Source: Candidatus Micrarchaeota archaeon
GTDB taxonomy: Archaea; Micrarchaeota; Micrarchaeia; Anstonellales; Bilamarchaeaceae
Direction: 5' to 3'
Length of the DNA: 64,000 bases
NCBI GenBank assembly: GCA_043821365.1
Contig: JBDRCX010000002.1
Span: forward strand, 142,875-206,874
In this document: positions 1 to 64,000 of the stretch, piece by piece
Layout of the letters: each line of letters opens with the position of its first letter
How positions within the stretch are numbered: position 1 is the stretch's first letter
Notes under the pieces: generated by a model
The model's input: the letters and a program-made list of their open reading frames with translations, nothing else
Database searches by the model: none
Told to the model about the DNA's origin: nothing
Made by a program: the position numbers and the translations under genes

Positions 1-1
1 G

Positions 2-97
2 AAAGCAGGTAAATCTCATGTTAATGACATTCTACATACAATTCACATTCACCCTTCATTGAGTGAAGTTGTACAAAGAGGAGCTGGATCAGTTTAA
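2..97 (+). CDS. C-terminal fragment of a class I flavoprotein disulfide reductase (dihydrolipoamide dehydrogenase-like), truncated by window start
   Basis: Manual translation from base 2: KAGKSHVNDILHTIHIHPSLSEVVQRGAGSV*; HPxxxE active-site motif of the LpdA/glutathione/mercuric reductase interface domain; not in ORF track. Confidence 0.7.
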   Translation, partial: KAGKSHVNDILHTIHIHPSLSEVVQRGAGSV

Positions 98-1341
98 TTT
101 CTTTTATGTATTATTGAATTTAACAATGGCAGTTCACTTACAGTGATGTAAGTTGCATCTGCTGCTTTTCTTATTTCATCTATTGGTACTAAATCTGCAA
201 ATACCCTCCCAGTTGCCCTTACTGATTCATAATCGAGTACGTTTCCTGCACTGTGTTTTAATTCTCCGGGAGTTAGATCAAGTATTTTTGGTAGATCCTT
301 TACTTCGCATATCCCAGCTCCTAAAAGTACTAACCTTACTACTTCTCTTGCGGCATTGCTATGTTCATTATTAAGATCCATATTATATCCAAATATCATA
401 GCTAGGCTCATTGTTCCTGGACCATATGCAATCTGACTGAGCATTGCAAATGCTTCATCCATCATACTATGAAAATTTAATCCATCTAAAAGATGGTGGG
501 TTTTTTCGTGAACTGCTATTGTTTGTAATTGTGCATTTGTAATATTAACAAACCAAAGATCCGGATCATGGTGTGCGTGTTCCATAATTGCCTGATAAAA
601 CAATTTCCCGCCGAGTATCCCTATTAATCCTTTGCGAAGTTGATTTACAAGTTGCGGATTTTGTGATGCTTCAATTAACGATCTCCTATCAATATCCTCA
701 GATCCAATGCGCTGTGACCTTTCATGGCTATCTCCTATACTATCTACAACCGATGTAGTCAGACCAACAGCTCTCGAAACATCTAAAAGTATTAATGGTT
801 CGCATTCTCCTTCACGGGAGTAACACTCACCCATATTTCCAGATCCTATATCAACATAACGAACATACGCATATAATCTAGTATCACCGATTGTTTTTGC
901 TTCATTTATAACAGGGCCAACAGAACCTTTACCATCTCCTATTGCTATTCCATTCCTTGCAAACGTCCTATGTATTCTAGTGAGTTCTCTTCCAGTTATT
1001 CTTAGCCCAAGATAATTGTCTGTTCCTCTCATTTGCATTATGGCATTCTCTATTTCGTTTGCTGTTCCTCTGTCTCCACATCTGCTTGCTAACAATGCAA
1101 CAGCTTCAAGATTTGAGATTGTGTCTAATACCCCGTTACTTACTATTTTTGTTCTATCTCGCATTAGTTCAAACCCAGAACTTCTTGTCAATGCACCTGT
1201 AAATGTTTGTTTTACTTTTGAGAATGCAATTGCAGCAGGCATCATAGCAGATTGGTATGGGGACATGTGTCCTGCTAAGTCTTGGGGTACATAGCATTTT
1301 CTATTTGTTTCTAACCTATTTCTAAGTCTATTAACTGACAT
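94..1341 (-). CDS. Hypothetical protein with gluzincin-like metallopeptidase motif
   Basis: 415 aa ORF with SD AAGGAGGG upstream; AVHEKTHH (HExxH) followed by DEAFAML as possible third Zn ligand. Confidence 0.55.
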   Translation of the reverse strand: MSVNRLRNRLETNRKCYVPQDLAGHMSPYQSAMMPAAIAFSKVKQTFTGALTRSSGFELMRDRTKIVSNGVLDTISNLEAVALLASRCGDRGTANEIENAIMQMRGTDNYLGLRITGRELTRIHRTFARNGIAIGDGKGSVGPVINEAKTIGDTRLYAYVRYVDIGSGNMGECYSREGECEPLILLDVSRAVGLTTSVVDSIGDSHERSQRIGSEDIDRRSLIEASQNPQLVNQLRKGLIGILGGKLFYQAIMEHAHHDPDLWFVNITNAQLQTIAVHEKTHHLLDGLNFHSMMDEAFAMLSQIAYGPGTMSLAMIFGYNMDLNNEHSNAAREVVRLVLLGAGICEVKDLPKILDLTPGELKHSAGNVLDYESVRATGRVFADLVPIDEIRKAADATYITVSELPLLNSIIHKRN

Positions 1342-1432
1342 TTGCGTGACTAGCCCTCCTTATAATCTGATAATTAGTATGTTACAGTTTAAATATTTTT
1401 ATGTTGTACGATTTGGCTATTTTTAAAAAGTG

Positions 1433-1549
1433 TCCCGTCAGCCTGATTTGAACAAGCAACCTGTCGGTATCTACTGGTGTAGATAATTCTCGAAAAAACC
1501 GAGTAAATCAAAGCTACAGCCGACCGCTCTACCGTTGAGCTATGACGGG
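1433..1549 (-). tRNA. tRNA-Tyr(GUA) with 45-nt canonical intron (1469-1513)
   Basis: Reverse complement folds as cloverleaf: acceptor CCCGTCA/TGACGGG+A73, D-arm GCTC/GAGC, anticodon stem GTCGG/CCGAC with CT-GTA-G, T-arm GCTTG-TTCAAAT-CAGGC; intron at 37/38 with CUGU/GUAG central helix; 72-nt spliced product, CCA not encoded. Confidence 0.95.
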
Positions 1550-1598
1550 ATGAGAAAGAAAAATACTGGGAAGTTTTTATAAAGATACCTTAAGACAG

Positions 1599-3206
1599 TT
1601 ACTTTTCTATGAACACCGGAGTAATGCTTAATGGTACTGAATTTGCTGATTTTTGATCTGGATTCTTTATCATCGGACTATTTCCATTCATCTCTGTTAC
1701 TATGTATGTTATCTCAACAGTTCCACTTCCAAGATAACTGCTTAAATCTGTTTCTACTTCACTTTCGTTAAAGTTCCATGCAACATAAACTTCTGTTCCA
1801 TTTACATCAAATTCAAACAATCTTGTGTTATTAAAACTAAGATCATCAACATCCCCAATTGTAAAGTCTCCTAGTTTTTCTCTCATTATTTTATAAGTAT
1901 AATAATTTGGTTTTGTGTCTCTTAGTGCCATGTGATACCAAGGTCCTGTCCAGTAACCCCCACCTTGATTTCCACCTATCCCCCAATGCTGTCTTTCAAG
2001 ACCCATCGCAGCACTCATAGCATGGAATTTCACTACATATTCAGCATCTTCTTTGTCTGTAGCTGTACCAAAATATGAATCTCCTGCAGGATCATCCGGT
2101 CTGTCAGCAGGATTCTTGAATGCTCCTCCTCCTTCTATGCACCATATTGGTTTTTCATAACCATATTTTTTCATCGTGTCTTTTACATATTCGATTTCCC
2201 CTTCCATGAATGTTTCCTTCTCAACATAAAGATGAAGATCAACAATGTCAAAATAATCTTTCCCATCTCTAAGTATCTTTTCCCAGCTTTCTTTTCCATT
2301 TTGCAATGCTGTACTATTATTTAGTTGTCCTCTTGTAAATTTGATTCCTTTCCACACCCCAGCATCAGGATCATCTATGTATCCCTCAGAGTAAGCATAA
2401 AGTCTCCCAAAATTAGGCATATATAGTCCAGGAATCATAATCTTTGCATCAGGATTTGCCTGCTTTATGGAAGGTGAGAGTTTCTTTAAAAATGCAAGGT
2501 ATTCATCAGGATCTTCGGCATGCCATTCCTCAACAATGTGGTGAACTCTTACTGAGTATTTTAGACCTGGCATATCGTCAATCCCATCACCATCATAACG
2601 TTCAGCGCATGCATTCACAAAATTAACAAGATATGGCATTTTCTCATCATTCGGATCAAGTGGATCTATAGTAAGGCCATAGGTTTCTGGACCATTATAC
2701 TCTCTGTTAAATGCTATGAAAGCATCACCAATATTTCCTGATCCTCTTTCCTGCATTATTTCAAGTATTTTTCCTGCGACCTGAGCTCTTACTGCAGGAT
2801 CAAAACTATTGTAAAGATAGGAATGTACAATCGTAATATCAGCGTCTATCTCCTGTAGCCATTTTACTTCTTCATCTAGTTTAGACCAGTCATATACTCC
2901 AGGTTCTTTTTCTATTTGGAACCAAATCGCATGTGGCTGTAGGGAAGCCCAAGACATACCCAAATCTTTCACATAACTCGTTTCATCTTTGCTTATTATG
3001 CTCCATCCAAAGAACATATTCTTGTTGTCGAATGGATATGGTTTTACTGTTGTATTCGTAATTTGACTTAAATTTTGTGTAGTGTTATTTGTTGAAATTT
3101 GGTTTGAAATATTGACTCCAGTTTGTTGGTTTCTCCCTCCGCACCCTGCCATAAGCAGATTCAACAAAACAAGCGCAATAATCAGCGCTCCAAACTGCCT
3201 TGCCAT
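1599..3206 (-). CDS. Secreted lipoprotein, clan GH-A glycoside hydrolase-like (GH39/GH5-like)
   Basis: Lipobox-like LLMAGC, N/T-rich linker, WFQIEKEPGVYDWSKLD, ERYDGDGIDDMPG, HIVEEW (acid/base position), KPIWCIEGG (nucleophile position), C-terminal beta-sandwich. Confidence 0.7.
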   Translation of the reverse strand: MARQFGALIIALVLLNLLMAGCGGRNQQTGVNISNQISTNNTTQNLSQITNTTVKPYPFDNKNMFFGWSIISKDETSYVKDLGMSWASLQPHAIWFQIEKEPGVYDWSKLDEEVKWLQEIDADITIVHSYLYNSFDPAVRAQVAGKILEIMQERGSGNIGDAFIAFNREYNGPETYGLTIDPLDPNDEKMPYLVNFVNACAERYDGDGIDDMPGLKYSVRVHHIVEEWHAEDPDEYLAFLKKLSPSIKQANPDAKIMIPGLYMPNFGRLYAYSEGYIDDPDAGVWKGIKFTRGQLNNSTALQNGKESWEKILRDGKDYFDIVDLHLYVEKETFMEGEIEYVKDTMKKYGYEKPIWCIEGGGAFKNPADRPDDPAGDSYFGTATDKEDAEYVVKFHAMSAAMGLERQHWGIGGNQGGGYWTGPWYHMALRDTKPNYYTYKIMREKLGDFTIGDVDDLSFNNTRLFEFDVNGTEVYVAWNFNESEVETDLSSYLGSGTVEITYIVTEMNGNSPMIKNPDQKSANSVPLSITPVFIEK

Positions 3207-3308
3207 ATATCAATTATAAACCACTACATTATTTAATGATTAAAATGAGTTTTTCCTCACCTTCATATTCTAGAAATGTTTATAATATCTTGAAATCTAT
3301 TACTTATT

Positions 3309-4070
3309 ATGACTGAAAGAATGGTTGAACCAGAACGTGATCAAACTCAAACAAGCAGACGACTTTCTGTAGCTAATGATTTTGTAAGGCTTGCCATAAA
3401 TATGATTCCAGAATTGAACAAAACTGGAAAAGTAAGCGCTGACGATATAAATTGTGTTACCCTATTCCAGTATGTTGCAAGGCACATGGAAGTTACTGCA
3501 TTTTATCATATGAGGCGCCTTGCAGGTCAACCAACAGAGACACTATCCGATATTGCTGGAGTTAGTAGAACCACCAAGTTTGATTTGGATGATGCAAATC
3601 TTAGAACTGGTGATAGAAAATTTTATATTTTCAGAGGCAATGATCTTGATGGAATAAAAAAAGCAGTTGAAACACACGGTTCTGGTCTTGTGATATTTTT
3701 TGGACAGCGTTTTGGTCCAGAAGATGCACGCGAGCGTGCCGAATCAGAAATTAGTATAGTTGATGGTGACAAAACCTATGTTGCTGCCCATGTGGCATTT
3801 GCAATGAGTCCAGAATATTTGCATCTCATATTAGAAGATGAACACTGTAGGGTTAATTTTCAGGAGGGTAGTTCAACTTCTCAAAAAATAGGGTATAAAC
3901 CTGCCAGTGAAGGTGGATTTGCTTTAATACAGGCCCACACAGGTGATAGTGCAGCGACCATAGATGATCTTGATTATTATACAAGCAGGACCTTTGGAAG
4001 GTCTGCTTTAATCTTCATCCCTTCTGAGGAACTTGTTTCTGAGAACCAGACTGTGCTTGCGCAGCGTTAG
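3309..4070 (+). CDS. Hypothetical protein, possible papain-like/NlpC-P60 superfamily (DUF1460-like) Cys-His enzyme
   Basis: 253 aa ORF; DINCVTLFQYV, AHVAFAM and LIQAH mimic the C...H...polar triad spacing of NlpC/P60-superfamily amidases. Confidence 0.45.
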   Translation: MTERMVEPERDQTQTSRRLSVANDFVRLAINMIPELNKTGKVSADDINCVTLFQYVARHMEVTAFYHMRRLAGQPTETLSDIAGVSRTTKFDLDDANLRTGDRKFYIFRGNDLDGIKKAVETHGSGLVIFFGQRFGPEDARERAESEISIVDGDKTYVAAHVAFAMSPEYLHLILEDEHCRVNFQEGSSTSQKIGYKPASEGGFALIQAHTGDSAATIDDLDYYTSRTFGRSALIFIPSEELVSENQTVLAQR

Positions 4071-4800
4071 TTATGACTGCAAAACCATCATAACCAACTC
4101 TCGTAAAAAAATCTACTAGGTATTCTTCAGTAACTACTTTTCTAACAGTTTCATCGGGGAATGGATTTGCATGAATAACATATCCATTTCCAGTTGATAT
4201 TGCAGTGTGGTAAACCCAGTAATTAGTTCCTGGTAATGGAGCATCACTAGTGGAGGAATCTGCATATAAAAAGAAAATATAATCTCCTTCGTTGAGTGCT
4301 GCATTTACTCTAGCAGGATCTCTTAAGTATTCTTCAGTGTTATATACCGCACTAATTCCACCAAGTTGTTTGGCTAATTTAGTTGGCATACCACTTAGTT
4401 TTCTCCAATTGGTTCCAAATACCTCAGCATGTGCTAGGAACAACACCCCCAAACAATCAATTTCTTCGTGGCTTCTGCCTCCCCATCCATATTTCACGCC
4501 CAAATATCCTCTTGCAGCCAAAACTGTTGGGTTTGTTGTTTCTAGGGTTGGTGGTCTTACAAGTTCTGGTTCTTCTTTTGAAATTTCCACTATTGGTTGT
4601 TCTATCTTAACTTCATGCGTCAAAGTCTCTGGAGTTGGTGGTTTAGTTTTTTCTGTTTTAGGTGCGCATCCTACTAATATGGCAACGCTGGCAAGTGGTA
4701 GGATTGGGAGTGCTAGTTTTTCAAGAATTGGCCTGGGTTGTTTCCAAGTTCTGGTTTGTGTTCTTTGATTTTCTTCCCTTCTTAATCTCAATATCTTCAA
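4015..4800 (-). CDS. NlpC/P60 (C40) family peptidase lipoprotein
   Basis: Lipobox AILVGC, P/T/E-rich linker, AARGYLGVKYGWGG, IDCLG (Cys), YHTAI (His), GNGYVIHAN (His). Confidence 0.85.
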   Translation of the reverse strand: MKILRLRREENQRTQTRTWKQPRPILEKLALPILPLASVAILVGCAPKTEKTKPPTPETLTHEVKIEQPIVEISKEEPELVRPPTLETTNPTVLAARGYLGVKYGWGGRSHEEIDCLGVLFLAHAEVFGTNWRKLSGMPTKLAKQLGGISAVYNTEEYLRDPARVNAALNEGDYIFFLYADSSTSDAPLPGTNYWVYHTAISTGNGYVIHANPFPDETVRKVVTEEYLVDFFTRVGYDGFAVITNAAQAQSGSQKQVPQKG

Positions 4801-4900
4801 CCCTTTCTAGATGTGTTGATAAATAGTATAATATGTTGGGAATTTAAATGTTTATTTTTTATCTAATTCCAGTTTTAATCTTTCTATACAATATCGTTTC

Positions 4901-5305
4901 ATGGATTTCATGGCAACAATACTACAAAATTCAAAAACAATCGCAGTTGTTGGTCTTTCAGATAAAAAAGACCGTCCAAGTTTTGTTGTTGCTAGTTATC
5001 TTCTTGCAAAAGGCTATGTGATTTTTCCAGTAAATCCAAATCTCAGTGACTGGCGTGGAATTAAAGCATACAAATCACTTTCAGAAATTAAAGAAAAAAT
5101 AGACATTGTTGATATTTTTAGAAAAAGTGAAGATGTGCTGCCAATTGTTCAAGAAGCAATTTCATTAAATCCAAAACCACAAACAATATGGATGCAATTA
5201 AGTGTGATTAATGAAGAAGCAGCTAAAATTGCCAGAAATGCTGGATTGAATGTAATCATGGACAAATGCATAAAGATTGAACATTCATTGCAAGCTTCCC
5301 AATAA
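4901..5305 (+). CDS. CoA-binding protein (YccU-like)
   Basis: KTIAVVGLSDKKDRPS, IFPVNP, IDIVDIFRKSE, IWMQL, VIMDKCIKIEH. Confidence 0.9.
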   Translation: MDFMATILQNSKTIAVVGLSDKKDRPSFVVASYLLAKGYVIFPVNPNLSDWRGIKAYKSLSEIKEKIDIVDIFRKSEDVLPIVQEAISLNPKPQTIWMQLSVINEEAAKIARNAGLNVIMDKCIKIEHSLQASQ

Positions 5306-6847
5306 CATTTTTCTCATTTCTACAGGTTCTACTTGTTTTATTGCTTTTAATGTAGCATCAATTGCACTTTCACTGTCAGCATAAATGGTAAATAATTTAT
5401 CTCCAATCTCTACTCTATCTCCTCTTACTCTATGTAAAAACACACCTGCTCCTTTGTCTCTAGGAGAGCCTGCAATCCTTGCTATTTTTGCTATTGTTTT
5501 GTTGTCTATGTGGAATATGCTTCCTGCTACTTTTGATGTGATTGTGTGGGTATATGCACCAATTCGAATATCTGATGTTTTTACTTTTGGATTGCCACCC
5601 TGGAGTTCAACAATCTCTCTAAATTTGGCAAGTGCCTTTCCATTTTTAAGTGCAGTCTCAGCTACTTTGTAACCCCGACCTCTATCAACATTACCGCATA
5701 ATTCAATTAATTTTCCTGCCAGAAGTAAACTCTTATGTCTTAGGTCATCAGGACCTTTTCCTTCAAGAACATCTAGAACATCAATACATTCAAGAGCTGG
5801 TCCAACTCCATTTCCAACTGGTTCTGCTCCATCTGTTATTACTGATTCTATCTTTATCCCGAGTCTTTCGCCAACATCAATGAAATGTTTTGCTAATTCG
5901 TTTCCGCGTTCCATATATGGTACTTTTACTCCCCTTCCAACTGGTATGTCTATTATTGTGTATTCTGCACCAACACTCTTCTTCTTACCTAGAATACTTG
6001 CAAGAAGCATACCTTCTGGATCAAGACTCAGAGGATGTCTAACTCGTATTAATTTATCATCAACAGGTGCAAGTCTCATTCCCCCTCCCCATACAATTGC
6101 ACCTTTTGCTTTCAATACCATGGAGCGGAGCTCATCCATATTAAATGTAACGTCGGCAAGAACTTCCATAGTATCTGCAGTTCCTGAAGCTGAAGTAATT
6201 GATCGTGATGATGTCTTTGGCATGTATAATCCAAGTGAAGTTATTATGGGTACAACAATCATTGTTGTTCTGTTTCCTGCAACTCCACCAATACAATGTT
6301 TATCAAGAATAGGGTGTTTACCTAAATTCAATTGATCTCCTGATTCTACTGTTGCTTCAGCTAATGAAATTATTTCATCATCAGTGAAACCATTTATGTA
6401 TGCTGCAGCAATCCATGCAGATGTTTCAATCTCACTTAATTTGTCTTGCATTATCTCTTTGACAATCGTTCTTATCTCATGTGAATTCAAAGGTATATTA
6501 TCTAATTTTTTCTTTATATAAGATGTTGATTCTGGTCTGTCCATGTGAACTATTTCGACCAAGTCTCCTTTCTTTAACTTGTGCCAATTAGTAAGATCCC
6601 TGAAAATCCCAACCTCTCCGGGTTCAACTATCTCGTCACTTACATCCACTATCGTTATTATGCCTTTTCCATCGTGTTTTAGCTCTGTTCTGTATCCCCA
6701 ATACATATCATGCTCTTGGGCCTCTGTTTTGTTCAGTACAATGATATTTTTACCAGTAAATATATCTATTGGTTTTACTTTACATACGTACTTTTTCAGT
6801 TTCCAAACATCAACTTTTTTTGTTTCGCTTTCTACATATTCTGCCAT
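5285..6847 (-). CDS. deoA: AMP phosphorylase (thymidine phosphorylase family)
   Basis: DKHCIGGVAGNRTT, PKTSSRSITSASGTAD, APVDDKLI, ASILGKKKSVG plus N-terminal archaeal AMPpase domain; ATG at 6847 preferred over TTG at 6856. Confidence 0.93.
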   Translation of the reverse strand: MAEYVESETKKVDVWKLKKYVCKVKPIDIFTGKNIIVLNKTEAQEHDMYWGYRTELKHDGKGIITIVDVSDEIVEPGEVGIFRDLTNWHKLKKGDLVEIVHMDRPESTSYIKKKLDNIPLNSHEIRTIVKEIMQDKLSEIETSAWIAAAYINGFTDDEIISLAEATVESGDQLNLGKHPILDKHCIGGVAGNRTTMIVVPIITSLGLYMPKTSSRSITSASGTADTMEVLADVTFNMDELRSMVLKAKGAIVWGGGMRLAPVDDKLIRVRHPLSLDPEGMLLASILGKKKSVGAEYTIIDIPVGRGVKVPYMERGNELAKHFIDVGERLGIKIESVITDGAEPVGNGVGPALECIDVLDVLEGKGPDDLRHKSLLLAGKLIELCGNVDRGRGYKVAETALKNGKALAKFREIVELQGGNPKVKTSDIRIGAYTHTITSKVAGSIFHIDNKTIAKIARIAGSPRDKGAGVFLHRVRGDRVEIGDKLFTIYADSESAIDATLKAIKQVEPVEMRKMLLGSLQ

Positions 6848-6857
6848 CAAAATCATC

Positions 6858-7778
6858 TCATTCGTATAATCTTATTCCTAGTTTTTGAGTTGCCATTGTA
6901 AAAAATGATTGTGGGGGTATAACTCCTAATTCAGTTATATACCCATTAATGTATTTTGACGATGTTGCCTCAAATGCCGGGTTCTTTATCTTTACTCTCT
7001 TTGGTGCTCTATCCCAAACTTCTTTATGGTCCCTTTCCTCTATTTTTTCTCTAGTTCCAAATATTGTCATTGGACTGTATTTTGATAGTTCGGCTGCACT
7101 ATAGAAAGAAACATCATTTGTTTTTGCAATGTGTGCTAGTGTTGCAGTGCCTATTTTATTTATCAAATCCCCTCTTGAAGTTATCGAGTCAGCACCAACT
7201 ATCACAATATCTGCTTTTTTCATGAAAAGATGCATTGCACCATCAACTGCCAAAGTAACATCTATGCCTGCTTTGGCCAATTCTGCTGCTGTAACCCTCC
7301 CTTGATATCTTGGTCTCGTTTCAAATGCAACAACTTTGAATTTTTTCCTCATTTTTTTAGCCTGAATTAATATCCTTGTTGTAGTTGAAGAATGGCAGTG
7401 AGTTAATACTAATGCACCATCTGGTATTAGTTTTGCGCCGTACTCTGCCAGGTTTTTTGCATCAACTTCCATTTTTTTAACTACTTCTTTTTCATGCAAG
7501 ACCAGAAGTTTAACAAGTGATTGCACAGGTACTTTCTCTTTTTTTATTTTTTCTAAACCTTGGCTCAAAAGGTTGCGCATCATTGGTTCTGTTGGCCTAC
7601 TAAGAAAAAGTGCATCGACTGTTTTGTTCATTTCCTGGTAAAATGATGTTGGTGTTTTTGCCTTAGAATGTTTTGCAGCTATTGCCAATCCTTTAATTGC
7701 CATTTTTGCAACGTTTCTTGCTCCCTGGATTTTTAAGGATTTTATGTCGTCTATTATCCTTTTCACATCTCTATGCAT
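6858..7778 (-). CDS. Ribose-1,5-bisphosphate isomerase (eIF2B-like family)
   Basis: IQGARNVA, RPTEP, LTHCHSST (catalytic Cys), ETRPRYQG, GADSIT, NKIGT; immediately upstream of AMP phosphorylase. Confidence 0.88.
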   Translation of the reverse strand: MHRDVKRIIDDIKSLKIQGARNVAKMAIKGLAIAAKHSKAKTPTSFYQEMNKTVDALFLSRPTEPMMRNLLSQGLEKIKKEKVPVQSLVKLLVLHEKEVVKKMEVDAKNLAEYGAKLIPDGALVLTHCHSSTTTRILIQAKKMRKKFKVVAFETRPRYQGRVTAAELAKAGIDVTLAVDGAMHLFMKKADIVIVGADSITSRGDLINKIGTATLAHIAKTNDVSFYSAAELSKYSPMTIFGTREKIEERDHKEVWDRAPKRVKIKNPAFEATSSKYINGYITELGVIPPQSFFTMATQKLGIRLYE

Positions 7779-7811
7779 GTCTTACTAACAGATGCTAAGA
7801 ATAAATATGTT

Positions 7812-8105
7812 TCATTTTTTCTTTTTTAGAACTCCCTTTGCAATCTCATCTTCCATGAAAGCATAGGAAACTAGTTTTAATATGAAAAAACCAATGATGG
7901 CACCAATTGGTATTCCATAATAATATGGTTCTGGAGTTAGGAATACATTTCTACTTGGTGGAAACACTGTTTCTCCAGGGTAGAAACTCCAGTGTATGTC
8001 AAAAATAAGAATTGCAATAAATGAAATCAAGGCGCTAATGAAAATATAAATTACATCTGCAACTATCTCTTCTTTGCTTATTTTCTGCCGCTTCATGAAA
8101 TACAA
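7812..8105 (-). CDS. Small two-TM membrane protein
   Basis: Two hydrophobic segments; co-oriented within minus-strand run. Confidence 0.6.
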   Translation of the reverse strand: MYFMKRQKISKEEIVADVIYIFISALISFIAILIFDIHWSFYPGETVFPPSRNVFLTPEPYYYGIPIGAIIGFFILKLVSYAFMEDEIAKGVLKKKK

Positions 8106-8126
8106 ACTTCCTGTTTATTATTAATA

Positions 8127-8876
8127 CTAACGTGAAAAGTTCCAATCAGTGGATCGTATTCTCCTCATGACTATTTCCGCATCTTCAAGCTCTTTTTTGC
8201 TTAATTCTCCCGGTGTAACCTCTGTTTTGAATGCAGTTCCAAATCCTTTGATGACAGCATTTTTAGTTTCTTCAAATTCAATGTCTCTACCAAGAACACT
8301 CTTCACAGAGCATACGCGTTGTTTAACATCACTCACTAATTTATCTCTTATCTTTTCATTTGGCACTTTTAAAAGTGAGAACATTTTTTCAACATCAACA
8401 TCAAGAAGTAATGTTCCGTGTTGTAGAACTGATTTATGTCTTCTTGTTTGTGCGTTTCCAGATATTTTTTTCCCATTTGTTATTATATCATTTATTCCTG
8501 CGAATTGTGATTCTATGCCCAAGTTACTCAAACCACCAATCACACCTGCACATATTTGCTTATAGCTTTCCAAAATATCCTTACTCACAGTTCCACTGCT
8601 TTCAGTACATACAAAACTGTATGTCAGTTCTTTATCATGGAAAACAGCCCCCCCGCCAGTTATCCTTCTTATACAATCAATTCCAAGTGATTTGCATCGG
8701 TCTACATCGACTTCTGCATTCATGCTTTGAAAATAGCCTATGGTTACTGTTGGCGGTTCCCAAGAATATATGCTTAAAGTCGGTATGTTAGTTTTATGTG
8801 CATTAAGTGCTATTGCTTCATCCATTGCCATATTAACAAAACCAGAATTCCTACTTCTATCAAGTAGTCTTATCAT
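8127..8876 (-). CDS. lplA: Lipoate-protein ligase, catalytic (N-terminal) subunit
   Basis: NMAMDEAI, RRITGGGAVFHD, KKISGNAQ, QHGTLL. Confidence 0.92.
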   Translation of the reverse strand: MIRLLDRSRNSGFVNMAMDEAIALNAHKTNIPTLSIYSWEPPTVTIGYFQSMNAEVDVDRCKSLGIDCIRRITGGGAVFHDKELTYSFVCTESSGTVSKDILESYKQICAGVIGGLSNLGIESQFAGINDIITNGKKISGNAQTRRHKSVLQHGTLLLDVDVEKMFSLLKVPNEKIRDKLVSDVKQRVCSVKSVLGRDIEFEETKNAVIKGFGTAFKTEVTPGELSKKELEDAEIVMRRIRSTDWNFSR

Positions 8877-9166
8877 TCGCTCACCAACGCGTTACGAACT
8901 GCAAATGCAATACTTTTTGCATCAACTCCTATGAGTCTTGCTCCAGTTACGTTAATTGCAGTTTCTATTTTTTCCACAAGTTCATTTTCATCTGTTTGTT
9001 TATTACATTCGATTATTGATTTTTCAATTTCCATGATGCTTTCTTCAGGATGGATGAAAAAGTCTCCCGTGATATTAATTTTCTCTATTCGTTCCCCCTC
9101 TAATTCGGCAATCACCCGCAACATCTTACCATTTGGGATTTTGTAAATAAAAGTCTTAGATACCAT
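8873..9166 (-). CDS. lplB: Lipoate-protein ligase accessory (C-terminal domain) subunit
   Basis: KIPNGKMLRV, INITGDFFIHPEESIMEIE; overlaps lplA start; ATG at 9166 preferred. Confidence 0.85.
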   Translation of the reverse strand: MVSKTFIYKIPNGKMLRVIAELEGERIEKINITGDFFIHPEESIMEIEKSIIECNKQTDENELVEKIETAINVTGARLIGVDAKSIAFAVRNALVSE

Positions 9167-9218
9167 AATACCTATATCCACCCTCTTCATTTTAAATTCT
9201 TTGAAGAAATCTCATTAT

Positions 9219-10151
9219 ATGAAAATCTCCATAGCGGAATTGAAAAACAATTCCGACTGTCGCGAACAAATAGCAGTTCGCTCCAAGCCAGAATGGCTTA
9301 AAGTTACAAGACCCAGAGGAGATGAAGTTGCTTTGTTTAATCGAGTGAGTACAGTTGTAAAATCAAATAATCTACATACAGTCTGTGATGAAGCAAGATG
9401 TCCAAATCGTTCTGCCTGTTGGAGTTCTGGTACAGCTACCTTTATGATTTTGGGAGATACGTGTACTAGATATTGTAAATTTTGCAGTGTAAAACATGCA
9501 AGAGAAGGCAATCCTATTGATGAAACTGAATCAGAAAGACTTGCAAAAGCATCAGCAGGGCTTAGGCTTGGTTATGTTGTTATAACCTCAGTTGATAGGG
9601 ATGATCTTCTTGATCGCGGGGCAAATCATTTTGCCAAATGTATTTCTGCAGTTAAATCAAAAAATCCAAATGCAAAAGTTGAAGTTTTAACTCCTGATTT
9701 TGATGGCAATAAAGACTTGATCAAAGTTGTTGTTGATTCGAAGCCAGATGTTTTTGCACATAATGTCGAAAGTGTTGAGAGGCTTGAAACCATACGTGAC
9801 ATAAGGGCAAAATACAAACGCTCACTCGACGTTCTTAAAATAGTAAAACAAATCGATCCAAACATGATAACAAAAAGTTCAATTCTTCTTGGTGTCGGGG
9901 AAAAAGAAGAAGAAGTTTTAGCAACACTCAGAGATCTGCGTGAAGTTGGTGTCGATGCAGTGGTACTTGGACAATATTTACAACCATCCAAACAAAATCT
10001 TCCAGTTAGTGAGTATGTTACTCCAGATCAATTCAAATTCTATGCTAAAAAAGCTAAAGAATTAGGATTTAGATTTGTTGTTTCTGAACCATTTGCAAGA
10101 ACTTCCTACAAAGCAGAGCATATTTTCAAAGATTCTGAATCTCATATTTGA
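9219..10151 (+). CDS. lipA: Lipoyl synthase
   Basis: [18 protein letters not shown] (CX4CX5C), CTRYCKFC (radical SAM), [14 protein letters not shown]; ATG 9219 lies ~22 nt after a TTTAAA box. Confidence 0.95.
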
Positions 10152-11578
10152 GCAGAACAACAGGTCAGTACTGGCTCTCTGGCAGCTTTAACTCCATCAA
10201 GTCTTTTTACTGGTAAGGTGTGGGGTGCTTTTTTTACAAGTTCTGGGTTTGTTTCTGCTTCATTCAGTATCTTTACCATTGCATCTACAAACATATCCAT
10301 AGTTTCTCTTGTTTCAGTTTCTGTTGGTTCAATCATTATTGCCCCATGTACAATTAGAGGGAAATAGATTGTGGGTGCATGATAACCATAGTCTAAGAGT
10401 CTCTTTGCAATGTCCATTGTGGTTACTCCATTAGGTACCTTTTTGTCATTGAGTACGAATTCATGCTGGCAAATTCTATTGTAAGGCAATTCAAAGTGTT
10501 TCATAAGTTTCACACGCATGTAATTTGCATTGAGTACAGCATTTTCACTCACTCTTAGAAGTCCTTCTGGTCCAAGTGCACGGATGTAAGTATATGCTCT
10601 TACCAAAACACCGAAATTTCCATAAAATGTTTTTACTCTTCCGATTGAGTCTGAAATATCATAGTTCAAATAGTATTTATCGTCTTTTTTATCTACCATT
10701 GGTTTAGGTACAAAAGTTGATAATTTTTCAACTACTCCAACCCCCCCTGCTCCTGGTCCACCACCACCATGTGGAGTTGAGAATGTCTTGTGAAAATTAA
10801 TGTGCATTATGTCAAAACCAGCATCCTTTGGCTTTGTAATTCCAATAATTGCATTGAAGTTTGCACCATCGCAATAAACCAAACCACCTTTTTCATGGAC
10901 TATTTTACAAACTTCAACTATATTCTGATCAAAAAGTCCAAGTGTATTCGGGTTGGTGACCATAAGCCCTGCTGTTTGTTCGTCTACTTTTGATCTCAGG
11001 TCTTCTAGATCGACATTTCCATTACTATCACTTTTCACACCCACTGATTCGAGTCCACAAAGAGTAACACTTGCTGGGTTGGTTCCGTGTGCTGAATCAG
11101 GTATTAATATTTTTTTCCGTTTTTGGCCATTTTTTTCAAAATAAGCCTTCATTATCATAACTCCAACTAATTCACCATGTGCTCCTGCAGCAGGTTGTAA
11201 AGTAAAACAATCAAAACCAGTTACCTCGCACATCATTTCCTGCATTTCATACATCATTTGCAATGCTCCCTGAGATAATTTTTCAGGTTGCAGTGGATGT
11301 ATATTGGTAAATCCATTGAGTTTTGACATATCTTCATTTATTTTTGGATTATATTTCATCGTACAACTTCCAAGAGGATAGAATCCAAGATCAACACCAT
11401 AGTTTTTTCTACTCAATGCAGTGTAGTGTCTTACAACTTCAATTTCACTTAATTCAGGTATTTCAAGTTTTTTTCTAATGTGTTTTTCATCTATTCCAAG
11501 TTCACTATCTGGATAATTAGAATCATCAAATGTTACTGCGTTTCTTCCTTTGCCACCACAATCAAATATGGTTTTCAT
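10142..11578 (-). CDS. gcvPB: Glycine dehydrogenase (decarboxylating) subunit 2
   Basis: [50 protein letters not shown] (PLP Lys). Confidence 0.96.
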
Positions 11579-12912
11579 AGTGATCCCTCCAAAGCAGTGA
11601 AAAATTCATCAATATCTTTCTTGGTGTTCATCTCAGTAAATGAAACAAGAACACGGTCTTTCATGTCAGGATAAAATGGCCAGAGTTTTAGTCCAATTAT
11701 GAACTTTTTCTTAACAAGTTCATCAAAAACATTTTCTGCCTTAGGAATCCCAACACAAAACTCATTGAAACAATTAGCATTGTGCACTTTCATATTCATG
11801 TCACTAAACTTCTTTTTTGCATAAGCCGTATTCCTAGCACATATTTCTGATGCTTTTTGTAATCCATTTTTTCCAAGCATAGATAGATGAATGGTTGCAG
11901 CAAGTGCACACAATGCCTGATTGCTGCAAATATTGCTTGATGCCTTTTCTCTTCTAATATGCTGTTCTCTTGCCTGTAAGGTTAATATGAAACCATCCTT
12001 TCCTTCACTATCTTTTGTTTTACCAACAAGCCTACCAGGTATCCGCCTCATGAAATCATTTTTGCATGCTATCACACCCAAATGCGGCCCTCCGAAAGCC
12101 ATTGGATTACCAAAGCTCTGCGCTTCACATGCTGCAATATCCATCCCAAGCTCTCCTGGCGATTTTAGTAAACCAAGCGCATACATCTCCTGTACGGATG
12201 CTATTGCTACTGCACCTTTTGCATGTGCTAGTGAAGATATTTTTTCAAGATCCTCTAGTGTACCAAAAAAATTTGGATATTGTACAATAACACATGCTGT
12301 TTTTTCATCAATTATTTTTTCTAGTTCTGAAATGTCTGTTTCGAGTTTACTATCAAATCCAATCTCCACTATTTCAAGTTCGTTTGCAGTTGCATATGTT
12401 TGTACCACTGCTCTATATTCTGGATTTACAGTTTTGCTGATGATTATTTTTTTCTTTTCATTATGGTTCTTCGCCATCATCACAGCTTCAGCAAGTGCAG
12501 ATGCTCCGCAATACATAGATGCATTGGCAAGATCCATGCCAGTTATCTCTGAAATATATGTCTGAAATTCGAAAATTGCCTGTAAAATCCCCTGTGATAT
12601 TTCTGGTTGATATGGGGTATATGCAGTATAAAACTCACTTCTATAAGCCAAATGGCCAACTGCAGAAGGAATAAAATGATTATAGCATCCTGCACCTAAA
12701 AAACTTATGTACTCCCTGGTACTTGCATTTTTTTTACTTAAAGATTCAACTAGTTCAGATACACTTTTTTCATCCATTCTTTTTGGAATTTTCAATCCAT
12801 CCTTTATGAGGATGTTTTCAGGTATGTCTACAAACAGATCTTTAATTGATTTTACTCCTATTTCCTTCAACATTTCCTCTCTGTCTTTATCAGTATTTGG
12901 TGCAAAATCCAT
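11575..12912 (-). CDS. gcvPA: Glycine dehydrogenase (decarboxylating) subunit 1
   Basis: [50 protein letters not shown]; ATG at 12912 has SD AGGTG. Confidence 0.96.
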
Positions 12913-12921
12913 AGAAAACAC

Positions 12922-13314
12922 CTAGTGTTGATTTTCTTTTAGGTATTGTTCGTATTGCTCTGGATCAAGAAGAGTTTTTGATTGATCCATTGAGCTTAAT
13001 TTTATCTTTACTATCCAACCATTTCCGTATGGGTCCTGGTTTATATTTTCAGGTGTTCTACCAAGCGCTTCATTAACCTCAACTATCTCACCTGACATCG
13101 GAGCATAAATATCGGATACACTCTTTACGCTTTCCACTACTGTCACCCTCGTTGCCTGTTCTACTAGCTTTCCTTTTTGGGGAAGCTCGACAAATACAAT
13201 GTCGGTTAATGCATGTTGCGCATAATCAGTTATGCCAATAATCCCAAACTCTCCCTCGATTTTTATCCATTCATGTTCCTTTGTATACATTCTGTCTTTT
13301 GGAATGTTTGTCAA
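12922..13314 (-). CDS. gcvH: Glycine cleavage system H protein
   Basis: YTKEHEW, GITDYAQHALTDIVFVELP, VESVKSVSDIYAP (lipoyl Lys), NQDPYGNGW; TTG start with AGGTGA SD. Confidence 0.96.
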   Translation of the reverse strand: MTNIPKDRMYTKEHEWIKIEGEFGIIGITDYAQHALTDIVFVELPQKGKLVEQATRVTVVESVKSVSDIYAPMSGEIVEVNEALGRTPENINQDPYGNGWIVKIKLSSMDQSKTLLDPEQYEQYLKENQH

Positions 13315-13318
13315 AAAA

Positions 13319-14416
13319 TCACCTTTTTCTTTTGTAAAAGGGCCTCTCTACTACTTTTGCTTTGTGTACAGTCCCCCTTATAAGAATGTCTAGTTCTGTT
13401 CCAACTTCGGAAAATTCTTTTTCAACATAGCCAAGTCCAACTGGCTTTTTTAATGTCGGGCAGTAGCTGCCTGATGTCACCACTCCGATATTCTTTCCAT
13501 CAACTTGAAATTCATAGCCATGTCTTGCTATGGCACTTCCAATCATTTCAAAACCCACGAGCTTTTTCTTTACTCCATCTGCAAGTTGGGTTTCCAATGC
13601 CTGTTTTCCTATAAATTCTTTTTCAAATGCAACGACTTTATCAAGCCCTGCTTCAAGAGGGGTGTGTTGGTCATCCATATCGTTTCCATAAAGCATCATT
13701 GCACACTCAAGTCTGAGTGTGTCTCTTGCTCCCAATCCGCATGGTTTTATGCCAAATTCACTTCCATTGGTAAGGATATCTTCCCATATCTTTACTGTGT
13801 TTCTGTCATCGGAATATATCTCGAAACCATCCTCACCAGTGTAGCCAGTTCTACTTACTATACAATCAAGGCCAGACACCTTCCCCTCAACAAATTTATA
13901 GTATTTTAGGAGACTAAAGTCTATGTCTGATATTTTTGACAGGGTGGCTTGTGCATTCGGTCCTTGGAGATCAAGTTTCATTGTTGTCTGGCTAACATTT
14001 GTTAATTTTACATCAAGTCCTTTTGCATTTTCAACAAGCCAATTATAATCTTTTTCTATGTTTGAAGCATTTATAACTACAAAATATTTCTTATCGTTGA
14101 ATTTATAAAAAAGTAGATCATCTATTACTGTTCCTTTTGGATAGAGCATTGTACTATATTTTATGCTATTATCTTTCATCCCAGTGAGGTCACGGGTAAG
14201 GCATTTTTGTAATAAAGTGAAAGCATCATTTCCTTCAACCCATATCTCGCCCATATGACAAATATCGAAAATACCAACTTTCTGTCTGACTGTATTATGT
14301 TCATCTATGATGCTTGTATAATACACTGGCAGTTCCCAACCTGCAAAATCAATAACATGCCCACCAAGCTTAACATGTTGTTCATAAAGAGAAGTTTTCT
14401 GTGGCATATCACTCAT
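13319..14416 (-). CDS. gcvT: Glycine cleavage system aminomethyltransferase T
   Basis: FAGWELPVYY, IFDICHMGEI, LQGP, SRTGYTGEDGFEI, GLGARDTLRLE. Confidence 0.96.
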   Translation of the reverse strand: MSDMPQKTSLYEQHVKLGGHVIDFAGWELPVYYTSIIDEHNTVRQKVGIFDICHMGEIWVEGNDAFTLLQKCLTRDLTGMKDNSIKYSTMLYPKGTVIDDLLFYKFNDKKYFVVINASNIEKDYNWLVENAKGLDVKLTNVSQTTMKLDLQGPNAQATLSKISDIDFSLLKYYKFVEGKVSGLDCIVSRTGYTGEDGFEIYSDDRNTVKIWEDILTNGSEFGIKPCGLGARDTLRLECAMMLYGNDMDDQHTPLEAGLDKVVAFEKEFIGKQALETQLADGVKKKLVGFEMIGSAIARHGYEFQVDGKNIGVVTSGSYCPTLKKPVGLGYVEKEFSEVGTELDILIRGTVHKAKVVERPFYKRKR

Positions 14417-14429
14417 TTCACGTTAATAT

Positions 14430-15731
14430 TTATAACCGCGTGTTTTTTCTTATGGCCATCTCCACCCCGACCTTTAGCAAATCATAGGTCTTTGAGACTG
14501 AGGGGCAATAGGCATTTTCATAATCTAGCATGTCAGTGAGTTTTGCATTTGAATATATTGCCTGTGCAATAAGGTTTATTCTATTTGTTGCACCAAACCC
14601 ATATCCTTGCGCACCTAGTATTCTTCCACTTCCTTTTTCTGCAACTAATTTAAGCATTATTTTGTTGTTCTCTGGAAATGGTTCTGGTATGGCAAATGCA
14701 TTTATCTTTGATGTTATTATTTCCATACCTAATTTTTTGGCTTCCCCTTCGGTTATGCCAGTTGATGCAACTTCATACCTGTCTATTCTTGATACAAAAG
14801 TCCCTAAGGTTCCAATATACTTTCTATTGCCCCCAACTGCATTAACACCTGCAACCATTCCCTGAAGATATGCAATTGTTGACAACTTCGCATTACATGG
14901 TTTTTTTGTTATGAAATTAAAAGCATGGCAGCAATCTCCTGCTGCATAAATATCTGGATCAGAAGTTTGCATAAGTTCATTAACTGAAATATTGCCATTT
15001 TCAATCTCAACAACATCTTGTGCAAGTTCAATGTTTGGTCGTACTCCTACTGCCAAAACCACCATATCTGTTTCTATTTCTGAATTTTCCAAAATTATTT
15101 TTTTGCCAACAATTTTCTGTACTTTCGAATTCAGAAGTAGGTCGATACCATTTTTTCTTATTTCATCTTCTAGCAAACTAGAAAGCTCATTGTCAAATGA
15201 TTGTTGCATAACAGAGCCAAATGCTTCGGCTATTGTTACTTTTAGTCCTGCTTTTTTTAATGCAAAAGCTGTTTCTATCCCTATTGCGCCTGCACCTATG
15301 ACAACCGCAGATTCAAATTCTTTTATTTTCTTACTTACTGCTTCTGCATCTTGAAAAGAGTACAATCCAAATGCGTTTTCAATCCCCTCTATTCTTGGTT
15401 TGAATGCTTTACTTCCAGTCGAAATAAGCAGTTTATCATAAGAAACTGATTTTGTTCCCCCATCCTTTGTCAATTCAACTTTTTTATTTTCCTTATCTAT
15501 TTTTGTTACCCGGGCAAATGTTATATGTTCTATGCGCATTTTTCCAAGCATTGGATCGTGCTTGGTATCCTCTAATTTTATTGTACCATCCAATGCAAAT
15601 GGTAAATAACAACTGTGTGCAAGGTAGTCTTTTTCATCAATAACACAAATTTCAGCATCTGGATTTTGTTTTCTTGCATAGAGTGCTGCAGCAAAGCCTG
15701 CAGGTCCAAAACCAACAATAACTAGCTTCAT
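14430..15731 (-). CDS. FAD-dependent oxidoreductase, CoA-disulfide reductase / NADH oxidase family
   Basis: GFGPAG, single redox Cys in LAHSCYLPF, GAGAIG, YAAGD, C-terminal YCPSVS (YAPPFS-like); no CxxxxC disulfide of LpdA. Confidence 0.85.
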   Translation of the reverse strand: MKLVIVGFGPAGFAAALYARKQNPDAEICVIDEKDYLAHSCYLPFALDGTIKLEDTKHDPMLGKMRIEHITFARVTKIDKENKKVELTKDGGTKSVSYDKLLISTGSKAFKPRIEGIENAFGLYSFQDAEAVSKKIKEFESAVVIGAGAIGIETAFALKKAGLKVTIAEAFGSVMQQSFDNELSSLLEDEIRKNGIDLLLNSKVQKIVGKKIILENSEIETDMVVLAVGVRPNIELAQDVVEIENGNISVNELMQTSDPDIYAAGDCCHAFNFITKKPCNAKLSTIAYLQGMVAGVNAVGGNRKYIGTLGTFVSRIDRYEVASTGITEGEAKKLGMEIITSKINAFAIPEPFPENNKIMLKLVAEKGSGRILGAQGYGFGATNRINLIAQAIYSNAKLTDMLDYENAYCPSVSKTYDLLKVGVEMAIRKNTRL

Positions 15732-15822
15732 GATTAGTTAGGAGTACAAATAATTTATATGATTATATGTGAGAATCAGGTGTTAAATAAATAGAAAATT
15801 AAAAAATAAAAGATATTTAGTT

Positions 15823-16128
15823 TCAACCAAAAAGATTTGCTAAACCTTCAGCTGCTTGTTCTTCTTTCTTTCCTTCGTCTTCCTTCTTTTCTTCTTTCTT
15901 TGCTTCAGCTGCAGGAGCTGCTGCAACTGGTGCTGCTGCAACCATGGTTGATTGCTTTAGAAGGTCTTCGAAGTTTACTCCTTTTACTGCTTCTGCAAGA
16001 ACTTTTGCTCGGGCTTCATCTACCTCTGCTCCGCTTGCTTTAACTACAGCTACAATTGCCTCTTGGCTAACTTCCTTTCCAGCTCCGTGCAAAACAAGCA
16101 CGGCATGCAAATATGGATCTACTTTCAT
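15823..16128 (-). CDS. rpl12: 50S ribosomal stalk protein P1 (L12p)
   Basis: YLHAVLVLH, Ala-rich hinge, acidic tail ending GLANLFG. Confidence 0.95.
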   Translation of the reverse strand: MKVDPYLHAVLVLHGAGKEVSQEAIVAVVKASGAEVDEARAKVLAEAVKGVNFEDLLKQSTMVAAAPVAAAPAAEAKKEEKKEDEGKKEEQAAEGLANLFG

Positions 16129-16151
16129 TTCATATACACCTTTTTTCTTTA

Positions 16152-17006
16152 TTATTTACCCATACTCTCACAAGCTACACCTTGCTTTACTGCAGAGGTG
16201 AGAAGCTGCTCGATTGAGCTGGATGAATATAATCCTCCGTTTAATGAGAAACTAATTCCTTGTTTTACTGCTTCACCCAAGAGCATATCGATGTTCTGCT
16301 CAGTTGGGTATTTGACATTCAATGAGAAATTCAATGCCTGTGACAAGCTAACTTGCATATCTACGTTTATGGTATCACATATATCCAAAAGATCTCTTGA
16401 ATAAATGTATTCTCCGTCAAATCCAAATATCAAATTAGCCATGACTTCAAAAGGCATGACACTTAGTGTCTGGAGTGCTTTAGCTTTTGCTTCGGTTATT
16501 TTTTCTCCGCTTTTAGCAACAACACTCTCTTTTGCTATTGTTATTTTACCTGCTTTAATCTGCGCATTTAGTCCTGCTGCCTTAAGTTCAGATAATGCTG
16601 GTCCTGCAGGAAGGTCAGTTTCACCTTCTGGGACAATTATATCTACTACAGCAACATCCCCTATCTTGGCTGCTCGTTTCTTCTTATTTTGTTTGAAAAA
16701 TGAATTGAGTTCATATGCAGATTGATTTGTGTAAATAAGTGCAACTGGTTTGTTACATTCACCTACTTTGGCTGCAAGTTTTTTGTTTGCTGCAAGCACC
16801 CTGCTTACAACGGGTTTCTTAAGAACTAAAACTTGGCCCCCACCCTCTCTTACTTTCTTTCTAATCGATTGGAAAAGAGCATCAGGAAGCTTTCTTAAGT
16901 CAAGCATTGCAACTGTTTTATATTTTTTCATATCTTCCAATGCTTTCTGTACCTGTTCTACTTTTTTCTTTACTCGTTTTCTATTAATATCAGTTTTGTA
17001 AGTCAT
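16152..17006 (-). CDS. rpl10: 50S ribosomal protein uL10/P0
   Basis: RAAKIGDVAVVDIIVPEGETDLPAGPALSEL, GKITIAKESVV; between rpl1 and rpl12. Confidence 0.92.
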   Translation of the reverse strand: MTYKTDINRKRVKKKVEQVQKALEDMKKYKTVAMLDLRKLPDALFQSIRKKVREGGGQVLVLKKPVVSRVLAANKKLAAKVGECNKPVALIYTNQSAYELNSFFKQNKKKRAAKIGDVAVVDIIVPEGETDLPAGPALSELKAAGLNAQIKAGKITIAKESVVAKSGEKITEAKAKALQTLSVMPFEVMANLIFGFDGEYIYSRDLLDICDTINVDMQVSLSQALNFSLNVKYPTEQNIDMLLGEAVKQGISFSLNGGLYSSSSIEQLLTSAVKQGVACESMGK

Positions 17007-17014
17007 ACCCTCAC

Positions 17015-17647
17015 CTAAACAACTTTTATTGGCTTACCCATTGTAAGTTTTACGTAAACCGATTTGATGTTACCTTCATTTACTTTGTTTTTCACAGCAT
17101 CATATACTGCTTCTGCGTTGTCAACAAGTTCTTCTGCTCCCATGATTTCAGTTCCGATTAATGCTTGGGCAACTGGAAGGTATTTTCCTTTTGATACAAT
17201 TCTTATACTATTCTTTGATTTTTTTATCAAGTCAGATACACTCCCTACTATTGGTTTTGGAAGCTTACCTCTCTTACCTAAATACTGACCAAGTGATTTA
17301 GCAACTGCACCCATCAAACTTGGTTGTGCGAGTAAGAAATAGTTGTCTGCCAAGTCACTTACCTTTGCTGGTTCTGAATATGAAGGTATGGTGTCGGGGG
17401 TTATTATAAGGTCTGCACCTGCTTTTTTTGCTTCATCAGCTGTACTGCCTTCTGCAAAAACTGCTGATTTGAGTTCCTTACCACCTTTACCTTTTGGTAA
17501 TACAATATCAAGGTTAAGTCTATTTTCACTCTTAGAGAAATCAATTCCTCTCATGTTTATGATTATCTCTACGCTTTGTTTGAATTTTCTTTTCCCTTTT
17601 TCTTCAAGAGCCAGTCCAATGGCTTCAATTAGTTTTTTCTTATCCAT
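17015..17647 (-). CDS. rpl1: 50S ribosomal protein uL1
   Basis: RKFKQSVEIIIN, VLPKG, LGQYLGKRGKLP, VYVKLTMG. Confidence 0.95.
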   Translation of the reverse strand: MDKKKLIEAIGLALEEKGKRKFKQSVEIIINMRGIDFSKSENRLNLDIVLPKGKGGKELKSAVFAEGSTADEAKKAGADLIITPDTIPSYSEPAKVSDLADNYFLLAQPSLMGAVAKSLGQYLGKRGKLPKPIVGSVSDLIKKSKNSIRIVSKGKYLPVAQALIGTEIMGAEELVDNAEAVYDAVKNKVNEGNIKSVYVKLTMGKPIKVV

Positions 17648-17666
17648 AATAAAGCCCTCCTACTCT

Positions 17667-17697
17667 GTTTCGTTGATTTGCTTCGCAAATACGAAAC
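17667..17697 (-). promoter_or_regulatory. 13-bp stem-loop in rpl1-rpl10-rpl12 leader
   Basis: Minus strand GTTTCGT-ATTTGC-GAA-GCAAAT-CA-ACGAAAC, followed by SD AGGAGGG and ATG 20 nt downstream. Confidence 0.6.
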
Positions 17698-17768
17698 CAT
17701 TCCCAGTAGTACAACGGGTAAGAATAATCTTTTATGAGACGTGTTTAAAAACCTATCCTCGATGCTTT

Positions 17769-18620
17769 TTAGTTGTTATATACCTGTTTTGCATAAATCA
17801 TTGATAGTTTTTCATCATATTTGTCTGTTTTTATGACAACGTCAAAACCATTTCTTCTGAGAAGACCGGCTATCCATTTGCTGTCTCTTCCATCTCCTTG
17901 ATAGTGACATTCCATTGCTATCTGTCTTATCATTCCTAAAACATCAATTGGAAGCCTTCTAAGTATCTCATATTCTGCCCCCTCACAGTCCATTTTGAGA
18001 AAATCAATTCTTCGTAGCCTATTCTGGTCAACTATATCAGTGAGAGTTGTTGTCCTTACTGTTATCTCGCTTCTGGTTTGTTCGGTTCTATGTATTGAGT
18101 GTCCACCAGTATTTCCTGGATCAATATACAAAGTTAGGGACCCAGCTCTGTCTGATACTGCCTCCTGTCTTGCAATAACATTCCCTATCCTATTTATGGC
18201 AAGATTAGTGGCAAGTAAATTGAAATTATCTGGATTTGGTTCAAAAGTATAAACTCTGCCATGGGATGCCATTTTTGCAGCTAAAACAGAGAAAATTCCT
18301 ATATGTCCCCCAATTTCAACTATAGTATCCTCTCTTCCTATGGATAATTCACCTGGAAAATAACCTCGTCTGAATACAACTTCATTTAGAACATACCTGT
18401 CTACAGTTCCTGCTCTAACAACGAATCTAGTTCCATCTCTTAGAGTATAACTCATCTTATCTGAACCAGCTAGGCCCACACAATCCATAAGATATGTTCC
18501 CCAATTCTCAAGTCTATGTACTGACCTGGCTGCTGTTTGAAGTTTGGTTGGTATGGCTCTGGCTAAGCTCTGAAGTCTTGTGGTATTCATAGTAACACAA
18601 TCTATTATTTTATCTAACAA
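17769..18620 (-). CDS. FkbM family SAM-dependent methyltransferase
   Basis: IVEIGGHIGIFS, VYTFEPNP, IDFLKMDCEGAEYEIL; start may be ATG at 18590. Confidence 0.9.
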   Translation of the reverse strand: MLDKIIDCVTMNTTRLQSLARAIPTKLQTAARSVHRLENWGTYLMDCVGLAGSDKMSYTLRDGTRFVVRAGTVDRYVLNEVVFRRGYFPGELSIGREDTIVEIGGHIGIFSVLAAKMASHGRVYTFEPNPDNFNLLATNLAINRIGNVIARQEAVSDRAGSLTLYIDPGNTGGHSIHRTEQTRSEITVRTTTLTDIVDQNRLRRIDFLKMDCEGAEYEILRRLPIDVLGMIRQIAMECHYQGDGRDSKWIAGLLRRNGFDVVIKTDKYDEKLSMIYAKQVYNN

Positions 18621-18702
18621 TATTTAAAGCTGTTGGAAATGTTTTATTAAATCGAAGAATGTGACATTCATTTATATTTTTTACTCATAGTAATACTTGA
18701 TA

Positions 18703-19086
18703 ATGTATCGCAGAACAGTTCAACACAGTAGTTATGCTATCTTACCTGCCACAAAGCCTAATGGGAAATCTAGAGAGAATGTAGATCTATTAGTAAGTAA
18801 GTCTGGTGGTAGTGATGAAGTTCTTGGGATTTTTGTAACGCGTCTAGTTGCATCGAGTAATCGAGCTGCACAATCAAGTCTAAAAAAACTTGAAACAGAT
18901 GGAACTAGGTTATCCTTTGTTTATGATGGTCCTGCACCAGTAACTGATGAAAGAACAGCCAGGTTTAATCTAACTCAATATGTTTATCTTGTTTATAGAC
19001 CAGTCTCTAATGATGCAGTTTCTACATTTCAAAGAATTAGAGAAGATGCTCATCAAGAGCATCATGTTGAAAGACAACAACAATAA
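18703..19086 (+). CDS. Hypothetical protein
   Basis: Open frame filling intergenic space, ATG at 18703; no recognised motif. Confidence 0.5.
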   Translation: MYRRTVQHSSYAILPATKPNGKSRENVDLLVSKSGGSDEVLGIFVTRLVASSNRAAQSSLKKLETDGTRLSFVYDGPAPVTDERTARFNLTQYVYLVYRPVSNDAVSTFQRIREDAHQEHHVERQQQ

Positions 19087-19087
19087 C

Positions 19088-19201
19088 CTAGAGTTCACCT
19101 ACTCTTCTTTTCATTTTCTTTCTAAGTCTTTTGCGCTTTTTCTTTACCCATTTCCAGCGCATTCTGTTTTTCTTTTTCCATTTTCTTGGTTTTGCACCCA
19201 T
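19088..19201 (-). CDS. rpl41e: Ribosomal protein eL41 (L41e/eS32), 37 aa
   Basis: Manual translation MGAKPRKWKKKNRMRWKWVKKKRKRLRKKMKRRVGEL*; MRWKW core of archaeal L41e; SD AGGTGA 4 nt upstream; below ORF-track cutoff. Confidence 0.92.
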   Translation of the reverse strand: MGAKPRKWKKKNRMRWKWVKKKRKRLRKKMKRRVGEL

Positions 19202-19289
19202 CATTTCACCTAGTAATGTTAATTGTGGAAGAATAATTTAGCGTTCCGCTTAAATATCTATTGGTAGTTTACTTTTTGGAGGTATTTTT

Positions 19290-19967
19290 ATGGAACATAA
19301 GATAGAAGGAGAGGTAATGCAGGCGTTAACTCTTGAATTGGAAGCTGGCGAAGAGGTATTTGCAGAATCAGGTGCAATGGCTTGGATGACAGATAATGTT
19401 AGTATGGAGTCATATATGCGTGGCGGACTTGGAGCTGGATTAGGGAGAATGTTCACAGGAGAATCACTTTTTATGGTTAGATATAAGACAACAGGAGGGA
19501 AAGGTCTTGTTACTTTTGCTCCTTCATTCCCAGGTAAAATCCTAAAATTAGAAATAGTACCTGGAAAAGAAATGATTTGTCAAAAGGATGCGTTTTTAGT
19601 TGCACAAGAAAGTGTGCAGTTTGAAACAATCTTCAAAAAGAAACTTGGTGTTGGTCTTTTTGGTGGTGAAGGATTCTTACTTCAAAAACTTTCAGGAAAT
19701 GGTCTTGCATTTGTTGAAATAGATGGAGAAGTTTTTGAGATGGATCTTAAGGAAGGAGAAAAAATGAAAGTTGATACTGGTTCAATAGCTATGTTTGAAC
19801 CAACTGTCAAATATGACATCCAGATGGTGAAGGGTGTGAAAAATATGCTTTTTGGTGGTGAAGGGCTTTTCCTTGCAACCCTGGAAGGTCCTGGTAAAGT
19901 CTGGTTGCAGACAATGCCAGCAAGTAGTCTTGCACAAAAGATAATCCCGTATATCCCATCAAGATGA
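19290..19967 (+). CDS. TIGR00266 / AIM24 family protein
   Basis: AESGAMAWM, FTGESLF, CQKDAFL, FGGEGF repeats, GPGKVWLQTMP. Confidence 0.92.
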   Translation: MEHKIEGEVMQALTLELEAGEEVFAESGAMAWMTDNVSMESYMRGGLGAGLGRMFTGESLFMVRYKTTGGKGLVTFAPSFPGKILKLEIVPGKEMICQKDAFLVAQESVQFETIFKKKLGVGLFGGEGFLLQKLSGNGLAFVEIDGEVFEMDLKEGEKMKVDTGSIAMFEPTVKYDIQMVKGVKNMLFGGEGLFLATLEGPGKVWLQTMPASSLAQKIIPYIPSR

Positions 19968-19971
19968 TGGT

Positions 19972-20277
19972 ATGGATAAGATAAAATTATCTAGCAACGA
20001 TTTGCTTTTTGCAGCTGCTGCGTTGTCTGTTATTCTGATAATAGCAGTATTCGTAGTCGTTGCTATTCTTGTTCTTTTTACTATTGGTTCGCCATTTGTA
20101 CTTTTCAGTACCATCCTTGGTTTTGGTGTTTTTGGTATTTTTGCTTTGATTGGCCTTGCCATAGCTACCATAAGTTTTTGGTATGTAATCTATGCGTTTA
20201 TCAAAAATTATTTTGATGGCAATGATGATATTAAGTCTACTAAGAATTATTCTATAAACAGAATTAAAAAAAGTTGA
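19972..20277 (+). CDS. Small membrane protein
   Basis: Long hydrophobic stretch; follows TIGR00266 gene by 4 nt. Confidence 0.6.
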   Translation: MDKIKLSSNDLLFAAAALSVILIIAVFVVVAILVLFTIGSPFVLFSTILGFGVFGIFALIGLAIATISFWYVIYAFIKNYFDGNDDIKSTKNYSINRIKKS

Positions 20278-20280
20278 AAA

Positions 20281-20586
20281 TTAGCTTAATGATATTTTTA
20301 CGAATACATTTGTTGGGACTTTTATCCTTAATATCTGTTTGATATATTTTTCATCGCCCTCAACATCACAAAGTCTCTTATGGACTCTCTTTTCCCAATG
20401 TTCGTATGTGTCTGTTCCGTCTCCACACGGAGTTCTTCGGCATGCGATTTCCATTTTCCTTCTTGGGAGCCTGACTGGACCTATGAATGTCATACTTAAG
20501 GTTGTAGATAAATTCTTTATTTGATCAACTACATTATCGAGGGCAGCAGGGTCCTCACCACTAAGTTTAATCCTAACTTTTGTCAT
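20281..20586 (-). CDS. rps10: 30S ribosomal protein uS10
   Basis: VRIKLSG, GPVRLP, RRTPCGDG, WEKRVHKRL; SD GAGGT. Confidence 0.93.
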   Translation of the reverse strand: MTKVRIKLSGEDPAALDNVVDQIKNLSTTLSMTFIGPVRLPRRKMEIACRRTPCGDGTDTYEHWEKRVHKRLCDVEGDEKYIKQILRIKVPTNVFVKISLS

Positions 20587-20746
20587 GTAATACCTCTAAA
20601 TAAGCAAAAATTGCGAATTAGATATTAATTTACAAAGGTATTTAAACCAGACGATTATCTTGTTTTTAATCGTTCTTTTATGGATATTCTTAGTGGTAGA
20701 ATATGAATACCCATGTCTTATAAATAGTTTGTGCCAATCCTTTAGT

Positions 20747-21451
20747 GTGCAAAAATTCAAACCATCAGAAGTAAGAGAGGCTGCTTTAGATAGGATAAAG
20801 AAAATACAGCCACTATGCGAAACAATCCTTGGTAGGAAATTAGATGCTAATGTGAAAGTTCGCGTACATGGAAGATTAGTTACTGGTTTTATGTTTGATA
20901 TCTGGTACCCATGTAAAAAAGCATTTACTGTTCCATTTTCTGATGTTGCTTCTGAAGATCTTTTTACTAGAACAGCACGAGTGCTATTCTCTCCAGTTCT
21001 ATTTACACTCAGAAGAATCTACGAAATATTATATCTTGATTTTGGTGCACGATCTGGCCATGCAATAACAAGAGATAATGTCATATATATTTTATCAAGA
21101 ACAAAAACAAAACCAAATACTGCTGAATTTGATTATTTTATTGCACACGAATTAATCCATTTACTTACACCAGAAGTGGAACAATACTATGGAAATATTG
21201 GTACTACCATAAGTGAAGGTCTTGCAACTTATTATGGTGAAAAAGTAGCCCAACTAATTCATCCAGAGCTTAATGTTATAGGAGATATTGAAGCAAGAGC
21301 ACCATATATCTGTGGTTATAATTTTATCAAAGCTATAGCTGAAATAACTGGCCAGGATCCATTCAAAGTCATGTCCAATACCCCTGTAATAGAAACTGAA
21401 AAAGGTCACGAATATCTTTATCGATTGCGTGCTTTAATGGCTACAGCCTAG
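20747..21451 (+). CDS. Hypothetical gluzincin-like metallopeptidase
   Basis: IAHELIH followed by ISEGLATY; GTG at 20747 lies ~22 nt after TTATAAAT, preferred to TTG at 20660. Confidence 0.6.
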   Translation: MQKFKPSEVREAALDRIKKIQPLCETILGRKLDANVKVRVHGRLVTGFMFDIWYPCKKAFTVPFSDVASEDLFTRTARVLFSPVLFTLRRIYEILYLDFGARSGHAITRDNVIYILSRTKTKPNTAEFDYFIAHELIHLLTPEVEQYYGNIGTTISEGLATYYGEKVAQLIHPELNVIGDIEARAPYICGYNFIKAIAEITGQDPFKVMSNTPVIETEKGHEYLYRLRALMATA

Positions 21452-21540
21452 TTTACAATAAAAAAATTCAATAACTTTATAAATTTGTATTGAGATAGAA
21501 TGTCCTAGTTCTTAGAAATTTTGAAGCGGGAGAGGTTAGT

Positions 21541-22464
21541 ATGAACCATGTATTATATCTTAAGGAATATGATGGAAAATGGATTGAATCTGTTATTGAT
21601 ATGGCATTGGATATAAAGAAGAATCCAACAAAATATCAAGATGCACTAAAACACAAAACTCTTGCAATGATTTTTCAAAAAACTTCTACAAGAACAAGGC
21701 TATCCTTTGAAACTGGGATGACAAAACTTGGTGGCCATGCGATTTATGTTGATTGGAGAACAACTCAGCTTGCAATCGGAGGCGTACAAGACGAGGCAAA
21801 AGTTATTTCAAGCTATGCTGATGCAATAATGGTAAGACCTTTGAAACATGCAACTTTGGTCGAGATGGTAAAGGGTTCTAAAGTCCCAGTCATCAATGGG
21901 CTTTGTGAAAAATACCACCCATGCCAAGCACTTGCAGATCTAATGACAATAAAAGAAAAATTCGGGAAAACAAATGGTGTTAAAGTCGTGTACACTGGTA
22001 TTGGAAATAATGTAAGTAACTCACTTTCATATGCGTGTGTGACTACTGGTGTTGATTTTACTCTCTCAGTTCCAGAAATTGATAAAGACGGTATTGATCA
22101 AGATAAAATGAAAAAGATCAAAGTACACCAAAACTATAATGAAAATCCGAACATTCAAGATGCAGTAAAAGGTGCCGATATCATTTACACTGACACGTGG
22201 GTCAATATGGAATTCTTCACTGATCCAAAATTTGCTCAAGAAAAGGAAAGAAGAGAAAAAGCATTCATGCCATATCAATTAAATAAAAAATTAATGGAGA
22301 TTGCAGGACCTCAGGTACATTCTATGCATGATATGCCTGCGCATATTGATTATGAGATTGACGAGTATGGATTAAGAGGGCCAAAATCTTTGGCATTTAT
22401 TCAAGCAGAAAATCGTATGTGGGCTCAGATGGCTTTACTTATCAAACTTATTGGTGAAAAATGA
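21541..22464 (+). CDS. argF: Ornithine carbamoyltransferase (atypical DxxxNME / HDMP variant)
   Basis: FQKTSTRTRLSF, HPCQALAD, YTDTW, QAENR; upstream of carA. Confidence 0.85.
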   Translation: MNHVLYLKEYDGKWIESVIDMALDIKKNPTKYQDALKHKTLAMIFQKTSTRTRLSFETGMTKLGGHAIYVDWRTTQLAIGGVQDEAKVISSYADAIMVRPLKHATLVEMVKGSKVPVINGLCEKYHPCQALADLMTIKEKFGKTNGVKVVYTGIGNNVSNSLSYACVTTGVDFTLSVPEIDKDGIDQDKMKKIKVHQNYNENPNIQDAVKGADIIYTDTWVNMEFFTDPKFAQEKERREKAFMPYQLNKKLMEIAGPQVHSMHDMPAHIDYEIDEYGLRGPKSLAFIQAENRMWAQMALLIKLIGEK

Positions 22465-22465
22465 G

Positions 22466-23530
22466 ATGAAAGCAGTTTTGGCTTTGAAAGATGGTACTGT
22501 GATCCACGGATCTGGTTTTGGTGCAAAAACCGAAATGTTAGGAGAACTTGTTTTTAATACCTCTATGATGGGATATCAAGAAGCACTTACTGATCCAAGC
22601 TATGCTGGTCAGATATTGCTAATGACCTATCCATTGATTGGGAATTATGGAACTAACAAAACAGATCAAGAAAGTAGTAAAATACATGCAAGTGGGTTTG
22701 CCATCCGTGAGATTAGTGAAGATTATCAGCACAAAGACTCAGTAAAAAATATTGATTCTTTTTTGAAAGACCACAATGTTCCTGGAGTATGTGGGATTGA
22801 TACAAGATTTCTTGTGAGGCATATTCGTGATAAAGGTGTAATGCCAGCAATTCTAGCAACGTCTGACAAAGAACTTGATGTACAAAGTTTAATTGAAAAA
22901 ATGCAGAAATTTGATTACTCTTCAATTGATTTTGTTTCTAAAACATCCACAAAATCAAAACAAATCTATGGTGAGGGAAACAAAAAAATTGCATTAATTG
23001 ATTATGGAGTTAAGATGGGGATTGTTAAACAATTAATTGAAAGAGATTGCGAAGTTCATCTATTTCCTTGTACATCAACAGCAGATGAAATAAAATCAAT
23101 AGAACCAGATGGGATCTTACTTTCTAATGGGCCAGGTGATCCTGCAATTTTAAAATATGCTCACAAAACAATTAGAGAACTGGAAGGCTATAAACCAATT
23201 TTTGGGATTTGTCTAGGCCACCAACTTCTTGCACATGCATTTGGGGGAGACACCTATAAGTTGAAATTTGGTCATAGGGGAGCAAATCATGCAGTTATGG
23301 ATGTCAAAACAAAAAGAACATACATAACAACCCAGAATCATGGTTTTGCAGTCGGTAAAATTCCAGATGGATTTGAAGTGACTCAGATCAATGTTAATGA
23401 TAAAAGTGTGGAAGGAATGCAAAACAATTCAAAAAACATTTTTTCAGTACAATACCATCCTGAAGCATCTCCAGGCCCACACGATACGAGATTTCTCTTT
23501 GATGATTTTTTGAATTTGATCAAAAAATAA
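22466..23530 (+). CDS. carA: Carbamoyl-phosphate synthase small subunit
   Basis: GELVFNTSMMGYQEALTDPSY, LSNGPGDP, GICLGHQ, SVQYHPEASPGP; ATG at 22466. Confidence 0.96.
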   Translation: MKAVLALKDGTVIHGSGFGAKTEMLGELVFNTSMMGYQEALTDPSYAGQILLMTYPLIGNYGTNKTDQESSKIHASGFAIREISEDYQHKDSVKNIDSFLKDHNVPGVCGIDTRFLVRHIRDKGVMPAILATSDKELDVQSLIEKMQKFDYSSIDFVSKTSTKSKQIYGEGNKKIALIDYGVKMGIVKQLIERDCEVHLFPCTSTADEIKSIEPDGILLSNGPGDPAILKYAHKTIRELEGYKPIFGICLGHQLLAHAFGGDTYKLKFGHRGANHAVMDVKTKRTYITTQNHGFAVGKIPDGFEVTQINVNDKSVEGMQNNSKNIFSVQYHPEASPGPHDTRFLFDDFLNLIKK

Positions 23531-23543
23531 TATTGGTGATAAA

Positions 23544-23987
23544 ATGACAGAAAAACCAGAAGGAAAAAAGGAAGATAACAATGTGAAATGTAGTTTTTGT
23601 GGAAATGATACTTTTTGCGATCAATGCAAAGCAGACTCTACAAAAGGAGATGGCATGGAACACGTTTGCTATGATTGTTACCAGGGTATGAAAGGGATAT
23701 TACCAGACAATGTAAAAGACAAGACCCACGTTTGCATACCTCAAGAAAAAATAGCAGAAAGTTTCCAGAATTTTATCAATGATGTTACTGCAAAAGCATT
23801 TGCAGAACTTTGGAATGCTGAAAAGAAAAAATTAAAAGAAATGTCAAGACAGGAGCTTGCTGAAGCATCTTTCTTTGAAGGTGCACGTTTTATGTTTGAC
23901 TTCATGCAAAGAATGTCGCAAGACCAGCAAAATAAACCAGCCGAAGAAAAACACGAACATAAACATGATGAAAATTGTAAACATTAA
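23544..23987 (+). CDS. Cys/His-rich putative Zn-binding protein with His-rich tail
   Basis: CSFC, CDQC, HVCYDC, HVC; tail KHEHKHDENCKH; SD GGTGA; stop overlaps carB ATG. Confidence 0.75.
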   Translation: MTEKPEGKKEDNNVKCSFCGNDTFCDQCKADSTKGDGMEHVCYDCYQGMKGILPDNVKDKTHVCIPQEKIAESFQNFINDVTAKAFAELWNAEKKKLKEMSRQELAEASFFEGARFMFDFMQRMSQDQQNKPAEEKHEHKHDENCKH

Positions 23988-26900
23988 TGGAGATATTAAT
24001 GGTAAAAAAATCAAAAAAGGCCGCGTCAGAAGGGCAAAATTCTGACAAGATTTGCCAAAAAGTTGGCAAAGTACTTGTGATAGGTTCTGGACCGATTGTC
24101 ATAGGCCAGTCTGCAGAATTTGATTATTCTGGTACTCAGGCTTGCCGTGCACTTCGTGAGGAGGGCATACAAGTTGTTTTGGTTAATTCAAACCCTGCAA
24201 CTATCCAGACTGACAAAGATACTGCAGATATTGTTTACATAGAACCATTAACTGTTTCTGTTTTGGAAAAAATAATTGAAAAAGAAAAACCAAATGCACT
24301 CATTGCAACAATGGGAGGGCAAACCGGGCTTAATCTTTCCATGGAGCTTATGAAAAAAGGCATTTTGGAAAAACACAATATCAAATTTCTTGGTACAAAT
24401 TCGAATTCAATTGATGTTGCAGAATCTCGTGAACATTTCAATCGTTTAATGGAGAAAATAAATGTTCCAATTCTTCCTGGGCGTGTTACTACAGAAATAT
24501 CTGATGCAAAAGAATTTGCAAATAAAAATGGCTATCCAGTTATAATTCGTCCATCATTTACATTGGGTGGAACAGGAGGAGGAACTGCATACAATGAACA
24601 AGAACTTGAAAAGATAATGGAACTTGCTCTTCAATTGAGTGCAACAAATGAAGCTCTTGTTGAAAAAAGTATAATTGGCTGGGGGGAATTTGAATATGAA
24701 GTGATTCGAGATTCCATTGGTAATTCCCAAATAATATGTAATATGGAGAACATCGATCCAATGGGCATACATACAGGTGAAAGTATTGTTGTTGCCCCAT
24801 CACAAACATTAAGTGATGTTGATCATCAGGTTCTGCGTAATGCATCACTAAGAATAGTAAATGCAATTGGTATTGAAGGTGGTTGCAATGTTCAGCTTGC
24901 TATGAACCAAGAGACTGGAGAGTATGTAGTCATAGAAGTGAATCCCCGACTTTCACGTTCTTCTGCACTTGCATCAAAAGCAACTGGCTATCCGATTGCC
25001 AGGGTTGCAACAAAAATAGCCCTTGGTTATTCATTGCCGGAGATAAAAAATGCAATAACTGGAACATCGGCAGCATTTGAACCTACTCTTGATTATGTTG
25101 TTATTAAAATTCCAAGATGGCCTTTTGATAAATTCCCTAAAACTTCACGCGTAATCGGAACACAGATGAAAAGTACTGGGGAAGTTATGGCAATAGGAAG
25201 AACATTTCAAGAGGCGCTGAACAAAGCTCTAAGAAGTTTGGAAATTAAAATACCAAAAAATATCAATCCTGCTGATCATCTTTTTCCAGCAACAGATCTT
25301 CGTATCTTTGCCCTTTTGGAAAGCTTTAGGCAAGGAAAATCATTGGACGAACTTCATAAAATAACAAAAATCAACAACTGGTTTCTAAGAAGAATAGAAT
25401 CATTGGTTGTACTAGAAAATAAAATTAAATTAAACAAACTTACAAAAGAACTTCTACTGGAAGCAAAACATTATGGTTTTTCAGATCTTCAGATTGCACA
25501 ACTAAAAAATACAAATGAACTTGAAATAAGGAAACTCCGTAAATCATTTGCCATTCTTCCAACATACAAAATAGTTGATTCATGTGCAGGTGAATTCGAG
25601 GCTCTCACACCATATTATTACTCTGTTTATGAAGATGAGAATGAAGCAATTCCTCTAGATGGAAAAAAGGTTGTTGTTATTGGCTCTGGCCCAATAAGAA
25701 TTGGTCAGGGCATTGAATTTGACTATTGCTGTTCTCAAGCTGCATTTGCCCTACGTGATCTTGGGTATAAAAGTATTATGATAAACAATAATCCAGAAAC
25801 AATAAGCACTGACTTTGATTCAAGCGACCGTCTTTATTTTGAACCTCTGACTTTTGAAGATGTAATGAATATAATTGACAATGAGAAACCTCTTGGTGTT
25901 ATTGTTCAGCTTGGAGGGCAGACAAGCATTAACCTTGCAGAAGCATTGGTAGATGCAGGGGTGCCATTGCTAGGCACCTCAATTTATGGTATTGATACTG
26001 CTTCTGATAGGGACAAGTTTAGGCATCTTGCTCATAAATTAAAAATTCCACAACCACAAAATGATGTTGCTTCTAGCGAAGAACAAGCTCTTGTTGTTGC
26101 TTCTAAAATCGGATATCCTGTTGTTGTTCGTCCAAGCTATGTTATTGCTGGACGTGCAATGGAAATAGTTAGAAGTGATGAAGAACTTCGTCGTTACATA
26201 AATGAAGCTGTTGATGTTAGCCACGAACGTCCTGTGCTTATTGATCGATATCTTGACAATGCAATTGAATGTGAAGTTGATGCAATTAGCGATGGAGAAG
26301 AAGTATTTATTGGGGGGTTAATGGAGCATGTTGAACCTGCAGGTATTCATTCTGGTGATGCAAACATAGTTATCCCATCAATACATCTTACTGATAGCGA
26401 GAAAAAAACAATCGTTAGATATACGGATGAACTTTGCAAAGCACTCAAGATCATTGGCCTTGTAAATATCCAGTATGTAGTCAAAGACAAAGTAGTCTAC
26501 ATTCTTGAGGTCAATCCACGGGCAAGTCGTACTGTTCCTTTTGTAAGCAAGGCAATTGGCATACCAATGACAAAAATAGCAATTAGTACAATGTTGGGTA
26601 ACAAACTTCCAAAATTAGCATTCACTATGAATCATTTTGCAGTCAAAAGCATTGTATTTCCTTTTCTAAAACTCATCGGAACTGATATCAAACTAGGTCC
26701 AGAAATGCGTAGTACTGGGGAAACAATGGGTATTGGTAAATCATTTGAAATGGCATATTTCAAGGCATTACTTGCTGCTGGTATTCGGTTACCTGAGAAC
26801 AAAAAACACAGTGCCTTTATCAGTCTTAATGATGAAGATAAAAAACAAGTTCCAAAGCTTGTTTCTCTTTTGAAAAAACTCGATTTTACAATTTATGGTA

Positions 26901-27190
26901 CCATGGGCACTGTTGGACAGGTTTCTGGTGCAATTCCAATTCCAAAAATGGGTGAAGGAAGTCCTGATGTTGTTGAACTTATAGAATCTGGAATAGTTGA
27001 TCTTGTGATAAACACTCCAACAAAAGGAGGTGGAGCGCACACAGATGGGTTCAAGATGAGGAGAGCAAGCATACTAAGCAGTATACCATGTATTACAAAT
27101 GTCAATACTGCTCATGAATTTTTAAAAGCACTAGTAGAATTACAGAAGAAAGAATTGGATATACGCAGAGTTGACAAGTATTCAAACTAG
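23987..27190 (+). CDS. carB: Carbamoyl-phosphate synthase large subunit
   Basis: GSGPIVIGQSAEFDYSG, two ATP-grasp halves, GSGPIRIGQGIEFDY, MGS-like C-terminal domain; alternative start 23999. Confidence 0.97.
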   Translation: MEILMVKKSKKAASEGQNSDKICQKVGKVLVIGSGPIVIGQSAEFDYSGTQACRALREEGIQVVLVNSNPATIQTDKDTADIVYIEPLTVSVLEKIIEKEKPNALIATMGGQTGLNLSMELMKKGILEKHNIKFLGTNSNSIDVAESREHFNRLMEKINVPILPGRVTTEISDAKEFANKNGYPVIIRPSFTLGGTGGGTAYNEQELEKIMELALQLSATNEALVEKSIIGWGEFEYEVIRDSIGNSQIICNMENIDPMGIHTGESIVVAPSQTLSDVDHQVLRNASLRIVNAIGIEGGCNVQLAMNQETGEYVVIEVNPRLSRSSALASKATGYPIARVATKIALGYSLPEIKNAITGTSAAFEPTLDYVVIKIPRWPFDKFPKTSRVIGTQMKSTGEVMAIGRTFQEALNKALRSLEIKIPKNINPADHLFPATDLRIFALLESFRQGKSLDELHKITKINNWFLRRIESLVVLENKIKLNKLTKELLLEAKHYGFSDLQIAQLKNTNELEIRKLRKSFAILPTYKIVDSCAGEFEALTPYYYSVYEDENEAIPLDGKKVVVIGSGPIRIGQGIEFDYCCSQAAFALRDLGYKSIMINNNPETISTDFDSSDRLYFEPLTFEDVMNIIDNEKPLGVIVQLGGQTSINLAEALVDAGVPLLGTSIYGIDTASDRDKFRHLAHKLKIPQPQNDVASSEEQALVVASKIGYPVVVRPSYVIAGRAMEIVRSDEELRRYINEAVDVSHERPVLIDRYLDNAIECEVDAISDGEEVFIGGLMEHVEPAGIHSGDANIVIPSIHLTDSEKKTIVRYTDELCKALKIIGLVNIQYVVKDKVVYILEVNPRASRTVPFVSKAIGIPMTKIAISTMLGNKLPKLAFTMNHFAVKSIVFPFLKLIGTDIKLGPEMRSTGETMGIGKSFEMAYFKALLAAGIRLPENKKHSAFISLNDEDKKQVPKLVSLLKKLDFTIYGTMGTVGQVSGAIPIPKMGEGSPDVVELIESGIVDLVINTPTKGGGAHTDGFKMRRASILSSIPCITNVNTAHEFLKALVELQKKELDIRRVDKYSN

Positions 27191-28338
27191 ATCCTAAAAA
27201 GAAGAAATAAAGTTGGGAGAATTATGGATCCCATTAGATTTGTTCTTTCAACTCCTATTTTCACAGTAAGCCAGCCTAATGTTGTTGATAAAATTAAAAT
27301 CATAATTCCAGTCGTGCCATCTATGGCTACAGTTATCAAAATAAGATAGGCTGCAAGAAAAATATTTACTTTGGAAAAATCCAAAGATGATAGTTTTGCA
27401 ATGTACTTTCTTAGTAAATAAATTCCAAAAACTGCGATACTTAAGCTGATTATAAATAAACAAGTCAAAAATACTAGATTCTCTTTTATGTTTATGGCTT
27501 CAGCAAGCCATACAACTGCACCAATTCTACTTTTACCAATAGAAATTGATGTTGCTAATGCAAAAATGGCTTGGCTTACGGATATTGAGCTTATTGTTGC
27601 TAAATAACCAAGTGTATTCATTGGTATGAAAATAGTGGCAAAAACTGCAACTTGTGCAGGTGAACCTACTCCTGGTATTAAGTCTGCAAGCATGCCTAGC
27701 AAGCTTCCAATAAACACAAATAATAAAAAATCAAATTTTATTTCTTCTTCTTTTTGTTCAGGTATTTTACTTTTTCTATAATTTACTATTGCAGCCATTG
27801 CAAACATTCCAGAAAATAGCGGCAGGAAAGGATCAATCATGTCACTTTCAAAAGACAGTCTACCTAACAATCCTGAAAGCAAAAAAACAAAAAGCGAAAA
27901 ATGCGGTTTTTTGGTTTTCAATAAAAGCAGAATCGATATCCCTAGTAAAATCCATCTCATGTGCTGTTTTATTATGCCATAAGTAAAAACAAAAAAATCC
28001 ATTGAAAGATAAAGAAAGCTAATGGAAAGAAAAGCAGTAACTATTGATGAAAATAGTACAATTTTCAAGGCAGTGAGTCCTTTTCCTTCAACTACCATTC
28101 TTTGACCTGGTAAAATAGCAACAATAGTTCTGCTATCAGGTATTCCAAAGAATATTGAAGGTATAAATGCAGAGATTAAATTTGCTGGATAAAGTGAAAT
28201 AATAATCAAGGCAAGTGTTCTACCATCAAGTCCAAAATTTGACATTGCAGAAATTAACATATTCGGATGCAATCCTGGGAAAAACCCAGTAACAAAACCA
28301 AAAACTAGACCTATAATAAAAGATTCTATATCGCCCAT
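27187..28338 (-). CDS. Tripartite tricarboxylate transporter TctA-like (DUF112) membrane protein
   Basis: TGFFPGLHPN, FIPSIFFGIP, ILPGQRM, IPGVGSPAQ, multiple TM helices. Confidence 0.82.
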   Translation of the reverse strand: MGDIESFIIGLVFGFVTGFFPGLHPNMLISAMSNFGLDGRTLALIIISLYPANLISAFIPSIFFGIPDSRTIVAILPGQRMVVEGKGLTALKIVLFSSIVTAFLSISFLYLSMDFFVFTYGIIKQHMRWILLGISILLLLKTKKPHFSLFVFLLSGLLGRLSFESDMIDPFLPLFSGMFAMAAIVNYRKSKIPEQKEEEIKFDFLLFVFIGSLLGMLADLIPGVGSPAQVAVFATIFIPMNTLGYLATISSISVSQAIFALATSISIGKSRIGAVVWLAEAINIKENLVFLTCLFIISLSIAVFGIYLLRKYIAKLSSLDFSKVNIFLAAYLILITVAIDGTTGIMILILSTTLGWLTVKIGVERTNLMGSIILPTLFLLFRI

Positions 28339-28411
28339 TTATCCCCCAGCTGTTTGAGGTTATAGGGTATATAAACATTGGTTCTGGTTTGTAGTTGCAC
28401 TACACATAAAA

Positions 28412-29716
28412 TCAGCCAATAGCCACATTCTTTATTCTTATATGTGGGCCACCATCACTTACTGGTGCTTCCTGCCCCATTTTTCCACAAATACCAGGGC
28501 TGGTTCCAAAATCATTACCTACAACTTCAACATCAAGCATGGTTTGGAGAATGTTACCAGAAATGGTTACGTCTCTTAAAATTTTTCCTTTTTCTCCATC
28601 TTTTATTTCATAAGCTTCAACTGCTTTGAACATAAACCCACCTGAAAAAATATCAACACTTCCACCTCGCATTCCTTTCAAATAAATTCCTTCTTTTACA
28701 TCAAAAACATCAGAAACAGAGTTCTGTCCTTTTTGGAAATAAGTATTACCCATTCTTATTATTGGAACCTCTGAATATTCATCTGCTCGTGCATGTCCAT
28801 TTAACTCTATTCCAAGTTCTTGTGCAGTTTCCATCGAGCTTAAGTATGTTTTGAGAATTCCATTCTCAATCAAAATTGCTGGCTTTGCCAATACTCCTTC
28901 ATCGTCATATTTATAGCCGCCAAAATCATTTGCCGTAGGGTCATCTATTATTGTTACTAATTCATTTGCTATTTTTTTGCCAAGTTTATCTGCAAGTATT
29001 GATTCCCTATCAACTATGGAGTCTGCTTCGCATGCATGTCCAACTGCTTCATGGCTAAATACACCCGTCATTTCAGGGTCAAGCACAACAGTGAATCTTC
29101 CTTTTGGCGGTGCTCCAGCATCTAGCAATCTGATTGCCTTATTCTTTGCCTCTTCTGCAGCTTTGTTTAGATCCATCTTACTAAAACCACTTCTTGACCA
29201 ATCTCTTTCTGCTCCTCTTTGTATTTGCGTACCTTTTTTTGCAATTGCAGTGCATGAAGAATAATTATAACCAGTTTCCTGTATGATTTCACTTCCTTGA
29301 GAGTTATAGAATTCTTTTTTTGTATTATATTCCGTAGAATAAACTGTTTTTGAAGTAACCAAATCATCATTCATGAATTTACTTGCTTCAAGAAGAAGTT
29401 TTACTTGCTGTTCACCGTCAATTACCCCAACTTTTTCTTTGATTGTTTTATTTTCAACTGGCGGGTTTTTGAGTTTGATTCTACCTTCTTTTAGCCTTGC
29501 AAGTTTCTGTGCATTTTCTAATAGTTTCTCTATGTCTTTCAATCTATTGCTTGATGCAAATCCCCATGATCCGTTTTCCAAAACCCGTACTCCAATTCCT
29601 TCTGAAAATCCACATGATTGTTTTATTTCATCATCTTTTATACTAATAACAGAATCAGTATTTCTTTCGATTCTTACTTCTGCATACTGGTATTTAGCAA
29701 GTATTTTGTCATACAT
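28412..29716 (-). CDS. tldD: TldD/PmbA family metalloprotease
   Basis: GIGVRV..GSWGFAS, HEAVGHACEAD, YDDEG, RMGNTY, CGKMGQEAPVSDGGP. Confidence 0.92.
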   Translation of the reverse strand: MYDKILAKYQYAEVRIERNTDSVISIKDDEIKQSCGFSEGIGVRVLENGSWGFASSNRLKDIEKLLENAQKLARLKEGRIKLKNPPVENKTIKEKVGVIDGEQQVKLLLEASKFMNDDLVTSKTVYSTEYNTKKEFYNSQGSEIIQETGYNYSSCTAIAKKGTQIQRGAERDWSRSGFSKMDLNKAAEEAKNKAIRLLDAGAPPKGRFTVVLDPEMTGVFSHEAVGHACEADSIVDRESILADKLGKKIANELVTIIDDPTANDFGGYKYDDEGVLAKPAILIENGILKTYLSSMETAQELGIELNGHARADEYSEVPIIRMGNTYFQKGQNSVSDVFDVKEGIYLKGMRGGSVDIFSGGFMFKAVEAYEIKDGEKGKILRDVTISGNILQTMLDVEVVGNDFGTSPGICGKMGQEAPVSDGGPHIRIKNVAIG

Positions 29717-29726
29717 TTAATCAACT

Positions 29727-30050
29727 TTAGAGCAGGCCTTTTGCTTTTTGCGCATACTCAATTACTATTTTCTTTTGTTCTCTGTCCTTTACCATTCCAC
29801 AGAAAATATAATTCTTTAAAGGTACCATAACTAGAATTAGCCCCCCAAATGAAACTTCAATCTCTTTCTGTGTGTCATTCATCTTTTTCATCATTGCATC
29901 AGAAACATTGGCAACTGACGAAAGCAGTCCTGAACTAACATCATTAATTGCTATTGTTGATTGGATAACTACTCCGTCAACCTGTACTATTGCCCCCCCT
30001 ATTCCTTTTTCTTTCATTTCATTTAGAAGTGTTTCAAGTTCAGCGCTCAT
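29727..30050 (-). CDS. Roadblock/LC7-like domain protein
   Basis: 107 aa, GGAIVQVDGVVI strand pair and helix/strand pattern of Roadblock fold. Confidence 0.65.
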   Translation of the reverse strand: MSAELETLLNEMKEKGIGGAIVQVDGVVIQSTIAINDVSSGLLSSVANVSDAMMKKMNDTQKEIEVSFGGLILVMVPLKNYIFCGMVKDREQKKIVIEYAQKAKGLL

Positions 30051-30760
30051 AATATCACAACCCCAGTTGGTCCAACTTTTATTGGTATTAGCATATCTAA
30101 GTCAGGGACTGTTAATGTAACTCGTCCACTGCTGTTGTCTGAAATCATATATACTGAGTCCATTCCTTGTAAAAGAAGGCTGATAGTTTGCTTGTCATGC
30201 ACTCCTTCATCAACAAGGTAGATTGTTGTTGCGCCAACTCCCTTCAACCTACCTTCTATAAGGTTTAGGAATTTTCTTATTGAATCTTTTTGATTATATA
30301 ATACGAAGGTGGAGAGGGTATCAAAAATTATTCTAATTTTTTTACCTGTATTCTCTGCTATAACTTCGTTTATTGTGAGTGAAAGGTCATTCAAGGCACT
30401 TGGTCCACCGACAACTCTTATCTTTTCAGTTGGTTTGACCTCACTACTACCCAAGGTAACAGTGTAACAATCAATGAACTTAATGTTGTCTTTGTTTAGG
30501 TTAATCCCTATGCTGTTTGCCTTATCTTTAACATCATTGGGTGAATGGCCAGCGCAGATGATGTATGCGTTCTCTGTTTGTGGTGCAGCTGCTGCAAAAT
30601 GATATGCTAGTGCATTTTTTTCAATACCTCCTGGGCCCATCATCATCACATTCCCAGGATTTAAGTACCCACCTTCTACTATTATATCTAAATCTGGTAT
30701 TCCACTGGATAGCCTATTATTTTTCAAAACAGGCATCTCTTCATTTACACCTAGGCTCAT
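30047..30760 (-). CDS. KaiC/RAD55-like RecA-superfamily protein with degenerate Walker A
   Basis: RLSSGIPDLDIIVEGG, MMGPGGIEKN in place of GxxGxGKT, FIDCY, IIFDTLST. Confidence 0.8.
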   Translation of the reverse strand: MSLGVNEEMPVLKNNRLSSGIPDLDIIVEGGYLNPGNVMMMGPGGIEKNALAYHFAAAAPQTENAYIICAGHSPNDVKDKANSIGINLNKDNIKFIDCYTVTLGSSEVKPTEKIRVVGGPSALNDLSLTINEVIAENTGKKIRIIFDTLSTFVLYNQKDSIRKFLNLIEGRLKGVGATTIYLVDEGVHDKQTISLLLQGMDSVYMISDNSSGRVTLTVPDLDMLIPIKVGPTGVVIL

Positions 30761-30837
30761 GGTGTGAATTCGATTAGAAGGTTTTTAAATCTGAAGTAGT
30801 GGGATTAAATTGATAAAAAGAGAAATAAAAAATAAAA

Positions 30838-31188
30838 TTAGCATGCATCGCTCTGGAATGTATCTCCAATTAATGTAGATACAATTATCGGAGCAATCAT
30901 GTATATAAGTGCGCCTATAACTGCACCAGTAAGCATGGCAGTTGCCCAAACAGAAGCTCTTGCTCTTGTTTCAGCACCCATAATCTGACCAATTGCATAA
31001 GTTGCACCTGCTAAGATAATCATCAAAAGTGCACCTATACCTAAGAATGTCTTTGCCATAGTACATAATGATGTCAGTGCGTTAGTTAGTTCCGTGTTTG
31101 CAAAGGCAACTGGTACCAAATTCAACATTAACACTATTATTATCAAGTATTTTCCTATCGTATTTATTCTATTAAGATGACTAATCAT
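30838..31188 (-). CDS. TrbC/VirB2-like pilin
   Basis: Signal peptide ending VAFA, amphipathic helix, two TM helices linked by GAETRARA basic loop; SD AGGTGA 4 nt before ATG 31188. Confidence 0.65.
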   Translation of the reverse strand: MISHLNRINTIGKYLIIIVLMLNLVPVAFANTELTNALTSLCTMAKTFLGIGALLMIILAGATYAIGQIMGAETRARASVWATAMLTGAVIGALIYMIAPIIVSTLIGDTFQSDAC

Positions 31189-31258
31189 CATTTCACCTTG
31201 CAACTCATGTATAGGTTAATGTTTAAAAAGATTTATACTAGTGGTAATGTAGACTTTT

Positions 31259-31933
31259 ATGGTTGTTTTATCTATTATCGTGCCAGTTTATAATGAGAAA
31301 TATAACGTTGCGTTATTGGCTAAATCGTTGTTAAATGTTTTTAAGAAGACTAAATTTGAAATTATATTTGTTGATGATTCTTCTCCTGATGGCACAGCAG
31401 ATACTATCAGATCACTAAAGGGTTTTGGCAACAGGATAAAACTTGTTGAACGCTCTGGCAAACTTGGGTTGGCAACTGCAGTTGTTGAAGGAGTTAAGGC
31501 TGCAAAAGGCAAGTTGCTTTTGGTTATGGATGGGGATCTATCTCATCCTCCAGAAATAGCATATAAATTATTTTTGGCAAGTAAAAACTATGATCTAGTT
31601 ATAGCAAGTCGTAATGTTACTGGTAAAAGAACACACACTTCTCATAGGGATTTTATCTCAATGGGTGCAGAATCATTGTGCAGGCCATTAATAGGAAACA
31701 AATTCACTGATCCAATGAGTGGATTTTTCCTTGTTAAAAAAAATATAATATCACACACTAACATCCGTGTCAAAGGATACAAAATTCTTCTTAATCTACT
31801 GCATGATAATAAAGATCTTAAAGTTAAAGAACTTCCATATATTTTTGGTGCCAGGTATTCAGGAGAAACAAAATTGGATTTAAATGAGGGGCTGGCGTAT
31901 CTTTTTGATCTGTTTAGATTAATTCTAAGATAG
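31259..31933 (+). CDS. GT2 polyprenol-phosphate glycosyltransferase (DPM1-like)
   Basis: SIIVPVYNE, VDDSSPDGT, GLATAV, MDGDLSHPPE, DPMSGFF. Confidence 0.9.
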   Translation: MVVLSIIVPVYNEKYNVALLAKSLLNVFKKTKFEIIFVDDSSPDGTADTIRSLKGFGNRIKLVERSGKLGLATAVVEGVKAAKGKLLLVMDGDLSHPPEIAYKLFLASKNYDLVIASRNVTGKRTHTSHRDFISMGAESLCRPLIGNKFTDPMSGFFLVKKNIISHTNIRVKGYKILLNLLHDNKDLKVKELPYIFGARYSGETKLDLNEGLAYLFDLFRLILR

Positions 31934-31941
31934 GTGTTTTA

Positions 31942-32511
31942 TTGAATATTATATCCAAGATGTTTCTTGATGGCCGTCATGGTAAATCGATGTCACTAGT
32001 TAGTCATCTAAATCCCAAGACCATACTAGATGTTGGTTGCGATGACGGGAGATTCCTAGTACGTTTATGCAAACAATTTCCATCGGCACAATTGTTTGGT
32101 TGTGACATCGATCAAAAGAGTATTCATTCTGCATCCATTGCTTGTCTAAATTCTCATCTTTATTGTGGAGATTTTTTCAATTCAAAGTTCAAAAAAATGG
32201 ACTTAATTACATTGTTGGAAGTTTTAGAACACCAAACAGATCCGGCAGTTATGCTTTCAAAGGCCAAATCATTATTAAAAAAAAATGGGAGAATTTTAGT
32301 AAGTATACCAAAATCTGAACTATGGTATTGGCAAGTAATTTGGATCTTATGGTCGCACACCTTCGGGAGAAGATGGTTAGACCAACACAAAAACCTCACG
32401 CAATCACAATTAGTTAATATCGCTTTAAAATGTGGTTTGGAATTGGAAAGCAAATCAAGTTTCTTTTTTGGTTGCATATCAATTATGCTATTCGCACCAG
32501 TGATTAAATGA
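31942..32511 (+). CDS. Class I SAM-dependent methyltransferase
   Basis: ILDVGCDDG, GCDID, LEVLEH. Confidence 0.85.
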   Translation: MNIISKMFLDGRHGKSMSLVSHLNPKTILDVGCDDGRFLVRLCKQFPSAQLFGCDIDQKSIHSASIACLNSHLYCGDFFNSKFKKMDLITLLEVLEHQTDPAVMLSKAKSLLKKNGRILVSIPKSELWYWQVIWILWSHTFGRRWLDQHKNLTQSQLVNIALKCGLELESKSSFFFGCISIMLFAPVIK

Positions 32512-34421
32512 AATTTTTTGAAGTCCCTTTTACAAGTTTGCTTATCTCACTCAGTATAATCATTGTTCTAAGTGTGCTATTCTTCTATCCTGCAATATCT
32601 GATTTTGGTCATACGCTTCTTGGTAAAGACGATATCAAGTTTTTTATTTGGTTATTTTGGCATTATGAAAACAGTCTTGATAATGGGACGAATCTGCTCG
32701 TAGCAAACGAAATCTTTTACCCATATGGAATTAGTCTTTCTATCAGTACTATCACTCCTATTAATGCTATCATCTATCTTCTTCTCCCTAAAACAATTAG
32801 TGTGTTTGGAAAAATTACAATTTTACAAATACTGCCATTCTTGTTAGGTGGAATTTTTTCATTTATACTTGCATATCGTTTTACAAAATCTTTTTTTCCA
32901 TCAATGATGGCTTCCTTGATATATAATTTTTCAGTTTCTCACTTCGAAAAAGCACTTCACTATCTTAACTATAACATGGCCATGGGATGGTTGCCACTTT
33001 TTTTTATTTTTTATTTTGAATTTGTTGGTGCAAAACACAAAAAACCTGAACAGTATATATTTCTTTCAGCAACTTTATTGATTCTAGCATTATCTGAATT
33101 GACAGTTGCCATAATGCTTGGCTTTATAGTGTTTCTCGATATCTTCATTCGTTATCTAAATAGATCTTCACTGTCGCTTTGGACACCGAAAAACACGATA
33201 ATCCTAGCAGTTGCTGTTGTAAGTTCACTCATATTATATGAGTTTCTTTCCTTTTCTAGTTTTCCAATTTATCTAACTTACATACTTCCTTCTATTTTAT
33301 TTTTTATTGCTTGTTTTATCATAATTGGTCAAAAACATCTATCTGAAATGGAAATAAAATTCAATTACTTCAAGGTCATGCTTCTAATTTCACTCCCAAC
33401 AATCCTCTACCTAGTTATCCTTTGTTTACAACCAACATATGCATTTCATTCGGAGTCAGTACTTGTAAATATTATTCGATATACTGTTCCTCTAGATTCT
33501 TTTATTATGTCTGATTCACAAGCAATCTTTCATCTGGATTTTTTTAAAAATTTAAATAATGTGTGGACACCAGAAATGCCAATACCAGACCCATATGGAT
33601 TGTTACTTTTGGTTCTTTTATGGTTGGCAGGTCCACTTCTTTTCCCACTGTTATCCATGTTGTTACCAAAAGCATCTAAGTTTGAAATCTACACAAGGGA
33701 TTTTTCTTTTCTTTGTATCTTTTTTTCATTACCGTTAATATCAATCGGGAGTTCATTTCTCTTGGTTACTCCATTTATCTCATTTCAATTATTTCCACTT
33801 CTTCCAGTCTTACGTGTTTCATCTAGATTTATGCTATTCGGTTTCTTGTTTCTTTCCTTATTGTCAGCTATGGTTTTGAAACGTCTAGAATTGAAAAGAT
33901 CTATTCTTGTTCCAATTTTATTTGTACTAGTTTTGGTACAATTATGGCCAGCACCTGCACAATTTATTTTTGATACAAAAGTCCCAAATTTTTATCTTGC
34001 TCTTGCTAATGATTCTGCCAATAAAACTATAATCCTCTATCCAGTTCTGGACTACTTTTCTCTTCTGGACGAATCCTATTACCAAACCTATCATAAAAAG
34101 CCAATTTCAATTGGTACAGTTTCAAGATTTCCTACTGCTACTAATGATATTTTTGAGCTTTACACCAAAGATTATTCTTCTAACCATACAATTGAAGAAA
34201 TAGCAATTCATATTCATCAACTTGTTTTGAACTATGGTTATGATTATTTGGTGGTCCATAAGCTACATTGTTGTGAAGATTGCAATTGTCCTATTGGTTC
34301 TCTGGTTCCACTAGATTCGAAAAAATTAGAAGAGATTAACGTTTCATTAAATAATGAATTCGGATATGCAATATATGAAGATGATGTGATAATTGTTTAT
34401 TCCACTGCAGCTAATAAATGA
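32508..34421 (+). CDS. Polytopic membrane protein, GT-C/YfhO-like glycosyltransferase
   Basis: N-terminal TM then KDD acidic motif, FYPYG, many TM helices, RVSSRF, C-terminal soluble domain. Confidence 0.6.
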   Translation: MKFFEVPFTSLLISLSIIIVLSVLFFYPAISDFGHTLLGKDDIKFFIWLFWHYENSLDNGTNLLVANEIFYPYGISLSISTITPINAIIYLLLPKTISVFGKITILQILPFLLGGIFSFILAYRFTKSFFPSMMASLIYNFSVSHFEKALHYLNYNMAMGWLPLFFIFYFEFVGAKHKKPEQYIFLSATLLILALSELTVAIMLGFIVFLDIFIRYLNRSSLSLWTPKNTIILAVAVVSSLILYEFLSFSSFPIYLTYILPSILFFIACFIIIGQKHLSEMEIKFNYFKVMLLISLPTILYLVILCLQPTYAFHSESVLVNIIRYTVPLDSFIMSDSQAIFHLDFFKNLNNVWTPEMPIPDPYGLLLLVLLWLAGPLLFPLLSMLLPKASKFEIYTRDFSFLCIFFSLPLISIGSSFLLVTPFISFQLFPLLPVLRVSSRFMLFGFLFLSLLSAMVLKRLELKRSILVPILFVLVLVQLWPAPAQFIFDTKVPNFYLALANDSANKTIILYPVLDYFSLLDESYYQTYHKKPISIGTVSRFPTATNDIFELYTKDYSSNHTIEEIAIHIHQLVLNYGYDYLVVHKLHCCEDCNCPIGSLVPLDSKKLEEINVSLNNEFGYAIYEDDVIIVYSTAANK

Positions 34422-34460
34422 TTTGGTTTTTTTATATTTATTATTACAAAAGTTGATGCG

Positions 34461-35333
34461 ATGATAAAAATCTCAGTAATTATCTGTGCCTATAACGAAG
34501 AAAAAAACATAGGCAAGCTTATTGATCAGATGCTGGACCAATCAATAAAAGCTAATGAAATCATAGTTGTTTCATCTGGTTCAACTGATTCTACTAACAA
34601 TATACTATCATCATTCTCAAAAAAGCACAAAGAAATCAAATTGTTGCGTCAAACCCAAAGAAAAGGGAAAGTTCGAGCTGTTAATCTTGGACTTAATCAT
34701 GTAAAAAGTGATATAATCATTCTATGCAGTGCTGATGTACAATTAGAAAAGAATACATTTGAGAAACTTGTAGAAAAATTCAATAATGAAAAAATTGGCA
34801 TGGTTGGTGCCCACCCAGTCCCAGTAAACGATCCAAAAACATTTGCTGGTTTCTACTCTCATTTAATTTGGGCTCTACATCATGATATCGCACTCAAAAT
34901 TCCAAAATGTGGTGAAGTTATAGCATTTAGGAATCTTGGTTATTTGATCCCCGAAGATGTGCCAATTGATGAAGCTTATCTTGAATTTAAATTTAAAAAA
35001 GAAGGTTTTTTGCTAGCATATGCACCTGGTGCAATTGTGCATAATCATGGTCCAAAAACAATCGCTGATATGTTTGTTCAGAGAAGAAGAATTCATGCCC
35101 AACACATGTTTCTTAAGCAAAAGTTCAAATATGTCGTATCAACATCCACCCCATCTTTTGTTTTTTCTGCACTTATGTCAACATTTAAACCAAGTTTTGA
35201 ATATATTTTTTTCTTACCTATTGCGGTTGTTCTAGAAACAATATCAATACTTTTTGCATCATATGATTTTTTTATCAACAAAAATGCACACAAAGTATGG
35301 AAAATAGCCAGGTCAACCAAGGTGGTAAGATGA
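34461..35333 (+). CDS. GT2 family glycosyltransferase
   Basis: ISVIICAYNEE, GSTDST, SADVQ, QRRRI. Confidence 0.88.
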   Translation: MIKISVIICAYNEEKNIGKLIDQMLDQSIKANEIIVVSSGSTDSTNNILSSFSKKHKEIKLLRQTQRKGKVRAVNLGLNHVKSDIIILCSADVQLEKNTFEKLVEKFNNEKIGMVGAHPVPVNDPKTFAGFYSHLIWALHHDIALKIPKCGEVIAFRNLGYLIPEDVPIDEAYLEFKFKKEGFLLAYAPGAIVHNHGPKTIADMFVQRRRIHAQHMFLKQKFKYVVSTSTPSFVFSALMSTFKPSFEYIFFLPIAVVLETISILFASYDFFINKNAHKVWKIARSTKVVR

Positions 35334-36397
35334 AATTTCCAAGAATTCTTTGTTACAAATCTTTCTACAATTTTGGAATTCCAAAAATACTTCCACTTAA
35401 TCTTACTGTGAGTGTTAGCTATAATTGCAATTCAAGATGTAAAACATGTAATATTTGGAAAAAGAAGGCCAAAGACTTGTCTTTAGAAGAATATGAAAAA
35501 ATATTCAAAAATATTGGAAATTCTGTTTTTTGGGCAACTATAAGCGGTGGTGAACCGTTTCTCCGTAAAGATCTTTCTGAAATAATCTCATTGCTATATT
35601 TATACTGCAAGCCTACTATCATAAACATTCCAACTAATGGTCTTCTTGGACCTTACATTGCAAAAAAATGTGTGGAGATTGCAAAAAATTGTCCTAAATC
35701 TCAAATAGTTCTCAATCTGTCACTGGATGGGATTGAAGAAAAACATGATGAAATCCGTGGCATCAAAGGTAATTGGGAAAGGAGTATACAAACCTATCAA
35801 GCATTACGAAAAATTAAATCCAAAAACTTCAGTTTAGGTGTTCACACAGTGATTTCAAAATTTAATGTTAAAGCAATCCCAAAAATAACTGATTATATCA
35901 TAACCAAGCTAAAACCTGATTCTTATATTAGTGAGGTTGCAGAAGAGAGAGTCGAACTTGATAGCATTGGAGCAGAAATAACTCCAGATGTAAAAAGTTA
36001 TGCAAAAGCAATTGATTATCTTTCTTCAAAAACAACTAATTCTAAAGTGAAGGGTGTTTCAAAATTTACAATGGCATTCCGTAAAAAGTATTATGAATTT
36101 GCAAAGAAAGTTCTAATTGATAAAAAACAAGCTATTCCATGCTATGCAGGTGTTGCATCTGCACAAATTTCTCCCGAAGGGGATGTTTGGGGATGCTGTG
36201 TTCGGGCAGAATCATTAGGAAATTTAAGAAAGAATAATTATGATTTCAAGAAGATCTGGTTTGGTGAGAAAGCAAGAAAATTTAGGAAAAGCGTCAAAAA
36301 TAAAGAATGTGCATGTCCATTAGCCAATGCCTATTACTCTAGTGCAATTATGGATATGAAAACAATTACTAAAGTTGGTTTTGATATGCTACGGTGA
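35330..36397 (+). CDS. Radical SAM / SPASM domain protein
   Basis: CNSRCKTC, SGGEPFLRKD, SLDG, CYAG...GDVWGCC...CACP; ATG 35330 overlaps upstream stop. Confidence 0.9.
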   Translation: MKFPRILCYKSFYNFGIPKILPLNLTVSVSYNCNSRCKTCNIWKKKAKDLSLEEYEKIFKNIGNSVFWATISGGEPFLRKDLSEIISLLYLYCKPTIINIPTNGLLGPYIAKKCVEIAKNCPKSQIVLNLSLDGIEEKHDEIRGIKGNWERSIQTYQALRKIKSKNFSLGVHTVISKFNVKAIPKITDYIITKLKPDSYISEVAEERVELDSIGAEITPDVKSYAKAIDYLSSKTTNSKVKGVSKFTMAFRKKYYEFAKKVLIDKKQAIPCYAGVASAQISPEGDVWGCCVRAESLGNLRKNNYDFKKIWFGEKARKFRKSVKNKECACPLANAYYSSAIMDMKTITKVGFDMLR

Positions 36398-36401
36398 AAA
36401 A

Positions 36402-37229
36402 ATGGAAGACTGTTTCGATATTGCAAATCCAGATAAAAAAGAACTTGAGAAAATTTACAATAATGAAAAAAGGTATCCGTGGATATTTAAACAATTAAGT
36501 GGTTATGAGGATTATTGTGATAAATACAAGTTACATGCAATTCTAAAGACTGTTAGTAAATATAAGTTGAATTCTATCCTGGATAATGGTTGTGGCGCTG
36601 CCGTAGTCTCAAGAATCTTGGCAAAAAATGGTTACAAAGTTACTGGTTTTGATATCTCATATGCAATAATAAAGAAAATCCCCAAACAAAGAAATCTCAA
36701 ACTTATTGTGGGCGATTCTGACACTCTCCCATTTCCTGATAATTCTTTTGATTGTGTAATCTGCAGCGAAGTTCTTGAACATATCAAGGATAACGGGCCT
36801 TCAATAAAAGAAATCAATCGTGTACTAAAAAAAGGTGGAATCGCAATAATTACCATACCTAATTGGAGTTGTTATGATTGTTTGGAGGGCAATTTTGGCA
36901 TTGTAACTTTCATTGTAAATATTATCAACTTTATGTTGTCTATTTTTGGCATAAAACCCATCTATAAATATGGCGTGAACATGCACTTTCACAAGATGTT
37001 TCCGTGGCAATGGAAGAATGTAATAGAGTCCTTTGGTTTCACTAAAATCTATGGACAGGCTATATACTTGGTTCCATATATACCGAAGTTTCGTTTTTTA
37101 GAGAGGTTCATATACAAAATCCCATATTTATTCTCTATAAAAATCTGGTTAGATGATCTGTTATCTCCTTTATGGCCATTCAAATATTTTGGTTTGAATC
37201 ATCTTTTTGTATTTAAAAAATCAGAGTAA
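36402..37229 (+). CDS. Class I SAM-dependent methyltransferase
   Basis: ILDNGCGAA, GDSDTLPFPDNSFD, CSEVLEH; ATG 36402 with GGTGA SD. Confidence 0.88.
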   Translation: MEDCFDIANPDKKELEKIYNNEKRYPWIFKQLSGYEDYCDKYKLHAILKTVSKYKLNSILDNGCGAAVVSRILAKNGYKVTGFDISYAIIKKIPKQRNLKLIVGDSDTLPFPDNSFDCVICSEVLEHIKDNGPSIKEINRVLKKGGIAIITIPNWSCYDCLEGNFGIVTFIVNIINFMLSIFGIKPIYKYGVNMHFHKMFPWQWKNVIESFGFTKIYGQAIYLVPYIPKFRFLERFIYKIPYLFSIKIWLDDLLSPLWPFKYFGLNHLFVFKKSE

Positions 37230-38183
37230 ATTGTTTTCTCTATACCATTTTACTGTATTTCTCATTCCAGTTACAACATCTGTTTTTGGTTTATATCTGA
37301 GTATCTTTTTTGCCTTTTCCCAGTTTGTTGTTCTGTTTTTAGTCAAGTATTTAACTTGTGATAATGTCAATGGCGGTTTTGCTACTAAGCCCCAACTATT
37401 ATCCAATACAAATCCAGCTATTTCTGGTATGGGACTTGGTATGGACAAGGTTGGAGGTCCAACACCCAACGCTTTAGCCATCGTTGTTATGAATTCTTTT
37501 ACAGTTACTGGTCTTGGGCCAGCAATATTGAATGTTTCTCCAACTGCTTTCTTACTCTTAGTTGCAGACAGGATGCTAACAACAAGGTCATTTATGTAGG
37601 TGGGATGTAGTTTTGATTTTCCATCATTGAAAAAGACAAATCTTCTTTCTTTTACTGTTTTGAAAAGCTTGAGTAAGTGCAAATCCCCTGGTCCATAAAC
37701 AAAATCTGGCCGTATTATAATTATTGGAATTTTTTTTGCATATTTCAAAACTATTTTTTCTCCTTCTATTTTTGTTTTTTCGTATATGTTGGTTGGATTG
37801 TATGGGCAGTTCTCATTAGCTATTTGTTCGTCCTCCATCGGACCAAAAACACCACAACTGCTGATGTGTATGAATTTTTTTACTTTGGCTTCTGAAGCTG
37901 CTTTCAACATATTTTCTGTGCCATTAACATTCACATCCCAAAATTTTTGGTTTGCTATCCCCCAGCCACCAAGAACACCAGCACAGTGGATGACGACATC
38001 AATGCCTTCACAAGCCTTTTTACAAGAATCCAAATCAGTTATATCCCCAACTATTGCGTCGATACTATCTATTTTAAACCTCGAAGTTCTAGTGAAAATT
38101 CGAACTTTATATCTCTTATTTATAAGTTCTCGAACCAGTGCGTTTCCAATAAAACCAGTTGCACCAGTTATCAATAATCTCAT
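37221..38183 (-). CDS. NAD-dependent epimerase/dehydratase (extended SDR)
   Basis: ITGATGFIG, YEKTK (YxxxK), RPDFVYGPGD. Confidence 0.9.
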   Translation of the reverse strand: MRLLITGATGFIGNALVRELINKRYKVRIFTRTSRFKIDSIDAIVGDITDLDSCKKACEGIDVVIHCAGVLGGWGIANQKFWDVNVNGTENMLKAASEAKVKKFIHISSCGVFGPMEDEQIANENCPYNPTNIYEKTKIEGEKIVLKYAKKIPIIIIRPDFVYGPGDLHLLKLFKTVKERRFVFFNDGKSKLHPTYINDLVVSILSATKSKKAVGETFNIAGPRPVTVKEFITTMAKALGVGPPTLSIPSPIPEIAGFVLDNSWGLVAKPPLTLSQVKYLTKNRTTNWEKAKKILRYKPKTDVVTGMRNTVKWYRENNLL

Positions 38184-38234
38184 AATTACCTACTAGTATA
38201 ATTGCTTATAAACGTTTTCCAATTTGTGGTATCT

Positions 38235-39356
38235 ATGGATTTGGTTCTAACTCATATTGATCTTTCACACAAAGGCGGCGGTGAAGTTGTAATACTTGAT
38301 ATTGCAAAAAAGTTCAATCCAGTTATCTATGTAACTTCCTATACTCCTGAATTAACATTTCCTGAATTTAAGGAATTTGATATTCGTGTTTTGCCAAAAA
38401 CATCATTTGAAAAATTACCATTATTTGGTGATAAAGTCCATTCTGGCCTCTCATTTTATACCAACAAGCTCAAGGATAATTATGATGTTATAAGTGCACA
38501 TTATTCTCCTGCAGAACTAATACGTAATAAAAATCCAAGAGTTTGCTGGGTATTATACTCTCCTTTTAGGGAGGTATATGATATTTATGAAGAAAATATG
38601 GCAAGTTCCTCATTTCTTACAAAGACCAGATTATTTTTCGGTGCAAAATTATATCGTACTTTGAGTTCCCAGGTTGTACCTAAAATAGAAAAAATATGCC
38701 CAATTTCGGAAGTTGTTAATTTAAGATTGAAAAAATATTTACACCGCGATGATGGTGAAATAATACACCCTGGTATTGATGCATCTGAATACTCGTGTGG
38801 TTCTTATGATAAATACTTTTTTTACCCATCTAGGTTATGCTATCTTAAACGTTTTGAAATTGCAATTGATGCATTCCGTAAGTTCTCAGAAAAACACAAA
38901 GATTGGAAATTAGTGATTGCTGGCTTTGTAAACAAAAGAGATGAATGGTATCTACCAAAGCTAAGAGAATTCGCATCAAACTCTAATGTTGAGATAATCT
39001 ACAACCCCACTAAAAAACACCTTCAAAAATTATATTCCAACTGTTATGCTACAGTATTTTCAGCATATGATGAGGATTTTGGATTAGTTCTATTGGAGGC
39101 AATGGCATCCAAAAAACCTGTTATATCTATAAACGAAGGTGGGCCAAAATATATTATTGATGATAATAACACTGGTTACCTTGTGAACTCTTCAGATGAA
39201 ATGGCAGAGAAAATGTCTTTCCTTGCCAGTAATCCTGGTCTATGTGAAAAACTTGGTAAGGCTGGCCGTTCCAGAGTTATAAAAAAATTCACAAAGAAAA
39301 AATTTCTTAATAAATTAGAAATTGCATTCAAAGATGTTGCAAAAAATCATGAGTGA
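38235..39356 (+). CDS. GT4 family glycosyltransferase
   Basis: GGGE, HPGID, KRFE, EDFGLVLLEAMASKKPV; ATG 38235 ~22 nt after TTATAAA. Confidence 0.9.
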   Translation: MDLVLTHIDLSHKGGGEVVILDIAKKFNPVIYVTSYTPELTFPEFKEFDIRVLPKTSFEKLPLFGDKVHSGLSFYTNKLKDNYDVISAHYSPAELIRNKNPRVCWVLYSPFREVYDIYEENMASSSFLTKTRLFFGAKLYRTLSSQVVPKIEKICPISEVVNLRLKKYLHRDDGEIIHPGIDASEYSCGSYDKYFFYPSRLCYLKRFEIAIDAFRKFSEKHKDWKLVIAGFVNKRDEWYLPKLREFASNSNVEIIYNPTKKHLQKLYSNCYATVFSAYDEDFGLVLLEAMASKKPVISINEGGPKYIIDDNNTGYLVNSSDEMAEKMSFLASNPGLCEKLGKAGRSRVIKKFTKKKFLNKLEIAFKDVAKNHE

Positions 39357-39370
39357 TAATATGTTCGGGC

Positions 39371-40837
39371 TTAACCACTTTCATTTTGCAAATGGTATAC
39401 TATTACTCGTTTATCCTCAAAAACAACATTTCCATCAATATAAATTTCAGTGTCACCTAAAATTGCAATATAATCAAATTTCGTTATGTTTGTATCCTTT
39501 CTGTAAATCGCAGGTATGGTAAATGCACCGGCAAAATTACTATCAATAACATAACTATGGTTTTCAGAATAATTTTGTATGAAGATATAATACTCCTCTT
39601 CACTGGTATTCCTGAGCATCGTTATCAGTCCATAGTCTAACCAGCTCCCAGTTTCCCTTTTCTCTTCAAGCATTTTATATGCTGCAACATCTGGCATGTA
39701 AGTTCCGATTATCAGAACATTCTCTTTTCCTACTAGAAATTCACCAGCATTTTTTTGTGGTGAGAACTTTTCCTCATAACTCAAATGGGCAAAAAACCCA
39801 ACAACAAAAGATAATATGATCACTACTGAAAATACATAGTAAAAGAATTTGTCTAATTTAATCTTTCCATTTTCCATGCTCAAGTACTTCACACCCAGAT
39901 AAACCAATGGCGGAATTATTGGATAGAAATAAAATGGCATTAGAGTGCTAGCTATCAAAGGAAAAATCCCCAAAATAAACCAAACAGTTATTGCTAAATT
40001 CTCTTTCCAACTTTTTACGAAACCAAACATTGCCAAGATACACCAAGCAACAGTCAATGGAAAAATGCCAATTATGGATCCTATGATGTTTTCGATAGTC
40101 AATTTTTCTATGATTAGATTTTTGGCAACATAATTTGTCATGGATACTGGTTCACTCGTAGTGATTGTTCCTTCAGCCATCATTGCCATCGGAAATGCAA
40201 GTAGCGATAATAAGAATATTGGAGCCATAATTTTTTTCTTATCGTTTTGGAAAAGATATGCAACAGCAACAATCGGTACAGTTGCAGCATTTGTTTGTTT
40301 TACAAAATAGGCTAGAAATGTGAATATGCCACCAAGTACGAAGAGTTTTTCATCTTTCAAACCATTAATATAGGCCAAGACACCAGCAAAGATGAAGGTT
40401 CCGCACAAAGTGTCAGTCAGAACACGCAGTTCTGTATGTATGTTGAGTCCAAGTGTCACATATGCAAGTGCCATCAAAAATGCTTCATCTTTTCTTTTAG
40501 TAAATTTTTCAAATATAAAAAATACCAAAATTGCATTCATTAGTCCAAATAAGAGATTTGGAAGACGGTAAACTGCTTCTATAGGTATTGGCAAATCCCT
40601 CAAAAACTGGACAAAAAAGCCACTTATCCAGAAAAATAATGGTGGTTTCCATCCAACTGGATAGTCAAATAAAGTTACAATCAGAGTCGGATTTTCTATT
40701 TGTTCTTCTATCATTACTGAGTAAAATGCTTCATCCTGAACAAAAGGGACATAATCAATTATGGGAACTCGAATAATTAGGTAGACAAATGTAATTACTA
40801 ATAGCATTTTTTTGTAATCTAATTTATCCAAATCCAT
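39371..40837 (-). CDS. ArnT/PMT-like (GT-C) membrane glycosyltransferase
   Basis: QDEAFY, KPPLFFW, YRLPN, multiple TM helices. Confidence 0.8.
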   Translation of the reverse strand: MDLDKLDYKKMLLVITFVYLIIRVPIIDYVPFVQDEAFYSVMIEEQIENPTLIVTLFDYPVGWKPPLFFWISGFFVQFLRDLPIPIEAVYRLPNLLFGLMNAILVFFIFEKFTKRKDEAFLMALAYVTLGLNIHTELRVLTDTLCGTFIFAGVLAYINGLKDEKLFVLGGIFTFLAYFVKQTNAATVPIVAVAYLFQNDKKKIMAPIFLLSLLAFPMAMMAEGTITTSEPVSMTNYVAKNLIIEKLTIENIIGSIIGIFPLTVAWCILAMFGFVKSWKENLAITVWFILGIFPLIASTLMPFYFYPIIPPLVYLGVKYLSMENGKIKLDKFFYYVFSVVIILSFVVGFFAHLSYEEKFSPQKNAGEFLVGKENVLIIGTYMPDVAAYKMLEEKRETGSWLDYGLITMLRNTSEEEYYIFIQNYSENHSYVIDSNFAGAFTIPAIYRKDTNITKFDYIAILGDTEIYIDGNVVFEDKRVIVYHLQNESG

Positions 40838-41758
40838 TCAACCACGTGCCGTGTGCTTTTTCGTAATACTAATTACAATGTCTAAAATTTTTGATAACAT
40901 GTATAAAATCACCATCCCAACAATGGTTAATCCAATTGCAGTTAACCAATCGAGTTTCAATGGCAAACCTATGTCTAAACCATCTGCATACATAAGCAAA
41001 GGCAAGCCCAAAACAACAAACATCAATACCCAATACCTAATTGGATCTTTTCCTAAATATTCTATTTCTTTAATATCTATTTTTTTGGAAAGTTTGAAAA
41101 ATAATAATGATACTAATATGGATAAAATTATGAAAGAAGGCGTAACCATAAGTTTGTAAGGAGGTATTAAAATCAGCATAATTACTGAGAACAGGATTAG
41201 CGGTGTGATATATTTATCTATATTCTCTATCTCTCTACCAGCTATTACTCCAGCAAGCATAACAGGAAGGTAAAATATGGCAGCACCATACCCACCAAGA
41301 TAATTTGCATTGAAATCTGGTAGAAACCCAACAACCTGAAGAGCAAAGTAAAGAAGAAACACAGATAGTCCAGCAATTATTATTTCTTTATTTGAAAATT
41401 TGATCAAAAGAAGTGTTGGCATGAACAATAAAACATTAAGCATAATTTCATCCATACCAAGGAATTCACCAGAAGAAATCGGCGAAAGAAAAAACCAAAT
41501 CATCACTAGTTTTCCTATTCTTTCTATTATGTCCAAAATGTAATCCTTATTTTTACTTTTCTTTTTATCAAAATAAACAAGTGACATTCCACTTGCAAAA
41601 AGAAACATTGGCAATACAAAATCTCCTGGTCTTAATGTTCCGGGTACATTGTGGGTTAATAACCATGGAAGCGAACTGCATAAACCAAGGATTATTGTAA
41701 AAAACACCATTAGGAGAATGCTAAGCCCTCTAAAAGTGTCTATTGCCTTTATTCGCAT
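40838..41758 (-). CDS. HGSNAT-like (DUF1624/DUF5009) membrane acyltransferase
   Basis: RIKAIDTFRGLSILLM, DFVLPMFLFASGMS, polytopic. Confidence 0.8.
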   Translation of the reverse strand: MRIKAIDTFRGLSILLMVFFTIILGLCSSLPWLLTHNVPGTLRPGDFVLPMFLFASGMSLVYFDKKKSKNKDYILDIIERIGKLVMIWFFLSPISSGEFLGMDEIMLNVLLFMPTLLLIKFSNKEIIIAGLSVFLLYFALQVVGFLPDFNANYLGGYGAAIFYLPVMLAGVIAGREIENIDKYITPLILFSVIMLILIPPYKLMVTPSFIILSILVSLLFFKLSKKIDIKEIEYLGKDPIRYWVLMFVVLGLPLLMYADGLDIGLPLKLDWLTAIGLTIVGMVILYMLSKILDIVISITKKHTARG

Positions 41759-41795
41759 ATATCTTCCCTATATCCTTAGTTATTTTAATCATACT

Positions 41796-42563
41796 ATGCA
41801 TTTTCTTTATATGAAGATCTTCTGGAACAAGTCAGTCCATGAAAATGCTGCTTATTATTATGAGCTTGCCAAAGATAGCCGTGCTAAAATCTCTGGTCTC
41901 GAGCAGGCAATGGAAGAAACAAAAAAAGAAATAAAAGAAGCCAAAAAACCAGAGAAAAAAAACATCAAGATTAAAAGAGAAAAACAATGGTTTGAAAAAT
42001 TCCATTTTGGATTTACAGCTACTGGAAAATTAATTATTGGTGGAAGAAGTGCCCAGCAGAATGATCTTATTTACAAAAAATATATCGAGGAGAATGATTT
42101 ATTTTTCCATGCAGATATCCAGGGGGGGTCAGCAGTTATACTCAAAGATGGTGTCAATGCAGATGAAGAAGAATTAAAAGAAGCTGCCCAGTTTGCTGCT
42201 TGCTTTTCTAATGCATGGAAAAATGCAAATGCTTCTGTTGATGTTTACTGTGTTAAAAAAGTTCAATTAAGCAAACATGCAACTGGTGGATTTATACCGT
42301 CTGGGGCATTTGCAATAACTGGAGAAAGAAAATGGTTTAAAACAATGAAGCTTATTCTAAAGATCGGCATGAATGAAAATCTTGAAATAGCTTCAGAATT
42401 TTCAAAAAGACCACTTCGAAATGTTCTTTTATTGGTTCCGTCCCTTGCAGGAAAAGATAAGGGAAGCATGTCCAAATCTCTGGCAAAACGATTCAATGTT
42501 CATCCGGATTTCATATTGGAATTGCTGCCAAATGGGAAAAGTAAGACTATTGAGCCAAAATAG
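41796..42563 (+). CDS. NFACT-R (DUF814) protein: C-terminal half of Rqc2/NEMF homologue
   Basis: SVHENAAYYY, WFEKF, GGRSAQQND, FHADIQG, AACFSNAWK, GAFAITGER; start 41796 or 41811. Confidence 0.85.
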   Translation: MHFLYMKIFWNKSVHENAAYYYELAKDSRAKISGLEQAMEETKKEIKEAKKPEKKNIKIKREKQWFEKFHFGFTATGKLIIGGRSAQQNDLIYKKYIEENDLFFHADIQGGSAVILKDGVNADEEELKEAAQFAACFSNAWKNANASVDVYCVKKVQLSKHATGGFIPSGAFAITGERKWFKTMKLILKIGMNENLEIASEFSKRPLRNVLLLVPSLAGKDKGSMSKSLAKRFNVHPDFILELLPNGKSKTIEPK

Positions 42564-42636
42564 CTCCTGGATCTAAAAAAGGCAGATATAAAATTCTTCA
42601 TTCTGATAGTAACAATTACTTATTAGTGTGATTTGT

Positions 42637-45543
42637 ATGTACCAACGTTTAGAGATTACGACTAAAAATCATATTAAAGATGTTCAGGGAGATCAACTTA
42701 AAGACAAATTGAAAAAAGATTTGAATCTTGATACTATCTGTCGTTTTATTGACGCATATAATCTTGCAGAAAAACTTTCTGACGATGAATTACTAACTCT
42801 TGCAAATGAGGTTTTTACTGATTCAATTACGCAGGAGTACTCAGTTCAAGAACCATTTTTCAAGGATTATTGGAGGATTGAGGTCGGTATGCTCCCAGGA
42901 GTTACTGACAATATTGGTCACACTGCATCAGAGGCAATAAAAGATAGATTTGGGAGAAATGTTGATGTTTACTACTCACGGATGTATGCAATAAACGGAG
43001 CAATTGATGAAGTTTTGTGCGAACAAATTGCAGCAATGCTTCACAATCCTCTTGTTGAGAAATTTAATATTTATCCTCCTGGTGAAGATACAAAACCTTA
43101 TCTCCCGATAGTCAAAATACCTCACGAACCAACTGTGCAAAAGATAAGTTTGCACATGGGCGAAGAAAGATTCAAAGCATTGGCAAAGGAAAGATTGCTC
43201 TCATTATCTTATGAAGAATTTGAAGCGATTAAACACTATTTCAAATTAGAAAAAGTAGTTAATGCACGTAAAAGGGTTGGCCTTGATAATAAAATAACTG
43301 ATGTTGAACTTGAAGCTTTGGCCCAAACCTGGAGTGAACATTGCAAACATAAAATTTTCAATGCAAAAATAAGTTATGAAGAGAATGGAGAAGTGCATGC
43401 AATAGATTCAATTTTCAAAACATTTATCCGCGGTGCTACTGAACAGGTGAAAAAACCATATATTGTTAGTGTGTTCAAGGATAATGGCGGCATAATCAAA
43501 TTTAATCACGAATATGATGTTGCAGTTAAAGTTGAAACTCATAATGCTCCATCAGCACTTGACCCATATGGCGGTGCTTTGACCGGTGTTCTTGGTGTTC
43601 AAAGAGACATAATGGGAACTGGTATTGGTGCAAATCCAATTGCAAATATCGATGTTCTGTGTTTTGGTCCATTAGATGCAAAGAAAGAAGATGTGCCTAA
43701 GGGTGTTTTACATCCATCAGTGATAGCTAGTGGAGTTGTAAAAGGGGTTGAGCATGGCGGAAATAAAATGGGCATCCCAACCATTAACGGTTCTATTATA
43801 TTTGATAAAGATTACACATGTAGGCCATTGGTATATTGCGGAACAATAGGTTTAATGCCTTCAAAAATTAATGAAAAAAGAACTTCTGAAAAATCAATTG
43901 AACCCGGCTATCTAGCAGTTATGGTTGGAGGCAGAATAGGAAAAGATGGTATTCATGGTGCCACATTTTCATCAATGCAAATGGATGCTTCAACTCCGCA
44001 AAGTGTTGTACAGATAGGCGATCCAATCACCCAGAAAAAAATGTTGGATTTTATACTTCAAGCAAGAGATAAAATGCTTTATGAAGCCATTACTGATAAT
44101 GGTGCGGGTGGACTTTCCTCAAGTGTTGGGGAACTAGCCCAAATAAGTAATGGTTGTGAAATCTATCTTGATAAGTGCCCATTGAAGTATTCTGGTCTTG
44201 ATCCATGGGAAATTTTGGTTTCAGAATCTCAAGAAAGGATGTCACTTGCAGTAAAACCAGAAAAACTCGATGAAATCTCAGAACTTGCAAAGGTTTATGA
44301 TGTTGAATTGTCAGTTGTTGGTAAGTTTACAGATTCAAAAAGATTTCATATTTTCTACAATGATAAAACTGTTGCATATCTTGACATGAAATTTTTACAT
44401 GATGGTTTGCCACAACTAAAACTAAGTGCATCCTGGAAAAAACTAATTTTCCATGATCCTGATATTGGTAAATTCTATCCAGAAGATGTTTTGAGAAAGT
44501 TACTTTCCTCGCCAAACATAACTACTAAAGAAAATGTTATCAGACGCTACGATCATGAAGTCAAAGGAATGAGTGTCATTAAGCCAATAATGGCCGGTCC
44601 AAATGATGCAGCTGTTATAAGGCCGGTTTACAATTCTAAAGAAGGTCTAGTAGTTTCTCATGGAATCTGCTCAAAATATGTCCAAGATGGGTATTCTATG
44701 GCTGCAATGGCATTTGATGAGGCTGTAAGAAATGCAATTGCAGTTGGAGCTAAATTTGGTTATTTAGCATGTTTAGATAACTTCTCTTGGCCAGATCCAG
44801 TAAAATCTGCTAAAACACCTGATGGAGAACAAAAACTAGGTAATTTAGTAAGATCATGCCTGGCACTTTATGATTGCGCAACAAGTTATGGCGTCCCAAT
44901 AATATCTGGCAAAGACAGTATGAAAAATGACTACTATTCAGCAGGGAAGAAATATTCAATCCCACCAACACTTCTTGTTACTGTTGTAGGTAAAATTGAC
45001 AATATTTCCAAATCAGTTAGTTCTGAATTCAAAAACCCAGGGGACATAATCTACGTTCTCGGAACAACGAGAGATGAGCTAGGAGGCAGTGAATTCTATC
45101 GTTTATTCGGTGGTATCGGTAATGATCACCCCCAGTTATACATGGATGAACATATACCGTTATATAAATCATTTTCATCTGCAATTGAAGAAGGACTTGT
45201 TGCATCTGCACATGATGTATCAGATGGAGGGCTTGCAATTGCATTTGCAGAATCATCACTTGGTTATAGTCTTGGTGCAGAAATCGATCTTTCAAAAATA
45301 CCAAAAACAACTGAGGATATTATTTCGCTTTTATTCTCTGAGAGTGCAGGTAGGTTCGTAGTAAGCGTGAAACCAGAGAATGCTGAAAAATTTGAGAGAG
45401 TAATGCACAAGACAGCATTTGCAAAGGCAGGGAGAGTAAGAGGGGATAAAAGATTCATAATGAAAGTCAATGAAGAAACTATCGTTAATGATTCAATTAT
45501 TGATATTCGGGAATTCTATCTTAAGGGTGTAAAAATCACATAA
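42637..45543 (+). CDS. purL: Phosphoribosylformylglycinamidine synthase, PurS-like-fused PurL without glutaminase domain
   Basis: WSEHCKHKIF, KVETHNAPS, GRIGKDGIHGATFSS, DNGAGG, SESQERM, GKDSM, SAHDVSDGG; ~190-aa N-terminal extension. Confidence 0.93.
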   Translation: MYQRLEITTKNHIKDVQGDQLKDKLKKDLNLDTICRFIDAYNLAEKLSDDELLTLANEVFTDSITQEYSVQEPFFKDYWRIEVGMLPGVTDNIGHTASEAIKDRFGRNVDVYYSRMYAINGAIDEVLCEQIAAMLHNPLVEKFNIYPPGEDTKPYLPIVKIPHEPTVQKISLHMGEERFKALAKERLLSLSYEEFEAIKHYFKLEKVVNARKRVGLDNKITDVELEALAQTWSEHCKHKIFNAKISYEENGEVHAIDSIFKTFIRGATEQVKKPYIVSVFKDNGGIIKFNHEYDVAVKVETHNAPSALDPYGGALTGVLGVQRDIMGTGIGANPIANIDVLCFGPLDAKKEDVPKGVLHPSVIASGVVKGVEHGGNKMGIPTINGSIIFDKDYTCRPLVYCGTIGLMPSKINEKRTSEKSIEPGYLAVMVGGRIGKDGIHGATFSSMQMDASTPQSVVQIGDPITQKKMLDFILQARDKMLYEAITDNGAGGLSSSVGELAQISNGCEIYLDKCPLKYSGLDPWEILVSESQERMSLAVKPEKLDEISELAKVYDVELSVVGKFTDSKRFHIFYNDKTVAYLDMKFLHDGLPQLKLSASWKKLIFHDPDIGKFYPEDVLRKLLSSPNITTKENVIRRYDHEVKGMSVIKPIMAGPNDAAVIRPVYNSKEGLVVSHGICSKYVQDGYSMAAMAFDEAVRNAIAVGAKFGYLACLDNFSWPDPVKSAKTPDGEQKLGNLVRSCLALYDCATSYGVPIISGKDSMKNDYYSAGKKYSIPPTLLVTVVGKIDNISKSVSSEFKNPGDIIYVLGTTRDELGGSEFYRLFGGIGNDHPQLYMDEHIPLYKSFSSAIEEGLVASAHDVSDGGLAIAFAESSLGYSLGAEIDLSKIPKTTEDIISLLFSESAGRFVVSVKPENAEKFERVMHKTAFAKAGRVRGDKRFIMKVNEETIVNDSIIDIREFYLKGVKIT

Positions 45544-45633
45544 CGATTTTTACTTAATAATGGAGTGAAACAACGTTTCACGACAGTCGCGAAGTTTTTA
45601 CTTCGCAACAAAATAAGGATTTTTATGAGGTGT
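45544..45633 (+). repeat. Twin-hairpin leader cassette, copy 1 (argS leader)
   Basis: GTGAAAC-AAC-GTTTCAC (45565-45581), GACA, GTCGCGAAGT-TTTT-ACTTCGCAAC (45586-45609), AAAATAAGGATTTTTATGAGGTG; aligns with reverse complement of 50401-50492. Confidence 0.85.
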
Positions 45634-45678
45634 CGAACGTTGTTCGACTTAATAAAAATAAGGATTTTTATGAGGTGT
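45610..45678 (+). repeat. Perfect 24-bp direct repeat flanking a 7-bp hairpin
   Basis: AAAATAAGGATTTTTATGAGGTGT at 45610-45633 and 45655-45678; GTCGAAC-GTT-GTTCGAC at 45632-45648. Confidence 0.9.
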
Positions 45679-45683
45679 GGAAA

Positions 45684-47498
45684 TTGCTTAGCGAATTAAA
45701 AAAAGAAGTTGCATTGCTTACCAGCGAAGCTGCCAATCTGTCAGTTGATGAAGCAATTGGCTTTGTTGAACTTGGAAAAATGGGGGATCTATCTAGTAAG
45801 GTTGCATTTGCAGTTTCTCAAAAGGAAAAAAACAATCCAACTGTGATTGCGTCTGAACTCGTGAAGAAAATCAAACCAAATAAAAATTTTTCTAAAGTGG
45901 AAGCAACTGGTCCGTATGTAAATTTCTATCTAAGTGATCATGCATATTCCAAGATTCTTGTTGAAATTCTTTCTAAAAAAGAAGATTTCGGGAAAAGCAA
46001 AAAGAAAAAAGATAAGGTCGTGATAGAATTTCCATCAGTTAATCCAAATAAACCTTGGCACATTGGTCATCTGAGAAATGCACTTTTGGGAGATTCAGTT
46101 GCAAGAATTCTTGAATTTGATGGTTATCAGGTAGAAAAGATAGATTATATTGATGATCTTGGACTTCAGGTGGCACAAAGTCTTTGGGGGTTCTTGAATT
46201 ATGATTCCAATCCCAGTGGTAAATTTGACAATTGGTTGGGGCATCAGTATGTTGGCATTGCTAAGAAATTCGAAGAAGATAAAACAATTGTCGAAGGAGT
46301 GAGAACTGTATTAAAATCAATGGAAGATGGGAAAGACGAGATTGCCAAAAAAGGCAGAGAACTTGCAGAAAAATGCGTTGCAGCTCAATATGAAACTGCG
46401 TTTAATTTTGGTATTTATCATGATGTTTTGATTTTTGAAAGTGATATTCTCCATACTATTTTTGATGATGGCATCGCTTACATAAAGAAGAATGATGCTG
46501 TTGTTCTTGAAAAAGATGGTAAGAATTCTGGTTGTTGGGTAGTCAAATTAAGTGAGGAATTTGAAAAAGAATTCGGCAAAATGGAAAACCCAGATAAAGT
46601 TCTTATACGAAGTGACGGGACTGCTGTTTACACAGGTAAAGATATCATTTTTCATTTATGGAAATTTGGTAAGTTGAAAAATTTTCTTTACGAACCATTC
46701 ACCAAACAACCAAATGGCAAAATGTCATATAAAAGTTCATCTTCTGGAAAAGAAATGGATTTTGGTAATGCATCAATTGCAATAAATGTTATTGGTGTTG
46801 AACAAAAATATCCACAACGAGTTATTGTTGAAGTCTTAAAACGTTTGAATTTCAATGAAGAAGCCAAAAATCTTTATCATTTATCATACGAGCATGTTGG
46901 TCTTCCAGAAGAAAAGTTTTCTGGGAGAAAAGGAACCTGGGTTGGGTTTACTGCCGATGAGCTTCTAACAGAGGCTCAATCTCGTGTTATGGGAAAGATT
47001 AGACTTGATACTACTGATGATGAAAAAAAACAAATCGCAAAAATAGTTGGGGTTGCAGCAATCAAATTTTCGTTCTTAAGGAATGGCTCAGAAAAAAGGA
47101 TAACGTTCAAGTGGGAAGATGCACTTAATATGGAAGGTGACTCTGGTCCCTATCTTCAATATGCATTTGTAAGAACAAATGGAATTCTGAAAAAAACAGA
47201 TGAAAAACCAGTTGTTGAAGAACTAAATTTCAACGAACAAGAAAAAAAACTGATTAAAAAAATGGCACAACTCTCAGAGATAGTTGCAAGAAGTTCAAAA
47301 GAACGTGCACCTCACCATGTTACTCAGTATAGTCTTGAACTTGCTGCTGATTTTAGTTCTTTTTATACTACCTCACCTGTCTTAAATTCAGAAGATAAAA
47401 AAATAATGAAAAATAGGCTTGCAATTGTATCTGCAACTGCAATTGTTCTGAAAACATCTCTTGGTTTGCTTGGTATTGAATGTCCGGTACGAATGTAA
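45684..47498 (+). CDS. argS: Arginine--tRNA ligase
   Basis: IEFPSVNPNKPWHIGHLRNA (HIGH), RSDGTAVYTGKD, FSGRKG, EGDSGPYLQYAFVR; TTG 45684 after GAGGTG SD preferred. Confidence 0.96.
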   Translation: MLSELKKEVALLTSEAANLSVDEAIGFVELGKMGDLSSKVAFAVSQKEKNNPTVIASELVKKIKPNKNFSKVEATGPYVNFYLSDHAYSKILVEILSKKEDFGKSKKKKDKVVIEFPSVNPNKPWHIGHLRNALLGDSVARILEFDGYQVEKIDYIDDLGLQVAQSLWGFLNYDSNPSGKFDNWLGHQYVGIAKKFEEDKTIVEGVRTVLKSMEDGKDEIAKKGRELAEKCVAAQYETAFNFGIYHDVLIFESDILHTIFDDGIAYIKKNDAVVLEKDGKNSGCWVVKLSEEFEKEFGKMENPDKVLIRSDGTAVYTGKDIIFHLWKFGKLKNFLYEPFTKQPNGKMSYKSSSSGKEMDFGNASIAINVIGVEQKYPQRVIVEVLKRLNFNEEAKNLYHLSYEHVGLPEEKFSGRKGTWVGFTADELLTEAQSRVMGKIRLDTTDDEKKQIAKIVGVAAIKFSFLRNGSEKRITFKWEDALNMEGDSGPYLQYAFVRTNGILKKTDEKPVVEELNFNEQEKKLIKKMAQLSEIVARSSKERAPHHVTQYSLELAADFSSFYTTSPVLNSEDKKIMKNRLAIVSATAIVLKTSLGLLGIECPVRM

Positions 47499-47500
47499 TT

Positions 47501-47530
47501 TTGTTCACTACATTGCCTCGTGGTGAACAA
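47501..47530. terminator. Hairpin between convergent argS and beta-barrel gene, possible bidirectional terminator
   Basis: TTGTTCACTAC-ATTGCCTC-GTGGTGAACAA, 11-bp stem with one G.T wobble. Confidence 0.5.
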
Positions 47531-47545
47531 CCCAACAATATGAAA

Positions 47546-48235
47546 TCAAAACGTTTTAGATACAAATCCACCAAGATTCCATCCGAATGTATCATCACTT
47601 GAGTTCGCATGATTTCCTGTTTCTGTTAAGTCAACTGCAGCTCCAAATCCAAAACCATCCAGACTGATACCAACACGTACTCTCTGTGTGCTCCAAATAT
47701 GTCCGCTTGCATCTAGATCAGAAACATTCTCAATTTTGGTAAGAAGTTCTATTGTTTCACTAAGTGCTGGAGAATAACTTAATGCAGTTAAAAGTTCAAG
47801 ATATGGTTTACTGTCCAATCCTATTGTGGCAAGATTATATGCGCTAAAATCGCCTGCTTTAATGAAATGTTGCAATCCTGCTCTTGGAATAGGTGTACCT
47901 CCAATTAATTGAATTTCACCTACAGCATCCAAACCATCTGTTAATTTTATGCTTAAATCTGCCAAACCAAAGGAACTTATGGTGCCAGTGTAATCCATTG
48001 ACGGTCTTACTCTAAAGAATAAACCTAGTTCATCTGTGATTTTTGCTGATGCTTTTATGTCAACCACAGCGCTTTTATGGCCAGCCATAAATTCAATGGA
48101 ATTAGCCTGAGCTGGTTTTGGTGCAGCCAGCATAAGTCCAGATACAAGTACTGCGCTGGTTACAACTTTTGCTAACTTTCTTGCCACTTGCTTTGTTTTT
48201 CCCCACATTCTTCCTGTTCTGTTTATCATTTCCAT
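47546..48235 (-). CDS. Secreted all-beta protein, probable 12-stranded outer-membrane-type beta-barrel
   Basis: Signal peptide ending PAQA, ~12 amphipathic strands with alternating hydrophobic residues, C-terminal WNLGGFVSKTF; ATG 48235 with AAGGTGGG SD. Confidence 0.6.
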   Translation of the reverse strand: MEMINRTGRMWGKTKQVARKLAKVVTSAVLVSGLMLAAPKPAQANSIEFMAGHKSAVVDIKASAKITDELGLFFRVRPSMDYTGTISSFGLADLSIKLTDGLDAVGEIQLIGGTPIPRAGLQHFIKAGDFSAYNLATIGLDSKPYLELLTALSYSPALSETIELLTKIENVSDLDASGHIWSTQRVRVGISLDGFGFGAAVDLTETGNHANSSDDTFGWNLGGFVSKTF

Positions 48236-48353
48236 ATTCCCACCTTCTACAACAATTCCACACATTCAAGTTATTTATTATCTTTTAGTTTTTTTTACTA
48301 AGAAACCCAAAAATTTATAAATTATTTTAGGTTAATTAGCAAATATTGGTTTT

Positions 48354-49331
48354 ATGATAAAATTAGATAAAAAAAACAAACAATTGCTTTCTCTTCTTTA
48401 TATGGATTCACGAATGAGTTTTGTTCAACTCGGAAAGAAGCTCAAACTCAGCAGTAGTAGTGTTGAAAGAAGATTAGTCAAGCTCCAAGATGCCGGTATC
48501 GTTTCACTATTATTTGCAGATGTCAATCTTCTAAAATTAGGTTTCAAATCCTATAGAATTTATCTTAAGTTTGATGCAATGAATGAAATTACTGAAAAGG
48601 AAATTCTGACTCTTTTTGAAAACCATCCTAGAACTGTGTGGGGCGTGGTGTGCGAGGGTGCATACGATGTGTTATGGAGGATAATTGCAAAAAACGAGAT
48701 AGAGGTTGAAGATGCAGTTCATTTGATAGTTGATAAATTTGGAGAACATATAACTGAAAAAACAGTAATAACTACAACCTACCAAACCTATCTTTCTTGG
48801 AATCGTGCATTGGGTGGAGAAAGACATCCTGAATTACCGTTAGAAAAAATAACTCCAACCCACGATGTCGATAAAAAAGATATGGCTATTTTAGTCTCAT
48901 TATATCATAATTCCAGAGCAACAACTGTTGATATTGCAAGAATAGTTGGGTTGACACCTGATGCAGTTAATTACCGTATAAAAAAACTTATGGAGAATGA
49001 GTTTATTCTTGGCTATACTGCTTGGTTTGATGCTAAAAAACTTGGTTTTGAATACTACAAACTTTTGATAAACTTTAGAAGTATCACACGTAAAAAGGAA
49101 AAACAATTTCTTGATTTTTGTCTTGAACATGATAATGTTATTTTTTTGAATAAAACTATCGGAAGTTGGGATATTGAGGTTGATATTCTTGTTGAAAATG
49201 CAGTTGAGCTTCATAGATTCATACAAGAAACTAAAACTAAATTTGGTGGGATAATCGGAAACCATAGCTACATTTCTGCTATTGAAGAAAGAATGCTCAA
49301 TCCGATTAGGGGAGAATCACCTAAGCCCTAA
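48354..49331 (+). CDS. Tandem (double) Lrp/AsnC transcriptional regulator
   Basis: Two HTH-RAM units: LDKKNKQLL..DSRMSF..LGKKL and VDKKDMAIL..NSRAT..IARIVG; GAYD and GSWD effector-domain motifs. Confidence 0.9.
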   Translation: MIKLDKKNKQLLSLLYMDSRMSFVQLGKKLKLSSSSVERRLVKLQDAGIVSLLFADVNLLKLGFKSYRIYLKFDAMNEITEKEILTLFENHPRTVWGVVCEGAYDVLWRIIAKNEIEVEDAVHLIVDKFGEHITEKTVITTTYQTYLSWNRALGGERHPELPLEKITPTHDVDKKDMAILVSLYHNSRATTVDIARIVGLTPDAVNYRIKKLMENEFILGYTAWFDAKKLGFEYYKLLINFRSITRKKEKQFLDFCLEHDNVIFLNKTIGSWDIEVDILVENAVELHRFIQETKTKFGGIIGNHSYISAIEERMLNPIRGESPKP

Positions 49332-50064
49332 TCCATTTCATTGTTTTTTCAAAATCTCTCTTTATATTGAATTTGGCAAAATATTTCAAAATAATTGAAA
49401 TATCTCTTTCTAAAAATTTTTCTGCATTTGGATGCCTAAGAATAACTCCCTGGCCAAAGTCAATCAAGAACGGCTGTGGACCAATCATAATATTATATTC
49501 ACTTAGATCCGCATGTACAAGTCCTGCTTTGTACATCTTTTTTATATCCTGTAGAAGGGAATCCAAATCAGCTTCCCCGTGCAATGGGCCAACCATATTC
49601 AATGTTGGGTATGGAAGTTCACCTTCACCCAAAAATTCCATAACCACAATTCTTCCTATCATGTAATATGGTTTTGGTGCTCTTACATTTGCTTTTTCAC
49701 AAATTTCAAGGTTTTTATATTCTTTATGTGCGAATGCCTTAACAATATCTCTAGGATTTGATTTAATTCTTGAAAATCTTGGGTCAGCATCAAGGTATTC
49801 GTCTTTTCTAAAAAAAGGTGCAGTTTCAGTTTTGTACATTTTTACTGCAACATAATTTCCATCAGGTGTGGTTGCACGAAAAACATTTGCTTCCTTACCT
49901 GTTGAAATTGGGTAGTCAACTGTTTTCAGTATTCCCTTTTTCATTAATTTTTGAAGGTCTAATAGGGCGTTCTTGTCAAAGACATCACTCTCAATTTTAA
50001 ATCGTTCTTTGAGTTGATAGTCTTCTTTCAGAGGCTTTTTTCTTTTTGATACCTGCCGTGCCAT
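49321..50064 (-). CDS. rio1: RIO1 family serine kinase
   Basis: ISTGKEANVF, AVKMY, VHADLSEYNI, IDFGQ. Confidence 0.93.
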   Translation of the reverse strand: MARQVSKRKKPLKEDYQLKERFKIESDVFDKNALLDLQKLMKKGILKTVDYPISTGKEANVFRATTPDGNYVAVKMYKTETAPFFRKDEYLDADPRFSRIKSNPRDIVKAFAHKEYKNLEICEKANVRAPKPYYMIGRIVVMEFLGEGELPYPTLNMVGPLHGEADLDSLLQDIKKMYKAGLVHADLSEYNIMIGPQPFLIDFGQGVILRHPNAEKFLERDISIILKYFAKFNIKRDFEKTMKWIRA

Positions 50065-50067
50065 AAA

Positions 50068-50400
50068 TCAGATGTGCCCCTCTTCTTTGAGTATTCTGGC
50101 CTGGAGTGGGAAATATCTCCAAACAATATCTCCTTTTGAATCCCCCTGGATTTCAAATGGTTTTACAATAACTACGTCTCCTTCCTTTACCCATATTTTA
50201 TTTTTCAGCTTACCTGGGATTCTACACATTCTTTCTTTTCCATCCTTACAAACTACTTTCATCCTTGAGCCGCCCATAAGGCCTAGGACAACACCAAGAA
50301 CTTCTCCTTCCTTGGGAAATTTTAATCTTCGTCTTTCTTCTTCTTTATTGAATGGTGTTCTCTTTGCACCAGGTTTTCTTCCGCCTCGGTTATACAACAT
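50068..50400 (-). CDS. eif1a: Translation initiation factor aIF-1A
   Basis: RRLKFPKEGEVLG, CKDGKERMCRIPGKLKNKIWVKEGDVVIV, KGDIVWRY; start ATG 50400 or TTG 50397. Confidence 0.95.
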   Translation of the reverse strand: MLYNRGGRKPGAKRTPFNKEEERRRLKFPKEGEVLGVVLGLMGGSRMKVVCKDGKERMCRIPGKLKNKIWVKEGDVVIVKPFEIQGDSKGDIVWRYFPLQARILKEEGHI

Positions 50401-50492
50401 ATCACCTTGTAAAAATTTCCTAATTTTGTTGCGAAGCAAGGCTTCGCAACTGCCGTGAAATGTCATTTCACAACATTACTAAGACAAAATTG
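50401..50492 (-). repeat. Twin-hairpin leader cassette, copy 2 (aIF-1A leader)
   Basis: Minus strand GTGAAAT-GAC-ATTTCAC, GGCA, GTTGCGAAGC-CTT-GCTTCGCAAC, AAAATTAGGAAATTTTTACAAGGTGAT-ATG. Confidence 0.85.
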
Positions 50493-50625
50493 AAACAATT
50501 TTGTCACCTTATCAAAATGAAATTTTTATAAAAACAAAATGTTTGCACATTTTGTCATCTTATCGTAAATTCTATTCAAATTTACGATTCTGAAAAAATG
50601 TCCGCACATTTTTTTTCACCTTATT
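50483..50625 (-). repeat. Three degenerate ~30-nt palindromic repeat units carrying SD-like AAGRTGA plus an extra hairpin
   Basis: Plus-strand units acaaaattgaaacaattttgtcaccttatc (50484), acaaaatgtttgcacattttgtcatcttatc (50534), aaaaaatgtccgcacattttttttcaccttatt (50593); ATCGTAAATT/AATTTACGAT hairpin 50562-50588. Confidence 0.8.
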
Positions 50626-51029
50626 GCCTTTCGGGCACCACATGCCTCACAAATCAGATTACGTACTCTGTGGCCAAGATCCTCAATATGAGTATCAGGA
50701 CGATTACACTCTTTACACATTACAAATTTCTTAATAAACTCTTCTAGTTTTGTGTTAACAATATCCCCAGCTAATTTCCTCTGTAAAATAAGTCTATCTC
50801 CCTGTATTTCAACTGGAACTGCAAGTTCTTTTGACAAATATTTCGAAAGAACTTCTGGTTCTCTTCTTATCTTTTCAATAACTATTTTGAAATTCTTAAG
50901 GATTGTTTTGTTTCCCTCTGTGAAATATTCAAATTTAGGCATTTCAAAACGTTCACCACTGGATGTGGTCTTTGGTAATTTGGCATACAAGCCATCTAGT
51001 AACTGTTCATAGTTTGACTCAGAACTCAT
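50616..51029 (-). CDS. eif2b: Translation initiation factor aIF-2 beta subunit
   Basis: YEQLLDGLY, RFEMPK, GNKTILKNF, CKECNRPDT, CEACGA; ATG 51029 preferred. Confidence 0.95.
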   Translation of the reverse strand: MSSESNYEQLLDGLYAKLPKTTSSGERFEMPKFEYFTEGNKTILKNFKIVIEKIRREPEVLSKYLSKELAVPVEIQGDRLILQRKLAGDIVNTKLEEFIKKFVMCKECNRPDTHIEDLGHRVRNLICEACGARKAIR

Positions 51030-51131
51030 AAAATGTTCACAACCACTATTTCCATTCCTCAACCAATAGTTGATTCTGGATAGTTAAGACACTATATGTC
51101 TCAGTATAATAACAAACGCATTGTTTTAAAA

Positions 51132-52382
51132 TCAAGTTCCTTCCTGCCAACTAGTCAAATATTTCATCTGTTCTTCAGTAAGTTTGTCTTTTTTGACATT
51201 CATAACTTCAAGTTGAAGTTCTGCAATATTCCTATCTATCTCTTCAGGTAGGACTATTACCCCGGGGTTGAGTTTACCCTTATTTTTCACTAAAAATTCG
51301 CAGGCAAGACTCTGTCCAGCAAAACTTGTTGCCATAACCTCACTTGGATGGCCTTCTGCAGCTGCCAAGTTTATAAGTCTTCCTTCACCACAAAGATAAA
51401 TCTTTTTTCCATTAATGTCATACTCATCTAAGAATGGTCTAATCTTTCTCTTTTTACCTGCTTTTGAAATAGATTCAACATCTATTTCACAATCAAAATG
51501 ACCAGAATTTGCAAGAATTGCACCATCTTTCATATTTTTTACGTGCTCTAATCTTATTACATGTTTGTCCCCAGTTACTGTGATAAAAATGTCGCCTATT
51601 TTTGCAGCTTCCATCATTGGCATAACAAGATAACCATCCAGAGTTGCTTGCATTGCTCTAAAAGCATCAACTTCAGTTACAATAACATTTGCACCCAGTC
51701 CTTTTGCTCTGAGTGCAACTCCCTTTCCACAATCTCCATATCCGCCTACAATGAAAGTTTTTCCAGCAATAAGTGTATTTGTTGCTCTTAGTAAACCATC
51801 TATTGAAGACTGACCTGTTCCGTAATAATTGTCTAACAAATGTTTTGTTTTATTGTCATTAACTGCAATCACAGGAATTTTCAATGCATTGTCTTTTGCC
51901 ATTGCCCTGAGACGTATTACTCCAGTGGTGGTTTCTTCACAGCCGCCTATTACTTTAGATAACTTTTCTGGGTGTTTTGTGTGAAGCGCACTAATCAAAT
52001 CACAACCATCATCAATGGTGATGTCCGGATTACGTGCCACCACCTGTTCTATGTATTCATAATATTCTTCTTTACTTTCTCCTTTTTTTGCAAAAACATT
52101 TATCCCTTCCTTAGCCAAAGCAGCAGCAACATCGTCTTGTGTTGAAAGTGGGTTACAGCTTGCTATTGCTACTTTTGCCCCACCTGCAATTAATGTTCTT
52201 ACTAATACTGCAGTTTCTTTTGTAACATGTAATGCAAGTCCAATGGTGAGTCCTGCAAATGGTTTTTCTTTCAGGAACCGTTCTTTAATTTTTCCCATTA
52301 TTTGCATATTTCTTTCTGCATACTCAATGTTTAGCATTCCCTGTTCTGCTAGCTTTTCATCTTTTACTGCATAATCAGACAT
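51132..52382 (-). CDS. ahcY: Adenosylhomocysteinase
   Basis: SCNPLSTQDD, DDGCDL, EETTTG, DNYYGTGQS, GYGDCGKG, EGRLINL, GHPSEVM. Confidence 0.97.
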   Translation of the reverse strand: MSDYAVKDEKLAEQGMLNIEYAERNMQIMGKIKERFLKEKPFAGLTIGLALHVTKETAVLVRTLIAGGAKVAIASCNPLSTQDDVAAALAKEGINVFAKKGESKEEYYEYIEQVVARNPDITIDDGCDLISALHTKHPEKLSKVIGGCEETTTGVIRLRAMAKDNALKIPVIAVNDNKTKHLLDNYYGTGQSSIDGLLRATNTLIAGKTFIVGGYGDCGKGVALRAKGLGANVIVTEVDAFRAMQATLDGYLVMPMMEAAKIGDIFITVTGDKHVIRLEHVKNMKDGAILANSGHFDCEIDVESISKAGKKRKIRPFLDEYDINGKKIYLCGEGRLINLAAAEGHPSEVMATSFAGQSLACEFLVKNKGKLNPGVIVLPEEIDRNIAELQLEVMNVKKDKLTEEQMKYLTSWQEGT

Positions 52383-52455
52383 TATTACACCGTTTATAGT
52401 GTTCGTTGCTTCTAATTTAAAATAGTTGCATACTCTTGATCATATCTATTTAAAT

Positions 52456-52483
52456 ATATATCCAGTTCTAGATATATCGATAT
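52456..52483. promoter_or_regulatory. Candidate PadR operator
   Basis: ATATATC-N8-GATATAT inverted repeat (52456-52477) plus ATATCGATAT palindrome (52474-52483), between TATTTAAATA box and padR ATG. Confidence 0.5.
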
Positions 52484-52485
52484 TC

Positions 52486-52836
52486 ATGGAGATGCTAAGC
52501 CACAAACCCGAGAATGTGCATAAGCAGATGCTAAAACATATGCTTTCGACATTCTTACTCTGGCTTATATCAAAAAAACCAATGCATGGTTATGAACTTA
52601 TAAAAACAGTAGAAAAAGATGGTGGTTTCAAAATAGTTACAGCCAGCAAAGTCTATCCGATTTTAAAATCTTTAACCAGAAAAGGATTAATTGATCATGA
52701 AAAACAAGCACAAGGACGCAGAATAAAAAAAATTTATCACATAACTGACAAGGGAAAAATGGCGTTAAAACGCATAAGAATGTGTCTTTTTGAAAGCGAA
52801 TTAAAAAGACAATTCCTGAAAGAGATGACAACATGA
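52486..52836 (+). CDS. PadR family transcriptional regulator
   Basis: LLWLIS..PMHGYEL, SKVYPIL..L..KGLI, RIKKIYHITDKG; ATG 52486. Confidence 0.92.
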   Translation: MEMLSHKPENVHKQMLKHMLSTFLLWLISKKPMHGYELIKTVEKDGGFKIVTASKVYPILKSLTRKGLIDHEKQAQGRRIKKIYHITDKGKMALKRIRMCLFESELKRQFLKEMTT

Positions 52837-53558
52837 AAAATTCAAGAAAGAATTTTTCAGAATTGGAATTTCATTCCAATCTGATGAAGAAAAAAGAAGT
52901 TCTTAGGCTTAACAATGTTAACAAGATCTATGATATGGGTGCAGTTAAAGTGAGAGCTCTTGATGGTGCTAATCTAGTTGTAAATCAGGGTGAGATGGTC
53001 TGTATTGTCGGACCATCAGGTTCAGGAAAAAGTACCTTACTGCACATAATGGGCCTTTTAGACACTCCCACATCAGGTTATCGTTATATTGATGGAATTG
53101 AAACTGCAAAAATGAGTGAAGCAGAACAAGCTCGAATCAGAGGTAGGAAAATAGGCTTTGTTTTTCAGAAGTTCAATTTAATACCAAGTTTTACTGCTCT
53201 TGAAAATGTTGAACTGCCATTGGTTCTTTGTGATGGTTGTAAAAATCGCAGAGAACAGGCAACAAAAGTTCTCCAGTCTTTGGATATGGGTGAAAGACTT
53301 CATCATTATCCATCTCAACTTTCAGGAGGTCAAATACAAAGAGTTGCTATTGCACGTGCTTTAGTTAACAACCCAGAAATAATACTTGCCGATGAACCAA
53401 CTGGAAACCTTGATTCAAAAACAGGTAAAGAGGTTCTTGAAATCTTAAACAAACTTAATAAGCAAGGTAGGACGATTTTGATAATTACTCATGATGAGTT
53501 AATATCGAAAAACGTACCAAGAGTGGTAAGAATAAAAGATGGAAAAATATTTGAATAA
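52833..53558 (+). CDS. ABC transporter ATP-binding protein (LolD/MacB type)
   Basis: GPSGSGKST, LSGGQ, ILADEPTGNLD, ITHD. Confidence 0.95.
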   Translation: MKNSRKNFSELEFHSNLMKKKEVLRLNNVNKIYDMGAVKVRALDGANLVVNQGEMVCIVGPSGSGKSTLLHIMGLLDTPTSGYRYIDGIETAKMSEAEQARIRGRKIGFVFQKFNLIPSFTALENVELPLVLCDGCKNRREQATKVLQSLDMGERLHHYPSQLSGGQIQRVAIARALVNNPEIILADEPTGNLDSKTGKEVLEILNKLNKQGRTILIITHDELISKNVPRVVRIKDGKIFE

Positions 53559-53579
53559 AAATTTAAAAATGGTGAAAAA

Positions 53580-55037
53580 ATGAAGAAAATATTATTGGCG
53601 TTCGTGTTGATGTTTGCGTTGTCGTTTGCCGGTATATCCATACCAAATTACACAGTTTCAAAAAGTTCATTTCAGCCTAATGAACAGGGTGTAATCACCG
53701 TAACTGTTGTGAATCCTTCTGGAACTGCAAGAGTTAGTACTCTCACAATGTCCATATCCAATCCATATGAGATTACTGTTACAGGATCGTCAACTCTTTC
53801 TGATATTGAAAATGGCGGAACTGCAATAGTTTCAATTCCAATAAAAATCAAACAAGATGCAAAGGCTGGCGTTTATTTAGTTACAATGTCATTTACTGGA
53901 ACAGAGTATAGCAGTGGAGAAGATCCGAAAAAAGTTCTTAATAGTGTTTCAATCCCAGTAACGGTTCTAAGTTCACCAATATTCTCTTTCGTAACAGACA
54001 CAACATCTCTTAGTAGTATTGACAATATTGTTCTTAATGTATCCAATAATGGGGGCATTGCAAAAAATGCACGCATAGGTACAAGTGGGACCATATCATT
54101 GTATGGTACAAATGAAGTTTTCATTGGTAATATAGAAGGCTCACAACTTATTACTTTACAATTAGATTCAAGAAGTGCATCAGACGGTCCTGAAGATCTG
54201 ATATTAGTAATGACATATGAGGATGAGCTTGGTACACAGCACTCAGACCAATACATAATCCGTATGACTGTAAAAAAGGAGAAATTGAACCTAGCTTTTT
54301 CACAAACATCCGAACTTGTTACGCGTGAGGAAGGTTCAATTACACTTACAATAAAAAATAATGGAGATAAGCAACTAAAGGACGTGAGGTTAACTTTCAC
54401 AAACAGTTCATTGCGTTTTAAGGACAGAAACGAATTATTATTCGGAAACATCGCACAAGGTGCAAGTGCAGAAGTGAACGCTACTCTATTTGCAGACCTA
54501 ATTCCTGGCTTAAATCTTGTTCCAGCAACATTATCATGGGTTGAGGAAGATGTGGAAAAAGAGGAATTGGTTGAGTTCCCGTTCACTGTGTCTTCTGATG
54601 CAGATGTTGGTATCTATCTCGAGGCAAAACCATCACCTTTAATGTCAAGCCAGGAACATACAATATCTGTCTTGGTTTCAAACCTTGGTTCATATGCAAT
54701 TGACAATGTTGATGTTGAGTTTATATCGGATTCATTGGAATCACTAGACATCTCATCAAATCAATACATAGGAAGCTTGAACAATGATGATTTCAGCACC
54801 GTACAGTTCAAAGTTCGTATTGGCAATGTTCCTGAAGGGTCATACCCAATAAAACTAAACATTACCTACAGAGACAAATCTGGTGAATGGAAATCAAAAT
54901 TAGTAACCAAAAACGTTAATGTTTATTCACAACCAGCCCAAAATGGTTCTGAATTTATTCTAATTGGCGGTTTGGTTATTGTTGTTCTTGCAGTCTGGTT
55001 TTTCTTTATAAGAAAAAAACCAACCAAGGTCGGATAG
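53580..55037 (+). CDS. COG1361 / CARDB-repeat secreted membrane-anchored protein
   Basis: Signal peptide, repeated Ig-like units (SNNGG, KNNGD, SNLGS), C-terminal TM with basic tail. Confidence 0.82.
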   Translation: MKKILLAFVLMFALSFAGISIPNYTVSKSSFQPNEQGVITVTVVNPSGTARVSTLTMSISNPYEITVTGSSTLSDIENGGTAIVSIPIKIKQDAKAGVYLVTMSFTGTEYSSGEDPKKVLNSVSIPVTVLSSPIFSFVTDTTSLSSIDNIVLNVSNNGGIAKNARIGTSGTISLYGTNEVFIGNIEGSQLITLQLDSRSASDGPEDLILVMTYEDELGTQHSDQYIIRMTVKKEKLNLAFSQTSELVTREEGSITLTIKNNGDKQLKDVRLTFTNSSLRFKDRNELLFGNIAQGASAEVNATLFADLIPGLNLVPATLSWVEEDVEKEELVEFPFTVSSDADVGIYLEAKPSPLMSSQEHTISVLVSNLGSYAIDNVDVEFISDSLESLDISSNQYIGSLNNDDFSTVQFKVRIGNVPEGSYPIKLNITYRDKSGEWKSKLVTKNVNVYSQPAQNGSEFILIGGLVIVVLAVWFFFIRKKPTKVG

Positions 55038-56252
55038 ATGAAATTTTTTGACCTTGTTTTTTATTCTTTCAATTCATTAAAGCAAAGAAAGCTTAGATCA
55101 TGGCTTACTGTGCTGGGTATAGTGGTTGGGATAACTTCAATTGTTGTTCTGGTTGGATTGGTACAGGGACTCAGGGATTATTTTGATAGCCAACTTTCAT
55201 CTTTCGGAGCAAGATCTATTGTTGTGTTGCCAGTTAATGTTGAAACAAGTGCCAATCCTGCTGCTTCTGCTTGGCTTCCAAGTAATGGGAAACTATTCAT
55301 GAAGGATTATGAAAGATTGAAACGTATTCCAGATATAGAAACCATTACACCTGTTCTTATTGGTCGGGTATCTGTTGATTACAAAAATCAATCAATCTCA
55401 TCTTCTGTTCTTGGTGTTGATCCTGAAATATATAAACAAACAGTTGGAACAGTTGAAATTGACAAGGGACGATTTCTTGAATCGTCAGATCAAAAATCAA
55501 TTATTGTTGGTTCATCCATAGCCAATGATACTTTTGATGAAGATATTCTTCTTTCATCTACATTGAAAATTTCTGGAGCTGATTTCCGTGTTGTAGGAAT
55601 ATTGGAAAAATCAGGGGCATCATTTACCAATATCGATAGTTCAATTTTGATGCCAATAGATGAAGCACGTATTATTTTTGGAGATATACTGGCTGATAAG
55701 GAAGTGCATTCAATCAGAATAACCGTTGTTGAGGATGCAAATATTAGTGAAGTTGCTGAGCGTGTTGAATATGAAATGTTTGCTGCTCACAGAGTTACTG
55801 AAGACAACAAAGATTTTGGTGTAATCACATCTGATTTTATTAATAATCAGCTTGACGAGGTTACTGGAATTCTTTCCATATTTCTTGGTGGCGTTGCTAG
55901 TATATCGCTTATTGTTGGTGGTGTTGGGATTGCAAACACCATGTTTATGAGTGTTGCTGAGCGTAAACGTGAAATCGGTATTTTGAAATCAATAGGCGCA
56001 AGAGAATCTGAAATTTTACATTTATTCCTTGTTGAAAGCAGTATGATAGGTATTGCCGGTGGCTTTTTTGGTGTTGTTTTAGCCTATCTAATATCAGGGG
56101 TAATTACACTTGTTTCTGGCATTAATGTTAGCATTCTTCCGTTGGTTGTTTTTGGTGCAGTATTCTTTTCAGGTGTAGTCGGGATAATCTCAGGTGCATA
56201 TCCTGCTAAATCAGCTGCTAAGCTTGATCCTGTGGAGGCGCTAGGCGGATGA
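55038..56252 (+). CDS. ABC transporter permease (MacB/FtsX family)
   Basis: RKLRSWLTVLGIVVG, GIANTM..SVAERKREIGILKSIGA, AAKLDPVEAL. Confidence 0.93.
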   Translation: MKFFDLVFYSFNSLKQRKLRSWLTVLGIVVGITSIVVLVGLVQGLRDYFDSQLSSFGARSIVVLPVNVETSANPAASAWLPSNGKLFMKDYERLKRIPDIETITPVLIGRVSVDYKNQSISSSVLGVDPEIYKQTVGTVEIDKGRFLESSDQKSIIVGSSIANDTFDEDILLSSTLKISGADFRVVGILEKSGASFTNIDSSILMPIDEARIIFGDILADKEVHSIRITVVEDANISEVAERVEYEMFAAHRVTEDNKDFGVITSDFINNQLDEVTGILSIFLGGVASISLIVGGVGIANTMFMSVAERKREIGILKSIGARESEILHLFLVESSMIGIAGGFFGVVLAYLISGVITLVSGINVSILPLVVFGAVFFSGVVGIISGAYPAKSAAKLDPVEALGG

Positions 56253-57472
56253 AGATAGAGGATATAATATCATATTCAATTAGAAGTCTGAGAAAGACCA
56301 GCCTTCGTTCCTATCTCACAATTATTGGTATTGTTATCGGTGTTCTTGCAGTAGTTGTCATCACATCAATTAGCGAAGGTGTTCAAAAAGACATAAACGA
56401 TCAGCTTTCTGCATTTGGTACTGATAAAATGTTTATCACTCCCTCCTATGCTGGTGGCAGTGGTTTTGGTGGTGGCAGTCCAATACAAAGTGCGACTTTA
56501 GGAAAGTTATATGAAAAAGATATTGATTCACTGGAATCAATTCCTGGAATAAAATCAGTTGCTCGTTCTGTTTACGGGAGAGCCAGTTTTGGTTTTAGGG
56601 ACAAAGAAGTAACAACTATTATCTATGGGATGGATGCAATCTTTTTTGAACAATGGGAGAATTATATCACTGTAGAAACAGGAAGATATTACAATGATAA
56701 TGAAAGACGAGTTGTTGTTCTTGGTTATACTGCAGCAACAGAAACATTCGGCAAAGAAGAAATTGGCGTTGGAAATGTTGTAAGTATAAATGGAAAAGAT
56801 TACCGTGTGATTGGGATTCTCAAGGAGATAGGCACCTCATTATCTGCACAGGATGATAGTTCTATTTACATACCATTTGAAGATTCCAAAGATGAATTTG
56901 CATCACAACTAACTAAAAACGAAGTTCAATTTATTTCAATTCAATTGTCAGATGGTTATGATGCTAATGATGTTCAGGATAAGATTGAAACAAAACTTGC
57001 ATCAAATCACAAGCTTAGAGTGGAAGATAAGGATTTTATGGTAATCTCGTCAGATTATATAAACGAAACAATTGGTTCTTTATTGGGAACTTTAAGTGTA
57101 TTCTTGTTGTTCATAACTCTAATTGCAACTTTTGTTGGCGGTATTGGTATAATGAATACCATGCTTATGGGTGTTTTGGAAAGAGTAAGAGAGATCGGAA
57201 TACTAAAAGCAGTTGGTGCAACTGAGTTCAACATTCTTTCTATTTTTATTTTTGAATCAGGAATTATAGGGTTTATGGGGGGAATAATAGGGCTTGTTCT
57301 TGGTCTGGCCATACTATTTATAGCAGGTGAATTCGGAGTGCCATACTGGGTTCGTTTGCGTATTTTCGCATTTGCATTTGTCTTCTCTGCTTTTGTTGGT
57401 ATTATAGCAGGTATCATTCCTGCAAGGCAAGCTGCAAAAATGGATCCAGTTGATGCGTTGAGATACGAATAA
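56249..57472 (+). CDS. ABC transporter permease (MacB/FtsX family), paralogue
   Basis: LRSYLTIIGIVIG, GIMNTM..VLERVREIGILKAVGA, AAKMDPVDALRYE. Confidence 0.93.
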   Translation: MKIEDIISYSIRSLRKTSLRSYLTIIGIVIGVLAVVVITSISEGVQKDINDQLSAFGTDKMFITPSYAGGSGFGGGSPIQSATLGKLYEKDIDSLESIPGIKSVARSVYGRASFGFRDKEVTTIIYGMDAIFFEQWENYITVETGRYYNDNERRVVVLGYTAATETFGKEEIGVGNVVSINGKDYRVIGILKEIGTSLSAQDDSSIYIPFEDSKDEFASQLTKNEVQFISIQLSDGYDANDVQDKIETKLASNHKLRVEDKDFMVISSDYINETIGSLLGTLSVFLLFITLIATFVGGIGIMNTMLMGVLERVREIGILKAVGATEFNILSIFIFESGIIGFMGGIIGLVLGLAILFIAGEFGVPYWVRLRIFAFAFVFSAFVGIIAGIIPARQAAKMDPVDALRYE

Positions 57473-57562
57473 ACCTAGTTTCTGCAATAATTTCTCAGAA
57501 CGCGTTTGTTGATTTTTCAAACTGCTACTTATTTATTTGTTGTTATTTTAACTCTCAAAAAT

Positions 57563-59605
57563 ATGGAACTCATAGTTGCAGAAAAACCAAAAGTAGCAGA
57601 AAAAATTGCAATGTCGATTGGAGAGAAAGTTCAGAGAAAGAGCCATAATGGTGTTTCCTATTATGAGGGAATCTCTCACGAGGGCGAGGAGATTGTTGTT
57701 GCACCAGCAGTTGGTCATGTTTACACACTAATTGAAAGAGAAAAAACACGTACATACCCTGTTTTTGATATCGAATGGGTTCCATCCTATCAAGTTTCGA
57801 AAACTGCCGCATATACCAAAGGCTATGTAGAAACAATACAAAAGCTTGCAAAAAAGGCAGATAGTTTTGTTTCTGCTTGTGACTATGATGTTGAAGGAAG
57901 CACAATAGCATATAATATTTTTCGTTTTGCAACAACCATCAGAGAAGGAAAAAGAATGAAGTTTTCTGCACTTACTAAAGATGACCTTGTTGATGCCTAC
58001 AGTGAACGTGGGGAATTTGATTATAATAATGCATATGCAGGAGAAGCAAGACACGTACTTGATTGGTATTATGGTATAAATCTAAGTCGTGCTTTGATGG
58101 GTGCTTTAAGCAAAGCTCATGGTTATAAGGTTCTTTCAATAGGGCGTGTACAAGGGCCTGCTCTTCATTTAATGTCTGGCCTTGAGAAAAATATCAGAGC
58201 ATTTATTTCAACTCCATATTGGGAAATAACTGCTAAGATAAAAGATGTTGATTTCAAGCACAAAAAAGACAGATTTTTGGCCGAGCCAGAAGCAGATTCT
58301 GCATTGGAAAATACAAAATCAACAGGTACTGTTAAAGAAGTTGATCAAAAACAACAAGAACTTACTGCTCGCCCTTGTTTTGATCTTACAAGCTTGCAAG
58401 TAGAAGCCTATCGTTTGTTTGGATATACTCCATCACGAACTCTTGAAATTTCTCAGACACTTTATGAAGCATCTCTAATTACCTATCCAAGAACATCATC
58501 CCAACAAATTCCACCATCAATAAAACTATCTCCCATAATAGCCGCACTTGGATCAAATCCAGATTATACTAAACTAGTTAAGAAAATCCAGGATAATAAA
58601 TGGTCAAAACCAATACAAGGAAAAAAATCTGATCCTGCACATCCTGCAATACATCCAACTGGTCAGCATAGTAAGATAGGAAAACAAGAACAGAATCTTT
58701 ACGATCTGATTGTAAGGAGATTTTTGGCATCATTTGCTCCAAAAGCAAAAAGAGAGAGAAATCGTGTTGATGTTGATTCTGGTGGTGAACTTTATAGTGC
58801 ATCAGGAAGTAGGTTAGTTGAGGCTGGCTGGACTGAATTTTATGGTAAATACTATAAATCCGAAGACACCGAGCTTCCAGCTTTCAAGGTTGGTGAAAAA
58901 GTTGATCTTAATTCAAAGAAAAAAACTAAAAAAGAAACAAAACCACCAAAAAGATATACACAAGCATCAATTGTTTCTGAACTTGAAAAACTTCATTTAG
59001 GTACAAAAGCAACTCGTTCAGTTATAATAGAAACGTTGTTTAAACGTGGATATACAACCGGTGCAAAATCAATTGAAGTTTCAGATTTCGGAATTAAGGT
59101 AACGGAGATTTTGGAAAAATATGCCCCAGAAATTCTTGATGAAAATCTGACAAGAAAAATAGAAGACGAGATGGAAGCAATTCAGGGTGGCAAAATCGAA
59201 AAAGAAAAAGTCATAGAAGAAGGAAAAGAATTCCTCACCCGAGTGCTTGATAAGTGGAAAAAGAATGAAGCAAAAATAGGGGCTGATTTGGCACAAGCAC
59301 TTAAACTAACTCAATATAATCAGAATATACTTGGTGCTTGTGATAAGTGTGATAAGCAACTTAGAATAATAAGAATGAGGGATAAAAGGCAATTCGTTGG
59401 ATGTACTGGCTATCCGAATTGTAAAAATGCATATCCACTTCCACCTGGTTCATACATACAACCAACTGGAAAACAATGTCCTTCTTGTAATAAGCCAACT
59501 ATAAACGTTAAAAAAGTTAGGACCAGATATACCATGTGTATTGATCCTAATTGTCCATCAAAGGCAGATTGGAAAAAACGTGGTTCTAATGAGAAAAATA
59601 GCTAA
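57563..59605 (+). CDS. topA: DNA topoisomerase I (type IA)
   Basis: LIVAEKP, ACDYDVEG, SIGRVQGP, ITYPRT (catalytic Tyr), GTKATR, C-terminal Zn ribbons; ATG 57563. Confidence 0.96.
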   Translation: MELIVAEKPKVAEKIAMSIGEKVQRKSHNGVSYYEGISHEGEEIVVAPAVGHVYTLIEREKTRTYPVFDIEWVPSYQVSKTAAYTKGYVETIQKLAKKADSFVSACDYDVEGSTIAYNIFRFATTIREGKRMKFSALTKDDLVDAYSERGEFDYNNAYAGEARHVLDWYYGINLSRALMGALSKAHGYKVLSIGRVQGPALHLMSGLEKNIRAFISTPYWEITAKIKDVDFKHKKDRFLAEPEADSALENTKSTGTVKEVDQKQQELTARPCFDLTSLQVEAYRLFGYTPSRTLEISQTLYEASLITYPRTSSQQIPPSIKLSPIIAALGSNPDYTKLVKKIQDNKWSKPIQGKKSDPAHPAIHPTGQHSKIGKQEQNLYDLIVRRFLASFAPKAKRERNRVDVDSGGELYSASGSRLVEAGWTEFYGKYYKSEDTELPAFKVGEKVDLNSKKKTKKETKPPKRYTQASIVSELEKLHLGTKATRSVIIETLFKRGYTTGAKSIEVSDFGIKVTEILEKYAPEILDENLTRKIEDEMEAIQGGKIEKEKVIEEGKEFLTRVLDKWKKNEAKIGADLAQALKLTQYNQNILGACDKCDKQLRIIRMRDKRQFVGCTGYPNCKNAYPLPPGSYIQPTGKQCPSCNKPTINVKKVRTRYTMCIDPNCPSKADWKKRGSNEKNS

Positions 59606-60785
59606 TTACGAAGTAAAAGGTAAAAAAATTCTAGTTCGTGTTGATTTGAATTGCCCAATAAAAAACGGAAAATTAGCAGGAGACACAAGACTTAGAGCGC
59701 ATGCAATTACCATCAAAGAACTTAGTGATCGTGGTGGAAGAGTTATTATACTGTCCCATCAAGGTCGCAAAGGCAAAGAGGATTTTACAAGCCTAGAACA
59801 ACATGCAAAACGTTTGCATCAATTAATTGGAAAAGATATTGCATTTGTTGATGCAGTGATAGGAGAACATACAGTTAATGCAATCAATAAACTAAAAGAT
59901 GGGGATATACTAGTTTTAGATAATGTTAGGCATCTTCATTGCGAAACTGAACATCCGCATGGTGAAGGAGAAATAGTATATCACCTTTCACAAGTTGCAG
60001 ATTATTATGTTCTAGATGCACTTTCTGTTGCACACAGAAAGCACTCGAGTGTTGTTGGTTTCTCAAAAAAGATACCATCATTTGCAGGAGATGTTCTTGC
60101 TGCTGAAGTTGAAGCAATAAAAAGAGTACAATCAGAGGGAAATGTTACGTTTATCTTTGGTGGGGCAAAAGTAGAAGATTCATTCAAGGTTATGAAAAAA
60201 TGGCTAGGAAATGGCAGGACAAATCACATACTTGTTGGGGGAGCACTTTCTGTTCTTATGTTGCATGCAGCAGGACATTCGGTTGGTGATTCACTAAATT
60301 ACCTCGATAGTTCTGGTCTTATGAAACACGTTCCAGATGCAAAACAAATCTTGCAAGATCATTCTAATAAATTAGTTCTTCCTGTTGATGTTGGTATATC
60401 ATTAGGTAAAAAGAGAATAGAATTACCAATAACTGAAGTTAGCTCCGGGGAAATATGGGACATAGGTGAAAAAACAATTGAAAAATACCGCGAGATAATA
60501 CATTCATCGAATACCATTGTCATGAATGGTCCACTTGGTGTTTATGAAGAAGATGAGTTTTCAAAAGGTACAAAAGCCATATTGAATGCAATTGCCAATT
60601 CAAAAGCATTTTCTTTATTGGGTGGTGGGCACACTATTTCTGCAATAGATAAATTTAATTTCAAGAAAAATCAATTTGGTTATGTGAGTTTGTCCGGGAA
60701 AGCTCTTGTTGAATATCTATGTGGTCACAAACTCCCGGGTATTGCTGCGCTTGATGAAAGCGAACAAGATTTCAAATTAGATTAG
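59589..60785 (+). CDS. pgk: Phosphoglycerate kinase
   Basis: RVDLNCP, SHQGR, AHRKHSS, GGAKVED, NGPLGVYE, GGGHT, SLSGKA; ATG 59589. Confidence 0.95.
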   Translation: MRKIANYEVKGKKILVRVDLNCPIKNGKLAGDTRLRAHAITIKELSDRGGRVIILSHQGRKGKEDFTSLEQHAKRLHQLIGKDIAFVDAVIGEHTVNAINKLKDGDILVLDNVRHLHCETEHPHGEGEIVYHLSQVADYYVLDALSVAHRKHSSVVGFSKKIPSFAGDVLAAEVEAIKRVQSEGNVTFIFGGAKVEDSFKVMKKWLGNGRTNHILVGGALSVLMLHAAGHSVGDSLNYLDSSGLMKHVPDAKQILQDHSNKLVLPVDVGISLGKKRIELPITEVSSGEIWDIGEKTIEKYREIIHSSNTIVMNGPLGVYEEDEFSKGTKAILNAIANSKAFSLLGGGHTISAIDKFNFKKNQFGYVSLSGKALVEYLCGHKLPGIAALDESEQDFKLD

Positions 60786-61861
60786 TTATTTGCATAATAA
60801 TCTGCTATTATATCTCTAGAAGTTACAACTCTAAAATTCTGTGCTGCATAGGCAACTATGGATTCGTAGTTTGCCCATTGCTGTTCTGTTTCTGCTTCTG
60901 TAAAGAATGTTATATCCCCACTTAAAGTCGTAATGTCATAAGGGGGGTTTTTTGGAATTGCCTGATCTCCGTCACCGTCTTTCCAATATACCCGTCTCCA
61001 ACCAGGAAGTTCGGCATAGAAATCATTTTCATGAACAATAACCAAACCATATCCTTCTACATTGGAAAATATCGTATGTGGGTTAACAACTTCTTTTAAT
61101 GGATCTACGGATCCAGACTCTCCATCTTCTGTAAACCAATAATATTTCTGCGTCTTCTCTTCAATTCCAAATTGTGATGGTCTGCTTAACAATCCTGGCG
61201 CTGCCATCTCAATTATATCCTCACTATGTTTTCTTACGTACATCTGCAATCCCATTTCCTTTAGGACTTTAAGCTCAGCATTTTTCAGTTCTGGCGTAAC
61301 TGCATTCAATCCTGCAACTATTGGTGCGTAGCCTATTCTTTCTTTTATATAGCTGTATCCTCCTTTTTCGTCATAGTTTAATGAACCGTCGCTTAAGTTT
61401 AGCTCATATGTTTCATAATCTGTCAATATGTTTTCTAACTCACTTTCTGTCATATTTTGCATTTCAAGAAAATAAGATGATTTGAATGTGACTGGATGCG
61501 GAGCTCTAATATGGAAAGATATGGTCATGTTTTTTGAAAGAAGCATTTCAAGAATTTCTGGATAATTCTGTTCATATGCTTTGAACGCAGGTTCAGTAAA
61601 ATAAAATTCTGCTTTTACATCATACTTGTCATAAATATCAAGAAGTCTTGTGAGAGTTTCTGCACTATTATTTAAGTGGTACCAATCATGTGTATTTATC
61701 ACAAATGTTATTGCCGGTTTACTAACATTGGGTGTTTTATTAAGAGTGGATATATTTGAACTTAAATTTGGTGAGAATGAACTAGTATTGCTCTCTTCTG
61801 TTTGTGTTATACAACCAACAAGAAAAAGAGCAAAACATATAGCCAAAATAATGTATTTCAT
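60782..61861 (-). CDS. Lipoprotein with polysaccharide deacetylase (NodB/CE4)-like fold
   Basis: LFLVGC lipobox, S/N/T linker, ITFVINTHD, VKAEFYF, SFHIRAPH, GLVIVHE. Confidence 0.55.
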   Translation of the reverse strand: MKYIILAICFALFLVGCITQTEESNTSSFSPNLSSNISTLNKTPNVSKPAITFVINTHDWYHLNNSAETLTRLLDIYDKYDVKAEFYFTEPAFKAYEQNYPEILEMLLSKNMTISFHIRAPHPVTFKSSYFLEMQNMTESELENILTDYETYELNLSDGSLNYDEKGGYSYIKERIGYAPIVAGLNAVTPELKNAELKVLKEMGLQMYVRKHSEDIIEMAAPGLLSRPSQFGIEEKTQKYYWFTEDGESGSVDPLKEVVNPHTIFSNVEGYGLVIVHENDFYAELPGWRRVYWKDGDGDQAIPKNPPYDITTLSGDITFFTEAETEQQWANYESIVAYAAQNFRVVTSRDIIADYYANN

Positions 61862-61942
61862 GTATTTTTTAGTATAGCAGAAGGTTTTTAAACTTCAGAA
61901 CTTCCATTTGTATTAGAAATTTGCCACTAACAGGTGTTTGCA

Positions 61943-63064
61943 ATGACCTTGAGTAAAGATATCGTTCAGAAACTACGTAAAAAACATGGCGATAATAAGG
62001 TTATTCTTTCACTAGAGGAAAAAGGGTTTTGCGTTGCAGTAATGAAAAATGGCGAAACTCGTGATTATGAAGCACGGGATATCAACGAATTCTTAATAAG
62101 AACAAAATCTTCTGATGTTGCCTGGGTAGATTATATAGTTGATGATCTACACGAAGGTGCCAATAAGGCAGCATTGGCATTTGGTTTTAGTGAACAATTA
62201 CTTTCTCCTCTTCTCAAAAGTGACCGAGCAGATTACTTTGATCTTGATAATGAACTTGGACTTCTCATACCAGCAATTATAGTTAAGGGATTTGATGTAA
62301 AAGTAAATTATCTTCTTGTATTAATGCGTAAAAATCTCGTAGTAACAATTCACACTACTGAAGTGAAAAGGTTCATTAGAATTAGAAGGTATGCTAAAAT
62401 CTTTATGAGGAAAATTAAACCCAACTTATCTCCTGAAGATAAGCTTACTATGATTCTAACAAGGATAATTGATGAAAATAATGCAAGGAATTTTGATCAT
62501 CTTCGTGAAATAGAAAGAAATTCAGATGACCTAAGTTCAAAGCTTGCTTCCATGAGTACTAATAGACAAGAAATAGGGCAAGAGATTCACCTAATGAAGC
62601 ATGCGCTCATAGAATATCTTAACGGGCTTTGGGAGACTGTGGACGTGTTGAACACTTTGCGTTATGGTGATCCAGAGCTTTTGTCTGATGATCCACTTTT
62701 GCTTCAGAGAATTGGTGCTCTTGTTTCAGAAGTTAATGGTCAGATTGGTTTGGCAGAGCACATGAGTGATGTTCTGGCAAGTGGCCTAGAAGTTATTCAG
62801 AGCATTTACAATAATCAACTACAGATTCTCAATAACAGGCTTGCATTGCTTGTTGCATATTTAACAATAATAGGTACTGCGTTGATAGTACCTAATACAA
62901 TAGCAACCATTTTCGGAACTCCATTCTTTACTAATGTAGTTAGTGAAGCAGATATGGGATGGTATATTAGTCTGATGTTGGCATCAACAGTAATCTCTGC
63001 AATTGGAGCATGGGCGTTCGTAAAATATATGGGTCTTCTTCCAAAAAGCGCAGATACGGACTGA
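61943..63064 (+). CDS. corA: CorA-family divalent cation transporter lacking GMN motif
   Basis: WVDY, NLVVTIH, long helical stalk, NQLQILNNRLALL, PNTIATIFGTP, two C-terminal TMs; ATG 61943. Confidence 0.82.
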   Translation: MTLSKDIVQKLRKKHGDNKVILSLEEKGFCVAVMKNGETRDYEARDINEFLIRTKSSDVAWVDYIVDDLHEGANKAALAFGFSEQLLSPLLKSDRADYFDLDNELGLLIPAIIVKGFDVKVNYLLVLMRKNLVVTIHTTEVKRFIRIRRYAKIFMRKIKPNLSPEDKLTMILTRIIDENNARNFDHLREIERNSDDLSSKLASMSTNRQEIGQEIHLMKHALIEYLNGLWETVDVLNTLRYGDPELLSDDPLLLQRIGALVSEVNGQIGLAEHMSDVLASGLEVIQSIYNNQLQILNNRLALLVAYLTIIGTALIVPNTIATIFGTPFFTNVVSEADMGWYISLMLASTVISAIGAWAFVKYMGLLPKSADTD

Positions 63065-63104
63065 TTGGGTCATTCTCGTAATATCAAGCAAAAGGCCAGC
63101 GAAA

Positions 63105-63116
63105 GATTTATAAATC
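63105..63116 (+). promoter_or_regulatory. TATA box of tfb promoter
   Basis: CGAAA-GATTTATAAATC: purine-rich BRE-like sequence then TTTATAAA; SD GGAGG at 63165-63169. Confidence 0.55.
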
Positions 63117-63176
63117 CCTGTCCCCATTAAAATCTTGCAAATTCTTTAAAATATTACTATTTGCGGAGGCATTATA

Positions 63177-64000
63177 ATGGGACAAACAGCAACAAAATGT
63201 CCAGAATGTAAAAGTAAGCGGATAGTTCGTGATTATGAGAAAGGCGAATTATTATGTTCTAGTTGTGGTTTGATAATTGCAGATAATATTCATGATATGG
63301 GGCCTGAATGGCGTGCTTTTGACGCTGAGCAAAAAGAGAAAAAAGCCCGTGGTGGCGCTCCAATTAAATATATGAGACCAAATAAAGGTCTTGTTACTGA
63401 GATAGATCAATATAACAGAGATATTAGGGGAGGTAAAATTTCTCCAAAGAAACAAGCACAGCTCTATAGAATGCGAAAATGGCATAAAAGAGTCTCCATT
63501 GCAACATCCATGGAAAGAAACTTGGTTATTGCATTAGCAGAACTTGATCGTGTTGCATCTTCGCTTGGTCTTCCTGAAAATATCAAGGAAAGTGCTGCAT
63601 TGCTTTACAGAAGAGCAGTGAAGGAAGAACTTATCAGAGGAAGATTGATTGAAAGCGTTGTTGCAGCAGTTATTTATGCTATTTGTAGGCTACAAGGAAT
63701 CCCGAGAACTCTTGATGAGATTTCAAGAGCATCTGGTATTGAGAAAAAGGAAATAGGTAGGGCATACAGATTCTTAAAAAGCGAATTGAAAGTTGATGTA
63801 CCCCTCACTGATCCAGCTCAATATGTTCCTAAGTTTGCAACTGCATTGAAACTTGGAGGTGATGTGCAGGAGGAATCAGTCAAGCTTATCAAAAAAGCTC
63901 TCAAAAAAGGTCTAATCTCTGGAAGAGGTCCAACTGGTGTTGCTGCAGCTGCACTATACATTGCAAGTGCAATGCATGGTGAAAAGAAAACTCAAAAAGA
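63177..64000 (+). CDS. tfb: Transcription initiation factor IIB, truncated at window end
   Basis: Manual translation MGQTATKCPECKS..CSSCG, IDMGPEWRAF, MERNL, GRLIES, SGRGPTGVAAAALY; absent from ORF track because it has no stop in window. Confidence 0.97.
   Translation, partial: MGQTATKCPECKSKRIVRDYEKGELLCSSCGLIIADNIHDMGPEWRAFDAEQKEKKARGGAPIKYMRPNKGLVTEIDQYNRDIRGGKISPKKQAQLYRMRKWHKRVSIATSMERNLVIALAELDRVASSLGLPENIKESAALLYRRAVKEELIRGRLIESVVAAVIYAICRLQGIPRTLDEISRASGIEKKEIGRAYRFLKSELKVDVPLTDPAQYVPKFATALKLGGDVQEESVKLIKKALKKGLISGRGPTGVAAAALYIASAMHGEKKTQK

Follow-up and report, generated by a model that had tools for sequence, protein, structure and literature searches.

The similar leaders of argS and aIF-1A in this Micrarchaeota genome most likely reflect shared descent of repeat DNA, and not a shared regulon. 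Each leader holds a copy of a short twin-hairpin element, and the family to which this element belongs is probably a selfish palindromic repeat of the REP/BIME/RPE type, non-autonomous, limited to one genus and expanded to ~20-30 copies in a few of its species. Both leaders lie in the window, by which we mean the whole 64,000-nt stretch of DNA analysed, and its source genome (G000) comprises 1.2 Mb in 6 contigs, with 36% G+C and a completeness of 87%. The relatives of its aIF-1A are all found in Candidatus Micrarchaeota MAGs, and the public runs that hold the stretch are DNA only, from groundwater and biofilm metagenomes.

The first leader copy occupies positions 45553-45632 of the window on the forward strand, from CTTAATA through AGGTG, and the second occupies 50483-50403 on the reverse strand. 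Their mean column identity is 82% in a MAFFT alignment, and copy 2 is recovered when copy 1 is searched with BLAST against its own 1.2-Mb genome (79% identity, E 1e-13), which bears out the pair of look-alike copies described in the earlier note. Each copy folds into one 7-bp hairpin and one 7-10-bp hairpin. The stems of hairpin 1 read GTGAAAC/GTTTCAC in copy 1 and GTGAAAT/ATTTCAC in copy 2, and those of hairpin 2 read GCGAAGT/ACTTCGC and GCGAAGC/GCTTCGC, so that the paired swaps reported at the loop-closing pairs of both hairpins are indeed double changes in the stems. Pfam matches at the two sites identify PurL and ArgRS, and aIF-1A and aIF-2beta. AGGTG closes both copies, which are sense-oriented and precede translation-machinery genes, again as described; a start codon follows AGGTG at a distance of 5-6 nt. 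The duplicated segment noted between copy 1 and argS is an exact 24-nt repeat (45610-45633 = 45655-45678), and argS starts beyond the second module, with TTG at 45684, 6 nt past the second GAGGTG. The features of both leaders are collected in Table 1.

Table 1. Features of the argS and aIF-1A leaders and a further family copy, in window coordinates (R2, covariance model of the twin-hairpin family)
Feature	Position	Strand	Basis or remark
Third twin-hairpin family copy	9229..9287	-	R2 56.7 bits
Hairpin X of argS leader, GTAAAAATC-loop-GATTTTTAC	45529..45553	+	Sequence reading
Leader module 1, 5' part CTTAATA	45553..45559	+	Alignment; twin hairpin inserted directly after
Twin-hairpin element copy 1, 50 nt	45560..45609	+	R2 61.2 bits, E 3e-16
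Copy 1, hairpin 1	45565-45571/45575-45581	+	
Copy 1, linker GACAGTC	45582-45588	+	
Copy 1, hairpin 2	45589-45595/45600-45606	+	
Leader module 1, 3' part, GAGGTG at end	45610..45632	+	24-nt repeat; near-identical stretches before thermosome, pyrI and others
45-nt unit: hairpin TCGAAC-GTT-GTTCGA and complete module 2	45633..45677	+	Likeness to thermosome leader
argS (arginyl-tRNA synthetase)	45684..47498	+	Pfam tRNA-synt_1d, DALR_1, Arg_tRNA_synt_N
aIF-1A gene	50068..50400	-	Pfam eIF-1a
Leader module 3' part before aIF-1A, AAGGTG at end	50403..50427	-	Start codon ATG 50400-50398
Twin-hairpin element copy 2, 49 nt, aIF-1A leader	50428..50476	-	R2 54.4 bits, E 3.5e-14
Hairpin X GACAAAATTG-ttt-CAATTTTGTC and CTTAGTA (module 5' part) before aIF-1A	50477..50505	-	Sequence
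Remaining expanded aIF-2beta/aIF-1A spacer	50506..50618	-	Three further hairpins, repeated A(A/G)GRTGA words, TATA-like TTTTTATAAAAA

The duplicated 24-nt segment is a point where short-read contigs break off, as would be expected if the repeats had given rise to an assembly artefact or chimera, an outcome that the earlier note had listed as fatal to its observation. However, copy 1 is spanned by contigs covering 45149-45648, 45000-45620 and 45467-45617, and copy 2 by contigs covering 50055-50536 and 50358-50508, all with zero differences. These contigs come from the runs of three independent studies, which indicates that the two copies are not an assembly artefact, and homologous copies occur in sister species. 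The chance that the copies arose in this way is negligible.

The shared cassette consists of two separable parts, the twin hairpin (hairpin 1-GACAGTC-hairpin 2, 49-50 nt in argS and aIF-1A) and an AT-rich leader module that bears the Shine-Dalgarno (SD) sequence. The module is 30 nt long, CTTAATAAAAAT-N4-ATTTTTATGAGGTG, and is built of a 5' part, CTTAATA, and a 3' part, AAAATAAGRATTTTTATGAGGTG; where it is uninterrupted its 5' part reads CTTAATAAAAAT. In G000, modules without a twin hairpin are located 5-6 nt before the starts of thermosome, pyrI, a ferritin-like gene, a 116-aa acidic ORF and one other locus, and the proximal unit before argS is a module of the same type; in the related species G024 a module also lies 5' of rps27e. 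In its 45-nt unit, the argS leader matches the thermosome leader of G000 (C6:108378-108423) at 44 of 45 nt. Each module is preceded by a GGTG word and an AT-rich hairpin, and tandem modules occur. At argS, the loop of hairpin X includes the purL stop codon (45541-45543), with GGTG just before it; a hairpin like it is found 5' of every module copy and is absent from the argS ortholog of G024. In all five composite copies the twin hairpin (49-53 nt) sits at the identical point of the module, between CTTAxTA and AAAAT.

GGTG stands 5-6 nt before the start codon in 257 of the 1127 long ORFs of G000, with a spacing peak at 5 nt, and this genome-wide signal indicates that the module bears an SD of the working type. 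The GAGGTG of module 2, 6 nt 5' of the argS TTG, has a spacing typical for G000. Judged from these sequences, the ribosome-binding site is that of the commoner leader module, which hosts the inserted twin hairpin. The suggestion of a REP/MITE-like element that carries its own ribosome-binding site thus holds as far as the repeat is concerned, but the SD is carried by the separate module and not by the twin hairpin. The module would supply the SD to several highly expressed genes, and would also duplicate within and between leaders. We considered the module as the promoter of a leaderless mRNA and rejected this assignment, since its TATA-like word would put the transcription start past the SD and the GGTG signal is genuine. 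All species retain a thermosome promoter word 85-170 nt upstream, which would place the modules inside the transcribed leader; together with the GGTG signal, this word further upstream is the reason why we treat the module as a putative leader.

Two small reading frames in these leaders are also by-products of the repeats. The ATG-NNG-TGA triplets noticed earlier are present at 45560-45568 and 50476-50468, but they are not a specific feature: they result from the GTGAAAC stem of this subfamily, and other copies read ATGGAGCGAAC or ATGTACTTGAAC and are stop-free. An Arg-containing uORF at 45625-45699, which could be taken as specific to argS, follows from the duplicated ATGAGGTG, and this word is found in every module, including those of thermosome and pyrI.

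A model of the whole cassette (R1) recovers five strong copies in the genus, before argS and aIF-1A in G000, aIF-1A and thermosome in G015, and a parvulin-type PPIase in G024, while its weaker matches all have the hairpin-GACAGTC-hairpin arrangement in common. The family covariance model (R2), which was built from 29 copies after a pattern scan, detects ~21 copies at E<1e-6 on both strands of G000. Matches to R2 are found in 21 of the 40 species of the genus, with 0-31 per genome, counts that are lower bounds because part of the candidates was scored. Among the candidates scored, R2 matched in none of 144 genomes from other genera and families of the phylum, which doubled as a negative control.

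The consensus of the family is CATG-NN-[stem-loop]-GACAGTC-[stem-loop]-GCCAT, and the leader subfamily ends in CAAC. Each half, on either strand, consists of a GTC tag, a 7-10-bp stem usually containing GAA/TTC, a loop of 3-9 nt and a tail, which is CCA(T) or CCAT(G), with (G)CCAT in most copies, or CAAC in the leader subfamily. As the same unit is read on either strand, the element is an inverted pair whose tags overlap centrally as GAC-A-GTC. This linker is nearly invariant, with AGTC adjoining hairpin 2 and TGTC adjoining hairpin 1 on the other strand, and CGTC itself was not observed. All strong copies are dimers with the tags inside, the size of the element in the family is 48-54 nt, and an alternating array with a 54-nt period is present at C6:72454-72566.

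In 31 copies, 90.8% of the cells are paired, compared with 68% after shuffling and no more than 51% after sliding of the partners, and both-sided changes are seen at 12 of the 14 pairs; these counts lean towards structure, because the seeds were picked for perfect stems and the alignment was fitted to the model. Perfect hairpins with stems of at least 6 bp are not in excess in the genome (3248 versus ~3113 in order-2 Markov simulations), and adjacent hairpin pairs are 2.4-fold enriched (198 versus 77-88 simulated). The generic test for hairpin excess was judged too blunt, and we consider the covariance-model E-values and the out-of-genus control to be the better measure. The upkeep of the hairpins is far above the prediction of neutral decay, which we counted against the selfish-repeat reading. 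Something maintains the hairpins, either selection or the copying process itself.

The genomic contexts of the copies are varied. At 20 loci of G000, two copies are in the middle of genes, three are antisense and begin 10-28 nt into the downstream gene, as judged by its longest frame, three are beside tRNA genes, and the rest, including the two sense-strand leader copies, are between tandem or convergent genes. The third copy in the window (9229-9287) is one of the antisense kind and sits 28 nt into the following ORF in its longest frame. Most family copies are therefore outside leaders. The earlier note had proposed a covariance-model scan for enrichment upstream of translation genes; what such a scan reveals are copies dispersed through the genome and its relatives in unrelated contexts.

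Three insertions in conserved genes were confirmed by ortholog alignment. In G015, an Asp/Orn carbamoyltransferase carries 16 additional amino acids (48 nt) that are absent from the G024, G000 and G002 orthologs. In G000, a metallophosphoesterase carries 18 additional amino acids (54 nt) directly after its GNHD motif, with a diverged insert at the same site in G024 and none in G015, G002 and G012, and a DUF460 protein carries 17 (51 nt) that are not present in the 92%-identical G015 ortholog. All three inserts are in frame, stop-free and multiples of three, and occur in either orientation; the leader copies have 50 and 49 nt. By eye, a further in-frame insert, a 54-nt twin hairpin of another kind, lies directly past the aIF-1A start in G012. 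The lengths in multiples of three and the lack of stops would fit translation and not splicing, so that the in-gene copies are probably translated and add short stretches of peptide.

The same inserts bear on the idea of an RNA-level mobile element or intron, in which the element would be a substrate of the broad-specificity epsilon2 splicing endonuclease of Micrarchaeota, which would excise it from mRNAs and from tRNA precursors, and would spread through reverse splicing. A bulge-helix-bulge consists of two 3-nt bulges, at the two borders, with a 4-bp helix between them. Inspection by eye of the borders revealed no such motif, either in the two leader copies or in those within genes, and the three confirmed in-gene copies and the G012 aIF-1A insert are stop-free multiples of three. 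Furthermore, the tRNA introns of G000 that were examined hold another type of hairpin (stem-TTTTT-N-AAAAA-stem), with no GACAGT core. We consider an intron highly improbable, even though the Micrarchaeota endonuclease has relaxed substrate needs and many odd tRNA introns are known (PMC3239211).

The leaders themselves turn over between species whose proteins are ~80-90% identical. At argS, the purL stop of G024 is part of GGTGTAA, and only 4 nt separate it from the TTG start, so that there is no spacer; G015 has one hairpin and one module, and G000 two modules and the twin hairpin. At aIF-1A, the aIF-2beta stop of G002, G003 and several other Micrarchaeota is inside AAGGTGATATG, with no spacer, and in G002 and G003 the two genes overlap there; G024 has one hairpin unit, and G015 and G000 have a hairpin spacer of ~215 nt that includes the twin hairpin (~240 nt between the two AAGGTGA words). 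Copy 2 and its ortholog in G015 are 88% identical, and hairpin 2 of the latter has a further compensatory change. The thermosome leader contains no module in G012, G003 and G002, one in G024, two in G000, and one module with a twin hairpin in G015; the second stem of this twin hairpin keeps the register but differs in sequence. Finally, the PPIase leader has a module and a twin hairpin in G024, a different family copy, at another point of the leader, in G015, and neither in G000. This turnover between close species indicates that the cassette is not tied to argS, aIF-1A or translation genes.

These results leave little of the other proposal of the earlier note, a dedicated cis-regulatory leader RNA (a riboswitch, a T-box-like element or a protein-binding operator) co-regulating translation-machinery genes. 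Such an RNA would explain why sense-oriented copies with covarying stems precede two translation genes of one window, but it is largely refuted by the distribution, at least as far as can be read from the sequences. The core is found ~20 times at unrelated sites on both strands, within genes, antisense, next to tRNAs and downstream of genes; in G015 and G024, the two nearest species, argS lacks the twin-hairpin cassette; and the composite cassette also precedes thermosome (G015) and the parvulin-type PPIase (G024). An Rfam scan of 44000-52000 at E up to 10 returned no relevant match, the invariant unpaired parts are limited to the short GACAGTC linker and the flanks, and the mini-ORF and the Arg-containing uORF are explained by the GTGAAAC stem and by the module word ATGAGGTG. 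A regulatory RNA of this type is thus very unlikely. The twin hairpins do share with T-boxes, ribosomal protein leaders and riboswitches a 5'-leader position at translation genes and covarying helices, but, unlike these, they are not conserved with the gene, also occur outside leaders and on the antisense strand, and have no Rfam relative.

The leader copies would be transcribed. The TATA-like TTTTTATAAAAA at 50534-50523 resembles words upstream of the tRNA genes of G000, and we infer that it is a putative aIF-1A promoter, which would start the transcript near hairpin X. The leader hairpins are thus probably part of 5' UTRs, where they would be tolerated and may have a modest stabilising or modulating effect on the mRNA. 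Compared with shuffled sequences, both leaders fold much better (z -4.4 and -6.8), and the SD and start of aIF-1A are mostly open in the centroid structure. In addition, each of the five composite copies is sense-oriented and occupies the same fixed site, just 5' of the SD of a highly expressed gene, which is not required of a purely selfish element. These features, together with the paired changes that conserve the stems, the position of the modules in the transcribed leader suggested by the thermosome promoter word, and a hairpin directly before the aIF-1A SD in other Micrarchaeota too, would agree with an exaptation in which repeat-derived leader copies serve as a generic RNA element of the 5' UTR. 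This would mean protection of the 5' end from exonucleases, processing sites that split the former purL/argS and aIF-2beta/aIF-1A operons, or tuning of SD access. However, close relatives express the same genes without a twin hairpin, and the majority of copies are not in leaders, some being antisense or in genes, so we regard exaptation as possible but unlikely.

If the elements are selfish repeats, as we favour, the sites at which they inserted suggest how they spread. The empty carbamoyltransferase site of G024 reads CTTGCCATGG, which is the same as the 3'-terminal consensus of the family, and the insert in the metallophosphoesterase has on its flanks a 13-nt direct repeat that codes for the conserved GGIE. 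Repeats of at least 8 nt between a copy's own flanks are found in 8 of 33 copies, compared with 5.9% of cross-pairings. The flanking direct repeats have 5-15 nt and overlap the consensus end of the element, many copies have none, and one copy of G018 lies inside a 21-nt duplication. Another origin of these repeats, in which hairpin 2 was copied from the target, fits the metallophosphoesterase and a few other loci and was rejected: the same hairpin 2 stem is present at the unrelated 9229-9287 locus, and the DUF460 insert and its flank have only GCCATG in common. For these reasons the repeats are read as insertion-site homology.

From these sites we infer that homology-guided copying is favoured over a dedicated transposase. 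Copies would arise by template switching or gene conversion at sites like the element's end or the module. For the leader subfamily the guiding homology would be the module itself, which would explain the constant insertion point. One twin-hairpin subfamily would have settled at this fixed point and moved with or between module copies, and would in this way have reached new gene starts, namely argS and aIF-1A in G000, aIF-1A and thermosome in G015, and PPIase in G024. A template-switch model with one period fails at the junctions of the two leader copies, where gene conversion between modules is needed.

In REP/RAYT systems (REPINs), a single-copy RAYT, a Y1 HUH transposase, is flanked by the repeats and co-inherited with them. 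The earlier note had named a RAYT/TnpA gene as a mark of a REP/MITE, and no such link emerged when this was examined. The Y1 transposase (PF01797) is present in 8 of the 40 genus genomes (MAGs 81-90% complete), among them the zero-copy G044, G045 and G046, and was not found in the copy-rich G015, G012, G024, G049 and G041; of the five genomes with the highest copy numbers only G000 is positive. A transposase absent from high-copy genomes and present in zero-copy genomes does not support a partnership of the REP/RAYT type, and we rejected the Y1 transposase as the mobiliser for this lack of co-occurrence. G000 has one IS200-type Y1 transposase gene, whose own end hairpins are GC-rich and of a different kind, with a twin hairpin that has a GGTCC linker ~130 nt upstream. 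In G018 one copy is near a transposase gene, ~600 nt off with another ORF between. The features of a MITE fail as well, since neither a parent IS with matching terminal inverted repeats nor a target duplication of fixed length was found.

A wider reading joins this transposase-free spread with hairpin units acting as mobile building blocks of gene starts, and taken jointly the two are doubtful. Replication stalled at hairpins would set off template switching or gene conversion wherever a site is similar to the element's own end, and the units would carry or duplicate SD-bearing leader modules. The overlapping, translationally coupled purL/argS and aIF-2beta/aIF-1A pairs would in this way acquire long structured leaders, possibly with their own promoters, and the units would also seed tRNA leaders, trailers and introns.

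The closest described kind of repeat appears, by analogy of architecture, to be the CGTC-tagged REP superfamily, which includes Rickettsia RPE-4 and RPE-6 and Neisseria dRS3 (Di Nocera et al. 2013, BMC Genomics 14:522, PMC3733652). In these repeats the palindrome is directly adjoined on one side by the four-base tag CGTC (variants TGTC and CCTC); the stem has 8-9 bp, often with A-T pairs first, the loop has 4-5 nt, and the CCA tail is unpaired. They are mostly inverted dimers with heterogeneous stems and loops, have copies in genes (RPE-4, RPE-6), and no dedicated transposase is known for them (PMC3733652). The present family likewise has a tag ending in GTC, a stem-loop and a CCA tail, and consists of inverted dimers with heterogeneous stems and loops, with in-gene copies and no transposase link. 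In contrast, its host is a DPANN archaeon and its tag is AGTC/TGTC instead of CGTC. The tags point inward and overlap, forming a 'TT' dimer, a type that is called rare in the survey of CGTC repeats, which covers bacterial phyla only (PMC3733652). The stems have 7-10 bp, the loops (3-9 nt) vary more widely than in bacteria, and CAAC is a second type of tail. The likeness is one of architecture, and sequence homology with the bacterial families is not expected.

Rickettsia RPEs are palindromes of ~150 bp that are found in frame in conserved genes and translated, giving a conserved peptide (PMC10969869). The three aligned cases reproduce this RPE-like feature, a palindromic repeat in frame and, by sequence, stop-free inside conserved genes whose orthologs lack it, but the elements have 48-54 nt, occur in either orientation and are intergenic in the majority of copies. 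With REP, BIME and REPIN sequences the family has in common short tagged palindromes, inverted pairs, alternating arrays and lineage-specific copy numbers. It differs from REPINs in having no cognate single-copy Y1 transposase and only tens of copies, and, as the two halves have different stems, the pair cannot fold as one long REPIN hairpin. The MITEs of archaea (Sulfolobus SM1-4, Halobacterium, Haloquadratum) are likewise non-autonomous repeats (PMC10969869), and the likeness ends there: MITEs have 100-300 bp, their terminal inverted repeats match those of a parent IS, and their target duplication is of fixed length, whereas the present elements have ~50 nt, no parent IS and no fixed duplication length. 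We found no description of such repeats in Micrarchaeota in the open-access literature, and this genus-restricted family from a DPANN archaeon adds to the small tagged palindromes already described.

These findings remove a false lead, since covarying twin hairpins before two translation genes mimic a riboregulator and yet are repeat DNA. They also reveal a REP/RPE-like palindromic family in DPANN archaea, whose tiny, streamlined genomes are not where selfish repeats are expected to thrive, and they add three clean in-frame insertions in conserved enzymes and a turnover of 5' leaders at the species level. For the annotation of Micrarchaeota MAGs, the elements account for odd extra peptides, contig breaks and inflated intergenic spacers. 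If homology-guided copying is true, the family would offer a simple natural model of transposase-free palindrome spread and of the remodelling of gene starts.

At the aIF-2beta/aIF-1A junction, the two genes overlap in the compared genomes G002, G003 and others, with the stop codon lying within AAGGTGATATG, and in the window they are separated by a spacer of about 215 nt. Every hairpin unit added in this spacer has the word A(A/G)GRTGA at its end, and the junction has gone from overlap to spacer by stepwise gain of hairpin units. In GC-rich Micrarchaeota relatives (L074, L076, L079-L084), a hairpin of the form stem-TTTTT-N2-3-AAAAA-stem is found directly 5' of the aIF-1A SD, and hairpins of this kind also take up the long introns in the tRNA genes of G000, the genome of the window. 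The 54-nt twin hairpin of G012 is located directly after the aIF-1A start, ATG TTG GCA, and keeps the frame; a second ATG arises at the foot of the hairpin whose loop is GGTG.

ARAGORN, run on the whole G000 genome, reports just 19 tRNA genes, 13 of which have introns (29-178 nt). Non-canonical and multiple tRNA introns, and tRNAs missed as a result, are known from ARMAN-type archaea, and many G000 tRNAs were probably missed because their introns are of these kinds. Two of the tRNA genes share a nearly identical 5' leader, in which a CTTGAAC-type hairpin is followed by a TTCGCGAAAATTC..GAATTTTCACGA hairpin that reaches the tRNA 5' end.

Coordinates and composition of the leader, hairpin, transposase and tRNA features
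Feature	Location	Description
aIF-2beta/aIF-1A spacer	window 50403-50618 (-)	
54-nt twin hairpin	G012:C9, aIF-1A start (L115)	TTGACCGC..GCGGTCAA + ATAAAAAAAT-GGTG-ATTTTTTTTAT
45-nt unit	window 45633-45677 (argS leader); G000:C6:108378-108423 (thermosome leader)	hairpin TCGAAC-GTT-GTTCGA + complete leader module
Hairpin X loop	window 45538-45544	around purL stop codon
Family copy in direct repeat	G018:C1:63939-64072 (L133 1452-1585)	21-nt repeat ATGGCGCGCAGTTCMAGGTA
Y1 transposase gene	G000:C3:96659-97006 (L105)	IS200-type
tRNA genes	G000:C6:327241-327293; G000:C6:368811-368880	Thr and Pro per ARAGORN

The only Y1 transposase gene of G000 carries GC-rich hairpins at both ends, and about 130 nt upstream of it there is a twin hairpin whose stems are of the GAAC type and whose linker is GGTCC. 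In G018, a copy of the twin-hairpin family is enclosed by two copies of a 21-nt direct repeat about 113 nt apart; usual target duplications are all far shorter.

Contigs from three runs join window position 47037 to 48303, skipping 1265 nt, with 13 other letters in between; because the match on one side is no longer than 21 nt, the join may reflect a repeat or another organism. Separately, in contigs from two runs of one study the loop of hairpin X in the argS leader is shorter by 3 nt each; this is minor population variation, seen at low depth.

The 45-nt units of the argS and thermosome leaders are the same at 44 of 45 nt, which suggests that the unit was copied very recently from one gene start to another, unlinked one.
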